Shown: positions 1-58,297 of the stretch, in pieces | Numbering within the stretch: position 1 is the stretch's first letter | Layout: the number at the start of each line of letters is the position of its first letter | From: a virus | Lineage: Duplodnaviria; Caudoviricetes | Length of the DNA stretch: 58,297 bases | Virus record (IMG/VR): IMGVR_UViG_3300024255_002562 | Location: 1 to 58,297 of that record | Reading direction: 5' to 3' (one strand) | Program-made: the position numbers and the translations under genes | Notes under the pieces: model-generated | What the model was told of the DNA's origin: nothing | Databases searched by the model: none | What the model saw: the letters and a program-made list of their open reading frames with translations, nothing else

Positions 1-1
1 A

Positions 2-880
2 GCCATATGTTTTTGGATACTTTATTGGTATTATACTATCATACCTACATGATAAAGACTGAAACTTATCATCATATAGCTTGAACTGCTTTTCTTTTAT
101 TAGTTCTATAAAATCTGGAGAATGATCGAACGGATCAGCCTGAGAAAAACAAGTAAAATTAGGAAGATCGTCGTAACATTCTATTATAAAGTCTATATAT
201 CCGGACGATTCTCTACCTTTATTATAAGTGTTAACATTGATGACCTTATTGTCACAAAAATTAAGCTTATTATTATTTTTGTCGATAACAACTATTTTGT
301 CAATATTATTATTTTCCTTAGAAACATTTTTAATCCAATCAATATTTTCTTTATACCTACTTATGAGAAGACAGAAATTCGATCCAGAAACATGGTCTTT
401 TATTTTTTTCTGATCAAGACTAAAGTTTTGAGTTATTTTTAAAAACCTTTCTTTTTCGCTCGATATTACTGATAAAATATTTTTAGACGACGAAACATAC
501 CTATAGGGGTCTTCTTTTGAGAAGAATACGGTTTTTTCTGACTGCTCTAGACAAGCGTTGTCAAAACTATACCCCATTTTTATGGCAGATATATTATCAT
601 ACTCATCACTTAAATCATTAAAAATTATTGTTAGTAAATACTCTTCATCGAACCGATTCCTGTCTCTATTACATGAATTGACGAATGTTATGCTTTTCGT
701 TTTATCTTCTTTATTAAAAAATTTCTTTGACGCTTGATTAATTGTTATTTTTTTTATATGATTTTTCATACTTATATCTTCAGGGTTGTCCCAAAAATAA
801 AAGAATATATCGCCATCAAGTTCTACTTTCTTATAATCATCATTGTAATCACCATAAAAAACTATAGCATTCTTTTTCAT
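2..880 (-). CDS. DUF3431-like protein (runs off window edge; 3' partial)
   Basis: Hand-translated open frame from ATG at 880, absent from the ORF track because it has no stop in the window; contains LISRYKENIDW...NKGRESSGYIDFIIECYDDLP...FSQADPFDH, typical of DUF3431. Confidence 0.65.
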   Translation of the reverse strand, partial: MKKNAIVFYGDYNDDYKKVELDGDIFFYFWDNPEDISMKNHIKKITINQASKKFFNKEDKTKSITFVNSCNRDRNRFDEEYLLTIIFNDLSDEYDNISAIKMGYSFDNACLEQSEKTVFFSKEDPYRYVSSSKNILSVISSEKERFLKITQNFSLDQKKIKDHVSGSNFCLLISRYKENIDWIKNVSKENNNIDKIVVIDKNNNKLNFCDNKVINVNTYNKGRESSGYIDFIIECYDDLPNFTCFSQADPFDHSPDFIELIKEKQFKLYDDKFQSLSCRYDSIIPIKYPKTYG

Positions 881-882
881 AC

Positions 883-1101
883 TTAGGTCATTTCTTGATA
901 AGTGGCAATACCAAGCATCATAGAATCCAGATAAGCAACATCAAGAGCTATAAAGTGAACGTGATCAGCTACTTCTTGCCTTAGTATTGGTTTATCCCAT
1001 TTTATTTTTTGAAACTCTTCAATATCCATTTCTTGTGACAGTATATCCGAAAACATCACTTTGCCATCTTCTTTTTTAAAAATAAGTCTATAATAATTCA
1101 T
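883..1101 (-). CDS. hypothetical protein
   Basis: 72 aa ORF tightly packed in a minus-strand operon. Confidence 0.6.
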   Translation of the reverse strand: MNYYRLIFKKEDGKVMFSDILSQEMDIEEFQKIKWDKPILRQEVADHVHFIALDVAYLDSMMLGIATYQEMT

Positions 1102-2182
1102 TTTCTACAGCTTTCATTGCTAATAATATTGTTTTGTCCATATCTAAATATTTGTACGATCCGAACCGACCTCCAATTATAAAATTACCCGGAATTCTTT
1201 CTAAGTATTTTTTATGCAACTCCTTGTTGTCTGCGTCGTTTATAGGATACATTTTCTCTTTACCTTCCACCCATTCTTCAGAATACTCTTTTGTTATTAT
1301 TGTGCTTTTCTTTTTAATTGTTGTTGGGCTAAAAAACTTATGCTCTATAACTCTAGTATAGTCTTCTGAAAGACTTGGATAGTTTACTATAGGATTACCT
1401 TGATAAGACCCTTCTAAACTACTGTGGACGAACCTACTTGATCTCCATCTCATCTTACCAATATCATAATCGAACAACTCGTCTACTGATCCAGAATAAA
1501 CTATTTTTTTAGAAATGTTTTTTATTTTTTGTTCTTTCTTAAAATCAACATTTAAAACAACTTCTATTTTTTTAAGCATACTTTCAAACATAGAGGTATA
1601 TCCTTCAGATGGAATTCCTTGATATGTTGAATTATAATAATTGTTGTTAAACTCGTATCGTATTGGTACTCTTTTTGCTATATTGAATGATAGGTTTTTA
1701 GGTTCTGTTCCCCATTGTTTCTTAGTATAACCATAAAAGAACCTATAGTAAATCTCTTCTCCTAATTGACTTATTACCCATTCCTCAAAATTTTGCGGGT
1801 TATCTATTTTTACAATTTTTTCTTTTAAAAGAGAAAATGCTTCATTTGGAGTAACTACTCCCCATAGTTCATAGAATGTGTTCATATTAATAGGAAGTGA
1901 ATATAGCTTTCCCCCACTTTTTGATTTTATATTATTCTGAAATTGATTGAAGTTGCTATATTTATTAACAAAGTCCCATACCTTTTTTGAAGTAGTGTGA
2001 AAAATATGAGGTCCGTATTTATGGACTTCTATACCGCATTCATTGTAAGAATAACAATTTCCGCCTATATGGTTTCTTCTTTCTAGTATTATACATTTTT
2101 TACCATGATCTGTCATCATTCTTGCAAATACAGAACCAAACAACCCACAACCAACTATACAATAATCATACATATTTTTCAC
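1088..2182 (-). CDS. glf: UDP-galactopyranose mutase
   Basis: GCGLFG FAD motif, HIGGNCY, HKYGPHIFHT, YTKKQWG, YTRVIEHKFF, GRFGSYKYLDMD. Confidence 0.95.
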   Translation of the reverse strand: MKNMYDYCIVGCGLFGSVFARMMTDHGKKCIILERRNHIGGNCYSYNECGIEVHKYGPHIFHTTSKKVWDFVNKYSNFNQFQNNIKSKSGGKLYSLPINMNTFYELWGVVTPNEAFSLLKEKIVKIDNPQNFEEWVISQLGEEIYYRFFYGYTKKQWGTEPKNLSFNIAKRVPIRYEFNNNYYNSTYQGIPSEGYTSMFESMLKKIEVVLNVDFKKEQKIKNISKKIVYSGSVDELFDYDIGKMRWRSSRFVHSSLEGSYQGNPIVNYPSLSEDYTRVIEHKFFSPTTIKKKSTIITKEYSEEWVEGKEKMYPINDADNKELHKKYLERIPGNFIIGGRFGSYKYLDMDKTILLAMKAVENELL

Positions 2183-2186
2183 ACAT

Positions 2187-2228
2187 AAAAAAGAGAGAGG
2201 AGGATCATTTAAAACCCACCTCTCCCTC
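2187..2228 (-). terminator. probable intrinsic terminator
   Basis: Minus strand GAGGGAGAGG...CCTCTCTC followed by TTTTTT, downstream of 2267..2878. Confidence 0.65.
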
Positions 2229-2266
2229 GCAAATCACTATCATTCGAATCAGAAACTTAAGAGATT

Positions 2267-2878
2267 TTATTGATTAATATACGGCTCTAGCTTATCATTA
2301 GCAAAGTCGTCAGCCTGATTTGCCAACTCTTCGTCAGCTTCAACAAAAGTGAATGTAGGAGCGTAAAACTTTACAGCACCTTTCTTTTGTTGCTCGCCTT
2401 TTTGTCCAGTTATAATATAGCTATAGATGTTTGTACGTCCATGTTCGTTGATGAACTCAATCCAATTAGTCATACTGCCACCTGAAAGATCAATTCTAAC
2501 AGGAACGTAATCGCCTTCAATCATAGCCAATGCAAAAATGCTTGCAGTGAATTTACCTCCAAGACCTTTAATCTCATCTTTGTCTTCGGAATAACTTCCT
2601 GTAAGTGCAACTTTGCCATCACTATACCTAACTACAACTTCATCCTTAGTTGACTTAAATAAGTTCGAATAGATGGATTTTTGATGTTCGTCACTCCATC
2701 CACTAATAGACGATAGAATATCCAGCACGACAAAGTCTAGACTTTCTAAAGTTACTTCCTTCTCTTCCTCTTTATTCCAGTACGACCACACTCCTTCATT
2801 TCCTTTGAATTTTACTCTGTGCTGTACTGGTGAGGCTACTCGTTCTTGTTCTGTTGTTCTTGACATCATTTTCTCCAA
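2267..2878 (-). CDS. putative phage ssDNA-binding protein
   Basis: Beta-rich, aromatic-rich 203 aa ORF with acidic C-terminal part, next to an annealase-like gene; assignment is inference. Confidence 0.4.
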   Translation of the reverse strand: MEKMMSRTTEQERVASPVQHRVKFKGNEGVWSYWNKEEEKEVTLESLDFVVLDILSSISGWSDEHQKSIYSNLFKSTKDEVVVRYSDGKVALTGSYSEDKDEIKGLGGKFTASIFALAMIEGDYVPVRIDLSGGSMTNWIEFINEHGRTNIYSYIITGQKGEQQKKGAVKFYAPTFTFVEADEELANQADDFANDKLEPYINQ

Positions 2879-3531
2879 TTTGTTTTGTAACTCTTTATAG
2901 AGTCAGGTATAGTATCTGTTTCGTTCGTAAATTTATTTAGTTTTTTAATCATTTTGATAGCAAGGTCTTTTTCTACCTCATGAATACTTTCATATATTTT
3001 ATCAACTGAAATGAATTTTTCAACATCAATATCTAAACTTTGACATTTTTTATCAATTAAATTCACTTGCTGTGGCTGAATTCTTGTTTCGGAATTCTTA
3101 GCTACTATCTGAGAAGCATTATCTTTACTATGAAGCTCCTCCGCAGAAACTGCTTTCAGTTTTAAAGCCTTCCGTAAGGCTCTAGCTTCCGCTCTCGTTG
3201 ACGCCATCGCCGGAGCATGTACTAGGAATATATCGTCAGTATTACCTTCCCAAGCGTCTGCTACGTCCCCATACCGCTTCTCCGTGCCATTCTTAGTGAG
3301 AAAAGCAACTTCATATCTAACTGAAGCTCTGCCAGCGGCGTCACCTTTTACCCACTGGGTATCTACAGGTGAACTAAAAATAATTTCTCCAATAAACTTT
3401 TCTGCTAATCTTCTCAATCCATGAACCAACGGATTACCGTCTCTCATTTCATCTTCGCTTAAAAGAGAAAGCACATAGTCGCTCCATTCCGGAGAAAGCA
3501 TATCCGGCTTAGATTCTTCTCGTTCTACCAT
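2866..3531 (-). CDS. putative ssDNA-annealing protein (Rad52/Sak-like)
   Basis: AMASTRAEARALRKAL resembles the conserved helix of phage annealases. Confidence 0.5.
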   Translation of the reverse strand: MVEREESKPDMLSPEWSDYVLSLLSEDEMRDGNPLVHGLRRLAEKFIGEIIFSSPVDTQWVKGDAAGRASVRYEVAFLTKNGTEKRYGDVADAWEGNTDDIFLVHAPAMASTRAEARALRKALKLKAVSAEELHSKDNASQIVAKNSETRIQPQQVNLIDKKCQSLDIDVEKFISVDKIYESIHEVEKDLAIKMIKKLNKFTNETDTIPDSIKSYKTNWRK

Positions 3532-4309
3532 CTTTTACCTCAATTTCAATAAGTCTTTGTCCAGATTTCGGAAATTTCTTTTTTATCTTATTTATTTCCT
3601 CAACCACAATATCTAAAAGCATGTTCATTTTTGTAAGAGAAATACTCTTGTCAACTTGACGTATTCTCAGCACAGCGTAACCAGTTTTTAGAAGAATCCC
3701 CTGCTTTATTATATCTGAATTTTTCTGCTTTTGTAACTTTTCTTCACCCCAAATTGGCAAAAAATGTCCGGGTCCATCTATTTCTATAGCGGTTTTTAAT
3801 TCCGGCAAAAACAGGTCTATTTCAAGCTTACTACTAGCTATGACATTTTTATGGAACTCAACTCTTACCCCTATTTCCTCTAGCTTATTTTTTAAGTGTC
3901 TTTCTGTTTTAGACCCCTCTTTACTAGCACGTCTGACCGCCTCCATAGCTAAACTAGAAAGATTATCTTTTTGTTCTTGAGACATTTTATCCCAATTATC
4001 CTTACTTGTTTTAGAGACCTTTTCTCTTTCCAAGTCCGTCATGCGATCCCAAGCTTTAGCTCTTTCTATTCCTATTTTTCTTTTATGTTCTTCTGATAGG
4101 GTTTTTCCTTCTGTTGGATGTTCCGCCCTGCCATTTTCTATAGCCATAATCTGTGCTTCTTTATAGTCACGCTTTTCAACTCCAAGATAAGTTAAAGCCC
4201 TCAGTATCTTAGTTGAGTACGTATCTAATTCTTCAGCTATTTGATAACTGCTATGTCCATCAGCGTATAGCTCTTTTATTCTTTTTCCGTTTCTTTTAGC
4301 AAATTCCAT
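3509..4309 (-). CDS. NUMOD3-like/DUF559 (Vsr-like) endonuclease, probable homing endonuclease
   Basis: N-terminal HTH, GKTLSEEHKRKIG (NUMOD3-like), C-terminal SKTE...EIDLFLPELKTAIEIDG..H. Confidence 0.75.
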   Translation of the reverse strand: MEFAKRNGKRIKELYADGHSSYQIAEELDTYSTKILRALTYLGVEKRDYKEAQIMAIENGRAEHPTEGKTLSEEHKRKIGIERAKAWDRMTDLEREKVSKTSKDNWDKMSQEQKDNLSSLAMEAVRRASKEGSKTERHLKNKLEEIGVRVEFHKNVIASSKLEIDLFLPELKTAIEIDGPGHFLPIWGEEKLQKQKNSDIIKQGILLKTGYAVLRIRQVDKSISLTKMNMLLDIVVEEINKIKKKFPKSGQRLIEIEVKDGRTRRI

Positions 4310-4746
4310 ATCGACTCCAAGTTAAATTTTTCAAATGTTTGTGTTTTTTTGCCAACTATATTTTTCAGTATTTTGCTATGACTCTCTGATCTAGTAATTA
4401 CAGTTAACTCTTCATTTTGCAGAATAGAAAACAATTCTTTGTATTGTATTTTTTTATAGAACCATTCAATATCCCATAGATAAAGGACTTTTTTAGAGTT
4501 CGTCTTTGACGAAAGAATATCCTTGGTTGACTGTATGTCTAAAGCTACAAGAACCCCATCATCAAAAGAATCAATTTCCGTAGGATTCATGACAGCAAAC
4601 TTAGTATTAATGACTTTTTCGCTAAAATTCATGACTGCCACAGAAACGTCATGAATACTATTATCTATTACATCATTCACTTCCTTTATCAGTTCATAAT
4701 TAGACTCAGAGAACCTCAAATTATCTACAACTATCATCGTTTTCAT
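4276..4746 (-). CDS. hypothetical protein (glycosyltransferase-associated)
   Basis: Start moved to ATG 4746 (ATGA overlap with upstream gene); KKVLYLWDIEW resembles GT-B N-terminal lobes. Confidence 0.5.
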   Translation of the reverse strand: MKTMIVVDNLRFSESNYELIKEVNDVIDNSIHDVSVAVMNFSEKVINTKFAVMNPTEIDSFDDGVLVALDIQSTKDILSSKTNSKKVLYLWDIEWFYKKIQYKELFSILQNEELTVITRSESHSKILKNIVGKKTQTFEKFNLESIWNLLKETEKE

Positions 4747-5174
4747 ACATAAGCTCCAACAAAATCCCCACAAACCCCAAGTATATCCATATTTTTTATT
4801 TTTTCATAAGGCTCGTTTTCCGGAAAAAACACTATAGTCTTATCTGTAGCAGATGATCCATGACTTATAGGAATGCCCTTACTTGTAAAAGAAAATTTAG
4901 AACCGTCAGTAAACCCATGAAAACCGTTTTCTATAATATAAGAAAAAGCAGCACTGTTTCTTGTTTGAAATAAAATTTTTGATGGATTCAAAATATCATT
5001 AAAGCTAATTTTATAAGAAGGGTAATTCTCTCCAGAACACATTTTACCGTTAATGACCCATAAGTCAACCTTTACAAGAAAGCCAGCTTTTATAGCTTCT
5101 TCCAGATATTCTTGTGTGTTTTCAACGCTTTCTATTACGCCGAATAAGTTCCCTTTATTTGCTATTTTAATCAT
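4743..5174 (-). CDS. degenerate PLC-like/GDPD-like phosphodiesterase
   Basis: IANKGN...ENTQEYLEEAIKAGFLVKVDLW aligns by eye with ISHRGN...EN..Y...A...GFDVEIDLW, but the catalytic His/Glu are replaced. Confidence 0.5.
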   Translation of the reverse strand: MIKIANKGNLFGVIESVENTQEYLEEAIKAGFLVKVDLWVINGKMCSGENYPSYKISFNDILNPSKILFQTRNSAAFSYIIENGFHGFTDGSKFSFTSKGIPISHGSSATDKTIVFFPENEPYEKIKNMDILGVCGDFVGAYV

Positions 5175-5889
5175 TGATATATTTTCCTTTCAATGATTTG
5201 AGTTTTGCTCCCATAGCAGATAGTCCATTTATTTTTAAGACATTAGCCATTTTGTCAAACGCTGTTTTTTCTTTCAGAACGGATTGCCTAAGTGTATTGT
5301 CTATCGTCTTTTTGTTTTTTATAGAATCCTCTATTTCGGCATGAAACTGCTCTCTATTTTTGAAAACAATAGGAGTTCCTCCAGCAGCTATAATATCTAG
5401 CTCCCTAAAACCTAAATCTTTTTCAGGGACAAGGGATACTCTCGATTTGTTATAGGCGTTAAAAATATCAAACTTACTTATGGTTCCGCAGTAACTAAAA
5501 AACGGAAGAGGCTTTTCATAGAATAATTTAAAATTGTAGTCTTCATTAAAGTATCTATACAACTCTATGCCAAAATCATCCGGAGAACCAATGTAACTAA
5601 TGTCAGAAGTGAACGATTCGTCGTCAGTTATAAATTCGCTCAAGTACGAAGTGAATGGACCTATTTTTTTATAAACATCGTCGTCAATTTGTATTTCAGC
5701 AAAACTGTCTTCGTTACTTTTTATTTTAGAATTGATGTCATGAATTAATATATCTGGAGCAAACCTCACAATATCTTCTTTGCTCACTGTTCCTTCTATA
5801 AGACCTAATTCAATATCTAGTGATGACAAACATTTGGTTAATGACAAAAACCTAAAATCTTTATTGTTATTGTAAACTAAAATTTTCAT
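5167..5889 (-). CDS. glycosyltransferase-like protein (CgeB/GT1_2-like)
   Basis: DISYIGS...YNKSRVSL...FRELDIIAAGG...VLKEKT pattern. Confidence 0.55.
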   Translation of the reverse strand: MKILVYNNNKDFRFLSLTKCLSSLDIELGLIEGTVSKEDIVRFAPDILIHDINSKIKSNEDSFAEIQIDDDVYKKIGPFTSYLSEFITDDESFTSDISYIGSPDDFGIELYRYFNEDYNFKLFYEKPLPFFSYCGTISKFDIFNAYNKSRVSLVPEKDLGFRELDIIAAGGTPIVFKNREQFHAEIEDSIKNKKTIDNTLRQSVLKEKTAFDKMANVLKINGLSAMGAKLKSLKGKYIND

Positions 5890-6581
5890 ATAATACCTTT
5901 TGATGCGATCACATCAATTATTTTTCCTTTTTTATGTTCTTGAATCTTAAACTTAGTTTTTTCAATCAAAACATTCACCAATTTATGGATGTCCTCATAC
6001 GAATTCGCTTGTCTTATATTTTTCTGAATTTCCTTAATACGCTCTCTTGGTATAAAAAGCATTTCTGACCATTCATTTTTAAGACCATAGGATAAATGCT
6101 TGGCATCTTCTTTCTGATGGAGAACTCCTATGTTATACCCCTGCTTATGATTGCCGGGATGAATAAAAACTATTGGAGACTTATCATCGTTAACACAAAA
6201 AGATTCTTTGCTGAAAAATCGATTGCCATGAAAAACATAAAGATTTGAGTCAGTTATTAAGTTGACAGCTAGTTTTAAACTGCCAGCCGAGGTCATGTCT
6301 TTAAAATTTACATTCTCTATTATTTTTACTGATTTGTGTTTTGAATGCACATAACTTATAACATCATCCGAAAGAAAACCAACAACTAAAAAAATAGAAC
6401 CGTCCTTATCAAATTTTCTTATAGCATTGACTTGATAATCTATTAATTTATTATTGCCTATTTTTATTAAACTCTCCGGCGTCGAGTATCTTTTTCTCAC
6501 TCCACATCCAGCGGAAAGTATTATAAAAGAATTATGGCAATTTTCTTCTTTCAGATTGTGTATGTAATTACTTTTTGACAT
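5886..6581 (-). CDS. sugar/choline-phosphate nucleotidyltransferase-like protein
   Basis: IILSAGCGVRKR..P.SLIKI, LVVGF, IIEN, GSLKLA. Confidence 0.7.
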   Translation of the reverse strand: MSKSNYIHNLKEENCHNSFIILSAGCGVRKRYSTPESLIKIGNNKLIDYQVNAIRKFDKDGSIFLVVGFLSDDVISYVHSKHKSVKIIENVNFKDMTSAGSLKLAVNLITDSNLYVFHGNRFFSKESFCVNDDKSPIVFIHPGNHKQGYNIGVLHQKEDAKHLSYGLKNEWSEMLFIPRERIKEIQKNIRQANSYEDIHKLVNVLIEKTKFKIQEHKKGKIIDVIASKGII

Positions 6582-7107
6582 TTATTTTGTTTTTATATAG
6601 TTGATGAGGAATATGTCTGGATATATAGTTCGACAAAAGAGATTTTTCAATTTTATCATTAGACTCTATCTCTAAATATTTATCTGCATTACACACAATT
6701 AAAGGAATAGCAACTGGGGATGGCATCGAACTCAAATACACCGGAAATTCAGTTTCGTCGATGACACCAAAATAATCAGAATACATACAGGCAACTAATT
6801 CGTCATCAAATGCTTTATCAATATAGTCAAGAAAATTATCTAAGAGAGAAATATTAGCTCCGTCGATATTGCATAAAAACTCTGCCTTATGATTTATGCT
6901 CTCTTCTTTTATTAGTTGCTGCAAATTATCAAAATCTTCGAAACTAAAATAAAGAACTTTATAGTCTGTATCTATAGCCTCTTTTTTATCTTCACCACGC
7001 CTAAAGTCGTAAATAACAACGTCTACTTTATCTTGATCTAACTTTTGTATAGACTCTATCAATAATGGGTTTATTTTAAATCTAACCAAAACGTTAATTA
7101 ACAGCAT
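6568..7107 (-). CDS. GT-A/GT2-like protein (degenerate)
   Basis: VVIYD, ACMYSDY, RHIPHQLY resemble GT2 elements; canonical DxD unclear. Confidence 0.4.
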   Translation of the reverse strand: MLLINVLVRFKINPLLIESIQKLDQDKVDVVIYDFRRGEDKKEAIDTDYKVLYFSFEDFDNLQQLIKEESINHKAEFLCNIDGANISLLDNFLDYIDKAFDDELVACMYSDYFGVIDETEFPVYLSSMPSPVAIPLIVCNADKYLEIESNDKIEKSLLSNYISRHIPHQLYKNKINVKK

Positions 7108-7873
7108 AAGTTTTTACTTCCTCCCAAGTCATAATGCCATTATCACAATCTGCCGATTTAGCCATTATATTAATTTTGTTTTCAATTTCATCTAACTTAT
7201 TCCCCTTAAGTAACTTATACAAAGGAGCCATGCATACCATTTGATGAATTTCTCCATCTACTGGCGGAACATAAAGAAGTCTTTTCATGAATATATTTAC
7301 TGTTGAATTAAGATCATCTAACACAGAATCATCAAAATCTTTATCCGAATCAATAAAATATAGATAACCATTCTTAGCTCTCTTAAAAGCTTCATCAGCA
7401 ACTGACCTTAAATTTATTTGACCATCAGAAATGCTTTCAGAAAAAATCTGCATCACAGTATAATCGTCCGCATCGTATTCTTCTAATACACTCAAAACGC
7501 TCGATCTTTGCACATTTTCCAGATGAACTATTACTTTTTTGAATTTATGGGAATTTTTAATGCCATTTATTTTTTTCAAAACTTCATCTAACTTACTAGT
7601 GTCGTTTTTACATATGACGATTATCGTTCCAGATATATAGACTTCATCAATCAGTTTTTCTAAAGAGTCATAGTCTTCATACGGTTTATCTAAATCAGAC
7701 CAGTTGTCGTCTCTTTTATATGCACAAACCCTATCGACGACAGTGTTTCCGTTTTCTTTTGTTATAGAAGCTCCCGCCTCTTCAAAAGCCTCTAAAGCAT
7801 AAACCTTACACTCATCATCTTCAAAAAATACGCAATCATTGCACTTAGTACCTAATTTTATCATCTCAGCCAT
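7094..7873 (-). CDS. hypothetical protein, Cys-rich N-terminus, GT-A-like C-terminus
   Basis: CNDC..C at N-terminus; AKNGYLYFIDSD resembles a GT2 DxD region. Confidence 0.45.
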   Translation of the reverse strand: MAEMIKLGTKCNDCVFFEDDECKVYALEAFEEAGASITKENGNTVVDRVCAYKRDDNWSDLDKPYEDYDSLEKLIDEVYISGTIIVICKNDTSKLDEVLKKINGIKNSHKFKKVIVHLENVQRSSVLSVLEEYDADDYTVMQIFSESISDGQINLRSVADEAFKRAKNGYLYFIDSDKDFDDSVLDDLNSTVNIFMKRLLYVPPVDGEIHQMVCMAPLYKLLKGNKLDEIENKINIMAKSADCDNGIMTWEEVKTYAVN

Positions 7874-9482
7874 TTTTACTATTCCTTATGTTTTCCCAAT
7901 GGTTTATTAACTTACCCATTTCTTTTATCATTTTTAAAACCGTCTCTCTATTGATAGGTCTTTCTTGTATTTTTCCGTGGGCGGACATATCCGAATAAAA
8001 ATACCCGCCAAAACCGCCCTTTGTTCTCCCCATATTCAAGTCTCTAAGCAGAGACCTAGCAAAATAAGAATTGACTTTTGTCTCATCTGCATATTTAGAC
8101 ATAGCCCATTCTATAAACCCCTTATTACTTATATTTTCTGGAGGTTTTTCATTATTAATATCTTTGATTTTTGGAGGGGTGGACCAATCAGCAAAAGGCA
8201 TACTGTCTACAGCATCCATCCATACCTTCGCGGACTTGTCCCAACTATAGTGTTCATCAAAAGCTTGTTTTGTTTCCATCCCTTTCTTTTTTATTAGTTC
8301 TAGAGGTTTACTAAAGAACTTTTCAAAATAATCAGCAAGGGCGTCCGGATCAACAACGGCTCTATCGCATCCAGTTTCTAATTCTTTGTAGAGAGTGTAT
8401 TTTATAGGATCAGCATTTAACTTAGAGACTATATCACTCATTGCAGAATAGTCAACAGTAGCTATTGGAACCCCACAAGCAGCAGCTTCAACTTGAGGAA
8501 GACCAAATCCTTCACTAGAAGCACATTGCACATAAAGGTCAAACAAGTTGTATATCTCAGAAAGAGTTTCAGAAGAAACGCCGTTTGAAACAGAAACAGG
8601 TAAAGAAGAAAATCTATTACAAGCACTGCATTGTTTGCACGCATCGTGGAATTTGCATATCTCTAAGTTATTGCAGGACTTACACATGTACGAAAAAATA
8701 ACCCTTGAGGATATCTCATTCTCATGAAGCAGCGTCCCTATATCCCATCCATTATCAGGATAACTAGTGTGGCAATACAAAAAAGTCTTTGTGTCTTTTG
8801 TTTTCTTTAAATATTTTCCGAAAGCTTCGAATAATGCTGGGAATAATTTTCTTCTTTGATTCCTCATTACCGTTCCAATGATATTCATAGATGGGTCCAT
8901 TCCCAATTTTCTTTTGTGATCCTCTTTATTTAATGGCTTAAAGCACTCAGATGCCGATGGAGGAGCCGCTGACAAGAAATTGGTACTATCAGTCATTTGT
9001 TTTTTGAGCGAATCTAACGCCCAATCAGAGTACGTGATGATGCCATCCATACTTCCATAGACGTGAAGCCACTCTTTGTTTTGTGGATAGGCATCAACAG
9101 TAGGCATCCATATGGATTTAAATATACGTCGATACGGAGACTTATAAACAAAAGAATCCATCCAATAATCCCGAATTAGAAGGACGACATCAGCTTTAAA
9201 ATCTAAACACACTTGTTCAAAACGCCATGATCCAAATTGATGTTCAGGAGAACTTGAATAAAACTCTGTTTCTTTTTTATTAGTTTTGTCCGGCATGTTC
9301 GGGTAGTTTTTCCACCGCATACCTTTTCTCTCGACAGCATCTTCTGCACCATAAATGGAAAATTCAGCTATTTCATATTTTCCAGAATCATAGAGTCTGT
9401 CAAGTATTTGCTTTGCATAAGTGGCATACCCTGTACTTAAATAAGTAGCCTCCGTCAAGAATAACACTCTTTTTTTTCTCAT
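7866..9482 (-). CDS. GT4 family glycosyltransferase with Cys-rich insert
   Basis: STGYA, RNQRRK, YNLFDLYVQCASSEGFGLPQVEAAACGVP (EX7E), CKSC..CKQCSAC insert. Confidence 0.9.
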   Translation of the reverse strand: MRKKRVLFLTEATYLSTGYATYAKQILDRLYDSGKYEIAEFSIYGAEDAVERKGMRWKNYPNMPDKTNKKETEFYSSSPEHQFGSWRFEQVCLDFKADVVLLIRDYWMDSFVYKSPYRRIFKSIWMPTVDAYPQNKEWLHVYGSMDGIITYSDWALDSLKKQMTDSTNFLSAAPPSASECFKPLNKEDHKRKLGMDPSMNIIGTVMRNQRRKLFPALFEAFGKYLKKTKDTKTFLYCHTSYPDNGWDIGTLLHENEISSRVIFSYMCKSCNNLEICKFHDACKQCSACNRFSSLPVSVSNGVSSETLSEIYNLFDLYVQCASSEGFGLPQVEAAACGVPIATVDYSAMSDIVSKLNADPIKYTLYKELETGCDRAVVDPDALADYFEKFFSKPLELIKKKGMETKQAFDEHYSWDKSAKVWMDAVDSMPFADWSTPPKIKDINNEKPPENISNKGFIEWAMSKYADETKVNSYFARSLLRDLNMGRTKGGFGGYFYSDMSAHGKIQERPINRETVLKMIKEMGKLINHWENIRNSKNG

Positions 9483-9925
9483 AAATTTTCTTTTACTTTG
9501 TTCAGTTCTTTTTTAACAAAATTCTTTGACCTCTTAACCGTATTGCATATTTCTTTGTTTGAGGCTTTATCTATCTTTAAATTAATTATCTTTTGAACTA
9601 CAGTTGGATAACTTTGGATAATGTCGTCAATATAGATTTCATCTTCATATGATTTTTTCGACAACATACCTTCGTTTATTGTTAAGTGACCAGTATGTTT
9701 TCGTAGTTTTTTTATATACTTGATCATATCGTTATTCATGCACGTCGTGATATATGTTGATATCTTTGATTTTTTTGAATCGTACTTGTCTAAGTTTTTC
9801 CACATAGACATATTTCCAACCTGCATCAAGTCTTCGTAGTCATATGATGGATCAAACCGTGAATACTTTAAAGCCAATTTTGATATCAGCCCCTGATTTT
9901 CGTTTATGTATTTTTCTTTATTCAT
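9479..9925 (-). CDS. RNA polymerase sigma-70 family factor (small)
   Basis: Region 2 motif YEDLMQVG..MWKNLDKYDSKKSKISTYIT; C-terminal region 4-like HTH. Confidence 0.85.
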   Translation of the reverse strand: MNKEKYINENQGLISKLALKYSRFDPSYDYEDLMQVGNMSMWKNLDKYDSKKSKISTYITTCMNNDMIKYIKKLRKHTGHLTINEGMLSKKSYEDEIYIDDIIQSYPTVVQKIINLKIDKASNKEICNTVKRSKNFVKKELNKVKENL

Positions 9926-9926
9926 T

Positions 9927-10655
9927 TTATATTTGAAATATGGATTCTATGATAAAAGATTTTCTTGTCTTGTCTTTTATTTCACCAGACATTAAAACTG
10001 TAGATTCTTCATATATTATATCCTTGTGTTGCCCATATAACTCCGTAAATATAACAATATTTTCTAATTCTCCAGATTCATCTTCTATTGAAAGGAATGC
10101 CATAATATCACCTTTTGTTGTTTTGTGAGTTTTGACTCTTTTTATAATGACCGCTAACGTTGATTTTGAGGTCTTTCCTTCTGATACCTCTTTACAGGTA
10201 GTATCGGCAAAGCTTGCGTCACTACATGCACTAAGTTGAGAGTGGTTAATTTCAACCCCAAGTAGTTTTTCTTCTGCCCTAGCATAAATGGCAGGATCAT
10301 CAGATAAAGACCTTCCGGGGTTTTTCAATTGAGATAACAGCATTTTCACTTTATCTCGCCTTCTGTCGGACGATATAAAACCGCCCTCTTTTTTTGTACC
10401 TTTACTTAGCAAGTTTTCAACATGCATAAATATAGGATCGTTTTTATTGTCTTCATTTATCAAGGAAACTAACCCCTCTAACTCCTTTTTGGTCATAGCT
10501 CCTTTTGCAGTGATAAGAGATGACACATGATGTGACATTTCAGACCTACTAACTCCAAATAAAGACATCGCTCCTGACTCTATCAAGTTTTTAGACATCG
10601 TTTTATTCAAACCGGGAATTACCTTGAATAGCATTTCACTCCAAGTGATATTCAT
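9927..10655 (-). CDS. dnaE: DNA polymerase III alpha, C-terminal fragment (HhH remnant + OB fold)
   Basis: NLIESGAMSLFG, EEKLLG, KTTKGDIMAFLSIEDESGELE.VIF.ELY. Confidence 0.85.
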   Translation of the reverse strand: MNITWSEMLFKVIPGLNKTMSKNLIESGAMSLFGVSRSEMSHHVSSLITAKGAMTKKELEGLVSLINEDNKNDPIFMHVENLLSKGTKKEGGFISSDRRRDKVKMLLSQLKNPGRSLSDDPAIYARAEEKLLGVEINHSQLSACSDASFADTTCKEVSEGKTSKSTLAVIIKRVKTHKTTKGDIMAFLSIEDESGELENIVIFTELYGQHKDIIYEESTVLMSGEIKDKTRKSFIIESIFQI

Positions 10656-11488
10656 AATAGCTCCTTCATTATTCCAACGTACTTGTCCAGATGTGCTTTT
10701 CCGATACTTTTAATATCACATATCCCAAAATATAAATCATTATTAACTATTTCGAAAGTTTCATGCGGATGTTTTAGAGTTGGTCCAAATACTTTTATAT
10801 CATCAGACTTTGCAGACAGGACTAACATCTTCTTATATAAATCCGGTTTTATCTTATGTTTCGCGTTTCTAAGTGAATGTTTATAAAACACTATCGATCT
10901 ATTGCATTTTCTGTAAGCGGACGCATAAGCCATCAAAGCGTAACCTACAGCGTGGGACTTATTGAACGAATAGCGATTCGATTTTTCGATAATGCCAAAT
11001 ACTTCATGAATCTTTTCCTCTGGTACATTATTTGATCGACAGCCTGTGACAAACTTTTCTTTTACCTGCTTCATCAAATCAGCTTGTTTTTTTCCAATAG
11101 CTTTTCTAAGGGAATCAGCCTCTTCTAGTGTAAAACCAGCCATTACTTCTGCAATTTTCATAGCTTGTTCTTGATATACGATCACTCCGTAAGTTGGCTC
11201 AATGATATGATCAATTGACTTATATAAACTTTTTACTTCTTCTGTCTCATGTTTTCCATCGACGTAAATCTGAGCCATATTCTTTCCGTTGACTTTGTTA
11301 GCAAGACACCCCGGACGAATGATGGATATAACGTCCGCTAATTCTGCAATAGTTCTAGGTTGTGCTTTTTGACACCAAGTTTTACCAAGATATCCTTCTA
11401 TTTGAAAACACCCTTTTGTTTTTCCTTCACAGATCATATCCCACACATTAGTGTCGTTTTTGTTTTCATCTAGAAAAATATTCTTCAT
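10652..11488 (-). CDS. dnaE: DNA polymerase III alpha, middle (fingers) fragment
   Basis: GKTKGCFQIEG, IIRPG, TYGVIVYQEQAM, ADSLRKAIGKK, YSFNKSHAVGY. Confidence 0.92.
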   Translation of the reverse strand: MKNIFLDENKNDTNVWDMICEGKTKGCFQIEGYLGKTWCQKAQPRTIAELADVISIIRPGCLANKVNGKNMAQIYVDGKHETEEVKSLYKSIDHIIEPTYGVIVYQEQAMKIAEVMAGFTLEEADSLRKAIGKKQADLMKQVKEKFVTGCRSNNVPEEKIHEVFGIIEKSNRYSFNKSHAVGYALMAYASAYRKCNRSIVFYKHSLRNAKHKIKPDLYKKMLVLSAKSDDIKVFGPTLKHPHETFEIVNNDLYFGICDIKSIGKAHLDKYVGIMKELL

Positions 11489-12180
11489 TAAGCACCTTTT
11501 GACTTAAATACGTTCTTAAAATCTTTTTTAGCCGCAATCCCTCTAATCATTTTTTGGTAACGAATAAACACTTCCGCAGTCATAATAACGTCAGACATAG
11601 CATCGTGTGCAGTTCCTTTAGCGTATCCCATATGTTTCCTAATAAGATTATCAGCACTTAAAGAATTAACATCCTTATCGTTTTCAAATAAAGTGAACAT
11701 CTGATCGTATACGTCTATTGATGTAATTGGATTAAAGATTCCTTGCGTTTTGAATTTTTTATCAACGGGACCGAAGTTATATGGATCAGACATACATAAT
11801 CTCTTAACTATAGGATTATCAAAATTCTTAATATTATAACCAACAGCAATAGGTGCTGTAAAGCTATTTCCTTTATAGTTATATTGATTAACATAATCTA
11901 CAAAGTTTCTCCAAACGGATTCAGTCTCTGGTGCATCTTCTAGAATTTCTCTAGTTTTTCCGTGAACAGCTACCGCTCCCGGTTGAAGTGGGTCAAGCCC
12001 AAGCTTTTCGCACTCGTCTTCGTCGAAAATAGGTTTCATTAGTGATTCAAATTCACTTCCCGGTATAATTTCTAATTTACGAGAATGGATAGCTACGGCA
12101 GCAATTTGCACAGGCTGTGTGCGGGTCGGGTCTGCTGATGAAGTCTCGAAATCAAATACGATAAAACTCTTATAATTCAT
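11488..12180 (-). CDS. DEDDh 3'-5' exonuclease (DnaQ/epsilon-like)
   Basis: VFDFETS, GYNIKNFD, AHDAMSDV; start likely ATG 12180. Confidence 0.9.
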   Translation of the reverse strand: MNYKSFIVFDFETSSADPTRTQPVQIAAVAIHSRKLEIIPGSEFESLMKPIFDEDECEKLGLDPLQPGAVAVHGKTREILEDAPETESVWRNFVDYVNQYNYKGNSFTAPIAVGYNIKNFDNPIVKRLCMSDPYNFGPVDKKFKTQGIFNPITSIDVYDQMFTLFENDKDVNSLSADNLIRKHMGYAKGTAHDAMSDVIMTAEVFIRYQKMIRGIAAKKDFKNVFKSKGA

Positions 12181-13972
12181 ATTTTTCTCCTTCGATGACG
12201 TAAGGGTCATCGTCTATGTCCGTCAGGACTTTAAGTAAGTTAACTCCTAAAATATCTACTTTTACTCCACCACAAGCTTCGAGGTCTTCCATCTGCATAC
12301 TTGCTATCAATTCTTCGCTATTTTTTTGACGAATCATCGGGCATATTTCAACAATAGGATCGCATGAAATGACAACTCCAGCAGCATGTTTACCTTGAGT
12401 CTTGTATATGCCTTCCATCCTGATAGCTTGTTCAAATTCTCTAGCGAAATCCCCTTTGATTTTATCTCCTTCGAGCCAACAATAATCAGCTAAAGAATCC
12501 GGATCATTCTCTAGTGACCACATTATCACAGATGGATCATCCATTTCTTCCAGTAAATCGGAAATGTCTGCTTCAGCTACTATCTTTTTTGTTATTTCGT
12601 TCATTTGATCAGGAGAGCATGATTCATTAGCACGAAAAACTTCTTTAAGAATAGATCGACCAGCCATTTTTCCATATGTGATCATCTGACAAACATTTTC
12701 GCTGCCGTATTTTTCACGAATATAGTTAATAACATCCTCTCTCACATTAGGAGGAAAGTCAATATCAATATCTGGTAACGATATATTGTCTACGGTATTT
12801 CTTCCTTTATTATAAAACCTTTCAAAGATTAAGTCAAACTCAATTGGGTCAATTAACGTAATTCCAGATAAATAACAGACTAAAGAACCTCCACTCGACC
12901 CTCTTCCCGGAGCTATAAGTACGCCTTGTTTTGCAAAGTGATTAACATAATCTTGTACGATCAAAAAATAGCCAGATAACTTTGCTTCTTTAATAACTTC
13001 TATTTCGTGATTAAATCTTTTTTCATACTTTTCTTGATTTTCATCAGGCACAAGCCTGTTCCAATTACTTTTACATAATTCTATCAAGTAATCTATTTCA
13101 GATTGACCTTCTGGAGTTTTAAATCGAGGTAATTTTGGGGAAGAAAGAACGTTAAATTCCTCACACTTAGAAACTAACGAATCCATATTATCTAATAGCC
13201 AAGATTGATAAGCTTCAGAAATGCTTTCAGGCTTTTTGATATAGTAGTTTACATTCCTGATAAACTTCATCATTTCAGGTCTGTTCTCTATTTTACTGAC
13301 AAGTTTGTTCAGCGTTGAATGAGTTTCAACACACATCAAAATTTTATGATCAATATTATCTTTTCTCTTAGGATAGTATGTTTCACTAGACGGTATTACG
13401 TTTAGGTATCCAGAGTCTAATATCAAGTCAGCCATAATAGAAGCTTCTTCATACTCCTCAGATGCCATTAAGTCTATCTCAAGGTAGTAATTATCGCCAA
13501 ACATATCACATAGTAGACTTATATGGTCATTTACTATCTCTTTTTTTTCTTGTTCTTTTGCTTCACTAATACAATTAAAAAGAAAGCTACCAATATATCC
13601 ATCTATACAAATGAAGTTGCTGCAATCAATTAGACTGAATAGTTCTTCTTTTGGAATCATTGCGTGAGTCGTATAATGCTTCTCGCTATTAGCGACAGAG
13701 ATTACTTTTAGTAAGTCTTTCCATGCCTTTTTGTTTTTACATATTAGTGTAATCTTAGAATCATCTTCAAAGACTACGTCCAATCCAATAATTGGAGTGA
13801 TATCATTTTTTTTACAGCTTTTGATAAACTTAATACATCCGCTAATGCTAAGAATATCTGTAATTCCGGCGTACTTATACCCATACTCTTTACAATGCTC
13901 AACAATCTTCTCGCATTTTGATGTTGCTTTTAATAATGAGTAATGAGAGTGATTTCTAATTGGGTGATACAT
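12170..13972 (-). CDS. dnaE: DNA polymerase III alpha, N-terminal fragment (PHP + palm)
   Basis: NHSHYSLL, GITD, YFLIVQD, GRGSSGGSLVCY, FERF, LPDIDIDF, GKHAAGVVI, KVDILG. Confidence 0.95.
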   Translation of the reverse strand: MYHPIRNHSHYSLLKATSKCEKIVEHCKEYGYKYAGITDILSISGCIKFIKSCKKNDITPIIGLDVVFEDDSKITLICKNKKAWKDLLKVISVANSEKHYTTHAMIPKEELFSLIDCSNFICIDGYIGSFLFNCISEAKEQEKKEIVNDHISLLCDMFGDNYYLEIDLMASEEYEEASIMADLILDSGYLNVIPSSETYYPKRKDNIDHKILMCVETHSTLNKLVSKIENRPEMMKFIRNVNYYIKKPESISEAYQSWLLDNMDSLVSKCEEFNVLSSPKLPRFKTPEGQSEIDYLIELCKSNWNRLVPDENQEKYEKRFNHEIEVIKEAKLSGYFLIVQDYVNHFAKQGVLIAPGRGSSGGSLVCYLSGITLIDPIEFDLIFERFYNKGRNTVDNISLPDIDIDFPPNVREDVINYIREKYGSENVCQMITYGKMAGRSILKEVFRANESCSPDQMNEITKKIVAEADISDLLEEMDDPSVIMWSLENDPDSLADYCWLEGDKIKGDFAREFEQAIRMEGIYKTQGKHAAGVVISCDPIVEICPMIRQKNSEELIASMQMEDLEACGGVKVDILGVNLLKVLTDIDDDPYVIEGEKYEL

Positions 13973-13973
13973 A

Positions 13974-15005
13974 TTATATTTTTGGTCCTACTTCTGAACT
14001 GTCATCTTTAGCTAACACTCCTCCGCCATCACCATAAATTTTTAACTTCTTAATGTTTCCATATTTCTCAGTAACGGCATCTACTCCTTCAGATTTTATC
14101 ATCTGATGATACTCATTGCAAGTGGAAGTTCCAGTTTCTTCGTTTATTTTAGAAAAAGCACAAAGATATTTGCATTTCCAGTGAGTTTGATCCCTAGATA
14201 TCTGCTTAGGAACTTGAACATTTTTTATGTACTGGAATTTTTGCTTGATCATATTCTCAGCTTTTTTGAAATCATCATCATCAAAAGCTATGTCAAATAT
14301 ACCGCCATCATTTACATAATAGATACTGATATAGAATTCACGTTCCGGAAATTTCCGTTTGAGAGCATAGTAGTATAATAACAACTGCGGGTCTTTAGTC
14401 AAGCATTCGTAGGTTTTTTCTTTGCCTGTTGCCCAATTTAACCTCTTCCCCGATTTATAATCTAGGATTCTAAAGTATACATCGCTTTCTTTAATTACAA
14501 CATCTACTGTTCCTTTTATAGATAAATATCCAGATACCTCCTCTTCTTTTATTTTGTATTTGTACTTCGCCCAGTCTTCCTTTATTTCTATGTCAAAAAA
14601 TAATTCCGTATCAATAATTTCTTGATTTCGTGGGTCTAAACTACAATTATTATAAGTGATGGCTTTGTTAACCCATCTGATGCACTGCCTCAAGTCCGCT
14701 GGAGTTAGGTCTACGTCTGTCTCATGTGCTTTATAGTGATTGAAGCTAATAGTTGTAATATAATCAATATCGTCGCATTGCTTTAGCGTCAAGTCTTCAA
14801 TGTCGTCATTCTTGACTTTTCTTTTATTGTTATTTTGAGCTATTTTCTTATCCCCCAAAATTTGTAAAGCCCTATGCATTATTGTACCAAGAACAGCTTT
14901 CTTGTTAGTCTTACCTCTAAAACCAAGAGTGTACTGAAAGAAATATTGCATTTCACACATTCCTAGTGTGCCTATAGAGGAACTTCGGAGGTAGCATACT
15001 ATCAT
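13974..15005 (-). CDS. PD-(D/E)XK exonuclease (Cas4/AddB-like, Fe-S cysteines)
   Basis: SSS..C.MQY, GTIMHRAL, KGTVD, ILDYKSG, QLLLYYYAL, CKYLC...C. Confidence 0.85.
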   Translation of the reverse strand: MIVCYLRSSSIGTLGMCEMQYFFQYTLGFRGKTNKKAVLGTIMHRALQILGDKKIAQNNNKRKVKNDDIEDLTLKQCDDIDYITTISFNHYKAHETDVDLTPADLRQCIRWVNKAITYNNCSLDPRNQEIIDTELFFDIEIKEDWAKYKYKIKEEEVSGYLSIKGTVDVVIKESDVYFRILDYKSGKRLNWATGKEKTYECLTKDPQLLLYYYALKRKFPEREFYISIYYVNDGGIFDIAFDDDDFKKAENMIKQKFQYIKNVQVPKQISRDQTHWKCKYLCAFSKINEETGTSTCNEYHQMIKSEGVDAVTEKYGNIKKLKIYGDGGGVLAKDDSSEVGPKI

Positions 15006-15871
15006 ACTTTCACCTGTTGCTTATTCATGCCTTCTGCGGGACTAATAACATTATTATCAAAAAGACCTTTCATAAGAGCATCGCACGACTCATGTATTGT
15101 CATTTCTCTATTGTCGATGACTAGATCATACTTCAAGTAATTATCACAGTTATTTTCGGAGTCATGAGATTGATTGAGTGGATTTCTTAATAAACGAACC
15201 AAGAACGCCCCTTTTTCTTTAAGAGTCTCTAATTCGTCTACAAACCTGCAATCTGATATGATTGATAACTCAGAAGATGATGCACTTATTCTTTCTACGC
15301 AATTGTCAATCCATACGTTTAAATACATCTTACGCATAATGTCAGTCCCAAAGAACTGAAGGACTTCACGAACAGTCATTTTTCCAGCTTCATGAAAAGT
15401 AAGACCGAGTTCTTTTTTAATATACTTTTTGTAGTCATCTAAAGAAAAACCATCCTTTCCAACTCCAGCATGAGCCATGTCAGTTTTACACGTTTCTGGA
15501 GTTACTACCGATGGCATGTTTTCCCATCTTAGATTTGTCTTTTTGTTTTTATCTTCATTAGTTCCATAAAGATCGTTAATATCTACATGAAATAATCCAG
15601 AGACAATCTCTTTCAAAGAGTCAGCCATGCTAAATTTTTTCACAAAAGGATAAATGTAATTCTCTGCATAACTAACAAACTCTGCCGTTTTTTTATTTAG
15701 GTTGACTATTCCCATTTCGTCATTACCAACGTCAACAACTAACTGACCATCCTTTGAGATAAAATACTTAGTTATAACATCATTTCTTACTAATTCATAT
15801 CCATGTAAAAAATTTGATAGCGTATCTTTTCCTGATTGTGCTTTTCCTGATATTGCAATAATTTTACTCAT
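15002..15871 (-). CDS. deoxynucleoside monophosphate kinase
   Basis: IAISGKAQSGKDT, MADSLKE, REVLQFFGTD, ISDCRF.DE. Confidence 0.9.
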   Translation of the reverse strand: MSKIIAISGKAQSGKDTLSNFLHGYELVRNDVITKYFISKDGQLVVDVGNDEMGIVNLNKKTAEFVSYAENYIYPFVKKFSMADSLKEIVSGLFHVDINDLYGTNEDKNKKTNLRWENMPSVVTPETCKTDMAHAGVGKDGFSLDDYKKYIKKELGLTFHEAGKMTVREVLQFFGTDIMRKMYLNVWIDNCVERISASSSELSIISDCRFVDELETLKEKGAFLVRLLRNPLNQSHDSENNCDNYLKYDLVIDNREMTIHESCDALMKGLFDNNVISPAEGMNKQQVKV

Positions 15872-16895
15872 TTATTATTCTTTCTATTTCTGGTTTTATT
15901 GTTTTATGTATTTCTTCAACAGACATATCCTCTATGTCATTATTAGTCGATCTTAAGTCGTGTATATCAAACTGATAGCTTAGTCTATCATGAATATCTT
16001 CCCTGCATCTTTCTCCAGCTTTGTCATTGTCTGTAATAATTATTAATTTGTCAACATTCATTTTTTGAAGTAGAAATTCCTGAACGTCACTCAACTTAGA
16101 ACCAAACAAACCGACAGCATTCTTAATACCAGATTCCCATAATCGAAGAACTCCGCCCTGTCCTTCCACTATAACAACGGTAGATGTTTGTGCTATTGTA
16201 TCCAAAGCTCGGCTATGATTGTATAAATAATTTCTAATATTGAAGTTTTTTTGATTCCTCCATCTAAAAGAATCATCTGTACTGCGACCGACACATCCTA
16301 CCATTAAGTCACCAGACTCGTTATATACAGGAAAAACTACCCTATTATACATTTCCGAGTTAGGCATTGTACAAAGACCGACATCAAATTCATCTAAAGT
16401 TTCTTTTTTAAATCCTCTATTGATATATTCCTTAGAGGGTATTTCTAAAAATTTTCTTATATGATCTTTTGTGTTCTTTTTATTAACTGTTGATACAGAT
16501 TTTTGCATAGGTTTTTTAATTCTCTTTGTCTTTTTTTTGCTTTTGCAAAACGACTCAACAAATAGAACCATATCACGAAATGAGCATTTTTTATTAGTTT
16601 TGTTAGACAGTAAAGCCTGAATTAAAGATAAAATATCTCTTCCATGACACTCATGACACTTCTTCGTGTTACAAAACCATATTCCATAGAACTCGCTGTC
16701 CTCATTAATATTTATATTGAAAGCCGAAAAATTATCTCCATCATGCACAGGGCATGTAGAAACAAGCAACTCGCCACTTTGATAGTAATTATTGACTTCA
16801 AAGAAATCTAATAAATCAAAAATCCTCTCCATCGCCATCTGCTTCAAAAGGGCAATCTTCTTTATCTGGAAAGCCTTGCTGTATAGAGTTCTCAT
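15864..16895 (-). CDS. dnaG: DNA primase
   Basis: Zn finger CPVHDGD...C..C, RVVFPV, GR, TOPRIM IVEG...DNDKAG. Confidence 0.9.
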   Translation of the reverse strand: MRTLYSKAFQIKKIALLKQMAMERIFDLLDFFEVNNYYQSGELLVSTCPVHDGDNFSAFNININEDSEFYGIWFCNTKKCHECHGRDILSLIQALLSNKTNKKCSFRDMVLFVESFCKSKKKTKRIKKPMQKSVSTVNKKNTKDHIRKFLEIPSKEYINRGFKKETLDEFDVGLCTMPNSEMYNRVVFPVYNESGDLMVGCVGRSTDDSFRWRNQKNFNIRNYLYNHSRALDTIAQTSTVVIVEGQGGVLRLWESGIKNAVGLFGSKLSDVQEFLLQKMNVDKLIIITDNDKAGERCREDIHDRLSYQFDIHDLRSTNNDIEDMSVEEIHKTIKPEIERIINE

Positions 16896-18282
16896 TATTT
16901 TTAAGGCTCCTTATTGTACCTATTTCTTTTACTTTTGCCAACGATCCGTGGACTTCTAAACAAACATATCCTTCGTCCTCCATTCCCGGACCATGCCTTG
17001 ATGCCACAATTATCAATTTTTTGTTTCCATTTCTATGTCCATCCGTGTTTATCTCATCCTGAGTCTTGTCTTTAAAGATAGTAAAGCTAGTACATAGCCA
17101 AACAAGCCTATCTGAGCCAGAAGCCACATCCGATGTTTCTTTTGTTATTCCATCTCTATTTAGCTGGACAAAAGCTACGCAAGGGCAATCATGCTCTACG
17201 CAGAAATTATGTAAAGCAGTAATCTGAAAGCCCAGCACTTGAAATTCAGCAAGGTTTCCGTTGATGCTAGATGAATCCATAAGCTTCAAATAATCAAAAA
17301 CAATTAGACAGTCGTTCAAGACCCCATTTTCATCATATCCGACTTCTTTAAGAACCCACCTTCTAGCAGTAGAAAGTATTTCATCAAACTGTTTTCCAGC
17401 GATACTAATATAAGAATACGGAATAGAATCTATCTTATTACTAGCTTCAAGAACTCTATTAATATGCTCTTGATTACCTTGAAAGCTCCCGTCACTGATT
17501 TGATTAATTTCCACTCCACTTAAGTTAGACAACAATCTATTATGGTGATCGGTTTTGCTCATTTCTGTATCCAGCATAAGAACTGGAATATTCAAATTGG
17601 AACTAATATTTAAGGCAAAATTATCAGCTAAAATACTTTTTCCCGTTTTTGGACGCGCTCCTATCAGGTCAACGCATTTTCTTCGAAACCCACCTCCGAT
17701 AGCTTTGTCATATTCGCTCAGTCCGCTTGGTATTCCAGCAGGTTTTGGTTTATTTTCTAGAAGAGATTTTACATATTCATGTATGTCGGAGCCAATTAAC
17801 TGTGGGGTAGTCTCTTCTTCCTTCATGTAAGACAGAGATATTTTTTGAAAAGGAGCCTCAGCTAACGAAAATATTTCACTAAGCTTTTCGTCTCCAGAAA
17901 CTTTTCCTATATTTTCATAGATATTCTTGCATTCAGACTGCATTTTTCTAGCAAATTCAAGTCTGCTTATTTTCTTTCCATGATCTCTTATAGAATCAAG
18001 ACCAACAGAAAGATTAAACAATGAATCTAGTTTATCAGAAAATCCATCCCTTTTAAAAATTTCATCTAATCCTAGAGTTTGAGAAGAAGACCTAATCATA
18101 GAATAGTCTATCTTATCGCAATCCTTCTTAAAGGCATTCTCTAGGCATTTAAAAATTACTTTATTATCATTATTTACAAAAGTGCTTTCCTGAACAAATC
18201 CATCAATATCAATAAATGCTTCTGTTCCATACTGAATCAATCCAGACAAAACGGCATCTTCTGAAGCTAAATTCGTTATCAT
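16816..18282 (-). CDS. dnaB: replicative DNA helicase
   Basis: GARPKTGKS, DTEM, IVFDYLKLM, QLNR, SRHGP; start likely ATG 18282. Confidence 0.93.
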   Translation of the reverse strand: MITNLASEDAVLSGLIQYGTEAFIDIDGFVQESTFVNNDNKVIFKCLENAFKKDCDKIDYSMIRSSSQTLGLDEIFKRDGFSDKLDSLFNLSVGLDSIRDHGKKISRLEFARKMQSECKNIYENIGKVSGDEKLSEIFSLAEAPFQKISLSYMKEEETTPQLIGSDIHEYVKSLLENKPKPAGIPSGLSEYDKAIGGGFRRKCVDLIGARPKTGKSILADNFALNISSNLNIPVLMLDTEMSKTDHHNRLLSNLSGVEINQISDGSFQGNQEHINRVLEASNKIDSIPYSYISIAGKQFDEILSTARRWVLKEVGYDENGVLNDCLIVFDYLKLMDSSSINGNLAEFQVLGFQITALHNFCVEHDCPCVAFVQLNRDGITKETSDVASGSDRLVWLCTSFTIFKDKTQDEINTDGHRNGNKKLIIVASRHGPGMEDEGYVCLEVHGSLAKVKEIGTIRSLKNNENSIQQGFPDKEDCPFEADGDGEDF

Positions 18283-18743
18283 CCAATTTCCTTGTACGCA
18301 CATCTTTCACATTTGTATATATCGCCTTCTCTTAAGTATTTAAGATAGACTTTTCGTTCTTTCTGGCAAGAGGCACACTTCATAATTCTAGATGGTGACT
18401 TTCCTCTTTTAGATGTTATTACGGAAGAGTCATCAATATGACTAGCTCCATCTTCTTCAGTTTTTATAGATTTAGCAATTTTATCGTTAAAACTATTACC
18501 CTTGAAAGAAACCGATTCTCTTCCCTTCTTTTTTGTAGCAGAAACAATAACATCTTCTTCTTCTTCTTTGGCTGGTTGAGAGGTAACGGCAGGCTTCTTC
18601 TTGGGTCTCCCCCTCTTCTTTTTTACTGGTTTTTCTACTTCTTCACCTAACATATTGCACAACAGAACAAAAGCCTCGTCGTTTTTACCATTTTTCATTT
18701 TCACATGAATAGCTCTTAACTCTTTTAAAAAATCACCTAGCAT
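18279..18743 (-). CDS. basic protein with AT-hook-like motif and C-terminal Zn ribbon
   Basis: KKKRGRPKKK; CASC...CERC. Confidence 0.6.
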   Translation of the reverse strand: MLGDFLKELRAIHVKMKNGKNDEAFVLLCNMLGEEVEKPVKKKRGRPKKKPAVTSQPAKEEEEDVIVSATKKKGRESVSFKGNSFNDKIAKSIKTEEDGASHIDDSSVITSKRGKSPSRIMKCASCQKERKVYLKYLREGDIYKCERCAYKEIG

Positions 18744-19227
18744 TATAATAACTCCTTGTTTTCCCTAAATCTTGAAATAATGATACCTTCTTTTTTATAT
18801 CTTTGCACGAATTTTCTAATAAATTTATACCAGACTTCATTTTATGATAAGCTTCGTCCAACAATTGACCATAAGAATCAGCGGCAAGGATAGATTGTTT
18901 TCTAACATCTGAGGTTAAAAATTTATCATAATTGTACCATTGTTCTTTGTAAAGGATGTTCATTAACCTATTACACCACTCAAATTCGCTTCTAATTGAA
19001 TCGAGCCTAGACTGAAGAAGAGAAGCATAATTCATTAGCACTAGAGCGTTAGCGTAGCATTCTTCTGACGTGAGACCCATGATCTCATCATAACTCATGA
19101 CCAGCACAGAGTCAACTTCATCGTGAAACTCATAAGAAGGAAGGTTATTCTCTTTTAAAAAACCCTTAATCCATAGCTTGAACTCTTCTATTGGATTGGT
19201 CGTACTTTCTGTAATATCTCTTTCCAT
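18733..19227 (-). CDS. hypothetical coiled-coil protein
   Basis: 164 aa helical ORF in the recombination block. Confidence 0.55.
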   Translation of the reverse strand: MERDITESTTNPIEEFKLWIKGFLKENNLPSYEFHDEVDSVLVMSYDEIMGLTSEECYANALVLMNYASLLQSRLDSIRSEFEWCNRLMNILYKEQWYNYDKFLTSDVRKQSILAADSYGQLLDEAYHKMKSGINLLENSCKDIKKKVSLFQDLGKTRSYYNAR

Positions 19228-19619
19228 TCTTTTTTCCTATTATATGGCAACTCTATTACTTCTATGCCGTTGTTTTCACACCACTCTATCTTATCTTTAT
19301 CTCTTTTTTTACACTGATAAAAATGAAGAACGGATTTATGAAAAAAAGAACTATATTCGTAATGTTGCTGCCCATGAACTTCAACAACTAAAGCTAAATC
19401 TGGAATGTAGAAGTCCGCAAACAATAAAGACTGTTTGACTGCCCTTTTTGATCCCGGAAGTGTTATCTCTTCATAAACAGAATATTGAGAAAATAACTCT
19501 TTTATCAACTCCCTAGCTTTTATATGTAAGGAGGATTTATTTGTGTCGTATTTTCTTTTATTATGTTTTGAATAATTGAACACATGCTCTTTATTATCAA
19601 ACCCAATGACTTTAAACAA
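19188..19619 (-). CDS. DUF559/Vsr-like endonuclease
   Basis: LFADFYIPDLALVVEVHGQQHY...RDKDKIEWC. Confidence 0.8.
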   Translation of the reverse strand: MFKVIGFDNKEHVFNYSKHNKRKYDTNKSSLHIKARELIKELFSQYSVYEEITLPGSKRAVKQSLLFADFYIPDLALVVEVHGQQHYEYSSFFHKSVLHFYQCKKRDKDKIEWCENNGIEVIELPYNRKKEWKEILQKVRPIQ

Positions 19620-20643
19620 AAATTTCCTTTATCTTTTCTAGCATTAGCTTATAAACGTCGTCTCTTGAACTGATGAAATTATAAAGCTTTGCTTGACCTT
19701 GATATTTTGGCGGCTCTGTAAACTCGAATTGATTTTCTAAGAAGTCAACCTTGTACCACGATCCGCCCTTTTCTATTATACCAAATAACTCCGCTAATTC
19801 AATCATTTCTTGGACTTTATCTATACCTATTCCATATCTAAGGTAACTCTGAGCCTCAGTTCCGGAAGCACCGAGAGACGAACATCCTATATTCCAAATG
19901 ACCTTTTGTCCAACCTTTTTTCCGTCTTCTTCCCAATTTTCTATTTTTGAAATATCTAATCGAGTGTCCGCTTGATACTGAACCATCACACCGCAATCTG
20001 GTATTTTTATTTTTCCATAGCCAGAAGTGTTTGTTATATAATGAGTTATGATGATTACTATTATTTTATTTTGAGTTACGCTGTGAGCGTTTTTCTTCAC
20101 CCAATGCGAAAGTAGTTTTGGCAAACTAGCCCTGAGAGTAGCAGATGGGTCTTCTTCTAGCTCGGCTCTTGGAACCAAAGAAGAACAGGAATCAATTACA
20201 CACACTGCTCCTTTGTTCTTAGGCATCTTAAACATTGATTCAGCAATTTTCAAAAAATCTTCCGCAGCTAATGCGTCCCCTTCATCTTCTCCATGAACAA
20301 CCTGAAACTCATCGAGATTCAAACCCTGCACTCCAACAAGGTTATAATCCTTCAAGCGACTCTCAGCGTCAAGGTAGATGACATTACGACCTTCATCTTG
20401 TGCATTTTTGCAAATTTGTAGAGCCGTCGTGCTTTTTCCGCCTTTTGGATTACCGCTAATTATAGTCCAAGTTCCTTCTAACAGCCCGCCGTTAAGAGCT
20501 AAATCAAGATTTGGACTAACTGATAATGTTTTATAATCCTTCTTTTTTACTCTTAACTCTGACCCCGTTGAGATCACTTTACCAAAATGTTTTTTTATAG
20601 CGGCTTCAGTGCTTAGGTCTGTTTTCTTTTTATCTTTTGCCAT
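19612..20643 (-). CDS. recA: RecA/UvsX-like recombinase
   Basis: LDLALNGG, GNPKGGKST, YLDAE, VIDS, YGIGID, IEKGGSWY. Confidence 0.9.
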   Translation of the reverse strand: MAKDKKKTDLSTEAAIKKHFGKVISTGSELRVKKKDYKTLSVSPNLDLALNGGLLEGTWTIISGNPKGGKSTTALQICKNAQDEGRNVIYLDAESRLKDYNLVGVQGLNLDEFQVVHGEDEGDALAAEDFLKIAESMFKMPKNKGAVCVIDSCSSLVPRAELEEDPSATLRASLPKLLSHWVKKNAHSVTQNKIIVIIITHYITNTSGYGKIKIPDCGVMVQYQADTRLDISKIENWEEDGKKVGQKVIWNIGCSSLGASGTEAQSYLRYGIGIDKVQEMIELAELFGIIEKGGSWYKVDFLENQFEFTEPPKYQGQAKLYNFISSRDDVYKLMLEKIKEIFV

Positions 20644-21096
20644 TTACAGCTCTCCGAATAGATTTTTTTTCTTACTCAATGGTTTTCTTGGTTTTTCCAT
20701 TATCTTCTCTTCCTTGGTTATTTCTTTTTCTTTATAGTTTTTCTCATACTCTTCTATTAACGGAACAAGTTTCTCATTCTGTAGCTTTAAGATAAAATTA
20801 GCCCTGTTGTCACGCAGGGCTTTAATTATTGAGGAATCTCTATATTTTTTTAAAAGACGGTTCGCGGCTATAACCTGACCCTTGAACTGACCTGTATACT
20901 TTTTATCGTTCCAAAAGTTCTCCGGCAATTTACCAGAGTTAAAAGCTATACTTCTTTTTTCAAAAATGATTTCTGAAATATAAGCACCTTTTGTTATATA
21001 TCCCTCTTTGTAAATAGACTTATAAGGTCTACTGTCGCTCCTAGAGCTTGTGGATCGAGGCTGCTGGTCCGTTTGGTTCGACTTTTTGTTTGGCAT
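20644..21096 (-). CDS. hypothetical protein
   Basis: 150 aa ORF abutting recA. Confidence 0.6.
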   Translation of the reverse strand: MPNKKSNQTDQQPRSTSSRSDSRPYKSIYKEGYITKGAYISEIIFEKRSIAFNSGKLPENFWNDKKYTGQFKGQVIAANRLLKKYRDSSIIKALRDNRANFILKLQNEKLVPLIEEYEKNYKEKEITKEEKIMEKPRKPLSKKKNLFGEL

Positions 21097-21346
21097 AAGA
21101 CTGTCCTTTTTCAGACGCTTCTTTAGTCATAATAACAACTCCGTACTCTTCGTTCTTTGTCATCATATCATTTGCTTTTTTTGGTGTATTAGCTTCCGCA
21201 TGATAGGTTTCAAACAACGCTTTAATATCATCGACTGGTCTTCCAAGGTCAGAAGCTATAGACTCAAGACCCTTTTCGATATTACCTCTGATATAAAAGT
21301 TTTCGATCTCAGTTATCTTCTTTAGTTTTTTTACGTTAGACATCAA
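21041..21346 (-). CDS. hypothetical protein (possible HTH)
   Basis: LESIASDLGRPVDDI; operon packing. Confidence 0.55.
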   Translation of the reverse strand: MMSNVKKLKKITEIENFYIRGNIEKGLESIASDLGRPVDDIKALFETYHAEANTPKKANDMMTKNEEYGVVIMTKEASEKGQSYAKQKVEPNGPAASIHKL

Positions 21347-21587
21347 TTGTACTCCTAGATTTTTCGAGATTGTGATTTTTTCTTGCTTTTAAATACTCTA
21401 AATAGTATTCGTAAGATTGTGATGATACGGCTCTTAATTTGTAAGTCGTATCGTTTTTCTTATATTCATCTAAGTCAATAGGATAAACCCCATCACATAG
21501 AACGTAGTAGTTGTTACCAATATTTTTAGCGAAAACAACATCTTCTTCATCGCACAGGTTTCCGCATTTATTAAATCTTCCCTTCAT
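21336..21587 (-). CDS. hypothetical protein
   Basis: Start shortened to ATG 21587 (MKGRFNK) to avoid a long overlap with the FmdB gene. Confidence 0.55.
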   Translation of the reverse strand: MKGRFNKCGNLCDEEDVVFAKNIGNNYYVLCDGVYPIDLDEYKKNDTTYKLRAVSSQSYEYYLEYLKARKNHNLEKSRSTIDV

Positions 21588-21912
21588 TGATATACCTTTC
21601 TCTTTTACTGTCATCTGCCTTGCCGATTTTTCTGTAAAGCTCTTTTTTAGCCTGATCCATAGGCGCTTTTTTGTTTTCCCTATCCTTAAGGTCTCTCTCC
21701 TGAACTTCATTTCGACCTAACCTTTTAGAATTACGTTCAGCCTGTTGTCCAACAGTAGTCACTTCAGGTCTAACAAAAGCAGACGGTGGAGCTAAAAAAT
21801 ATCTTTCTAGTTTGTTTTTTCCGCAAGAAGGGCATTTTTTTTTCAATTGATTCATTCTATGATTTATTTCATGGACGGTTTCACATGAAGAACACTTGTA
21901 ATCATACAGCAT
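21571..21912 (-). CDS. FmdB-family zinc ribbon protein
   Basis: YDYKCSSC...CPSCGK. Confidence 0.85.
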   Translation of the reverse strand: MLYDYKCSSCETVHEINHRMNQLKKKCPSCGKNKLERYFLAPPSAFVRPEVTTVGQQAERNSKRLGRNEVQERDLKDRENKKAPMDQAKKELYRKIGKADDSKRERYINEGKI

Positions 21913-22384
21913 AAAGGATTAGCTCCTTATTGCTTAGTACATATTTTTCTACATTGTTGATATCTTTTTCTAAATCGTGAAGCATATTTGTATGGTCTTT
22001 ATTAATTAAATCTTTTATTTTTTTCGCTTCTTCTGTAGTAATTCCGGGTGGCGATTTTAATAAACTAAGAACGGTCACTACCATACTATTTCGAACATCG
22101 CCATTATGTCCTTTTTTATTAGTATAAAAACCATTCCAAGAACTGTATGAATACAAATTTATTGATTCACAAAACCTTTCATTAATCTCACGTTTTATAA
22201 TTTTTCCATTAAAATACATGGGCTTGCATTTGCTTTTATCTATAATAGTTGTAGCTAGATTATGCATAAAATTTTTAGACATTTTTTCTTCTAGCGTTGG
22301 CTGCTTTCCTATTTTAAAATAAAAATAAGGAGCTAAGAATACAGAACTTAAAATTTTTATAACGCTTCTTCTATTAATTGTCAT
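21902..22384 (-). CDS. hypothetical protein with Tat-like N-terminus
   Basis: NRRSVIK followed by a hydrophobic stretch. Confidence 0.5.
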   Translation of the reverse strand: MTINRRSVIKILSSVFLAPYFYFKIGKQPTLEEKMSKNFMHNLATTIIDKSKCKPMYFNGKIIKREINERFCESINLYSYSSWNGFYTNKKGHNGDVRNSMVVTVLSLLKSPPGITTEEAKKIKDLINKDHTNMLHDLEKDINNVEKYVLSNKELILYAV

Positions 22385-23036
22385 TTTCTACTGCCTCTAA
22401 AAAAGATGCCAATATTCCATTTCTTTGAATATCGCTTTTTCCAAGTTCAGAAATACCTATTCCGGGTACTCCGTCAACTTCGTGAATAACTTGCATAAGA
22501 CCACTATTTCTTATGTCATACTGTTTTACATCACCATTAATTAATACTTTAGAATTTTGACCCATTCTTGTTACAAGCATAACGATCTGTTCTTTTGTAC
22601 AGTTTTGGGCTTCATCAAGTAATATGATTGAATCATTATATGTTTCTCCACGCATAAGCTCAAGGGCTTCACAATGGATTTGTTTTAAATTTGTGTACTG
22701 TCCGAAAAATGGTCCCAAAAAATGAATGAGATTCTTTTTTATCGGCTTTAGATAAGGATCAATTTTGTCGCCCAGTTCTCCCGGCAATGCCCCTATTTTT
22801 TCTCCAGCAGAAACCAATGGTCTAGCTATAACTATGTTCATCGTATCACCTCTATGAAGCATACTAGATGCAATACCAGCAGCAATAAACGACTTTCCTG
22901 ATCCAGCAGGACCAGTGCAAAAAATTATATCATTTTCAATAATGTTTCTGATATAATCTTTTTGATTTTCAGTTTTTCCAGTTAATGTTTTTACTGACGG
23001 TTCTTCTCTTCTCTGACTTTTTCTTCTTTTAGTCAT
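22374..23036 (-). CDS. phoH: PhoH-family protein
   Basis: GPAGSGKS, GALPG, MRGET, LDEAQN, TRMG, GDVKQYD, DIQRN. Confidence 0.95.
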   Translation of the reverse strand: MTKRRKSQRREEPSVKTLTGKTENQKDYIRNIIENDIIFCTGPAGSGKSFIAAGIASSMLHRGDTMNIVIARPLVSAGEKIGALPGELGDKIDPYLKPIKKNLIHFLGPFFGQYTNLKQIHCEALELMRGETYNDSIILLDEAQNCTKEQIVMLVTRMGQNSKVLINGDVKQYDIRNSGLMQVIHEVDGVPGIGISELGKSDIQRNGILASFLEAVENDN

Positions 23037-23455
23037 AATCCAGAACTCCCAAACCCTTTTTCACCCCTGTCGCCTTCTGGTAATTTCTTAACTTCCACTA
23101 CCTCAACTTCAGGAATTGGTAATATTACTAACTGAGCTACTCTATCGCCCTTTTTGCCCGAAAATACCTCAAAGCCAGTATTGTGCATTATAACGCCGAC
23201 TTCTCCTGTATATCCATAGTCAATTACTCCACCCAATATATTTATGCCATGTTTTTTAGACAATCCGCTTCTAGATTTTATAATTCCAACATAATTTTCA
23301 GGAATTGCAATGGCTATATCAGTATGAATTAATTTTCTTTCATCGACACCTAAAGAAAAAGGTTCAGAGGAATACAAATCTAACCCTGCATCTGTTGAAT
23401 TTTCCTTCGTCGGAAGAGTCCCTTTTTTGCTAAGTAACTGCACTTGTATTTTCAT
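23033..23455 (-). CDS. dut: dUTPase
   Basis: AGLDL, SRSGL, GVIDYGYTGE, GDRVAQL, RGEKGFGSSG. Confidence 0.97.
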   Translation of the reverse strand: MKIQVQLLSKKGTLPTKENSTDAGLDLYSSEPFSLGVDERKLIHTDIAIAIPENYVGIIKSRSGLSKKHGINILGGVIDYGYTGEVGVIMHNTGFEVFSGKKGDRVAQLVILPIPEVEVVEVKKLPEGDRGEKGFGSSGL

Positions 23456-23456
23456 T

Positions 23457-25724
23457 TTATATCCTAGTTATTTCACATTGACCACCAGAACAACTCATTG
23501 CCCCGAACTCGCTTACGTTCTTGTATGTTGGTTTCTCTAAAATTTCACCAAGGTCAACTTCTTTTATTTGTCTCAAAACCGTACCCCATTTATGACATAG
23601 ATGAACATCTTTTAAACAATATATCAAATCATTCATGTCTCCTTTAAAGTAGTTTTTAGAAAACATTTTAGCTCTTTTGAGCCAATATTTCTTCAATAAA
23701 ACTTGCTCTTTAGTTCCATCTAACTTTATGTCTTTCTTAGACAAGGCATCACATGCAGACCATAAATTATTGTCAAAGTAATGCAGAGCATCAACGATCA
23801 ACCCTGACACAAATAATGATCCATCACCATATCTATCATATATTTCATCAACGGTAAGAACAGAAGTGAATGGAGCCTGATTAAAGTCTTTATCGCCAAA
23901 ATCGGAAAGAAAACTAACGGCTGTAAAATCCTGCCTATTGTCCCATATATAATCTATTATATCCTTCATATTGTCTATAATAACAGTACAGCTACAATTA
24001 TGAGTTGTTTTTTCACAAATACCTAGCTCTGGTCGTGTCCCCGGAACAACCCAATTTTGCTGAACCATTTTTATTATCTCTAAATGTTTCACGCCCTTCA
24101 TATCTTTTTTGAATAGTCCGTTTTTATCATTAACTATCGGAACAAAGACAACATAATCTGAATTGGTTGAACTCCACACGCTTTCCTCTAATAGATAAGG
24201 CATGTTTTCTTTTAACCATACAGCAACATCGGATTCCTTGTTTAATTGCATTACACGAAAGAATCTCTCAGAATGATCCGGATGTATTCCAGAAGCTGTA
24301 CACAGAACAACGCTGGCGTTTCCTGATGGTTTTACACAAGTGGTTCTAGCTGCTACATTTATACCAATGATACCTGCTATTTTTTTATTTGTCTCTTTGA
24401 CTAACTCAGCACCCTCTCTTAACCATTTTTCATTAAACAGCTTTGGGTTATTCATCCATCCAGTAATGCTGACGCCTAATAGAGCCTCACGCTCCACAAG
24501 CGACTCTGTACGCGATCCTAAGTACGGAAATGAAGTGTACCCTGCCTGTAGAGTGCCAACGACAGCGGCATCCTCACAAGCCCTTAAAAACGCTTCTTTT
24601 GTTTTGCATTTTTCGGCATTAATCTCATTTAGATTACAGCATTGCACGCCAAATAGGTCAATGTTTTTCTTAGACCATTCTTCTATTTCATCATACTTTA
24701 TTTTAGAAACATCTTCGTAAGTGTCTACTGGTGTAAAATTTATTTCAAAACAAGGATTTAGTACATCAAAATAAGTGTTCCCAAAAACAAAGCCAATATC
24801 ACTATCTCCTTCGTTTATTTCAACTATTTTCTGAAAGTAGTCTCTATCATTTTCGCTTCTTTGTATTAATACAGAGTTGTTTGACCTGCCTCTTTGTGGA
24901 TTTTCCTCTCGCCAATTTCCAACTTTAGCATTAATCATCTCTTCATCGTTTGAATCGACTATCATAGATAACGCCGAACGTCTTACTCCACCACTTAAAA
25001 CCGCATCTGATGAATGACAAATAATATCATACGCTAAAATAGGTTCTATCGTATTTCCTCTTGTAGCTATCCAGTTTTTTATCAGCTTTTCAATTCTTTC
25101 AAGAGACTGCTTCAAACCATCTGGACCCGGAGCTTTGAAGCCGCCAGATATTTTTGCGTTTTTAGGTCTAATTAAAGAATAGTCAAACTTAATTTCATAA
25201 CCACTGTATTCTGGAAATGGATGATCTGAACAGAAGTAGGAGGAGAGAAGAACGCCTAATGCATCAGACCAACCCTCTATAGTATCCTGTACGACAAAAG
25301 TTTTTGTACCATTACTCCTACCCTTTATTTTGGGCAAAAGATTAACGAAAGGCTTTAATAAAGAAATACCTACTCCGCATCCAGATAGACCTAGATATAG
25401 TATTTTTTGAAAGAATTCTGGCTTAGTTAAGTGCAAGACGGTGCAATTAAACATCCTAGAATTATGCTGCATAACCTGCTCATGCCTGAACTGAAGATTA
25501 CGCTGAGAGGCTAGAACCGTTTGCGTTTTTAAAGAAGTTGACGCTGCCTCAAGATATTGATCTAATTTTTTGTTATTGTATTTTTTTCGATGACCATCGA
25601 TAATACTGTCACAAGCTTCTTCCCAGTTTTCATAACGTCCTTTTTCTTCATTCCACTTAAAATAGTCGGAGTATAATTTTAGATTTGATAGAAATTTTTT
25701 ACCTATAAGTTCCGCTTTATTCAT
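23457..25724 (-). CDS. nrdJ: class II (B12-dependent) ribonucleotide reductase
   Basis: FNC, GGVRRSA, NPCFEI, CNLNEIN, TTCVKPSG, C-terminal CSGGQC; no small subunit nearby. Confidence 0.88.
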   Translation of the reverse strand: MNKAELIGKKFLSNLKLYSDYFKWNEEKGRYENWEEACDSIIDGHRKKYNNKKLDQYLEAASTSLKTQTVLASQRNLQFRHEQVMQHNSRMFNCTVLHLTKPEFFQKILYLGLSGCGVGISLLKPFVNLLPKIKGRSNGTKTFVVQDTIEGWSDALGVLLSSYFCSDHPFPEYSGYEIKFDYSLIRPKNAKISGGFKAPGPDGLKQSLERIEKLIKNWIATRGNTIEPILAYDIICHSSDAVLSGGVRRSALSMIVDSNDEEMINAKVGNWREENPQRGRSNNSVLIQRSENDRDYFQKIVEINEGDSDIGFVFGNTYFDVLNPCFEINFTPVDTYEDVSKIKYDEIEEWSKKNIDLFGVQCCNLNEINAEKCKTKEAFLRACEDAAVVGTLQAGYTSFPYLGSRTESLVEREALLGVSITGWMNNPKLFNEKWLREGAELVKETNKKIAGIIGINVAARTTCVKPSGNASVVLCTASGIHPDHSERFFRVMQLNKESDVAVWLKENMPYLLEESVWSSTNSDYVVFVPIVNDKNGLFKKDMKGVKHLEIIKMVQQNWVVPGTRPELGICEKTTHNCSCTVIIDNMKDIIDYIWDNRQDFTAVSFLSDFGDKDFNQAPFTSVLTVDEIYDRYGDGSLFVSGLIVDALHYFDNNLWSACDALSKKDIKLDGTKEQVLLKKYWLKRAKMFSKNYFKGDMNDLIYCLKDVHLCHKWGTVLRQIKEVDLGEILEKPTYKNVSEFGAMSCSGGQCEITRI

Positions 25725-25760
25725 ATGTACCTTTGCCTTTAATGTTTATAGTGACAAAGG

Positions 25761-25772
25761 TATTATACACCA
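25761..25772 (-). promoter_or_regulatory. recurrent TGGTGTATAATA promoter-like motif upstream of RNR
   Basis: Same motif occurs at 30381-30394 and 54324-54337. Confidence 0.55.
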
Positions 25773-26086
25773 ATCTCGCTGTACATCAAGGTAAAATCTG
25801 GAAACTTTTCAATCAAAAACACAACTTTGTCTTTGTAAAAGGAAACGCCGATCAGCTTTCGCGTGATATTAGGTTTCATTATTACCTTACGTCCTACTTT
25901 AACTTCATGAGTATAATTAACAAGAGGCAGACCTGCTTTATCATCAAAAATTAACGATAAGTCAGATTCGCCTGCCCTTATAATCATGATAGAGGGATTC
26001 GTTATTTTTATATTGATATTGTCGTATGTATATCCATTGTTTGTAAAAATCTGTCTTATCAGATCAAACTGTTTACTCAAGTCCAT
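25763..26086 (-). CDS. hypothetical protein
   Basis: 107 aa ORF in operon. Confidence 0.55.
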   Translation of the reverse strand: MDLSKQFDLIRQIFTNNGYTYDNINIKITNPSIMIIRAGESDLSLIFDDKAGLPLVNYTHEVKVGRKVIMKPNITRKLIGVSFYKDKVVFLIEKFPDFTLMYSEIGV

Positions 26087-27203
26087 TAGATATCTCCAAT
26101 ATGTTTTTTAATAAAAATTCCGCACTTTGGTATCCTTGGTGAGTCGCAAGTATTTTTTCGTTTTCAATATCGCAAATCATAAAACTAGGAAGTGATAAAA
26201 TATTATACTTTTTAAGTATGTCGTTGTTAGTATCAGCATCTATTTCAGTTATCTTTACGCCACTATCTGTTAGTGTTTTTCTCTCTATATTGTTCCAACT
26301 AATGCATGGAGTACACCAATCCGCCGTAAACTTAATAATGTAGTATTTTTTATATATCTCGTTTAACGAACGGGTGTTGTTTTGAAAAAAAAAGTTATTG
26401 CCAATTTGAGTTGTTTGTAAATTTGGAATATCATGATATACAGAAACAATACGACCTATGCCATCGAAGTTGATGGACTTTAGTAGGTCCGGATATAGAT
26501 AGACATAAGCTGCGGTAATCCCTCTTGCACTAAAATCAAACTTAGTAGCGTCAACTTCAATAATCTCAATCCTACTATCCAGTCCAGCACGACGAATATT
26601 TGAGCGAGCTTCGTTCGCTTTAATTGGGTCAATTTCAATCCCAATAGCTGACTTAACGCCGTAACGCTTAACGGCTTCAATAAGGACATTTCCATCCCCA
26701 CATCCAATATCTGCAAATATATCGTTTTGACCTAACTTTAATTGAGCTAAGGCTTTGTCTCTTTCTTCTACTGGGGAAGAAGCTTGCGGATTAGGGCTTT
26801 GATTTTCGAGAATTTTTTTTTGATATTGAACGTAACACATTCCACAACTGGGGTTTGAGCAAATTGGTTTTTTACCCCATCCAGTTCCGGCGATTGGAAC
26901 TAAAACAGTTTTTACTGGAGCAGAACCAGTTCCTGCGGAGCAGTTACAATTATCGCCACACTGACAACGAGTTAAGTTTCCATCCCCACCATTATCAACG
27001 TACTTTGATCCATTACACTTACATTCAGAAACAACCTCTTTTTCTTTTTCCTGCTTTATATCAGAATTAACGATATGAGCAACATAACCTTCAGCCGCTA
27101 AAATGTCAGTTGACCTAACATTTTTCTCAGCTTCGACTTTCGGTAACTGTATAAATAACAGTAGAAATATAGCGACAAACATTAAAGAATAATAATCTTT
27201 CAT
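26073..27203 (-). CDS. secreted Cys-rich / SAM-methyltransferase / thioredoxin fusion
   Basis: Signal peptide; Cys-rich segment; FADIGCGDG..GIEID; C-terminal FTADWCTPC...LSLPSF. Confidence 0.75.
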   Translation of the reverse strand: MKDYYSLMFVAIFLLLFIQLPKVEAEKNVRSTDILAAEGYVAHIVNSDIKQEKEKEVVSECKCNGSKYVDNGGDGNLTRCQCGDNCNCSAGTGSAPVKTVLVPIAGTGWGKKPICSNPSCGMCYVQYQKKILENQSPNPQASSPVEERDKALAQLKLGQNDIFADIGCGDGNVLIEAVKRYGVKSAIGIEIDPIKANEARSNIRRAGLDSRIEIIEVDATKFDFSARGITAAYVYLYPDLLKSINFDGIGRIVSVYHDIPNLQTTQIGNNFFFQNNTRSLNEIYKKYYIIKFTADWCTPCISWNNIERKTLTDSGVKITEIDADTNNDILKKYNILSLPSFMICDIENEKILATHQGYQSAEFLLKNILEISNGLE

Positions 27204-28108
27204 TAGTAAATCCTAGCGTTTATTTTCTGCGGTTTAAATCCTTCGTATCCACTAATAGCCCAGCAGTCTCCACTGCGTAATACACGTCTTTCTATTTCAC
27301 TAGCATCAACCCAAAAAGAACCTATAGGTTGGTTATGTCTTACCGGACCTGAATTCCAAGCTCCCCAAGAATTTTGCACTAAAACTCCGGGTCTTTTAAA
27401 TGAATCGTCTACTCCTAATATACACATCTGATGCGCCCAACTACCTTCAGGTTTAGCAAATCCGTCTTTATCTCTTCTTGATGAAAAACCTTGATTACTA
27501 GCTATTGTAACGGCGTATCCATTTGAAACAAGGTCTCTTACCTCGTTGTATGATTTTACTTGTGAGGCGGTTATTATGGGGTGCTGTTTTGCAATATCTA
27601 CAAATGACTGAGGAAGCATAAACCCTCTTCGCCCCCAACTTCTAGCTTTCGCACCAGAATAAGTAGTTAAATCAATGTCGCCGTATTTACCTCTAGGCAA
27701 AGCTCCATAGTCAGTAAGATACTTAGCCATCCAAGCACCAATAGAACCATCAGAGTTGCCAAGCCTTCCTTGACCTATAATATTTCTACTACCCCAATAT
27801 AAATCTTCAGTAGAAGTCTCAGCGACCCATAACTCAAAGTCTTTATTAACATAGATATCAACAGCTTTTGAAGCATCTACAGCGTAAGCACCACCTTGAC
27901 TTACACAATCTCCAACTGTTTGATGTCTATTAGGAAATAAACCACTATTAACCTTTCGGATAATGTCGTACAATAATGTAACTTTTCCTTTACCTGTATC
28001 TTTAATAGGAGTCCATACATCAGAAAAAACAGGAAACGGAAGTTGATTCATTACATCTTCCACGCCCTGTTTGTCATCAACCCACCCTTGTAGTTGTGAG
28101 TAATTCAT
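27203..28108 (-). CDS. papain-like (C1) cysteine protease
   Basis: QTVGDCVS (Gln, Cys), WAHQMCILG (His), VQNSWG (Asn), GSFWV. Confidence 0.85.
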   Translation of the reverse strand: MNYSQLQGWVDDKQGVEDVMNQLPFPVFSDVWTPIKDTGKGKVTLLYDIIRKVNSGLFPNRHQTVGDCVSQGGAYAVDASKAVDIYVNKDFELWVAETSTEDLYWGSRNIIGQGRLGNSDGSIGAWMAKYLTDYGALPRGKYGDIDLTTYSGAKARSWGRRGFMLPQSFVDIAKQHPIITASQVKSYNEVRDLVSNGYAVTIASNQGFSSRRDKDGFAKPEGSWAHQMCILGVDDSFKRPGVLVQNSWGAWNSGPVRHNQPIGSFWVDASEIERRVLRSGDCWAISGYEGFKPQKINARIY

Positions 28109-28111
28109 ATT

Positions 28112-28537
28112 TTATTCCTTTACTTTAATAGCATTAGATAATCCATTAAAGATATTTGAAAGCCACAGTCTGTCTTCTTCTGAATCTAGCTGCCTCGGAT
28201 TATCAAACCCTTGCTCTATTAGATATTTTTCAACAGCACTTGAAAATTCAGGATATCTATCAACATCCCAACCAAAATCGGAACGAACACGACCAACTAT
28301 AGAGCTAAACTCTGAGGTACTGTGAACATTTCTTGCCTTCATTACGAATAATTCAGCACCAACAATTTGCTTATATATGCTATCCTGATCAGCTTCATCC
28401 ATCTTATTAAACTCAGTCCTCACTTCACGCAAAGAATCTGTTAGAACAAAATTGTCTTCTACAACAATTGTTGGTTTATCAACGGGTCTATCACAGCCGA
28501 CAAATAAAATTAAAGTAACAATCATTATTTTATTCAC
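28112..28537 (-). CDS. putative lipoprotein
   Basis: MNKIMIVTLILFVG-C lipobox. Confidence 0.7.
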   Translation of the reverse strand: MNKIMIVTLILFVGCDRPVDKPTIVVEDNFVLTDSLREVRTEFNKMDEADQDSIYKQIVGAELFVMKARNVHSTSEFSSIVGRVRSDFGWDVDRYPEFSSAVEKYLIEQGFDNPRQLDSEEDRLWLSNIFNGLSNAIKVKE

Positions 28538-28889
28538 TTGTAGTCTCCGTATATTCTAAATCCTTACTAAATAAAATCGCATTCAATTCTTTTATGGTAT
28601 CTAGACCTTTATTTGAGTTGAGCGAGTTCATTCTCTTTTTAAGATATATAAGTGCTTCAAAGTCTTTTTGTTCTAGAGTTGATGGAGTTAGTTTTTCTTT
28701 TTTTCTTGTAACTGGAATTTTAATTACTTTTAAAAGTTCATACAAGAGAGTACCAATACCAGCAATACCGGATACTGACACCTTAGTCCAAAACAACCAA
28801 TTGGCTGCAAAGTCTGGAGTAAAATACCAATACCCGTATAAACCGGCTGACACCAACAATAAGAAAAATCCTATTATTTTATTAAGCAT
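28530..28889 (-). CDS. membrane protein (2 TM)
   Basis: Two hydrophobic N-terminal helices. Confidence 0.65.
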   Translation of the reverse strand: MLNKIIGFFLLLVSAGLYGYWYFTPDFAANWLFWTKVSVSGIAGIGTLLYELLKVIKIPVTRKKEKLTPSTLEQKDFEALIYLKKRMNSLNSNKGLDTIKELNAILFSKDLEYTETTSE

Positions 28890-29097
28890 CTGTGTTATCC
28901 TTCGCCCACTTAATAATTGCGTTTATTGAAGGGACAGCGACAGCAACAATTAATGGACCATACACGCCCATATCTAAATTACTTATATGTGATGTAAAAT
29001 ATGTAAGACCTGCAACAATAGCTACCAACCCTGTGTTTTTAGCAATGTCAACATAATCATTTTTATTCAATTCTTTTGCTTTTGATTTATCCATCAT
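28882..29097 (-). CDS. holin-like small membrane protein
   Basis: 71 aa, two TM segments, charged termini, tandem Met start. Confidence 0.5.
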   Translation of the reverse strand: MMDKSKAKELNKNDYVDIAKNTGLVAIVAGLTYFTSHISNLDMGVYGPLIVAVAVPSINAIIKWAKDNTDA

Positions 29098-29623
29098 TTT
29101 CTCCAGTGTTTAATTTATCTATTTTTAAGTGATACTCTAAAATTCTTTGAATTTCTCCTACCATGACTCTAGATTCATTAATAATTCCTTCATTTCTTAA
29201 AAATCTTTTTTCAATAAATTCGTTTTCATATCTAAAATCATCTTTTGTCATTATATTATTTCCGCTCTCTACGAACTTCAAGTGATCCGCAATAGACCTA
29301 TCTCCTTGATCAGATAACACTCTCATGTATTCCGATCTTTCTTTAGCTATGACTGCGTTATTATTCATTATAACGCCAATCAAAGAAGCCCCCATACCAA
29401 CAAGAATTACTACAAAACCACATACACTCAATAAGAGACTGTAGTTAGGTTTATTTCTTTCTTGACTATTAGAGACAATAGTATCTATTTTATTTATAAG
29501 TTTATCCAACGATCCGTCAATGGAAGAAAAACGCTGATCCGTGCTTTTTACGAATGACAAAAATTCATCTTTATGAACGGCATTCTCAATACCTATTGTT
29601 TTTTTAGCAACAGCAGTCGTCAT
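29087..29623 (-). CDS. coiled-coil single-TM membrane protein
   Basis: Coiled coil, then LLLSVCGFVVILVGMGASLIGVI, then coiled coil. Confidence 0.6.
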   Translation of the reverse strand: MTTAVAKKTIGIENAVHKDEFLSFVKSTDQRFSSIDGSLDKLINKIDTIVSNSQERNKPNYSLLLSVCGFVVILVGMGASLIGVIMNNNAVIAKERSEYMRVLSDQGDRSIADHLKFVESGNNIMTKDDFRYENEFIEKRFLRNEGIINESRVMVGEIQRILEYHLKIDKLNTGENDG

Positions 29624-29642
29624 ATCGATACCCCTTTATGTG

Positions 29643-29673
29643 AAAAAGCACCCCTCATTAATAAACAAGGGGT
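29643..29673 (-). terminator. probable intrinsic terminator
   Basis: Minus strand ACCCCTTG...TGAGGGGT-GCTTTTT after 29688..30314. Confidence 0.55.
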
Positions 29674-29687
29674 TTAACTCGCCAGAA

Positions 29688-30314
29688 TTATCCAGTGATT
29701 GCTTTATATTCATCTTGAAGAGGGTCAATAGCACCGTACATGTAAATCAATTCACCCGGAACTGTTCTATATGTAACGAAGATAGCTTGATCGTCAGCAG
29801 CAGTAGTGTTGTCAGTTGGAAGGTAGTAAGTTCCAGTAGCTGAAACTGGTGCTGTACTCCAGTTTGTTCTTTGACCGGAAATACCAAGAGGATTCCAATA
29901 TCCAGCAACCATAGCAGATACTGTTTTAGCACCTTTTTGTTGTAGTGTAATCGCTCTACGCTTAATGCTTCCTTCATTACCATTATTAAAGATAGAAAGA
30001 TTAGTGATGTTATTAATTTTATTAGCAATACCACGAATCATAAACTGTGATTGCTTGTAATTAAATGTTCCAGCACCATTAATGATCTGAGCGTTATAAG
30101 CGTGTCCATCACCAGTAGCAGAAACTACAAAACCAGCATCAGCATTAATTTCTATAGAGTTTTGTGTAATTGGAAAAGTCTGAGTCAAGGGACTACCATT
30201 AGTAACAGTTGTCGCACTTGTGATACCAACAACAACTCCACCATTTACTTTTTCTGTAGGTGAGCTATCATTGCCAGTTGTACCGTAAATCTTTGTGTTT
30301 GGAAGTAAAGCCAT
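29688..30314 (-). CDS. putative virion structural protein
   Basis: Gly/Thr/Asn/Ala-rich 208 aa ORF with its own promoter motif and terminator; function inferred. Confidence 0.45.
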   Translation of the reverse strand: MALLPNTKIYGTTGNDSSPTEKVNGGVVVGITSATTVTNGSPLTQTFPITQNSIEINADAGFVVSATGDGHAYNAQIINGAGTFNYKQSQFMIRGIANKINNITNLSIFNNGNEGSIKRRAITLQQKGAKTVSAMVAGYWNPLGISGQRTNWSTAPVSATGTYYLPTDNTTAADDQAIFVTYRTVPGELIYMYGAIDPLQDEYKAITG

Positions 30315-30380
30315 TTTATAATCTCCGAATAACTTTATTACTTTTCCATTATTATCCCGTATATTTTAGTCCATTCCTAC

Positions 30381-30394
30381 TATTATATACACCA
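30381..30394 (-). promoter_or_regulatory. TGGTGTATATAATA promoter-like motif
   Basis: Identical 14-mer to 54324-54337, about 65 nt upstream of the 30314 start. Confidence 0.6.
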
Positions 30395-30949
30395 TTAAAT
30401 AGGTTCTGATGTAATCACACTACCGTTTTTCATTTCTTTTAACTCATTTACCTTCTTTTCGTAGTCTTCGTCACTCATACTCTTCTGCACAACGCTTTTT
30501 CTAGTTCCGTCATTTCCTAAAAACATACTCCACTTTCCATCTTTCATTTTTAAATGATCTGGATGTTTGCATATTTTTTTATCTATCTCTATTCTTACTT
30601 TCTTAAATTCAAACATTTTAGCAATACCTACGAAAAATCTATATCTGGACATTGATTTAAATTGTTCAATTCCATCTATTTCATTTTCTAATACATTAAC
30701 GTCCGAATCCATTAATCTAAAATTAGTATGACCTACCCAACAATCATACATTTTACTTGGAGATAAAGGTTCATTATATTCATAAGTGCCTAGAGGAGTA
30801 TTTACTTTCAAAGGAAGCATTTCAAACATGCCACCTACAAATAAACCGTCTTCATCTTCAATTTCAACTTCATCCTCATAAGATTCTTCATTAGCCACAT
30901 CTTCCGGATCAATATCTATCCATTTTTCCCAAGTTATAGATCGTTTCAT
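30395..30949 (-). CDS. hypothetical protein
   Basis: 184 aa, acidic N-terminus, CWVGHTNF..SRYRFFVG. Confidence 0.65.
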   Translation of the reverse strand: MKRSITWEKWIDIDPEDVANEESYEDEVEIEDEDGLFVGGMFEMLPLKVNTPLGTYEYNEPLSPSKMYDCWVGHTNFRLMDSDVNVLENEIDGIEQFKSMSRYRFFVGIAKMFEFKKVRIEIDKKICKHPDHLKMKDGKWSMFLGNDGTRKSVVQKSMSDEDYEKKVNELKEMKNGSVITSEPI

Positions 30950-32007
30950 AAAAATGCCTTTACTATTTTTTCAGCAGAATTATTCCATGTATAATTTTTA
31001 ACGCTTTCTATTCCGCTGCTATTAATTCCTAAGTTGTTTGATTGATTTAGTTTATGAATTTTTCGCATATGTTCGATCATTTGATCTTCTTCATTTTTAC
31101 CTATTTTCAGCCATCTATGTTGACCATTAAAAAACTTACCATCATAGGCTGATTCATAACCAGACTGCATATTAATCAACATGGAATTTTCTGAATTACA
31201 AAACTCCGTGTGTCCAGTGCAATTAGTTATTATCAAATGTTTTCCAGACGCGAGTAGTTCGAGTGCTTCTAGATTCCACCCCTCCGCTCTTGATGGAAAA
31301 ATGCCGCAATGAACGTTTTTCATAATATTATACACCATATTATGAGATTCAACCCTGTTAATAAACTTAATCTTATCACCAAGAGGAGTATTAGTAAAGC
31401 TTTTTACCCATCTATTTGTCTCATTTTGGTTTAGAAAAAAATTATGAGGCATCATAACCAGTTCTACATTATCGTCTTTAGTAAACGCTTTATTGAATAC
31501 ATCCGGAAGAACGTCATGCCCTTTCCTTATTTCAAATTTACCAAAATTAGCGAATATTGTTTTTTCATTACTTGGCATCTCTGATGGCTTAAAAATTTCC
31601 GGATCATATCCTAGAGGCACGACCTTAATATCATCATGAATCCATTCTTGTTCAAGAGCATGTTTAGCCCATTTAGAACAAACGATCAAAGTATCAGGAT
31701 GACCTAATGATATTCTCTCAGTTTCAGAAAAAGTTTCTAACTCAAATATCGGAAAACCAATGTTGCGTTCATTAGTTCTAAACATAACGCTAGAGAGATC
31801 ATGCTGATGCCAAATTTTCAATGAAGTAGCGGGACTATAAAAATCGCTATTCTCAAACACCTTCTTGTCAAACATCACATCTGGAGAATGGTTTGATATC
31901 CCCATATGATATACATCAACACCTAGATTCTTAAGTTCTTTTAGAATATAGGACGAGACATAACCATAAGATGTTTGATTAATAGGAGCGTGCAAATTAA
32001 GCTTCAT
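30946..32007 (-). CDS. GT4 family glycosyltransferase
   Basis: GKFEIRKGHD, FPSRAEGWNLEALE, YTWNNSA. Confidence 0.9.
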   Translation of the reverse strand: MKLNLHAPINQTSYGYVSSYILKELKNLGVDVYHMGISNHSPDVMFDKKVFENSDFYSPATSLKIWHQHDLSSVMFRTNERNIGFPIFELETFSETERISLGHPDTLIVCSKWAKHALEQEWIHDDIKVVPLGYDPEIFKPSEMPSNEKTIFANFGKFEIRKGHDVLPDVFNKAFTKDDNVELVMMPHNFFLNQNETNRWVKSFTNTPLGDKIKFINRVESHNMVYNIMKNVHCGIFPSRAEGWNLEALELLASGKHLIITNCTGHTEFCNSENSMLINMQSGYESAYDGKFFNGQHRWLKIGKNEEDQMIEHMRKIHKLNQSNNLGINSSGIESVKNYTWNNSAEKIVKAFL

Positions 32008-32131
32008 TCTTTAGCTTTTCTATTTCTTTTAATAGTTTACGTTCTTCCACCCGCCTCTTCTCGCGAAGTTTCTTTTTTTCGTCTTTGTCTTTTTTCTTTT
32101 TTCTTATCTTTTGACTCTCTTTTCTACTCAT
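31997..32131 (-). CDS. small basic protein (44 aa)
   Basis: Hand-translated MSRKESQKIRKKKKDKDEKKKLREKRRVEERKLLKEIEKLKNEA; overlaps both neighbours. Confidence 0.5.
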   Translation of the reverse strand: MSRKESQKIRKKKKDKDEKKKLREKRRVEERKLLKEIEKLKNEA

Positions 32132-32483
32132 CATACCAGCCACCATCCACTTTCTCTTCTTTAACTTGAGCGACTGGTCTAGCTATTTTTCTAACCCAAC
32201 TAGCAATGATTTCGTATTTTACTATTTTCACATCATCCTTAACATATGAGTTTTCCACCAACCTGCCCTCTATTGAGATACGGTCGCCTTTTTGTATATC
32301 GTAATACTGAGCATCCGAAAGAGCATTACCAAATAGTTTCACATTAATAAATAGTGTTTCTTTTTTATCCTTATAACCGTTATCAATAGCTATTCTAGTT
32401 ACGCCAAACGGTTTTCCGTTGTCAATGATTTCAATCTCATTAACTACATTCCCCATTAATCTACAAACATTATTTTCAAACAT
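32124..32483 (-). CDS. ssb: single-stranded DNA-binding protein
   Basis: NNVCRLMGNV, FINVKLFG, KGDRISIEGRL OB-fold pattern. Confidence 0.85.
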   Translation of the reverse strand: MFENNVCRLMGNVVNEIEIIDNGKPFGVTRIAIDNGYKDKKETLFINVKLFGNALSDAQYYDIQKGDRISIEGRLVENSYVKDDVKIVKYEIIASWVRKIARPVAQVKEEKVDGGWYDE

Positions 32484-32493
32484 ATTATTCCTT

Positions 32494-32706
32494 TTAGCAA
32501 CTGCTTTGAATATTAGGAAAGGTAACGAATGATGTCAAGGTATCTTTCTTTAGAACTAATGCTAAATGTTCTTTTATTATTTTAACCTGTTGTTCATCTA
32601 TCGATTTAACTTCATTAAGCTCAAAGAACCCTTGAAGCCAATATACAAAATTTTCTTCAGTCATCTTTTTCTTCTCCTCATAAGTTGATGTTCTGTTTAA
32701 CATCAA
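32494..32706 (-). CDS. conserved phage hypothetical protein
   Basis: MTEENFVYWLQGFFEL...QVKIIKEHLALV; start probably at the internal Met. Confidence 0.6.
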   Translation of the reverse strand: MMLNRTSTYEEKKKMTEENFVYWLQGFFELNEVKSIDEQQVKIIKEHLALVLKKDTLTSFVTFPNIQSSC

Positions 32707-33005
32707 GAGAGAATCTTTAACATTTGCCCTCTGATTATTTGAGCATGTCCTCTGTTTGAGTCCGACAGCATAGCTTTAGTAAGTTCCTCGCTAACCCCAA
32801 GCTTACTAGCAGCAAACAAAGTGCCGCTCTCGCTTACACTGCTGTCGCAAAGTTTTAGGGTTCGAGCCAGTGCTGTAATTGGATTGTAGTAGCTTCCTCT
32901 TTTTTTTCCATACTTGGCAATACCAATTAATTGATTATTGAGATACATCCATTTGTATGAGTTCTTGACTGCATTAAGTTGTTGCACGAATTGAGTTTGT
33001 GTCAT
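32703..33005 (-). CDS. hypothetical protein
   Basis: 100 aa ORF with GGAG RBS, first gene of the leftward unit. Confidence 0.6.
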   Translation of the reverse strand: MTQTQFVQQLNAVKNSYKWMYLNNQLIGIAKYGKKRGSYYNPITALARTLKLCDSSVSESGTLFAASKLGVSEELTKAMLSDSNRGHAQIIRGQMLKILS

Positions 33006-33481
33006 TTCTGATCTCCGCTAAAGTTAAAAAAGTTTAGTTCCGCTTTAATTATATCCGGCTTTTTTCTCGGTTGATCCAAAAAAATGCTCGGTTTCTGATT
33101 TTTTTTGAATATAATACCTAAGTCGGTTGCTGTTCATCCGGCTTACATAGTCAATTATTCGACACTAAAAAACAGCTACTAATTAACCGTAGGCGAAATA
33201 TATCAGGTAAAGAACCTCCAACGGCAACTAATTCCTTCGGGTTTCATGTAGGTGAATAATGATGGTTGTCACGTTAGTTAGTAAAAAAATTTTTCAGAGC
33301 AAAAACGCCTCTGAACCTTTTAAAATTTAAACTTTGTAAAACATAAACAAGTAAAAGAAAAGATGTGTTATTAAGAAGCTATAGTTCCCTTTATGGGAAC
33401 TTGATTGGTTTCTAACCACAGACCCCAAGGGGTCGTGGTGAATTAACGAGTTGCCTTTATTACCAAACTGGAGAAAAAAAC
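33006..33481. other. divergent, highly structured intergenic region (candidate ncRNA or origin)
   Basis: Back-to-back TATAAT boxes (33048-33053 minus, 33110-33115 plus), several hairpins and long-range pairings. Confidence 0.5.
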
Positions 33482-34333
33482 ATGAATTTCCTTTTTATTA
33501 GTGACTACTCCCTTGAACACACAATCGGGGGTGCTCAACGTAGTAACGACATAATTCTAAAAGAAGGTGTGAAGCGAGGTCATTCTATAACGGTACTAAA
33601 TATAGATACAGAAGAGAAAGAAATACTTGACAAAGAATATGATTATGTTATAAGCTCTAACTTAGAAGCGTTCAACAGATTTAAGCCTCACGTAATTAAA
33701 TATATACAGGAGTCAACAAGTCATATACGGCTAGAACACGACATGTGTAGGTATCTAACTTCTAAAGATAGAGCCTTGTTGTACAAGAATTGTACCATAA
33801 GTTTCTTCCTAACTGAATATCATTATGATATATTTAAGGAGCAATATGGAAATATATTCACTAATGTAGAAATTGTATCCGATCCTATTGATGTTTCCAT
33901 TTTTTACGACATGAAGCTAGAAAGAAAAGACAGAATACTATATGCTGGCTTCTTGCATCCACTAAAAGGGACTGATAATTTTTGCAAATTTGTTCATGAT
34001 AATCCTCAGTTGAATTTTGACGTTGCTGGATGGGGTGATCCTAAATATGAGGACTTCTTTAAGAATAGTGAGAATGTTGAGTTTTTGGGAAAGGTCGATT
34101 ACTCAGAAATGCCGGAACTGTTTAATTCCTACCTTTCTTTTTATTATGTTCCTGTTATAAGTGAGCCATTCTGTAGAACATTTGCTGAAGCTCATCTATG
34201 TGGAATACAGAACTTATACTGCAATGAAATAATCGGAAGTCTACATGATATAAAGACTTACGGAAATGAAGAATTTAAAAACAGGTGCGGGAAAGCACAA
34301 GAAACTTTTTGGGAGAAAATAGAAGATGAATAA
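33482..34333 (+). CDS. GT4 family glycosyltransferase
   Basis: GGAQ, LYAGFLHPLKG, EPFCRTFAEA. Confidence 0.85.
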   Translation: MNFLFISDYSLEHTIGGAQRSNDIILKEGVKRGHSITVLNIDTEEKEILDKEYDYVISSNLEAFNRFKPHVIKYIQESTSHIRLEHDMCRYLTSKDRALLYKNCTISFFLTEYHYDIFKEQYGNIFTNVEIVSDPIDVSIFYDMKLERKDRILYAGFLHPLKGTDNFCKFVHDNPQLNFDVAGWGDPKYEDFFKNSENVEFLGKVDYSEMPELFNSYLSFYYVPVISEPFCRTFAEAHLCGIQNLYCNEIIGSLHDIKTYGNEEFKNRCGKAQETFWEKIEDE

Positions 34334-35240
34334 TATTGTTTACACTTACTTTATACAATCAAAAAACGGCGGTAATATTAAGATAGGGTCTTCTAATAAT
34401 CCCGTTAGTAGACTTTCGCAACTTCAGACTGGAAGTCCTGTAGAACTAAGACTTGTAGGAGTCATTAATAAAAATATTGAATCAGAATTACATACTCGTT
34501 TTTATAAACATAGGCATCATAGAGAATGGTTTTATCCAGATAAAGAGATTTTAGATTTTATAAAAAGTTCGTGTAGTGATGATTATTCAAAATATATTTC
34601 AAAAAACCTTCTAAAGCTTAAAGGAAAAACCGTAGAGCTAGATATAGTGCATAATCTAAATATAGGAACAAATTCTAAGGCACAGTTAAGTTTTCAGCAT
34701 GTTTTTGATATGAATAATTTTGATGACTGGTGTGATAGTATTGATATATATAATTTGTTTGAGGATAAAATTTTTGATATAGATTATGAAGATGAAGATA
34801 TTGATGAAATAAGGAGTATTGATGATGAGATTGAAGATAGGGCATCTTATCCAGAATGCGAGTATGATGTAATTGATAGAATGTTATTATATATGGATGA
34901 GTCAAATAATGAAAAAACTTATTTTAATACAAGTAACAATTTTTTTGATAAAGTATGTATAAATACTGATGATTGTTATTTTTGTATAACGTGTGGACCT
35001 TGTAGTTCTTCTAACAGACGTGAGATAGTAAAAGGACTATCAGATATAGTTGATGAGATGGATGAATTTACTGGAGCTTGGGCATTCTTTTTGGTTTTTG
35101 ATGGTGATGAAGATAGAATCCTTGATTTAATGCAGTATAATATATATAATAGATGTAAAAGTATGCATAATTTAACTGACGATTTTTTTATGGTTGATCC
35201 TAAACTACTAATGAAAGATAAGACTACTAATAATGATTAG
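34326..35240 (+). CDS. GIY-YIG-like (T5orf172) domain protein with acidic C-terminus
   Basis: YFIQ...IKIGSSNNPVSRLSQLQTGSP...ESELHTRF...REWF. Confidence 0.8.
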   Translation: MNNIVYTYFIQSKNGGNIKIGSSNNPVSRLSQLQTGSPVELRLVGVINKNIESELHTRFYKHRHHREWFYPDKEILDFIKSSCSDDYSKYISKNLLKLKGKTVELDIVHNLNIGTNSKAQLSFQHVFDMNNFDDWCDSIDIYNLFEDKIFDIDYEDEDIDEIRSIDDEIEDRASYPECEYDVIDRMLLYMDESNNEKTYFNTSNNFFDKVCINTDDCYFCITCGPCSSSNRREIVKGLSDIVDEMDEFTGAWAFFLVFDGDEDRILDLMQYNIYNRCKSMHNLTDDFFMVDPKLLMKDKTTNND

Positions 35241-35383
35241 TTTGCTATGCCCAACTAGAAATAGGGTAAAAATGTTAGAAAGGATGTGGTCGTCGGGGGT
35301 ACGAATATCATGCTTTTGAAAATGATGAGGTTGGGATTTGGATTTTTCATATTAAAAGAGTATTACCAAGAACGAAAGAGTAA
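35233..35383 (+). pseudogene. GT2 N-terminus joined out of frame to an unrelated C-terminus (deletion scar)
   Basis: MISLLCPTRNRVKMLERMWSS... stops after 28 codons; another frame reads YEYHAFENDEVGIWIFHIKRVLPRTKE*. Confidence 0.6.
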
Positions 35384-35385
35384 TC

Positions 35386-35973
35386 ATGATAAAAGTTTTA
35401 ACTGCTTTCTTTTTACTTGTCTGCACCGTAGGTGCATATGCTGAATCACCTTATGTTCAAGTAATAGATGAAGAATGGAGAAATCATTCTGGTGTGGTTA
35501 TTAAGTCAGGAAAGATTATAAAAGTATTAACTTGCTCTCATATGGTTATGCTTCATGGATCGAAGCAAATTAATGTAAAGTTTTACTACGGAGATACTTA
35601 CATCAGTTTGCCAGCTAAAATTAAGAAGATTGATCACGGTAAAGACTTGATGCTCTTAGAGGTGAGTAATGTAGCTAATATTAAAATCACTGAAGTTAAG
35701 GTAGCCGACTCTGTTGAAAATATCAATTGTATTATTAACGGTTATGTGTTTAAAAATAAACAAATTATATACTGTGTTTTCGATAATTCCGTAGTTACAA
35801 CTAGTCAAGATGGAAGTGAAATTTATAATTTTAAAGGAAAAGGGGTTTCCGGCATGTCTGGTTCCGCGATTCTTTCAAATAATAAGATAGTTGCTATTCA
35901 GTCTGCTGGATCGAATCGTATAATTGGGGCTAGTTTTGTGGTTATTAAGAACTTTATCGGAGATAAGGAATGA
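35386..35973 (+). CDS. secreted trypsin-like serine protease
   Basis: Signal peptide; VLTCSH, DLMLL, GMSGSAI triad. Confidence 0.85.
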   Translation: MIKVLTAFFLLVCTVGAYAESPYVQVIDEEWRNHSGVVIKSGKIIKVLTCSHMVMLHGSKQINVKFYYGDTYISLPAKIKKIDHGKDLMLLEVSNVANIKITEVKVADSVENINCIINGYVFKNKQIIYCVFDNSVVTTSQDGSEIYNFKGKGVSGMSGSAILSNNKIVAIQSAGSNRIIGASFVVIKNFIGDKE

Positions 35974-36164
35974 AACTTAAACCCTGTCCATTTTGTAACG
36001 GTAAACCAAAAATAACATTTTGTGAAGAAGAATGTTGTGGAGCTAAGCCAAGGTGGGTTAGATGTAAATGTGGATTTTTTTTGTTTGCAACATGCGATAC
36101 AGAAGAAGAAGCTATTAAAATTTGGAATACTAGATATGAGGTAAAAGATGTTGATGATGAATAA
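35970..36164 (+). CDS. Lar-like (restriction alleviation) zinc-binding protein
   Basis: LKPCPFCNG...C.CG...EEAIKIWNTR. Confidence 0.8.
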   Translation: MKLKPCPFCNGKPKITFCEEECCGAKPRWVRCKCGFFLFATCDTEEEAIKIWNTRYEVKDVDDE

Positions 36165-36645
36165 TCTGATTTTTCTTTTATTGCTGTCATCAACAGCATA
36201 TGCTGATAAAATTTACATTGCTCTTAACGATAGCGAGCCTAGTAAAAATATTCGTAAATCTTTATATACTAATTATTTACAGTATGGTAGTGATGACGTT
36301 TGGCTCGATCTAGACTTTAGAAGAAATCAGATATTAGATAGTGTAGTTGTAATTAATGATTTTGCAATACATGAACAATTTCAATGTCCTCAGATAAAAC
36401 TAAGAGAACTGGATTATTGGCAGAGGGTTCCCGGAAATTTGCCGGATTTTGTTCTTTGGCTTGATTTTTTTGAGTATTGTATAGATGAAAAGACCTATAA
36501 TAATAGAGTAGAAAAGTGGGAACAATTCGAGAGGTTAAAAATGAGATTCTTCTATTATACTTTTGATTACGAAAAATTTTTCTTTAAACGATCTATGACT
36601 AGACCAGATATACGAAAACCGCCAATGGAGTTTAAATTAAAATGA
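36148..36645 (+). CDS. secreted hypothetical protein
   Basis: Signal-peptide-like N-terminus (LIFLLLLSSTAYA). Confidence 0.55.
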   Translation: MLMMNNLIFLLLLSSTAYADKIYIALNDSEPSKNIRKSLYTNYLQYGSDDVWLDLDFRRNQILDSVVVINDFAIHEQFQCPQIKLRELDYWQRVPGNLPDFVLWLDFFEYCIDEKTYNNRVEKWEQFERLKMRFFYYTFDYEKFFFKRSMTRPDIRKPPMEFKLK

Positions 36646-37280
36646 ATATAGACATTAGAAATGTTCCGAGCTACTGGATGACCTGTGATAAAAGCATAGG
36701 GGAGAGGCAGGATGGCTTTGTAGAGATGCAAAAAAGCATAGGCATGAACTCAGAAAAGATGAGCGGGGCAATTACAGAAAATTATTGCATTGGCGTTGCT
36801 GAAGAATATATTAAAGCACTCACGAAAAATCCGGTTCCTTTTTTGATACTTGAAGATGACGCTAGAGTAAACCCGAACCTTGTTGATTTTCCATACACTT
36901 ATGATGTTGATGAGGATGTTGACGCTTTATATATAGGTACTTCAATTGTTGGCAGAATTAATAAAAAGACAGTCATAGGAGTTGCTGCTCAGGACAGAGG
37001 TGATTATTTTCAGATATACAATATGCTTTCATTCCATGCTGTGATTTATACTAGTCAGGAGTATGTTGATAACTGCGTTAAGATTCTCGAAGAGTATATC
37101 GTTAATCCAGTTGGTTCTTGTGACGACCCACTAGCTGAGGACATGAGTCGCTGGAAAGTGATGGCTGTTAAGACTCCTGTGTTCTATCAAAATGATGGAA
37201 GAAATGAGGGCATGACCCTAACTCCATTGACAGAAACAGGTATTAAAAGAGAGAATACATATTTTGGACCACCTTTGTGA
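36642..37280 (+). CDS. GT25-like glycosyltransferase
   Basis: PFLILEDDA, DALYIG, NMLSFHA, PVFYQ. Confidence 0.7.
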   Translation: MNIDIRNVPSYWMTCDKSIGERQDGFVEMQKSIGMNSEKMSGAITENYCIGVAEEYIKALTKNPVPFLILEDDARVNPNLVDFPYTYDVDEDVDALYIGTSIVGRINKKTVIGVAAQDRGDYFQIYNMLSFHAVIYTSQEYVDNCVKILEEYIVNPVGSCDDPLAEDMSRWKVMAVKTPVFYQNDGRNEGMTLTPLTETGIKRENTYFGPPL

Positions 37281-38149
37281 TTCATATTTCTTGTGTTTCT
37301 GATTTTGGTTTTTTGGCAAAAGGTCTAGCTCTTTACGAATCTATAGGTAGGTTTGATAGCGATTTTACTTTGCACTACTTGTGTTTAGATGATAGTTCTT
37401 TTGATATCATAAAAGAGCTAGACGGAAACATAATAGCATATTCATTGAGTGATTTACGAAGTCAAGACAAAACGCTTAATAACCTAGCAAAGCAGGATTA
37501 CAAATATCTTTGTTGGTCTTTAGCTTCGTACTTTACAAACTATTTAATGAATACGATTAATGAAGACATTACTTATATTGATAGTGATGTCTTTTTTCAT
37601 GATAGTATATATACTGTGCTGAATGAAGTAGGAGACAAAGATGTCGGTCTTTTTAGACATAGGCAGTACCCACTATCTTATCCAAACAGTAATGGCTGGT
37701 TCAACGTTGGCGTAGTACACTTTAAGAATTCGGATTTGGGAAAAAAACTTCTGTCTTGGTGGGCTGACGCTGTACTGCACAAAAAATATCCGGAACTAGC
37801 TACTTGTGGTGATCAACGGTATCTTGATGCATTTGTTGAGTTTTCGTCGAATCTATTTATAGATGGTAATATAGGACATGCCGCTCCTTGGCATTGGCAG
37901 TTATACGATTATTCAAGTTACTTTGAAGACGGTTGTATATTATGGAATAATCAAAAGCAAAAATTAATATTTTCTCATTTTTCTAATTTTGATTATAACT
38001 TATCTGAAAATAAATATGTTCCAGCATTAAGGCATAGTCCATATACTCCACAGCGAATGTATGTTGATATTCCGGAGTTGAAGTTTATACATGATGATTA
38101 TTTTGATCATTTAAAATGTATTCACATAAAATATCTATTGGGTAATTAA
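37277..38149 (+). CDS. GT-A glycosyltransferase (GT8/GT77-like)
   Basis: LALYES, ITYIDSDVFF, FNVGVV, GDQRYLD, APW. Confidence 0.8.
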   Translation: MIHISCVSDFGFLAKGLALYESIGRFDSDFTLHYLCLDDSSFDIIKELDGNIIAYSLSDLRSQDKTLNNLAKQDYKYLCWSLASYFTNYLMNTINEDITYIDSDVFFHDSIYTVLNEVGDKDVGLFRHRQYPLSYPNSNGWFNVGVVHFKNSDLGKKLLSWWADAVLHKKYPELATCGDQRYLDAFVEFSSNLFIDGNIGHAAPWHWQLYDYSSYFEDGCILWNNQKQKLIFSHFSNFDYNLSENKYVPALRHSPYTPQRMYVDIPELKFIHDDYFDHLKCIHIKYLLGN

Positions 38150-38748
38150 TGAATTGGCAGCAAGTACAGAGTGAACAGATAAAAAAATTGTGTCATCATG
38201 ATTGGCACTTTGCAGATATTGGGGCATGTGTTGGAGAAGTTTTAGGTACTCTTGAGTCTATTATGTCTTTTGGCTATGCATTTGAAGCTAACAAAAGTAG
38301 TTATGATTATCTAATTGACGTTTATCGAAAATCCAATTTAGTTATAGAGAATTTAGCTATTGCTAATAAAAATGGGTCTATAGAATTCTACAACGGTCCA
38401 AGTACACATGAGGGTAATTTATTGGGTCACGACATGAGTTACAATAATCTTGATGCTTATAATGTTGTTAATTGTTGTACTCTAGATTCTTACTTTAAAG
38501 ACAAAAGAATTGACTTCATTAAGATGGATGTAGAGGGGGCTGAATGGAAGGTGTTTGAGGGGGCAGGCGAACTTTTAAGAGATAGAAATGTTTTATGGCA
38601 GGTTGAATTTCATTTGGATGAAGATTGGCATAATAGGGAAATGTTATTTAAGCATGGTTATAATATTTTTGATTTAAATTTTAAAAAATTAGGAATAGAT
38701 GATCCGAGACCTTATCAAGCTTTTTTGTTTAAAGGTGATACATTATGA
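38149..38748 (+). CDS. FkbM family methyltransferase
   Basis: DIGACVG, AFEA, TLDSY, IKMDVEGAE. Confidence 0.9.
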   Translation: MNWQQVQSEQIKKLCHHDWHFADIGACVGEVLGTLESIMSFGYAFEANKSSYDYLIDVYRKSNLVIENLAIANKNGSIEFYNGPSTHEGNLLGHDMSYNNLDAYNVVNCCTLDSYFKDKRIDFIKMDVEGAEWKVFEGAGELLRDRNVLWQVEFHLDEDWHNREMLFKHGYNIFDLNFKKLGIDDPRPYQAFLFKGDTL

Positions 38749-39617
38749 AAATAGCATTTGGTATGATAGTTTTTGAGGGCGATTATGTTCTTAGACAATG
38801 CTTGGAACAAGTATATCCTTTTGCTGATCAAATATTGATAGCAGAGGGTCCAGTTACATACTGGCAGAACAAAGGCTTTTCTACGTCTACGGATAATACT
38901 AATAAAATTTTGGACGAATTTCCAGACCCGGAAAACAAAATCAAGATTGTACATGGGCAATTCAAGGAAAAGGATGACCAATGTCAATCCTATATGAACT
39001 TTATAAATGATGACATTGATTACCTTTGGAACTTAGATTCTGACGAAGTATATAAGACGCAAGACTTAGAAAATATTGTTGAATTCCTAAAGCATGAAAA
39101 ACCAACAAGTCTTGGCGTTAGAAGTTGTTCGTTTTATGGTGGTTTTGATAGATATCTTACTGGATTTGAGCTTAATACCGATAACTTCCTTAGAATATTT
39201 AAAGTCACAAAAGGGGCAAAGTGGTTAACACATAGACCTCCGACCATAAAGTATCCTGATGGGTATTCTGTGCAGCGTAATCATATAAATAGCGATCAAC
39301 TTTATGAAGCTCTTGGTTTTCAAATGTATCATTATTCCTATGTGTTCCCCAATCAGGTTTACAAAAAGATATCTTACTATAAAGAAAGTTTGAATAAGCA
39401 TAATTGTATAGAAAATTATTTTGATAACGTGTATCTGCCGTGGGTAGCTGGAGATAGATCGGGTATAGAGAATCGTTTTAGGGGTGTTCATGAGTTTAAG
39501 GTGAGGGGTGACTGCTATACAGCAGAGTTCACTGGCGAGCATCCAGAAAGCATTAATAGAAGTTTAAAAGAATTAGATCGTGAATTTTTACGGCAATTAG
39601 AGGGGTACAAGAGTTGA
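38745..39617 (+). CDS. GT2-like glycosyltransferase
   Basis: IAEG, STDNT, LWNLDSDE, HYSYV. Confidence 0.8.
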   Translation: MKIAFGMIVFEGDYVLRQCLEQVYPFADQILIAEGPVTYWQNKGFSTSTDNTNKILDEFPDPENKIKIVHGQFKEKDDQCQSYMNFINDDIDYLWNLDSDEVYKTQDLENIVEFLKHEKPTSLGVRSCSFYGGFDRYLTGFELNTDNFLRIFKVTKGAKWLTHRPPTIKYPDGYSVQRNHINSDQLYEALGFQMYHYSYVFPNQVYKKISYYKESLNKHNCIENYFDNVYLPWVAGDRSGIENRFRGVHEFKVRGDCYTAEFTGEHPESINRSLKELDREFLRQLEGYKS

Positions 39618-40540
39618 TAGATATTAATCTAAAAGAAAATTTTGAATTATTTACAGATTATGTAAAATGCTTAGAGTTTTTAAAAACCGTAGATTCAGAT
39701 TCTTATCCAGAAGCAGTGACTAATTTTCATGTTTACTCGGAGATGAAAACTGATAAAGAGTTGCTTTGTATAGAGTCTTTTTTGGCGACACAAAACATAG
39801 AAAAGACAAATCTAATTTTATGGTCAGATTATGATGTGTCCGATAATCGCCTGCTAGAGCCTTACAAAGAGTTAATAGACTTCAGGGTTTACCGCTCCGA
39901 AGAAGAGTCCGTAGGAACAGCATTAGAAGGCTGTGAAAAATGGATAGGGGCTAGTGACAGTAAACATTATATGAAGAGTGGTGTACTGAGATTTTTAGTT
40001 ACTCATAAATATGGTGGAATTTGGGCTGACATGGATATGGTTTTTCTAAGAGATTTTAAGTCGATTCTTGATCAAGAGTGGGCATATATGTGGGGAGCAG
40101 AATTAGATTTTTATAATTTTGGTCCGTGTGCTGCTATGATGAATATACATAAGGATAGTCCACACTCAAATCTCTGTATTGAAGAGATCGTAAACTCAGA
40201 ACCTTTAGCTGATAGCACCGTATTGGATCATGTGTTACTGGCAAAAGTCTATACTAAAAAACAATTCACCGTATTTCCCTCGACGTTTTTTAATACAGAA
40301 TGGCAGATGAATACTGAATATAAAGATGGGATAAAGGATTATAATCCAAACGGGCTTGGATCGCAAATAGAAAGTGGTTGGTTTAAAAAAAATGAATTCA
40401 GTGATCATCTTTTTGAAGGTGCTTTCGCTTGGCATTGGCATAACTCGTCTTATAAAAATCATAAAATAGAAAGTGGGTCTAAGTTTGACCTACTAATGAA
40501 ATTAAACAAGAAAATTTTAAAGCAAAAAGGTATTTTGTGA
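39614..40540 (+). CDS. GT32 (DXD) glycosyltransferase
   Basis: LCIESF, LRFLVTHKYGGIWADMD, FAWHWHN. Confidence 0.85.
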   Translation: MIDINLKENFELFTDYVKCLEFLKTVDSDSYPEAVTNFHVYSEMKTDKELLCIESFLATQNIEKTNLILWSDYDVSDNRLLEPYKELIDFRVYRSEEESVGTALEGCEKWIGASDSKHYMKSGVLRFLVTHKYGGIWADMDMVFLRDFKSILDQEWAYMWGAELDFYNFGPCAAMMNIHKDSPHSNLCIEEIVNSEPLADSTVLDHVLLAKVYTKKQFTVFPSTFFNTEWQMNTEYKDGIKDYNPNGLGSQIESGWFKKNEFSDHLFEGAFAWHWHNSSYKNHKIESGSKFDLLMKLNKKILKQKGIL

Positions 40541-41460
40541 AAATTAAAATACTGGATTACAAAGCAATATTGGAAGAGCTGTCGATTTCTTTAGTAGCTT
40601 TGAAAGAATATCTCGATGGTGGCAGAAAAGATGTCTTGCATAATACTGATATCTTCTGTGAAAACGTGCGGACAATAAATTTAGTAGAAAAAGACTTTTC
40701 GTTATTCAGTAGAGTGGACTCTATCGATAGTGATACGGTCGTCGTTTTTCCGATTTATTTAGAGTTGTTTGAGTTTCTTGGTTTGCATGAAAATGTAAAA
40801 CGCTCTATAGAGATTTATTCGAGTAGGTATCCCGATAACAAGGTTGTGTTCTTTTGGAATCACGATAGGGATTTTAAGGATTATAACGAGACGACGCTTA
40901 AGAATAAAAACTGTAGAGTTATCAATTATAACACGTCTGAAAAAACTGGCAATGATATTGTAGTTCCATTTTGGACGATGGAAGACATAGCTCCAATAAA
41001 AGAAGAAAAGCAAATATATTGTTCTTTTATTGGAAGAATGACTCATGAGACAAGACGACTAATCGCAAGAAAAATAATAGAGTACGATTCTCCAAAATTT
41101 CAATACTTTAATTCGTTGGCGTATAATGAATATAGAAAAAAGCTGTCACAAACGAAATTTAGCTTATGCCCCCGTGGTGCAGGCTTGTCTAGCTATAGAT
41201 TTTTTGAATGTATTCACGCTAATACTATTCCAGTTCTTATAGCTGATAGTGTCGTACTGCCATATCAAGATGAATTGGACTATTCGAAGTTTTCCGTTAG
41301 AGTTCTAGAAAAGGATGCAGGTAATCTGGAGTTGATGTATTCTTCCTTTAAGAGTTTAGATTACGATTCTTTGATGATGAACTTAAATCAGGTAAGGAAT
41401 AATTTTTCATTACCATTCATACAAAAATATATACATGATGAACTAAGGAAAAGCAAATGA
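40537..41460 (+). CDS. exostosin (GT47) family glycosyltransferase
   Basis: SFIG..THETR, KFSLCPRGAG.SSYRFFECI.ANTIPVLIAD..VLPY...LDYSKFSV. Confidence 0.88.
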   Translation: MKIKILDYKAILEELSISLVALKEYLDGGRKDVLHNTDIFCENVRTINLVEKDFSLFSRVDSIDSDTVVVFPIYLELFEFLGLHENVKRSIEIYSSRYPDNKVVFFWNHDRDFKDYNETTLKNKNCRVINYNTSEKTGNDIVVPFWTMEDIAPIKEEKQIYCSFIGRMTHETRRLIARKIIEYDSPKFQYFNSLAYNEYRKKLSQTKFSLCPRGAGLSSYRFFECIHANTIPVLIADSVVLPYQDELDYSKFSVRVLEKDAGNLELMYSSFKSLDYDSLMMNLNQVRNNFSLPFIQKYIHDELRKSK

Positions 41461-42275
41461 TTCCTGTGATTTTAATCCATAAAGGATATCAAAGTTATTT
41501 ACAGTACAGTTTAAAACAGGCTTCACAAAAAAATCCGGTATTCTTCGTTGGAGATACAGAACCGAAGATAGATGGTTGTGATTTCAACTATGTTGCACAG
41601 TCTGAGCTAATGGATGGGTTAAGTGAATTTAGTAATATATACGTGCATCTAAACACGACTCCTCCAGATTATGAGCTGTTTTGTTATACCAGATGGTTCA
41701 TATTAAGAAATTTCATGAAGATTTATGGGTTTTCAAAAGTATTCTATATAGATTCTGATGTTTTGTTTTTTGAGAACGCTGAAAAAGAATGGAGTAAGTT
41801 TGATCAGTATGATATGACTTTATTACATAGAACGGCTGGGATTTCGTCTTTTGTAACCTTAGAAGGTATTGATAATTTTTGCAATATGTTAATGGAAATT
41901 TATTCAAAAAAAGAAGGATATCACTTTAATAAAATACGATCTCATGCAGATGTAAGACGTAGATTCGGACTTCCCGGAGGCGTTTGCGATATGACATTAT
42001 TAGAATATTTTCATTATCATTCAGAGTTTGGCGGTGGACCGGGAAGGGTAGGAGAGATGATGACGATAATCGAAGGATCAACATATGATCATAATGTGAA
42101 TGTTCCAGATCAAGGATTTGAGTTCGAGAACGGTATGAAAAAACTTAAAGTGCTTGACGGAGAAGTTTTTGTTTACAATCACAGACTTAAGCAAAATATT
42201 AAATTTAATTCTATTCACTTTCAAGGTGGAGCAAAAAGTAATATGGGAGATATTTATGACCGCATGGTACGATGA
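41457..42275 (+). CDS. GT-A glycosyltransferase-like protein
   Basis: ELFCYTRWF, FYIDSDVL, CDMTLL, IHFQGGAK. Confidence 0.7.
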   Translation: MIPVILIHKGYQSYLQYSLKQASQKNPVFFVGDTEPKIDGCDFNYVAQSELMDGLSEFSNIYVHLNTTPPDYELFCYTRWFILRNFMKIYGFSKVFYIDSDVLFFENAEKEWSKFDQYDMTLLHRTAGISSFVTLEGIDNFCNMLMEIYSKKEGYHFNKIRSHADVRRRFGLPGGVCDMTLLEYFHYHSEFGGGPGRVGEMMTIIEGSTYDHNVNVPDQGFEFENGMKKLKVLDGEVFVYNHRLKQNIKFNSIHFQGGAKSNMGDIYDRMVR

Positions 42276-42846
42276 AAAAATGCCAGAAAAAATGATGCAG
42301 ACTAATTTTCCACATATCTTAGATTCTGATCACTTTGGTCCACTAGTGAGGTGTATTAATTCAATTCCTGTCGATGTTAGTAATTTAGTTGATTTAGGAT
42401 GTGGTAAGGCTGAAATTTCCGATGTATTTTTAGAATATGAATATTTCGGTGCTGATCTTCCTCATATTATTAAAAATGTTTCAAAAGTATTAAAACCTTC
42501 GTTAAATTACATTGAGTTTGACGCTATAATAGATAGCATGGATTTTGTTTCTTCTTTTGATGTAGTTCTCATGAATAGTTTTTTGAGCGAGATCGAATCT
42601 GCCGACGATGTGTTACGCAAAGTTTTAAAGCACGCACCAAGATATGTTGTAATACATCGGCAAGAAATAGAGGATAAAATGGGAATAGAAGAGTATATAA
42701 CGTATGGCGGACTAAAGACGATAAAATACATTTTTGGAAAACGTCAGCTTGAGGAAATACTTGAGGAATATGGGTTCAACATTTTTTTTGAAACGAAGTT
42801 TTTGTATACTATGAATAGTTTTGTATTAGAAAGGATATCACAGTGA
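42256..42846 (+). CDS. class I SAM-dependent methyltransferase
   Basis: LVDLGCGKA, YFGAD, FDVV; start likely ATG 42256. Confidence 0.8.
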   Translation: MTAWYDEKMPEKMMQTNFPHILDSDHFGPLVRCINSIPVDVSNLVDLGCGKAEISDVFLEYEYFGADLPHIIKNVSKVLKPSLNYIEFDAIIDSMDFVSSFDVVLMNSFLSEIESADDVLRKVLKHAPRYVVIHRQEIEDKMGIEEYITYGGLKTIKYIFGKRQLEEILEEYGFNIFFETKFLYTMNSFVLERISQ

Positions 42847-43559
42847 CAGAGCTTTTAAAAGAGTTTGCCGCTTTATATGAGTCTCGTCCGATAAAGGATA
42901 ATGATGGCGGCATGAAGTCCGGACATATGTTTCATGCTTGGTCTATTGTTAAAAAATTGCAGCCAAAAACTTTAATTGAAAGTGGTGTATGGAAGGGGTT
43001 AGGGACTTGGTTTTTTGAACAAGCTAGTCCATCCACTAATATAATTTCAATAGACCCTGATTTATCAAATAGGCAATACATTAGTCCGACAGTTGACTAC
43101 AGGACAGAGGATTTTTTGACTACGGATTGGTCAGAAATAGACAAAGAAAATTCTCTTGTATTTTTTGACGATCATCAGAATTGTATTCCAAGATTAAAAA
43201 AATGTAAAGAGCTTGGGTTTAAGAAAATTGTCATTGAGGATAATTACCCTTGGCAGCAAGGTGATTGTTATTCACCTAAAAAAATATATTCAAATAGAGA
43301 CTACATTATAGATAGTGGCGGCATTAGAAAAACTCATAAAAGAAAAGTAGATGATTATAAGTTTTTAATAGATAATATTAAAGTGTATAAAGAAATGCCT
43401 CCAATTTTTAAACCTCAAAAGACTAGATGGGGTGATGACTGGAATGATGAATATCCAACACCTTCTCCGGTATTAGAGTTATCTACCTCTAATGAGTACC
43501 CAGTATTTTTCGATGAGAGATTTGACTATACTTGGATTTGTTATTTGGAGTTAGTATGA
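42843..43559 (+). CDS. methyltransferase-like conserved protein
   Basis: LIESGVWKG, ISIDP, VFFDDH, EDNY. Confidence 0.6.
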   Translation: MTELLKEFAALYESRPIKDNDGGMKSGHMFHAWSIVKKLQPKTLIESGVWKGLGTWFFEQASPSTNIISIDPDLSNRQYISPTVDYRTEDFLTTDWSEIDKENSLVFFDDHQNCIPRLKKCKELGFKKIVIEDNYPWQQGDCYSPKKIYSNRDYIIDSGGIRKTHKRKVDDYKFLIDNIKVYKEMPPIFKPQKTRWGDDWNDEYPTPSPVLELSTSNEYPVFFDERFDYTWICYLELV

Positions 43560-44464
43560 TCAGTTTGTTTAATATAAATAATTATATGGTAGATACTAAC
43601 TTGTTTAGTAATTTACTGCATGACGAAATAGTTTTTGATTTTGAGCAAAATTTTGCAGAATACGTAGGAGCTAAGTATGCTTGTTTTGCGAATAGTGCTT
43701 CTAGTTTATTATTCTTATCTTTGTTAAATCGCGATACGACGATACGACTGCCAAGTACGATACCTCCAGTAGTTCCAAATATAGTGGTCAATACTGGCAA
43801 CGAGATACAGTTTTATGATAATATTGAATGGGTAGGGAGTTCATATCATTTGCATGAAAATATTTTTGATTCAGCACAAGAAGTTACACGGAATCAGTAT
43901 AAGAAAATGAACGATCCTAATGCGTTAGTTGTATTTAGTTTTTACCCAACTAAGCCAGTAGGAGGATGTGATGGAGGAATGATTGTTTCTGACAATAAAG
44001 AATTGATTGACTGGTATCGTATGATGGTACTTAATGGGATGAGTCACTCAAATAACAACTGGGAAAGAAGACAGGTTACTGCTGGATACAAAATGCATGG
44101 AACTTCAATTCAAGCTTATATAGCGAATGAGAACCTTAAAAAACTAGACGATAAGAACAATAGGTTGGACGAAATAAGGGGTTTATACAACAAACATCTT
44201 GGGTATGAGAATACAAGTAGGCATCTTTATAGAATAAGAGTAAAGGATAATGCTTCTTTTTTACTGTTTATGAAACAGAAGGGTATCGTGTGTGGAATTC
44301 ATTATAAACATTGTCACGAAAAACCATTTTATGGAAAATTTCAGGACTTGCAATTATCAAGAATGGAATCAAATAGAACAGTAAGTATACCATATCATGA
44401 GAAATTAACAAGCGTCCAAATAAAAAAGGTTATAGAATATGTTAACAAATTTAAAAATAATTAA
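43556..44464 (+). CDS. DegT/DnrJ/EryC1/StrS sugar aminotransferase
   Basis: FEQNFAEYVGAKYA, DSAQ, FSFYPTKPVGGCDGG; start likely ATG 43556. Confidence 0.9.
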   Translation: MISLFNINNYMVDTNLFSNLLHDEIVFDFEQNFAEYVGAKYACFANSASSLLFLSLLNRDTTIRLPSTIPPVVPNIVVNTGNEIQFYDNIEWVGSSYHLHENIFDSAQEVTRNQYKKMNDPNALVVFSFYPTKPVGGCDGGMIVSDNKELIDWYRMMVLNGMSHSNNNWERRQVTAGYKMHGTSIQAYIANENLKKLDDKNNRLDEIRGLYNKHLGYENTSRHLYRIRVKDNASFLLFMKQKGIVCGIHYKHCHEKPFYGKFQDLQLSRMESNRTVSIPYHEKLTSVQIKKVIEYVNKFKNN

Positions 44465-44819
44465 AGATAATGATGGGACTCTCGTTCCAATAGAGTTTAG
44501 CGACCTACCTTTTGATCCAAAGAGAATTTTTTATGTAAGTGATGTTCCAAAAGGAGAAGAAAGAGGATGTCATGCTCATTTTGAGACACGTCAGCTACTA
44601 ATCTGCTTACAAGGGGTGATTTTGGTTAAGCTCCATGATGGTAAAGAGTTAAGAGATTTTAAACTTTATCCTAACGAGTCAGTATTGGTAGAAAAAATGA
44701 TATGGGATTCACAAGTGTTCAAAACTGGTAGAGATGTTCTTCTTTCGATTTGTTCGACTAACTATGATCCATCTGATTACATAGAGGATTTTAAAGAATT
44801 TTTAAGGATTAGCAAATGA
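44439..44819 (+). CDS. dTDP-6-deoxy-3,4-keto-hexulose isomerase (FdtA/QdtA cupin)
   Basis: GTLVPIE, PFDPKRIFYV, RGCHAH, YDPSDYIED. Confidence 0.9.
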   Translation: MLTNLKIIKDNDGTLVPIEFSDLPFDPKRIFYVSDVPKGEERGCHAHFETRQLLICLQGVILVKLHDGKELRDFKLYPNESVLVEKMIWDSQVFKTGRDVLLSICSTNYDPSDYIEDFKEFLRISK

Positions 44820-45733
44820 AAATTTTATTAACAGGAGCAACAGGTTTTGTTGGGAATAATGTACTTAAAAGATTAATTAGTGAGAACAGAGATGTTACTC
44901 CAGTTGGTTCTAGACGTTATGATCTAAGGAGACAATGCGAGGTTGAAATGATGTTTAATCGAGTCAAACCATCGGTTGTCATTCATTTGGCGGGTTCTGT
45001 TGGGGGGATTGGTGCAAACAAAGAGAATCCCGGCAAATTTATGTATGATAATTTGATTATGGGAACTAATATGATTCATCAGGCATCAATAAGTAATGTA
45101 AAAAAATTTATACAAATAGGAACCGTATGTGCTTATCCTAAAATAACGCCTATCCCATTTAAGGAAAATAATCTTTGGAACGGATATCCTGAAGAAACTA
45201 ATGCTCCATACGGATTAGCTAAAAGAGTAATGGGTATATTACTTAAATCATATAATGAACAATATAGTTTTCAAGGAACTCATCTTATACCTGTAAATAT
45301 GTATGGTCCATATGATCATTTTAATCTTACATCGAGTCATGTAATTCCTGCTCTTATTTTAAAAGTTCATCAAGCTATTAATAATGGAGACAAAGAGATA
45401 ACGTTATGGGGAACAGGAGTAGCTACAAGAGAGTTTTTGTATGTTGATGATTTTGCGGAAGCGATATCTCTTTCAATAGATACTCCTACAAACACTGATC
45501 CTATTAACATTGGGACAGGTAAAGAAATAAGCATTGACTCTTTGATTAAGACAATATGTGATGTAATGAACTACGATGGCAATATTGTTTATGACACATC
45601 TAAACCAGATGGTCAACCAAGAAGATGTTTAGATACGTCAGAAGCAAAAAGTCGTATGGGATTTACAGCCAAAACAGGACTTAGAGAAGGTTTGATTAAA
45701 ACAGTAGAATACTTTAGGAGAACAAATGCTTGA
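44816..45733 (+). CDS. fcl: GDP-L-fucose synthase
   Basis: GATGFVG, HLAGSVGGIGAN, GTVCAYP, YGLAK, PVNMYGP, SHVIPAL, WGTG..TREFLYVDD, KPDGQPRR. Confidence 0.95.
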   Translation: MKILLTGATGFVGNNVLKRLISENRDVTPVGSRRYDLRRQCEVEMMFNRVKPSVVIHLAGSVGGIGANKENPGKFMYDNLIMGTNMIHQASISNVKKFIQIGTVCAYPKITPIPFKENNLWNGYPEETNAPYGLAKRVMGILLKSYNEQYSFQGTHLIPVNMYGPYDHFNLTSSHVIPALILKVHQAINNGDKEITLWGTGVATREFLYVDDFAEAISLSIDTPTNTDPINIGTGKEISIDSLIKTICDVMNYDGNIVYDTSKPDGQPRRCLDTSEAKSRMGFTAKTGLREGLIKTVEYFRRTNA

Positions 45734-45845
45734 AAAAATAAAAACAGCAGCAATATTGATACTGTTTCTACCTTTCATTATTTTTAGTGGAGTAGTGTTC
45801 TATTCATTCGCGTTGATAGACTGGATAAAGGGTAATCGTATCTAA
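45726..45845 (+). CDS. small membrane protein (39 aa)
   Basis: Hand-translated MLEKIKTAAILILFLPFIIFSGVVFYSFALIDWIKGNRI; overlaps the fcl stop. Confidence 0.45.
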   Translation: MLEKIKTAAILILFLPFIIFSGVVFYSFALIDWIKGNRI

Positions 45846-46183
45846 TCTTTGATCATATTCTCTAAAATCTTAGCGACAACCCATTTAATAATATAAGAAA
45901 TAATCCAACTAATAACCCAAGCTTGAACAAACCCTACAGGCTGTCCTTCATCGTCCTTGTAATAGTCATTGAGGTTTCGTTCGATGTATGCGGTTGCTTC
46001 TCTTCGTAATTCCTTTTTCTTGCTTCTTCTTTTACCTGTTACTCTATTAGACCATACGCATCCAAGCTTTGCAACGTCTTTTAGAATAGTAGTCTTTAGT
46101 TCAGAGTCTTTTCCGGAAACAACATCATGGATTCCTGCGTCCATTAGGATTTCTCTGTATAGTTCTTCGTTATATAATTCCAT
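45842..46183 (-). CDS. hypothetical protein with hydrophobic C-terminus
   Basis: 113 aa ORF converging on the plus-strand island. Confidence 0.6.
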   Translation of the reverse strand: MELYNEELYREILMDAGIHDVVSGKDSELKTTILKDVAKLGCVWSNRVTGKRRSKKKELRREATAYIERNLNDYYKDDEGQPVGFVQAWVISWIISYIIKWVVAKILENMIKD

Positions 46184-46616
46184 CTTCTTCTACCTCTATT
46201 AGTTGAATGTGAGCTTCTTTTAGTAATTTTCTTGATTTTGCGAATGATTCTTCCCATTTGCCACCTTTGTAGATAGGGCAGATAATCTTAGTTATTCCTG
46301 ATTGAATGATTATAGGGGAGCATTTATGACATGGCATCATGGGGTATGTGTAGAGCGTATTGAATGTTAAATATCTTTTTGCTCGTAAAATAGCGTTCAT
46401 TTCTGCATGTATGACCAATTCGAGTTTTTCTTCCCTCAAGTCCAGCCTATGATCGTCTTCAACACCCTCTGGAAATCCATTAAATCCTAGTGATATAAGT
46501 TCTTTTCCGTCAGCGATGACCGCACCAACCTGTGTCGATGGGTCTTTTGACCAATCGCTTACTTCTTTAGCCAGCTTGAGCCATCTTTTATGCCACTTGT
46601 TTAATTCATCTGTCAT
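46170..46616 (-). CDS. dCMP deaminase
   Basis: SKDPSTQVGAVI, GFNG, HAEMNAI, PCHKC. Confidence 0.95.
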   Translation of the reverse strand: MTDELNKWHKRWLKLAKEVSDWSKDPSTQVGAVIADGKELISLGFNGFPEGVEDDHRLDLREEKLELVIHAEMNAILRAKRYLTFNTLYTYPMMPCHKCSPIIIQSGITKIICPIYKGGKWEESFAKSRKLLKEAHIQLIEVEEDGII

Positions 46617-47160
46617 ACTTGTCCTCTAGTCTAACAATATCTTCTTCGTTACAAAACCCATACTGCATTTCTCGAATAATCAAAGTCTCTGTTCCTTCAT
46701 TTCTTACGTTATGAATGTGGTGCTTTAGAATGATAGTGCTGTCACCACTTTTGATAGGTCTCTCTTTGCCTTCTAGCTGCAAGACTCCCTCCCCTGACAC
46801 TACATGCCAAAACTCTCCTCGAAGTGCATGATACTGCAAGGAGAGCCGTTCTCCGGGGTCTACATGAATCTCTTTGAACACTGTTGCGTCATCTCGATAG
46901 AAGTCAATGTATTTTCCCCAAGGTTTTTTGATCGTTTTGTGTTGCCTTTTTCCCCACTCTGCAAAATGATTAACAATAACACCAAAGAGAAAAAAAACAA
47001 TTGCGGTCCTGATCATTTCTGCTGATCCACCTAAGTAATCTTGCATTTGATAGGTGATAGTATAGTTCTCATCATAAGTGTATGCTATAATATCAAGCAA
47101 CATCAATATGATTCCAGAGAAAGCGGCGAAAGCCATAAGTGAGGCTGGTTTAATTTTCAT
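46606..47160 (-). CDS. mannose-6-phosphate isomerase type II cupin with N-terminal TM segments
   Basis: KPWG, VDPGERLSLQYH..RGEFW, E.QYG...EEDIVRLED.Y.R; two N-terminal TM helices. Confidence 0.8.
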   Translation of the reverse strand: MKIKPASLMAFAAFSGIILMLLDIIAYTYDENYTITYQMQDYLGGSAEMIRTAIVFFLFGVIVNHFAEWGKRQHKTIKKPWGKYIDFYRDDATVFKEIHVDPGERLSLQYHALRGEFWHVVSGEGVLQLEGKERPIKSGDSTIILKHHIHNVRNEGTETLIIREMQYGFCNEEDIVRLEDKYDR

Positions 47161-47399
47161 ACCGTTTTCCCTTTTTCTTTATTATCTTTGATATCAAAGT
47201 ATTTATCCATGAATCTATCAAAGGTATTAGCGTGACGTAAGTTTTTTCTAATCATACTTAGTAACTCCTTTGGAAAGCATAGCATACCTTTTTCTTCGAA
47301 TTTTTCAAGACTAATTTGTTTATTAACACTTCCTTTATTGACAAAAACTCCGCTCTTTTTGAGAGACAGGGTCCAATCTTCCATTTTAACTTGAGACAT
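47157..47399 (-). CDS. hypothetical protein
   Basis: 80 aa ORF overlapping neighbours. Confidence 0.5.
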   Translation of the reverse strand: MSQVKMEDWTLSLKKSGVFVNKGSVNKQISLEKFEEKGMLCFPKELLSMIRKNLRHANTFDRFMDKYFDIKDNKEKGKTV

Positions 47400-47886
47400 A
47401 TTCCATCCATTCTTTTGGGGGGTTGTGTATGTTAAGCAAAGAAGATGGTTCTCTCGGCTTTCTAGTTAAAAACATTCCGCATTTTGCAATAGACTTATCT
47501 CCTTTGTTGTAGTTACAAGGCTTGCAGCAGGCGACCATGTTTTCCCAAGTGTTCGCTTCTTTTTTGTTTAAGAATTTACTTACAGGTGTAACATGATCAA
47601 TAGTTGCGTCTGACCTGTTTAAATCTATATTGCAATATTGACACTGATAGTTATCTCTAGAAAGAATCGTTCTCTTTGTAGGTATCCTGTTTTTGTGCGG
47701 ATTGATAAACTTTGGATAAACCATAACGGCAGGAAGGGCAAAACTTTTAGTTTCAGACCAGATGCTGTCTTCATAGTAAGAAAGGACTCTCATACCGTTA
47801 TCTTTAAAAGAAAGAAGAAGACCTCTTCTAACGTTAATAATGGTTAAAGGCTGGTAAGCCACATTTAAAATTAAAGTTCTTTTCAT
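47386..47886 (-). CDS. HNH endonuclease (McrA-like)
   Basis: LILNVAYQPL, RDNYQCQYC, TIDHV.P, WENMVACCKPCNYNKG. Confidence 0.92.
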   Translation of the reverse strand: MKRTLILNVAYQPLTIINVRRGLLLSFKDNGMRVLSYYEDSIWSETKSFALPAVMVYPKFINPHKNRIPTKRTILSRDNYQCQYCNIDLNRSDATIDHVTPVSKFLNKKEANTWENMVACCKPCNYNKGDKSIAKCGMFLTRKPREPSSLLNIHNPPKEWMEYVSS

Positions 47887-47897
47887 GCCTTTTTCTT

Positions 47898-48206
47898 TTA
47901 TTTGTATAGTTGGTACTTTTTAAGTTTGTCCCTAGTAGTTTGATCTATAATAGGTTCTGTTGCTATTGATGTTAATTGATTACCAATATCCGGCTCCCTA
48001 AATTCGAAGCATTTAATATTCTCACTTGTGAGGTATTCTTTGATCCTCTGAAGCCTTATTTCGCTCTTAGATTCGATCAGGATCACAGAAGGGTGTTCAC
48101 TCATCTTTTCTTTTGAAGCGACCTCAATGGCTGCGTGGCACGATTGTACAGCTATTTGAGACTTTGACAAGTCTTTTCTTGTAAAAATGTAAATATATGG
48201 ATGGTT
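47898..48206 (-). CDS. Pth2-like peptidyl-tRNA hydrolase domain (in frame after the NADAR amber stop)
   Basis: YIYIFTRKDLSKSQIAVQSCHAA...FREPDIGNQLTSIA; the first strand lies upstream of the TTG at 48170 with no ATG after the TAG at 48207-48209. Confidence 0.7.
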   Translation of the reverse strand, partial: NHPYIYIFTRKDLSKSQIAVQSCHAAIEVASKEKMSEHPSVILIESKSEIRLQRIKEYLTSENIKCFEFREPDIGNQLTSIATEPIIDQTTRDKLKKYQLYK

Positions 48207-48668
48207 CTATCGCATTTCTTTTCTCAATTTCATTAAACATTCCCCTAATAGGTTTTGACCCCAATCGTTTATATTATCTAAAGCTTCGTCTACTCCGAAT
48301 CCAATTCCCCATATTCTATCATACGGCGAAGCTTCTACAAGAATTTTATGTTCAGAAGCATCTAAAGCTTCTTTGAAAGGTTCACATTCTCTATATTTTC
48401 TTCTTAGAGAATTCATCATGGCTGTTTCTTTAAAGCCGTTCCATTCTTTTTCATTAAATCCGCTTACTTTTCTTCCTAATTTTTTAGCGTCTCTAGGATG
48501 AGAAGTTTTTATAATTGCTTTATACGAATCAGAGTCTTTAAAAAAAGCCGCTTTCTCTAGCATAAACCATTTTTCTGAAGTTTCTTTTGTGTCTACTTGG
48601 TAGAAGTTTGAAAAAACTCCTCCCCAAAAAAAGATGTAATTGTCTTTGTTCATAATCTTTCCTTGCAT
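48207..48668 (-). CDS. NADAR (YbiA-like) family protein
   Basis: FFWG.FSNFY, SEKWFMLEKAAFF, AKKLGRKV, LVEASPYDRIWGIG, GQNLLGECLM. Confidence 0.93.
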   Translation of the reverse strand: MQGKIMNKDNYIFFWGGVFSNFYQVDTKETSEKWFMLEKAAFFKDSDSYKAIIKTSHPRDAKKLGRKVSGFNEKEWNGFKETAMMNSLRRKYRECEPFKEALDASEHKILVEASPYDRIWGIGFGVDEALDNINDWGQNLLGECLMKLRKEMR

Positions 48669-48792
48669 CCTGTTATAAAAACTAGTGTCTTTTTGTAAAA
48701 TGATTTGAATGTAAATCTTTGCCCACTATAGGCTTACGTTATATAGGGGTCAGATGGATTCCCCAATTGGTTCTTCCTTCATATTAATGTAT

Positions 48793-48815
48793 AAAAAAAG
48801 CCGCATTTCTGCGGC
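48793..48815 (-). terminator. intrinsic terminator ending the Ro-like/RNA operon
   Basis: GCCGCA-GAAA-TGCGGC-TTTTTTT. Confidence 0.85.
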
Positions 48816-48817
48816 AA

Positions 48818-48889
48818 GTAGCGGAGGTGAGAATCGAACTCCTGTTTCTTGATAGGCAATCAAGCATAATACCATTATATCAATACTGC
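48818..48889 (-). tRNA. chimeric/pseudo tRNA-Gly(GCC)
   Basis: Anticodon arm CTTGA-TTGCCTA-TCAAG and T loop TTCGATT present; T stem and acceptor stem poorly paired. Confidence 0.6.
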
Positions 48890-48895
48890 TAAAAC

Positions 48896-48928
48896 TAGCC
48901 ACTTTTTTTGCTTTGCTGTAAGTGGCTA
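48896..48928 (-). ncRNA. CAGCAA stem RNA unit 1 (minimal)
   Basis: TAGCCAC-TTA-CAGCAA...GTGGCTA-G. Confidence 0.75.
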
Positions 48929-48956
48929 TATCCAATCTTTGATTGGTTTTAAAAAC

Positions 48957-49074
48957 AGAACACTATCGTCTAAATGACCGCTAATTCCTTTTCAGGTTGG
49001 TTATTTTTATATTAGCTCGTTACAGTTAAGCACGTCTTAGGGTCGTCATTTTAATATTTTGCTGCAAGTGTTCT
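48957..49074 (-). ncRNA. CAGCAA stem RNA unit 2 (multibranched insert)
   Basis: AGAACAC-TTG-CAGCAA...GTGTTCT-G; inner stems AAATGAC/GTCATTT and GCTAAT/ATTAGC. Confidence 0.75.
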
Positions 49075-49076
49075 AA

Positions 49077-49146
49077 TGCCGGTAAGGGGAATTGAACCAC
49101 CTATCTCGCCCCTAGATGAGACGTGTTTTACTTACACTATACCGGC
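49077..49146 (-). tRNA. non-canonical tRNA-like RNA, anticodon loop CAUCUAG (copy A)
   Basis: GCCGGTA/TACCGGC acceptor, 5-nt D loop without GG, CGTCT-CATCTAG-GGGCG, T loop TTCAATT. Confidence 0.7.
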
Positions 49147-49177
49147 TTGTGCTAGTCTCTCCTAGCAGTCACGTTTC

Positions 49178-50827
49178 TTATACTTCAACAAGTCGAAGAA
49201 GCTCTTGATCCATAGCTGCATTGAACAAGTCAGCAGCAGTCTCTACTTTTCCAGACATAATAAATTTCACGTTAGATGCTGAATATCCTGAAAGGTAGAA
49301 TACATTTTTAACATCACCATATGTTTCAAACTTAGTCTCACTTCGTGAACCATAGAATGAGTTAGGAATATTCCATAAAACAATCTTAAAGTTATTAATA
49401 TAATCTTCTGAAAAACCTGCTGATCTTAATTTACTTCTAGCGGATTCAACATTTGTCTTTCCAAGTTCGCTTGCATCAAATTCACCATCACTGATGCATA
49501 AAATGCCTTCTGGAAAATCTGACTCGCTAACTGTTTTCTTAAGGTTACAAAACAGATCAATAACACTTTGGAAGTTCGTTCCGCCATAAGCGTTTCCTAG
49601 ATCGTTAGTCCACTTTTGAGAAGGAGTTGATCCTTTCCATTTTACCATTTTGGCATTATCGTTAAATTCAATATAGTAATCCTTAAAATCACCATCAAGG
49701 AATTCATTGAAGTACAAGGCAATTGATTTTGCAATATCGTCTGAACTAAATTTAGTTCCAGTAGCTGTAGATTCCATTGATCCGGAAGTATCGCGAACTA
49801 CGATAAACTTTGAAACAACACCTTCTTTAGCTTTTGCTATTAACTCATAGAATTGCTTGTCAACAGTTTTAACAAAGTTACTTTCTCTGTTATTTCTTAG
49901 CTCACATAAACACTCATGAGCAAAGCCAGTGTACTTTACAGTCTCCTGTTTGTCAACCCATTCTGAGTATCTTTCTGACAGTCCTTGGTTTTTAAGGAAC
50001 TTACTTTTAACCAATAGATTTAAAGCACGACCATGAATTTTTCCAAAATCAATTCTGTCAAAACTTGACTGAGAGATTAGTTTTTGCCATTCATGTGCTG
50101 TTCCGCTTGCTTTTAACTTACGATATTTTCTATAACTTCCTGCGTCATTTTTTTTGCCAAAAAGATTTGAACAAATCCATTTCGCAATGATACAGTTAGC
50201 TTCCGCTTCAACAGTCTTAAGTTGTGTCTTAGAGCGGATTTGCGGCAAATACTTCTTCATTAAGTTAGATGTTTTATCATCAGACAGTAAAGAAAGAAGC
50301 AGATTAGAAAACCTTCCCCAATTTAATACCTTACCATCCCATCCGTGATAGACAAGATCATAACGCAACATAACAATCAAGTCCTTACAAGAACCGGCGG
50401 AGATAAACAGACCAATATTTTTCCAAAACAAATTTGGAGCAGTATTGTGTAGCCAAATCATCCGCATTGTTGATTCGTGCTTTAGTTCAGCACCAGATTG
50501 TACCGCTTCAGTCTTAATGCCCATACCAACGATATCAGTCTTACGACTAATCATTCTCATATAGATGGTAAACTTAACAAATGACTCCGGGTCTTCTGCG
50601 TACAGAATGCTACAGTCCTTTGCAATATCTGAATAACTACGAGGAGCTTTATACTCTCCGAGCTTTCCAAACTGATCAACAAATTCGTTGCCAGTCGTTT
50701 TGAATTTTTTAGCATTGTTGCCACTGACAGTTTCTGCGGACTTCTTAGATGCAGCACTGATAAAAGAGTTACCTTCTAGTGGTGCGTAAGTTTTAGTTCC
50801 GAGTGTTTTTTTCTTTGTTGTGAACAT
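49178..50827 (-). CDS. Ro60/TROVE-like vWA protein (DUF2828-type)
   Basis: N-terminal SGNNAKKFKTTGNEFVDQF, KYLP, IDFGKIHGRAL; vWA MIDAS VVRDTSGSM, GTNFQSVIDL, ISDGEFD, IVLWNI, LSGYS. Confidence 0.8.
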   Translation of the reverse strand: MFTTKKKTLGTKTYAPLEGNSFISAASKKSAETVSGNNAKKFKTTGNEFVDQFGKLGEYKAPRSYSDIAKDCSILYAEDPESFVKFTIYMRMISRKTDIVGMGIKTEAVQSGAELKHESTMRMIWLHNTAPNLFWKNIGLFISAGSCKDLIVMLRYDLVYHGWDGKVLNWGRFSNLLLSLLSDDKTSNLMKKYLPQIRSKTQLKTVEAEANCIIAKWICSNLFGKKNDAGSYRKYRKLKASGTAHEWQKLISQSSFDRIDFGKIHGRALNLLVKSKFLKNQGLSERYSEWVDKQETVKYTGFAHECLCELRNNRESNFVKTVDKQFYELIAKAKEGVVSKFIVVRDTSGSMESTATGTKFSSDDIAKSIALYFNEFLDGDFKDYYIEFNDNAKMVKWKGSTPSQKWTNDLGNAYGGTNFQSVIDLFCNLKKTVSESDFPEGILCISDGEFDASELGKTNVESARSKLRSAGFSEDYINNFKIVLWNIPNSFYGSRSETKFETYGDVKNVFYLSGYSASNVKFIMSGKVETAADLFNAAMDQELLRLVEV

Positions 50828-50860
50828 TGTGCTTTCCTTTTTAGGAGTCCTAAATAAAAC

Positions 50861-50917
50861 AGATTACGTTTTTAATTTTGTTGAAAAAAATTGTTTGTGA
50901 GTTGCTGATTGTAATCT
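50861..50917 (-). ncRNA. CAGCAA stem RNA unit 3
   Basis: AGATTAC-AAT-CAGCAA...GTAATCT-G. Confidence 0.75.
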
Positions 50918-50922
50918 TATGC

Positions 50923-51036
50923 GGATTTCGTTTTACGTTGCTCTACCAGTTGAGCTACTTTGGTCTAGGACCAAAGATCAGATTCGAACTGATAACCTAC
51001 GGCTTAGAAGGCTAATTAACTTGCTGTTTGAAATCC
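50923..51036 (-). ncRNA. CAGCAA stem RNA unit 4 carrying a circularly permuted tRNA-Arg(UCU) (YrlA-like)
   Basis: GGATTTC-AAA-CAGCAA...GC-CTTCTAA-GCCGT-AGGTT-ATCAG-TTCGAAT-CTGAT-CTTTGGT-CCTAG-ACCAAAG-TA-GCTC-AACTGGTA-GAGC-A-ACG...GAAATCC-G. Confidence 0.85.
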
Positions 51037-51063
51037 TTTAACTTATTCGCGAAGCGAAAAAAC

Positions 51064-51130
51064 AAGTCTCTATACTAAAAGTTTGATATCAACAGTTTCA
51101 TTTTTATGTATAATTTGCTGTAAGAGACTT
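51064..51130 (-). ncRNA. CAGCAA stem RNA unit 5
   Basis: AAGTCTC-TTA-CAGCAA...GAGACTT-G. Confidence 0.75.
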
Positions 51131-51150
51131 TATGCGAGCTTACGCTCAAT

Positions 51151-51219
51151 AATCAATAGTGGAATCGAACCACCAATCTCTCCTCTAGATGAGGAGTGCT
51201 TTTCTTAAGCTACAACGGC
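51151..51219 (-). tRNA. non-canonical tRNA-like RNA, anticodon loop CAUCUAG (copy B, unpaired acceptor)
   Basis: GCTT-AAGAA-AAGC D arm, CTCCT-CATCTAG-AGGAG, GGTGG-TTCGATT-CCACT; acceptor GCCGTTG vs ATTGATT does not pair. Confidence 0.65.
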
Positions 51220-51249
51220 TGAGTACCAACCCTACTGCGTTGTTATCTT

Positions 51250-51278
51250 ATTATATCTTACTTGCTACCGCAAGTCAA
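51250..51278 (-). promoter_or_regulatory. near-consensus sigma70 promoter with embedded palindrome
   Basis: TTGACT-17 nt-TATAAT; ACTTGC-N4-GCAAGT at 51260-51275 overlaps the spacer and -35. Confidence 0.85.
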
Positions 51279-51329
51279 TCTCTTTTTTGAATACTTTCTC
51301 AAGTTTTTGCATCCCGATTGCGGGATGAG

Positions 51330-51403
51330 CGATCCTAATCGGATTTGAACCGAAATTTCTATGCCCCAAACATAGCGGGTTATCCAAGTTACCCTACACC
51401 CTC
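51330..51403 (-). tRNA. chimeric/pseudo tRNA-Pro(TGG)
   Basis: D arm GGGT/ACCC, CTATG-TTTGGGG-CATAG, T loop TTCAAAT; acceptor GAGGGTG/TAGGATC has three purine mismatches. Confidence 0.65.
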
Positions 51404-51411
51404 ATGTGCGA

Positions 51412-51888
51412 TTAAATAGCGATTTCTTTTAACTCATCATCCGTTAGAATAAACCTATCTGTATTCAAATCCGTTATAAGTAATTCTACGTCAGCAGTAA
51501 TACAAGCAGCTATTTCTGTGCTTTCTTTTTTAAATTGTTTATTACTAGTAATTAAGGTGTGGCTAAAATAAGGACTACTGTAATCATCCATCCTTTTGTT
51601 TTTACCACGCAAACCAGTATTATATAACATTACATTTTCTTCTAACTCAATGACACGTACATTACAATCAATTCTCGCCCGACTGTCTTTAAAATGTTTC
51701 ATAAGTTTATCGTCGTAACTTTTCATCTTTAGGGCAAAGTCATGCATATATTTTTTTCTAATTTTTTCTTCTACAGAATCATATTGAATATCAACAGCAG
51801 AAGTAATATATCTCTTTTTTTGAGAAAAAGCACTTAAAGGAAAAAGCAATACACATGCAATTGATTGTACAAAGTTACGTCTTTTCAT
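51412..51888 (-). CDS. hypothetical protein with Tat signal
   Basis: MKRRNFVQSIACVLLFPLSAFS. Confidence 0.6.
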   Translation of the reverse strand: MKRRNFVQSIACVLLFPLSAFSQKKRYITSAVDIQYDSVEEKIRKKYMHDFALKMKSYDDKLMKHFKDSRARIDCNVRVIELEENVMLYNTGLRGKNKRMDDYSSPYFSHTLITSNKQFKKESTEIAACITADVELLITDLNTDRFILTDDELKEIAI

Positions 51889-51969
51889 AATTTATCCCCC
51901 ATCATCCATAAATCATAATGAGGAGATATTTCAACTATAGAATCGATATCCATTGTTTTTCCTAGTAAA

Positions 51970-52043
51970 TATTCCGAGCAAGATTCGAACTTGCGACCTA
52001 GTGGGTAGAAACCACTTGCTCTATTCCACTGAGCTACCGGAAC
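51970..52043 (-). tRNA. tRNA-Arg(TCT)
   Basis: GTTCCGG/TCGGAAT acceptor, GCTC/GAGC, AGTGG-TTTCTAC-CCACT, GCAAG-TTCGAAT-CTTGC; CCA not encoded. Confidence 0.9.
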
Positions 52044-52065
52044 TTGTTATGTTATTGTACTTTAC

Positions 52066-52644
52066 TTAGTCTTGAGCGTCAACTTTAAAATTGTTATGTT
52101 CAAGAATTTTTTTACAAAAATCAAGAAACTCATCAGGACTCATGTCATGTTTTGCTTGGTTTGCTGCTTTTATGCATATTCCAAGATTATCGATATCGTT
52201 TGACCCCCCTTTGCTGCGTGGGATTTTATGATCGAAAGCATAGCTTCTTGTTTTGTTAATATCTATATGTTCTCCAGTTAAGTAACATACTGGATTCTCA
52301 CCAAATTTATTAATAACATCCTGAACAGTAAAAGTGGGTTTGTTATATATTGTTTTCACTCTAAAAAAATTCCTTATCTTAATATGAAGTATGTCAGATG
52401 TTGTCTTCTTTGATTGTTTTATAGGGGTTTTATGAATGTAATCACCACTAAAACGCTCAATTTTCTTTTTATATTTATGCTGAAGTTTTACATTTTTTCT
52501 TCTTCTTAGACTATTTTTTTGTTTTTGACCTTTAGAGCAGTGATAAGATATTGTACTTTTTGAGCATTGCAATTCTTCTGAAATTTCCCTAAAGGACATC
52601 CCATTTTTACGCAATTCTAAAATTTGTTTTTTTAGTTCTGTCAT
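52066..52644 (-). CDS. HTH-HNH homing endonuclease
   Basis: LRKNGMSFREISEELQCSKSTISYH; CYLTG, FDHKIPRSKGGSNDIDNL..C...NQAK. Confidence 0.88.
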   Translation of the reverse strand: MTELKKQILELRKNGMSFREISEELQCSKSTISYHCSKGQKQKNSLRRRKNVKLQHKYKKKIERFSGDYIHKTPIKQSKKTTSDILHIKIRNFFRVKTIYNKPTFTVQDVINKFGENPVCYLTGEHIDINKTRSYAFDHKIPRSKGGSNDIDNLGICIKAANQAKHDMSPDEFLDFCKKILEHNNFKVDAQD

Positions 52645-52655
52645 TATTCAATCAT

Positions 52656-52964
52656 TTAGTCGTTAATAGCGACTACTTTTCCATAAACTTTATCTTCTGA
52701 AGTCCAGCCGTTGATTCTTTTTTTATTGTTTCCGATCTTGAAATAATACTTATCAGAATACTCTATTTCTTTAATAATGTGAACGTAATAAACTCCGTTT
52801 ACTTTACAGAAGACTATGTCTTCAACTCTTAAAGAAGAAAGCTCGACTTTTTCCAACGTAATCAACTGACCCGACTTTATTATCGGCTCCATGCTCCTAC
52901 CTTTTTGGCGAAAACTTACTGGCTTTTTTGATTTTAGAGCGTGCTTGTATTCTTCCCAATTCAT
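52656..52964 (-). CDS. S24/S26 peptidase-like protein
   Basis: KGRSMEPIIKSGQ, DIVFCKV, YYVH, IGNN. Confidence 0.7.
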   Translation of the reverse strand: MNWEEYKHALKSKKPVSFRQKGRSMEPIIKSGQLITLEKVELSSLRVEDIVFCKVNGVYYVHIIKEIEYSDKYYFKIGNNKKRINGWTSEDKVYGKVVAIND

Positions 52965-52987
52965 AGTTACTCCTTATTAAATTTAAG

Positions 52988-53047
52988 CAGAAGGATGACA
53001 ACAACTGTGTTCAAAACAGCGACCAAAGCCATTTGATAATTTCTTCC
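52988..53047 (-). pseudogene. tRNA-Ser(TGA) remnant lacking variable and T arms
   Basis: GGAAGAA...TCCTTCT-G acceptor, D loop AATGGCTT, GCTGT-TTTGAAC-ACAGT; no T loop. Confidence 0.45.
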
Positions 53048-53051
53048 GAAA

Positions 53052-53144
53052 CGAAAATGAAGAGAGTCGAACTCTTAATCCGACCCTTTCGGAGCGGATA
53101 CTGACTTAGCAGGTCAGCCGGAATAGCCACTTTCCATCACTTTC
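53052..53144 (-). tRNA. tRNA-Ser(GCT), long variable arm, atypical core
   Basis: GAAAGTG(A)/(T)CATTTTC-G, CTGAC-CTGCTAA-GTCAG, long V arm with GAAA loop, T loop TTCGACT. Confidence 0.8.
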
Positions 53145-53188
53145 GTGCGATCTTTTAATGTGGATCAGACATGCCTACGGAGGACCGT

Positions 53189-53256
53189 CTCCAAAACGAT
53201 GGGATCGAACCATCAATTAGCCATTCTCAGCAAACGAGTCGGAATTGAACCGACCT
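53189..53256 (-). pseudogene. two tandem isolated tRNA 3' fragments (T arm plus acceptor 3' strand)
   Basis: GTCGG-TTCAATT-CCGAC-TCGTTTG and GATGG-TTCGATC-CCATC-GTTTTGG, without upstream D/anticodon arms. Confidence 0.55.
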
Positions 53257-53265
53257 ATTTTTCTT

Positions 53266-53736
53266 TTATCTGTTTCGGACATTCCTGATCTGCTTCAGCA
53301 GATATTTAAGTCCAATATCTTTATTATACCACCAAGTTACTTTGGTTCCTATTGTTTTTGAGGTTATATATCCGTATTGTATGATTCCATTATATTTTCT
53401 CCAGTGTGTTGGACGGTAGCCTGATTCAACAAAATGGCGTATATTGATTCGTTCAATTTTATGAGAAATTGTATTCTCTTCAAAATATTCCTCAAGATAC
53501 CATTCTGTGAAGTGTCTCCATTCTAATATAATAGAATGTTTTGTAAACCCCTCTTCTCTAATGTATTGGGTTTTTCTTTTACTCTTCCAAGATTTTTGAT
53601 GACGGATAGGTTTATCATCCCAATTGTCAGGTAAATTTCTTGGACTTCTTTTTCCTCTGTGCCAATTTTCTTGATTGGCTCTTTTTTCTTGAATGGTTTT
53701 TGGACTGCGATAGTAGTTTTTCATTTCGTTCTCCAT
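53266..53736 (-). CDS. conserved phage hypothetical protein
   Basis: YRSPKTIQEKR...RGKR...LPDNWDD...KSWK..RKTQY pattern. Confidence 0.65.
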   Translation of the reverse strand: MENEMKNYYRSPKTIQEKRANQENWHRGKRSPRNLPDNWDDKPIRHQKSWKSKRKTQYIREEGFTKHSIILEWRHFTEWYLEEYFEENTISHKIERINIRHFVESGYRPTHWRKYNGIIQYGYITSKTIGTKVTWWYNKDIGLKYLLKQIRNVRNR

Positions 53737-53805
53737 TTTAAGTTAAGTTACTTAAAATACAGAACCTTTATAAATACTCATTAAAATACCTTTCGTAAAG
53801 TGCGT

Positions 53806-53829
53806 AAAAAAAGGAGACCCGAAGTCTCC
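53806..53829 (-). terminator. intrinsic terminator (possible attenuator)
   Basis: GGAGAC-TTCGG-GTCTCC-TTTTTTT. Confidence 0.85.
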
Positions 53830-53957
53830 CGATACATACACATACATCGAGAGTAGCTACGCCATAAGCGGACTATTCGTATAATCGGATTTTAAACTCT
53901 CTTGTCTCATGTTTACGTTCCGTAAGAAAACTAATAAAATAACTTCTCAAGTAAAAG

Positions 53958-54030
53958 TGCGTCAACTAGGAATCGAACCTAGATAACGAGTTCTTCAGAC
54001 TCGCGGCTTCCCAATATCGCCCATTGACGC
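53958..54030 (-). tRNA. tRNA-Phe(GAA)
   Basis: GCGTCAA/TTGACGC-A, CGAGT-CTGAAGA-ACTCG, CTAGG-TTCGATT-CCTAG. Confidence 0.88.
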
Positions 54031-54034
54031 CTGC

Positions 54035-54318
54035 GTCTGAATTTGGTAATAAGGCTCAGACAAACCTCATGCCACTTTAAGCAGCAAGAGCAACATTTCT
54101 GTTTGCATTTACGTTTCGATAGATTTTTTCCGTAGCCCTTCTATCAACTACGACATGCAACTATTACTTCATTAGCCAATCGATACCTGTATCGCCCATA
54201 TAATTACTGTAAGTGGACGATAGCGGAGTTGAACCGCTGTCTTGATCTACTTCTATAATAGTCTCTACATGCTTGTCCGGCTTTATAAAACCGGCAAAAA
54301 CTTAACGAGGTCTTGACC
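54035..54318 (-). ncRNA. ssrA: two-piece (circularly permuted) tmRNA, tag ANRNVALAA
   Basis: The acceptor piece (GAC-AGCGG-TTCAACT-CCGCT-ATCGTCC-A, ending 54214) precedes the coding piece (GGGCGAT.. from 54197, G3-U70 pair); tag ORF GCA..GCT GCT TAA at 54106-54077. Outer ends approximate. Confidence 0.88.
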
Positions 54319-54323
54319 CGTAG

Positions 54324-54337
54324 TATTATATACACCA
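54324..54337 (-). promoter_or_regulatory. TGGTGTATATAATA promoter upstream of tmRNA
   Basis: Also has TTGATT 16 nt upstream of TATAAT. Confidence 0.7.
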
Positions 54338-54492
54338 AAAAACAAAAATCAAGTTATTTTATTACACTTTTTGAATATTCTTCCAAAACTGATCGAGTTT
54401 CTATAACGCTTTTGGAAGCTTTCATTCTCTTTCCTCAAATTCAATTTTCTTTTCTGCGACTAAAACATTATACCTGTTAGACTCAGGCTGTT

Positions 54493-55026
54493 TTACTTAA
54501 AACTAATCCACCTACAATAAGACTTAAACTTGTCTTTAATAGTTCTCTTCTGTTCATCAAAGATACTCCCTATTACAGTGAATCGATTTTTTGTATTTTT
54601 ACTTAACTGAAAGCCAGACGCCGGACGATCTATAATATCACCATTTTTGTCATAAGCAAATAAACAAAGACAGTTATCATCGGTATTTCTAACAACCACC
54701 CTTTTTCCTTTTACTTGTTTTGTGTAAGGAGAAATATTGCTATCTTTTAAAGAGAGTATGTCTCCTTCATATATTTCTTTACCTGTTTTATCAGTAAATC
54801 CAGTATATTGTTGGATAATAAATCTGTCAGGATCATCATTAAAGAAAGCATCTGAGGAATAAGAATAACATTGGTCAACCCCTTTTTCACAAGGAGTTAT
54901 CACCTGACCATATACTTGATTTTTTTCTTTTCTAACCATAGGAAGACAAGAAGAATGAGCTTTTAATTCGCCACAATAACAAAATGTTTTTAATTCTTTA
55001 TCCCAAAATCTAAATTTAATTTTCAT
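54493..55026 (-). CDS. YopX family protein
   Basis: IKFRFWDK, QQYTGFTDKTGKEIYEGDIL, VIGSIFD. Confidence 0.88.
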   Translation of the reverse strand: MKIKFRFWDKELKTFCYCGELKAHSSCLPMVRKEKNQVYGQVITPCEKGVDQCYSYSSDAFFNDDPDRFIIQQYTGFTDKTGKEIYEGDILSLKDSNISPYTKQVKGKRVVVRNTDDNCLCLFAYDKNGDIIDRPASGFQLSKNTKNRFTVIGSIFDEQKRTIKDKFKSYCRWISFK

Positions 55027-55189
55027 TTAATGTCCACCACATTTTACCGTCACAGTCTTCATGAGATTTTTCATTTTTTTCGTCATCTAATACAAACTGA
55101 AGTTCATATTCTTCTAAAATTGCATTAACTTTATCTACGACATTATCCAGATGATCATCATATTCAATCATAAGATATTCTTTACTCAT
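55016..55189 (-). CDS. small acidic hypothetical protein (57 aa)
   Basis: Hand-translated MSKEYLMIEYDDHLDNVVDKVNAILEEYELQF...; overlaps neighbours. Confidence 0.5.
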   Translation of the reverse strand: MSKEYLMIEYDDHLDNVVDKVNAILEEYELQFVLDDEKNEKSHEDCDGKMWWTLNEN

Positions 55190-55410
55190 ACGTTATTTTT
55201 ACCCCTAGATTTTAACATAACTAAAGTAAATCTCATCTCCTCATAGAGACGATACAGTATCACCTGCATATCAGACCTATCGACGTTTTCTTCTTCCATT
55301 TTGTCGATCATTTCCCTGCCCCATTCTAGGGCTGCGTGGTAATGCTTAGGTTCATTAATTACATCACCGTCTATGTCGATGAGCCGCTTGGTCTTTTTCG
55401 TCATATCCAC
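55186..55410 (-). CDS. hypothetical protein
   Basis: 74 aa ORF with GGAG RBS. Confidence 0.55.
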   Translation of the reverse strand: MDMTKKTKRLIDIDGDVINEPKHYHAALEWGREMIDKMEEENVDRSDMQVILYRLYEEMRFTLVMLKSRGKNNV

Positions 55411-55461
55411 AGCTCCAGTGCTAAGCTGAAGCGATAAAAGCTCCTCTCTTCATCTTGATAT

Positions 55462-55947
55462 TCATCCGGATGCATTAATTATCCCCTCAAATATATTTCC
55501 TACTACCTCATAATCGTCGATAGAGACGCCACAAACCCCGCAATTTTCTTCTTCAGGATAATTACCAACACTACGAATCCTATCTTTTTTCGCTGCAAAG
55601 CCATTAAAAATAAAGGAGTATTCAGATGTACCCATTCCACCATCTTCTATGTAACCAGAGTGATATATAATTTCTATATTAGTGATGTATTCTTTTTTAT
55701 CTGTACTCCATTTTATAAATTTACCACTCTCATCACGAATCTCATATGTGTCTTTATATCTTTTCTCAAGTACGTCTCCCTCGTATATTTCCTGATCGTT
55801 TTTATCAGTAAGTCCTGTGTATTGTTGGATGATAAAATCGTCCTGACACTGTTGTAGAATAGTGTTTACGTCAATATCAGACCTAAAACCCCAAGGTTGG
55901 TCAAACTTCTTTTTCTTTTTATCCCAAAATCTAAATTTAATATTCAT
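55462..55947 (-). CDS. YopX family protein
   Basis: IKFRFWDK, QQYTGLTDKNDQEIYEGDVL, EVVGNIFE. Confidence 0.88.
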   Translation of the reverse strand: MNIKFRFWDKKKKKFDQPWGFRSDIDVNTILQQCQDDFIIQQYTGLTDKNDQEIYEGDVLEKRYKDTYEIRDESGKFIKWSTDKKEYITNIEIIYHSGYIEDGGMGTSEYSFIFNGFAAKKDRIRSVGNYPEEENCGVCGVSIDDYEVVGNIFEGIINASG

Positions 55948-56131
55948 TTTTAAAATGCTCTTTCATATCTTTGTATGGTATACAAGCTACTTGGTCACAG
56001 CAGAAATTAATGTCTAGACATAAAGACTCTACATCTAAATCAAGGCTTGCCGAACTCCTATCTTCTTCATATTCTATTTTGCAATTTCGGACTTTTTCAC
56101 AATTATGTTTCTTCATTTTTAGCTTTTTCAT
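55937..56131 (-). CDS. hypothetical protein
   Basis: Small Cys-containing ORF in a packed operon. Confidence 0.45.
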   Translation of the reverse strand: MKKLKMKKHNCEKVRNCKIEYEEDRSSASLDLDVESLCLDINFCCDQVACIPYKDMKEHFKNEY

Positions 56132-56360
56132 AAACTTCTTTCAAAACCGCTTTCTGCTCATCATTTGAACAAAAAGGGAGAAGGTTCTTATACCAAGTAT
56201 CAGGTGAAGAATAAAATTTACTCATTTCTTCATCTATATCACAGCCTTCACATGGATAAGATTGTTTCTTAATACCAAGCTCTACAGGACAGTCATCATC
56301 ACAATATTTACAACCATGAGTTTTGCAACAATGTTCTGTGTGAACGCATTTATTCATCAT
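56103..56360 (-). CDS. Cys/His-rich hypothetical protein
   Basis: CVHTEHCCKTHGCKY.DDDCPV..G..KQ.YPCE.C. Confidence 0.6.
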   Translation of the reverse strand: MMNKCVHTEHCCKTHGCKYCDDDCPVELGIKKQSYPCEGCDIDEEMSKFYSSPDTWYKNLLPFCSNDEQKAVLKEVYEKAKNEET

Positions 56361-56372
56361 GTAATGCCTATA

Positions 56373-56576
56373 TCAGTTACTAGTATCATATTCCACCCTC
56401 ACTCCGAATACAGAAAACCATCCTTCATCATATATTTGATGGTGAGAACCACCGTCATCTGAATTTAGCCTGAATGTTCTTTTTGTTTTAAAATATTCCT
56501 TCTTAGGAAGAGTTACTAATTTTACATTGAGTCGATTGAGATTTCTAAAAGTTTGCTTTAATTCTGTGATATTCAT
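56373..56576 (-). CDS. hypothetical protein
   Basis: 67 aa ORF. Confidence 0.45.
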   Translation of the reverse strand: MNITELKQTFRNLNRLNVKLVTLPKKEYFKTKRTFRLNSDDGGSHHQIYDEGWFSVFGVRVEYDTSN

Positions 56577-56592
56577 TTACATTCCATATGCA

Positions 56593-56880
56593 TTAATTAT
56601 TCCCTATATTATCATATACCGCTTTAGTTGGCAAGGTTATTTTGATTTTTTTTGTGACTTCCGTGACATCACAAGTTGTATTAGGTCTAAAATCAGACAT
56701 ATCTAAATCATCTCCCCATACTCCAATATCATTTTGTACTACAAAAAGATTAGCCTTTTTATCCTTAACCCTTAAAAAGAAAAGCCCAACAATAGACGAC
56801 TCGCATTTTAGATACTTATATTCGTCGTCTGGTTCGCATGTAACTTCTATAAATGGTGGAACTTTTTTAGTTATTATCAT
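56593..56880 (-). CDS. hypothetical protein, paralog of 57112..57414
   Basis: Shares EPDD.Y.YL and ITLP.K..Y with 57112..57414. Confidence 0.6.
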   Translation of the reverse strand: MIITKKVPPFIEVTCEPDDEYKYLKCESSIVGLFFLRVKDKKANLFVVQNDIGVWGDDLDMSDFRPNTTCDVTEVTKKIKITLPTKAVYDNIGNN

Positions 56881-57112
56881 TGTCGCCCCTTAATGGTTGA
56901 TACGCTTCTTTTGAAACCCACCCCTCTGAAACATATCCACACCTTGGACAATCATAAATTCCCATACAAAAACAATGAGTGCCTTTTGCAGCCATTATAC
57001 AACCACATTCCTTACAGTCAATAGTTCCGAGACAGCCGCCTCCGGACTGATTTCTCCAACTGTAGTCGATTGGCTCAGTTCTGGTTTTACCTGTGTCTTC
57101 TATGAATTCCAT
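56867..57112 (-). CDS. Zn-ribbon hypothetical protein
   Basis: CKEC...CPRC. Confidence 0.55.
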   Translation of the reverse strand: MEFIEDTGKTRTEPIDYSWRNQSGGGCLGTIDCKECGCIMAAKGTHCFCMGIYDCPRCGYVSEGWVSKEAYQPLRGDNDNN

Positions 57113-57414
57113 TAATTGTTATCCTTATTTAATTCAGCATAAGCTGCTTTTTTAGAAGGTAGTGTTATCTCTGTTTTTGATGTAACAATTATAATAATCA
57201 ATTTATCTTTATTTTGCATTTCACTAAAATTGAAGTCTCTAGAATCCCACTCAGACTTAGATACATTCCAAAAGTTAATTATGTCGCCACGTCTTCTAAT
57301 ATAGATATTAGAGTTATCAGTATAATTTTTACCATGTAGATATTCATAATTATCATCTGGCTCTACCTCTATTTTTATCCCAAATATTCCGAGGTCTGTT
57401 TGCTTAATGCCCAT
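57112..57414 (-). CDS. hypothetical protein, paralog of 56593..56880
   Basis: Shared motifs as above. Confidence 0.6.
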   Translation of the reverse strand: MGIKQTDLGIFGIKIEVEPDDNYEYLHGKNYTDNSNIYIRRRGDIINFWNVSKSEWDSRDFNFSEMQNKDKLIIIIVTSKTEITLPSKKAAYAELNKDNN

Positions 57415-57415
57415 A

Positions 57416-57802
57416 CTAGTCTATCTTCCTGCAAGCGAATTCACCATCAAAAGTTTTACAGTCTTCTTCTACAATAAAACTCATATCTCCATCACTAAGA
57501 TCAATCACCTTATTACAAAATATAAAGTTTTCATTGTTATCGTGGTAGGATACAACAGACTCACCATCAAGTCCAGTATATTCTGATCGAGGATGATAAA
57601 ATTCATCAAGTTTATACCCATTCTTCTGAGATATTGGCAAATGCTTCTGCTTCCACCACTCAATAAAATAATCAGCGGTTTCACTTGGGTTTGAGCAGCA
57701 AATAACAGCCGCACCATCACCACAGGACTCACCTATACAATCATAGAACCAATCCAATAAGAATTCTAAATGTATATTTTTAACTGTTACTGTGCTTTTC
57801 AT
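57416..57802 (-). CDS. hypothetical protein
   Basis: 128 aa ORF with AAGGA RBS. Confidence 0.6.
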   Translation of the reverse strand: MKSTVTVKNIHLEFLLDWFYDCIGESCGDGAAVICCSNPSETADYFIEWWKQKHLPISQKNGYKLDEFYHPRSEYTGLDGESVVSYHDNNENFIFCNKVIDLSDGDMSFIVEEDCKTFDGEFACRKID

Positions 57803-57811
57803 TATCGTTCC

Positions 57812-58018
57812 TTACGCCATTTCTAAAATACATTTTCTAGCCAGTTTCCATCCTGTATCATCTGGTTTAAATCTTGCTATAACGGGATGGTCATCGTTAA
57901 GAAAATGAGGATCAAGCTCTTTTAGATTACTAAAATCTTTATTTCCTTTTAACAGCAATAACTTATGACCATTAAAAGTTGTACAACGTTTTCTATGTCG
58001 TAAAACCAAATGCCTCAA
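57812..58018 (-). CDS. hypothetical protein, possibly N-terminally truncated
   Basis: CTTFNG.KLL...LDPHF...IARFKP...GW; weak TTG start inside thyX. Confidence 0.4.
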   Translation of the reverse strand: MRHLVLRHRKRCTTFNGHKLLLLKGNKDFSNLKELDPHFLNDDHPVIARFKPDDTGWKLARKCILEMA

Positions 58019-58297
58019 GTGTATACTTGAATGGATTACCTTCTATGTTTTTAACTGCTTCTAGCATATCGTTTGCTACTAATCGCGTTTCAAACTGAGT
58101 GTCATCTTTTAATCTAAGGGACCACATATGTAAAAAGGCTGCTAAAGAACCAGTCCATATAAACTGAGTTTCTAAACAAAGCGGCAGTATTATTCTAGCT
58201 TGTTCTTTTGCTACTCCAGCTTCACATAATGTTTTATACGTTTTTTTACATTTGTCAATAGTCTCATTGATTAATTTAATTAAATCTCTACCATCTT
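57993..58297 (-). CDS. thyX: flavin-dependent thymidylate synthase (5' partial)
   Basis: Hand-translated GVAKEQARIILP...FIWTGSLAAF....LRL...TQFETR; TAG at 57993-57995. Confidence 0.9.
   Translation of the reverse strand, partial: DGRDLIKLINETIDKCKKTYKTLCEAGVAKEQARIILPLCLETQFIWTGSLAAFLHMWSLRLKDDTQFETRLVANDMLEAVKNIEGNPFKYTLEAFGFTT

What the first reader, a model, noticed from the sequence alone, without database searches (positions are those of the whole stretch)
47898..48668. NADAR and Pth2-like hydrolase joined in frame across a single UAG (candidate amber readthrough)
Seen in sequence: NADAR ends ...KEMR-TAG (48209-48207) and the same frame continues NHPYIYIFTRKDLSKSQIAVQSCHAA. The YIYIFTRKDL strand is typical of Pth2-family N-termini and lies upstream of the first TTG start. 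A complete domain therefore needs readthrough of the UAG (from NADAR or from the ATG-CGA-TAG mini-start) or a non-canonical ATT start. TAG is a normal stop elsewhere in the window. Inference: Pth2 output may be gated by termination efficiency or suppression, which would fit an enzyme that rescues peptidyl-tRNA; it lies just downstream of the tRNA-mimic operon.
Basis: partly seen in the sequence, partly recalled or inferred. Interest (0 to 1): 0.72.

Follow-up and report, generated by a model that had tools for sequence, protein, structure and literature searches.

The report
Amber-gated phage tRNA hydrolase gene
A marine phage gene for a Pth2-type tRNA hydrolase carries a stop codon (UAG) as its third codon, a feature shared by many large phages that also encode a matching stop-codon-reading tRNA, so the enzyme is probably made only when that tRNA is active.

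Summary
On the minus strand the NADAR ORF ends KEMR-TAG (48209-48207), and the same frame continues for 102 codons as a Pth2-fold protein. Its first beta-strand lies upstream of the first canonical start, TTG 48170. Three independent assemblies carry the TAG unchanged.

The TAG is a family trait. Of 98 homologue clusters (134 classified loci), 51 begin ATG + 1-8 codons + TAG with no other start before the strand, and 11 more have the leader plus a later start. One cluster uses TGA and one TAA; five have mid-gene TAGs. A tRNA-CUA lies within 2.5 kb in 60 of 98 clusters. It occurs in 10 of 10 complete genomes with an amber-led gene, and was not found in 2 with ordinary starts. The TGA leader sits beside a tRNA-UCA and the TAA leader beside a tRNA-UUA.

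Best reading: translation starts at ATG 48215 (Met-Arg-UAG) and needs a phage suppressor tRNA. The NADAR fusion is incidental: the closest relative keeps only NADAR's last 11 codons as the leader.

The window holds no clear tRNA-CUA, but that relative's contig does. I found no paper describing this. The XacN1 paper states that its suppressor tRNAs' targets are unknown.

The parts
48207..48668 (-). NADAR-domain ORF (153 aa). Its stop codon is the TAG at 48209-48207. A second ATG at 48653 behind AAGGAAAG may be the true start.
   Evidence: Pfam NADAR 2e-38, 132.6 bits.
48207..48233 (-). Leader of the Pth2-like gene: ATG(48233) AAA TTG AGA AAA GAA ATG(48215) CGA TAG(48209). The purine tract GAGAAAAGAA precedes the second ATG, the probable start (Met-Arg-UAG).
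   Evidence: The leader is conserved in L004 (ATG AAA TTA AGG AAA GAA GCA ATG TTC TAG), where NADAR is absent. The nucleotide alignment with L004 begins 36 nt upstream of the TAG. An SD-like motif precedes the leader ATG in 23 of 32 cluster representatives.
48207..48209 (-). In-frame amber codon: codon 3 of the Pth2-like gene and, at the same time, the stop codon of NADAR. It is followed by A (TAG-AAC).
   Evidence: Unchanged in 3 independent runs. A homologous TAG is present in 62 of 98 clusters. The base after TAG is A in 21, G in 9, C in 2 and T in 0 of 32 representatives.
47898..48206 (-). Pth2-fold hydrolase domain (102 codons plus TAA). Beta-strand 1 is residues 4-10 (YIYIFTR).
   Evidence: Pfam PTH2. 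PDB profile hits to Pth2: 24bt_A 6.7e-8, 2zv3_A 1.3e-5. AlphaFold model pLDDT 96.1. The Foldseek matches with E below 0.001 are Pth2 chains plus one protein of unknown function, TMq 0.70-0.79.
48168..48170 (-). First canonical start codon (TTG) after the TAG. Rejected as the start because it lies after beta-strand 1.
47386..47886 (-). HNH endonuclease gene directly downstream. It is also present downstream of the gene in L004.
   Evidence: Pfam HNH 5.8e-10.
48818..48890 (-). Low-scoring tRNA-Gly(GCC)-like element upstream of NADAR, 90% identical to the tRNA-Gly of L004. It marks the upstream edge of the stretch where NADAR here and a tRNA array in L004 replace each other.

Best explanation
The Pth2-like gene is an amber-gated gene. 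Translation starts at ATG 48215-48213 (possibly also ATG 48233), reads CGA and meets UAG as codon 3. Without a suppressor the ribosome releases a two-residue peptide and no enzyme is made. The next canonical start (TTG 48170) would give a protein without its first core beta-strand. When a phage-encoded amber suppressor tRNA (anticodon CUA) is present and charged, UAG is decoded and the full enzyme of about 105 residues is made. Ribosomes finishing NADAR reach the same UAG in frame, so a NADAR-Pth2 fusion would be a by-product. It is not the point of the arrangement. Shown by comparison: the conserved leader stop, its match to the suppressor anticodon, and the physical linkage of the gene to the suppressor tRNA gene. 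Inferred: that the window's own phage carries such a tRNA outside this 58-kb fragment, which residue is inserted, and the purpose. The most likely purpose is to couple a tRNA 3'-end hydrolase to suppressor activity, as a timer, an AND gate or a feedback loop.
For: (1): 137 loci were examined, 134 classified and 3 dropped (L226, L232, L234), giving 98 clusters at 90% identity.
- 51 clusters have ATG + 1-8 codons + TAG with no ATG/GTG/TTG before strand 1.
- 1 (L008) has a long in-frame ORF, then TAG, with no start after it.
- 11 have the TAG leader plus a later start.
- 33 are ordinary.
(2): the leader is ATG plus one codon in 17 of 32 representatives and 1-4 codons in 28 of 32. An SD-like motif precedes the leader ATG in 23 of 32.
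(3) Mid-domain TAGs, with protein similarity continuing after them, occur in 5 clusters (L011-14, L042, L141, L231, L293).
(4) Covariation: L026/L029 have the leader MNTNHEA-TGA, and L029 has a tRNA-UCA in its locus. L230 has the leader MGH-TAA with a tRNA-UUA directly upstream. Every TAG-leader cluster with a suppressor in its locus has CUA (36 clusters).
(5) A tRNA-CUA lies within 2.5 kb of the gene in 60 of 98 clusters. In the first set it was 26 of 46, against at most 6 of 46 for any other anticodon.
(6) In 10 of 10 complete genomes with an amber-led gene a tRNA-CUA was found: CBB, RAS14, Xoo-sp13, G001, G002; GAP32, XacN1, LR756511, G004; RsoM2USA. RaK2 and phiAS5, which have ordinary starts, showed none.
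(7) The five tRNA-CUA genes drawn all have the canonical loop YU-CUA-AA.
(8) There is no genome-wide recoding. In CBB and RAS14 the leader pattern is no commoner for TAG than for TAA or TGA (CBB 12/157, 32/420, 15/228; RAS14 20/215, 31/326, 17/247).
(9) The closest relative L004 (72% identity) keeps the leader without NADAR, and its contig has a tRNA-CUA.
(10) Beta-strand 1 lies before the TTG start.
Against: No canonical tRNA-CUA was found in the 58,297-base window, which is the whole record. The YTCTAAR motif is at chance level (76 matches against 73 expected). So the suppressor of this particular phage is unseen.

There is no protein, ribosome-profiling or reporter evidence anywhere. The one RNA run covers only 47652-47981, not the junction.

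24 of the 33 ordinary-start clusters also have a tRNA-CUA next to the gene, so the linkage cannot be explained by gating alone.

In 19 of the 51 TAG-leader clusters no suppressor is seen in the locus; many of these are contigs of 1-2 kb.

Clusters are related by descent, so the counts are not independent events. The TGA and TAA cases are one lineage each.

The loci were gathered with a few peptide patterns (mostly FREPDIGN), so they sample one part of the family.
Confidence: 0.8

Rival explanations
1. The functional product is a NADAR-Pth2 fusion protein made by leaky or suppressed readthrough of the NADAR stop codon. The two domains work as one enzyme.
For: The two ORFs are in the same frame, separated by one TAG. 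L008 also has a long in-frame upstream ORF ending at the TAG. If the UAG is suppressed, the fusion is made as a matter of course.
Against: None of the 10 homologues longer than 180 aa has a NADAR domain: 7 are fusions with an HD-like domain and 3 have other extensions. L004 has lost NADAR but keeps its last 11 codons as the leader with both ATGs. In 60 of 62 TAG-leader clusters, all but the window's own and L004's, the upstream partner is a 1-8 codon mini-ORF and not a domain.
Confidence: 0.08
2. The UAG is not decoded. The mini-ORF is a start-stop leader, and ribosomes reinitiate just after it at a non-canonical codon (such as ATT 48194 in the window), or the gene starts at TTG 48170.
For: Very short leader ORFs ending next to the coding region resemble translational coupling. 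Codons after the TAG are often ATT/ATC/GTT/GTA. No suppressor is seen in the window.
Against: Mid-gene TAGs in 5 clusters cannot be bypassed by reinitiation. The leader stop type matches the neighbouring suppressor anticodon for TAG, TGA and TAA. The codon after the stop is not conserved and is often not near-cognate (AAC, ACT, CAC, GAA, AGA, CTA). A TTG start deletes beta-strand 1.
Confidence: 0.07
3. The phage uses a genome-wide alternative code in which TAG is a sense codon (code 15 type). This gene is just one of many recoded genes.
For: Recoded phages with suppressor tRNAs are well documented (preprint 10.1101/2021.08.26.457843, passages read). Only 58 kb of this genome is visible. Some uncultured relatives have two TAGs in the gene.
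Against: In the window TAG ends 9 of 78 long ORFs, and this is the only TAG joining two long open frames. The two other leader-like TAG cases in the window have ordinary ATG starts 5-6 codons on. CBB and RAS14 show no TAG excess. The XacN1 paper found nothing behind 18 amber stops (PMC5852040, passages read). The TAG is strongly concentrated at codons 2-9, which points to a switch and not to free use as a sense codon.
Confidence: 0.04
4. It is a pseudogene, a recent nonsense mutation or an assembly error.
For: A single in-frame stop is the usual mark of a broken gene.
Against: The sequence is identical in three independent runs. A TAG sits at the same place in L004 (72% identity) and in 62 of 98 clusters. 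The domain downstream is intact, with invariant residues kept and a confident fold.
Confidence: 0.01

Closest known systems
Peptidyl-tRNA hydrolase 2 (Pth2, PF01981; archaeal and eukaryotic, e.g. PDB 2zv3, 3erj, 1xty, 1q7s/Bit1)
   Same: Same alpha/beta fold over the full length (Foldseek TMq 0.70-0.79). Profile-to-sequence hits 6.7e-8 to 1e-2. It shares the N-terminal motif (hydrophobic strand)-R-x-D-L...Q..H-A.
   Different: Only 12-23% identity. The Pfam score is barely above the cut-off (23.9 against 23). It has its own invariant F-R-E-P-D-I-G-N motif where Pth2 has K-D-A-G-x-T-Q. It is almost confined to large phages: 1 hit in 185,579 species genomes, on a 427-kb contig. Activity and substrate are untested.
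Stop-codon recoding in phages with suppressor tRNAs (code 15 or code 4 crAss-like, Lak and other phages)
   Same: A phage-encoded suppressor tRNA reads an in-frame stop codon in phage genes. The authors proposed it as a regulator of expression timing (10.1101/2021.08.26.457843, passages read).
   Different: There the stop is used as a sense codon throughout many late genes. Here the genomes otherwise use the standard code. The stop sits at codons 2-9 of a very small set of tRNA-related genes, next to the suppressor gene itself.
prfB (RF2) autoregulation by an in-frame UGA near the 5' end (recalled, not from a call)
   Same: An early in-frame stop codon makes the yield of a translation factor depend on how that stop is read.
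   Different: prfB needs a +1 frameshift, and its product reads the stop itself. Here the frame is unchanged, a tRNA reads the stop, and no feedback by the product has been shown.
Synthetic suppressor-tRNA feed-forward 'leak dampener' (PMC7969014; search listing and start of abstract seen)
   Same: A target gene is made dependent on a co-expressed suppressor tRNA, giving an AND gate with low leak.
   Different: That circuit is engineered. This would be a natural counterpart found across many phage lineages.
Lambda bar minigenes and Pth (recalled, not from a call)
   Same: A two-codon ORF followed by a stop is the classic source of peptidyl-tRNA drop-off that Pth must clear. 17 of 32 leaders here are exactly ATG + one codon + stop.
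   Different: bar minigenes are not fused in frame to a hydrolase gene. Any role of drop-off here is speculation.

Membership tests
Pth2 (PF01981) peptidyl-tRNA hydrolase | Match to the family profile above the curated cut-off | tested here: met
   23.9 bits against a cut-off of 23, profile positions 4-114 of 115. This is marginal. A profile of 30 family members hits solved Pth2 chains at 6.7e-8 and 1.3e-5.
Pth2 (PF01981) peptidyl-tRNA hydrolase | Pth2 alpha/beta fold | tested here: met
   Model pLDDT 96.1. The 12 Foldseek matches listed with E below 0.001 are 11 Pth2 chains plus 2gax (unknown function), TMq 0.70-0.79.
Pth2 (PF01981) peptidyl-tRNA hydrolase | Conservation of the active-site residues of Pth2 | tested here: inconclusive
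   R10, D12, Q21, H24 and E71-P72-D73 are invariant or nearly so within the phage family. E71 aligns with the D of the Pth2 K-D-A-G motif. I did not verify from any call which residues are catalytic in Pth2.
Pth2 (PF01981) peptidyl-tRNA hydrolase | Hydrolysis of peptidyl-tRNA | not testable with these tools
   Needs an enzyme assay.
Suppressor-tRNA-dependent (recoded) gene | In-frame stop conserved among homologues, with coding conservation on both sides or no alternative start | tested here: met
   51 of 98 clusters have a leader TAG and no other start, and 5 clusters have mid-gene TAGs.
Suppressor-tRNA-dependent (recoded) gene | Cognate suppressor tRNA encoded in the same genome | tested here: inconclusive
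   For the window: none found in the 58-kb fragment. For relatives: met, in 10 of 10 complete genomes and on the contig of the closest relative.
Suppressor-tRNA-dependent (recoded) gene | Stop codon type co-varies with the suppressor anticodon | tested here: met
   TAG with CUA in 36 clusters, TGA with UCA in 1 and TAA with UUA in 1. There were no mismatched pairs.
Suppressor-tRNA-dependent (recoded) gene | Amino acid inserted at the stop, shown in the protein | not testable with these tools
   Needs proteomics.
Genome-wide TAG reassignment (code 15) | Many genes interrupted by TAG, and TAG not used as a terminator | tested here: not met
   Window: TAG ends 9 of 78 long ORFs and joins long frames only once. 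CBB and RAS14 show no TAG excess.
NADAR (PF08719) | Match to the family profile above the cut-off | tested here: met
   132.6 bits against 35.1, profile positions 11-163 of 163, reaching the last residue before the TAG.
prfB-type autoregulatory recoding | Frameshift at the early stop | tested here: not met
   The coding frame is the same before and after the stop.

The most novel reading that the evidence does not exclude
Large standard-code phages carry a dedicated circuit. It consists of a suppressor tRNA plus a small regulon of tRNA 3'-end enzymes: the Pth2-like hydrolase, a partner with a CCA-enzyme-type HD domain, and a third protein of about 80 aa. Each opens with Met, a few codons and the cognate stop. 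The suppressor's main natural job would then be to switch these genes on. Alternatively, the hydrolase acts back on the suppressor and holds its charged level at a set point. This would answer what suppressor tRNAs in such phages are for. The circuit may also be the seed from which genome-wide stop-codon recoding evolved.
Probability: 0.4. Interest if true: 0.92.

Novelty: new variant of a known kind. Interest (0 to 1): 0.85.

Why it matters
1. It gives a concrete, testable target for the amber suppressor tRNAs of standard-code jumbo phages. The XacN1 paper states that no target could be identified (PMC5852040, passages read).

2. It would be a natural suppressor-gated gene switch with a stereotyped design: the stop at codon 2-9, a purine after it, and the tRNA gene next door. 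Synthetic biology built the same circuit independently.

3. It links the suppressor tRNA to enzymes that act on tRNA 3' ends. This hints that suppression and tRNA hygiene or repair are one functional module.

4. It corrects annotation. The gene is truncated, split or missing in deposited records of CBB, GAP32, RAS14, RsoM2USA and Arash.

5. It may be an early stage on the route to stop-codon recoding.

Tried and rejected
- blastn of the locus against the phage collection gave no match.
- A suppressor tRNA was sought in the window with ARAGORN at default and relaxed settings and with Rfam at gathering and E-value thresholds. No canonical tRNA-CUA was found.
- A tRNA-like gene at c49077-49146 (Rfam tRNA 37.1 bits) has CUA inside an abnormal 6- or 8-nt anticodon loop. 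I could not make it a credible suppressor.
- The YTCTAAR hit at 51003 belongs to a tRNA-like element whose anticodon reads UCU.
- No NADAR-Pth2 fusion was found among 10 longer homologues.
- Crude whole-genome scans of CBB and RAS14 found no further convincing amber-led gene beyond the Pth2-like gene. The criterion is weak and could miss some.
- The identity of the suppressor tRNAs is unclear: there is no close paralogue in 6 genomes (best 0.61-0.79 identity to various tRNAs), so the inserted residue is unknown.
- The third amber-led family has no Pfam or PHROG hit and no informative Atlas hit.
- The profile scan of viral contigs returned no new loci, because only one peptide pattern was used.
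- The strict suppressor pattern found nothing in G005-G008. G005-G007 are 5-28% complete and G008 is 74% complete. The same pattern also missed the RsoM2USA tRNA that Rfam plus ARAGORN then found.
- For phiAS5, two long tRNA-like matches near 181 kb were not fetched.
- The RNA run X21 has two 151-nt contigs at 47652-47802 and 47831-47981 only, which says nothing about the junction.
- The earlier-findings tool was not open.
- Supplementary tables of the XacN1 paper (the tRNA list) could not be seen.
Full report
**The observation**

On the minus strand the NADAR ORF (48668..48207) ends ...KEMR followed by TAG at 48209-48207. The same frame runs on for 102 codons (NHPYIYIFTRKDLSKSQIAVQSCHAA...) to TAA at 47900-47898. 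The first canonical start after the TAG is TTG 48170, the L of RKDL. Two in-frame ATGs lie just before the TAG, at 48233 and 48215: ATG AAA TTG AGA AAA GAA ATG CGA TAG.

Pfam gives NADAR at 132.6 bits and PTH2 at 23.9 bits (cut-off 23). The PTH2 match covers profile positions 4-114 of 115, so the domain begins right after the TAG.

TAG is a normal terminator elsewhere in the window. It ends 9 of 78 long ORFs, and this is the only place where a TAG joins two open frames of 60 or more codons. Contigs from three other sequencing runs cover the junction with no difference (X3 47600-48396, X4 47907-48536, X5 47992-48538). The TAG is therefore not an error. The window is the whole record, a 58,297-base fragment of 34% G+C from seawater metagenomes.

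**What the downstream protein is**

A profile of 30 family members hits solved Pth2 structures over their full length (24bt_A 6.7e-8, 2zv3_A 1.3e-5, 1rzw 1.7e-4). The AlphaFold model has pLDDT 96.1 and pTM 0.88. Strand 1 is at residues 4-10 (YIYIFTR), upstream of the TTG. The 12 Foldseek matches listed with E below 0.001 are 11 Pth2 chains (MJ0051, AF2095, PH1539, TA0108, Sulfolobus Pth2, human Bit1) plus 2gax, a protein of unknown function, with TMq 0.70-0.79.

The protein is a divergent member of the Pth2 fold with its own invariant F-R-E-P-D-I-G-N motif. The family is close to phage-only. One scan of 185,579 species genomes gave a single hit, on a 427-kb contig.

**The in-frame stop is a family trait**

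tblastn against the phage collection found 45 records, mostly jumbo phages, with alignments that start at query residue 1-9. I collected 43 IMG/VR loci, 13 loci from named phage records, 1 genome-collection locus and 80 metagenome loci. In each I walked upstream in frame from the conserved Q..H motif.

Of 137 loci, counting the window's own, 134 could be classified; L226, L232 and L234 were dropped because their ends are cut. They fall into 98 clusters at 90% identity:

| Class | Clusters |
|---|---|
| ATG + 1-8 codons + TAG, no ATG/GTG/TTG before strand 1 | 51 |
| Long in-frame upstream ORF ending at the TAG (L008) | 1 |
| TAG leader plus a later start codon | 11 |
| Leader ending in TGA | 1 |
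| Leader ending in TAA | 1 |
| Ordinary start | 33 |

Five clusters have a TAG in the middle of the domain, with similarity continuing after it: L011-14, L141 and L231 in addition to the leader TAG, and L042 and L293 with ordinary starts.

Among 32 leader representatives:
- The leader is ATG plus one codon in 17, and 1-4 codons in 28.
- The base after TAG is A in 21, G in 9, C in 2 and T in 0.
- A Shine-Dalgarno-like motif precedes the leader ATG in 23.

Cultured phages show the same leader: CBB and GAP32 (MAQ-TAG), Arash (ML-TAG), RsoM2USA (ML-TAG), ME3 (MT-TAG) and RAS14 (MK-TAG). Their deposited annotations truncate, split or omit the gene. In RAS14 a conserved N-terminal segment lies upstream of the annotated GTG start and can be reached only through the MK-TAG leader.

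**Linkage to suppressor tRNAs**

ARAGORN finds a tRNA with anticodon CUA inside the 5-kb locus in 60 of 98 clusters, often directly before or after the gene. In the first set of 46 clusters it was present in 26, against at most 6 for any other anticodon.

All 10 complete genomes with an amber-led gene that I searched have a tRNA-CUA: CBB, RAS14, Xoo-sp13, G001, G002; GAP32, XacN1, LR756511, G004; and RsoM2USA. The five I drew have a canonical YU-CUA-AA loop on different backbones.

RaK2 and phiAS5, whose Pth2-like genes have ordinary starts, showed no tRNA-CUA. Two long matches in phiAS5 were not fetched.

The stop type co-varies with the anticodon:
- L026/L029 have the leader MNTNHEA-TGA, and L029 has a tRNA-UCA.
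- L230 has the leader MGH-TAA with a tRNA-UUA about 60 nt upstream.
- Every TAG-leader cluster with a suppressor in view has CUA.

**Controls**

In CBB (378 kb) and RAS14 (320 kb) I looked for the pattern 'ATG within 10 codons, then a stop, then an open frame of 80 or more codons with no start in its first 5 codons'. It is no commoner for TAG than for TAA or TGA (CBB 12/157, 32/420, 15/228; RAS14 20/215, 31/326, 17/247). These phages are therefore not recoded genome-wide.

In the window the figures are 3/43, 3/89 and 3/57. The other two TAG cases have ordinary ATG starts 5-6 codons further on.

**The window in particular**

The closest relative, L004 (72% protein identity), has ATG AAA TTA AGG AAA GAA GCA ATG TTC TAG before THPYVYIFTRKDL but has no NADAR gene. 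A tRNA array fills the space, and only the last 11 NADAR codons (CLMKLRKEAMF) remain. The nucleotide alignment between the two begins 36 nt upstream of the TAG. So the 3' end of NADAR doubles as the ribosome-binding region and leader of the Pth2-like gene, and NADAR itself is dispensable for the arrangement.

None of 10 longer homologues is a NADAR fusion.

The L004 contig carries a canonical tRNA-CUA about 20 kb upstream of its Pth2-like gene. The window ends 10 kb upstream of its own gene and has no sequence similar to that region.

Within the window I found no credible suppressor. The only candidate, a tRNA-like gene at c49077-49146, has an abnormal anticodon loop.

**Other amber-led genes and the likely function**

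In the same loci two further families open with Met, a few codons and TAG.
- One is an HD-like protein (phrog_14850): L008 MT-TAG, L044 MTSDTNL-TAG, RsoM2USA MKS-TAG.
- The other is an unannotated family of about 80 aa: L032, L034, L039.

Counting all open frames in these loci, leader-like cases make up 58 of 300 for TAG, against 24 of 327 for TGA and 17 of 372 for TAA.

The HD-like protein is also the commonest fusion partner of the Pth2-like domain, on either side of it. The Atlas model of it superposes on the HD domain of CCA-adding enzyme / poly(A) polymerase family proteins at TM 0.76-0.80. That is a lead, not a proof.

The neighbourhoods are rich in tRNA genes and tRNA enzymes. I infer that the module works on tRNA 3' ends. 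The window has neither of the two extra families.

**Mechanism and rivals**

The best-supported account is suppressor-dependent translation from the ATG-CGA-TAG start.
- Reinitiation after a start-stop leader fails to explain the mid-gene TAGs and the three-way match between stop and anticodon.
- A required NADAR fusion is contradicted by L004 and by the architectures of relatives.
- Genome-wide recoding is contradicted by TAG usage.
- Pseudogenisation is contradicted by conservation.

Why the stop sits at codons 2-9 is inferred. An early stop wastes only a tiny peptide and gives a clean on/off switch. Termination on very short nascent chains may also be inefficient, which would favour the tRNA; this last point is recalled, not tested.

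24 of the 33 ordinary-start clusters still sit beside a tRNA-CUA. The tie between enzyme and suppressor is therefore functional as well as regulatory. The possibilities are clearing peptidyl-tRNA produced when UAG termination is disturbed, tRNA 3'-end repair, or feedback on the charged suppressor. The data do not choose among them.

**Literature**

Eight full-text searches found no paper linking a suppressor tRNA to a Pth2-like or peptidyl-tRNA hydrolase gene, or describing an N-terminal amber switch in phages.
- The XacN1 paper reports two CUA suppressor tRNAs per terminal repeat and says that read-through of 18 amber stops revealed no target (PMC5852040, passages). XacN1 has the MK-TAG leader before its HD-Pth2 fusion, followed by an ATG 5 codons on.
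- Passages of PMC6102473, PMC13037316 and the recoding preprint mention no such hydrolase link.
- Supplements could not be seen, and papers outside the library may exist.

**Limits**

All of this is comparative inference. No protein or translation data exist. The suppressor of this phage is unseen. The inserted residue and the enzyme's substrate are unknown. Clusters are not independent events, and the TGA and TAA cases are single lineages.

Noticed in passing
window 53957-54320 (-): Phage-encoded two-piece (permuted) tmRNA. Rfam tmRNA_permuted scores 85.1 bits (gathering 47) and beta_tmRNA 74 bits. ARAGORN gives the tag peptide ANRNVALAA. It overlaps a tRNA-Phe(GAA) call at 53957-54030.
   Followed up: partly
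window 49077-49146 (-): tRNA-like gene (Rfam tRNA 37.1 bits) with good acceptor and T arms but an abnormal anticodon arm (TCTC-A-TCTAGGGG-C-GAGA). The loop is 6 or 8 nt long and contains CUA. It is not a credible suppressor as it stands, and its function is unknown.
   Followed up: partly
window 50934-51042 (-) and 49178-50827 (-): A tRNA-like element in which the 3' half is followed by a 5' half (GACCAAAGTAGCTCAACTGGTAGAGCA). It gives a sub-threshold YrlA (Y RNA-like) hit of 37.1 bits (gathering 69). It lies just upstream of a 549-aa ORF with DUF7788, so a Ro/Y-RNA-like pair is possible.
   Followed up: partly
window 51150-53308 (-): A cluster of tRNA and degenerate tRNA-like genes: Arg-UCU twice, Ser-GCU, plus low-scoring ones with odd loops at 51331-51417 and 53230-53308.
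   Followed up: no
L008 2835-3422, L044 1902-2471, L136 3406-3972: An HD-like protein (phrog_14850) also opens with Met, 1-6 codons and TAG when it is a separate gene. It is the usual fusion partner of the Pth2-like domain, N-terminal in RAS14, Xoo-sp13 and XacN1 and C-terminal in L026. Its Atlas model resembles the HD domain of CCA-adding enzymes.
   Followed up: partly
L032 1780-2016, L034 1804-2037, L039 2091-2339: A third amber-led family of about 80 aa (VFHFNK...GQTFYV.H...GFSTKETPD..HTKG) next to tRNA-CUA genes. It has no Pfam or PHROG match.
   Followed up: partly
L022 1741-, L024 1715-, L025 1742-, L284/L286: A second copy of the Pth2-like 5' end (leader, TAG, INQKLIIITRRDL...) runs into an HNH-like ORF of about 245 aa directly upstream of the intact gene. 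This looks like a homing-endonuclease insertion or a duplication of the gene's 5' end.
   Followed up: no
L230 2115-2188 and following gene: In a 26.6% G+C contig an ochre suppressor tRNA (UUA) sits about 60 nt before an MGH-TAA-led Pth2-like gene. The gene itself ends in TAA, followed 5 codons later by TAG.
   Followed up: partly
L080 c17429-17503 (RAS14); L088 c240-311 (G001): RAS14 also has a tRNA with anticodon UUA, and G001 has one with UCA, besides their tRNA-CUA. Targets were not sought.
   Followed up: no
L134 3810-3884 (Salmonella phage Arash): ARAGORN reads the tRNA annotated in the record as tRNA-Phe with anticodon CUA.
   Followed up: no
L214 (427-kb contig in a MAG labelled Thermoplasmatota): This contig carries the phage-type Pth2-like gene followed directly by tRNA-CUA and other tRNAs. 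It may be a huge phage binned with an archaeal MAG.
   Followed up: no
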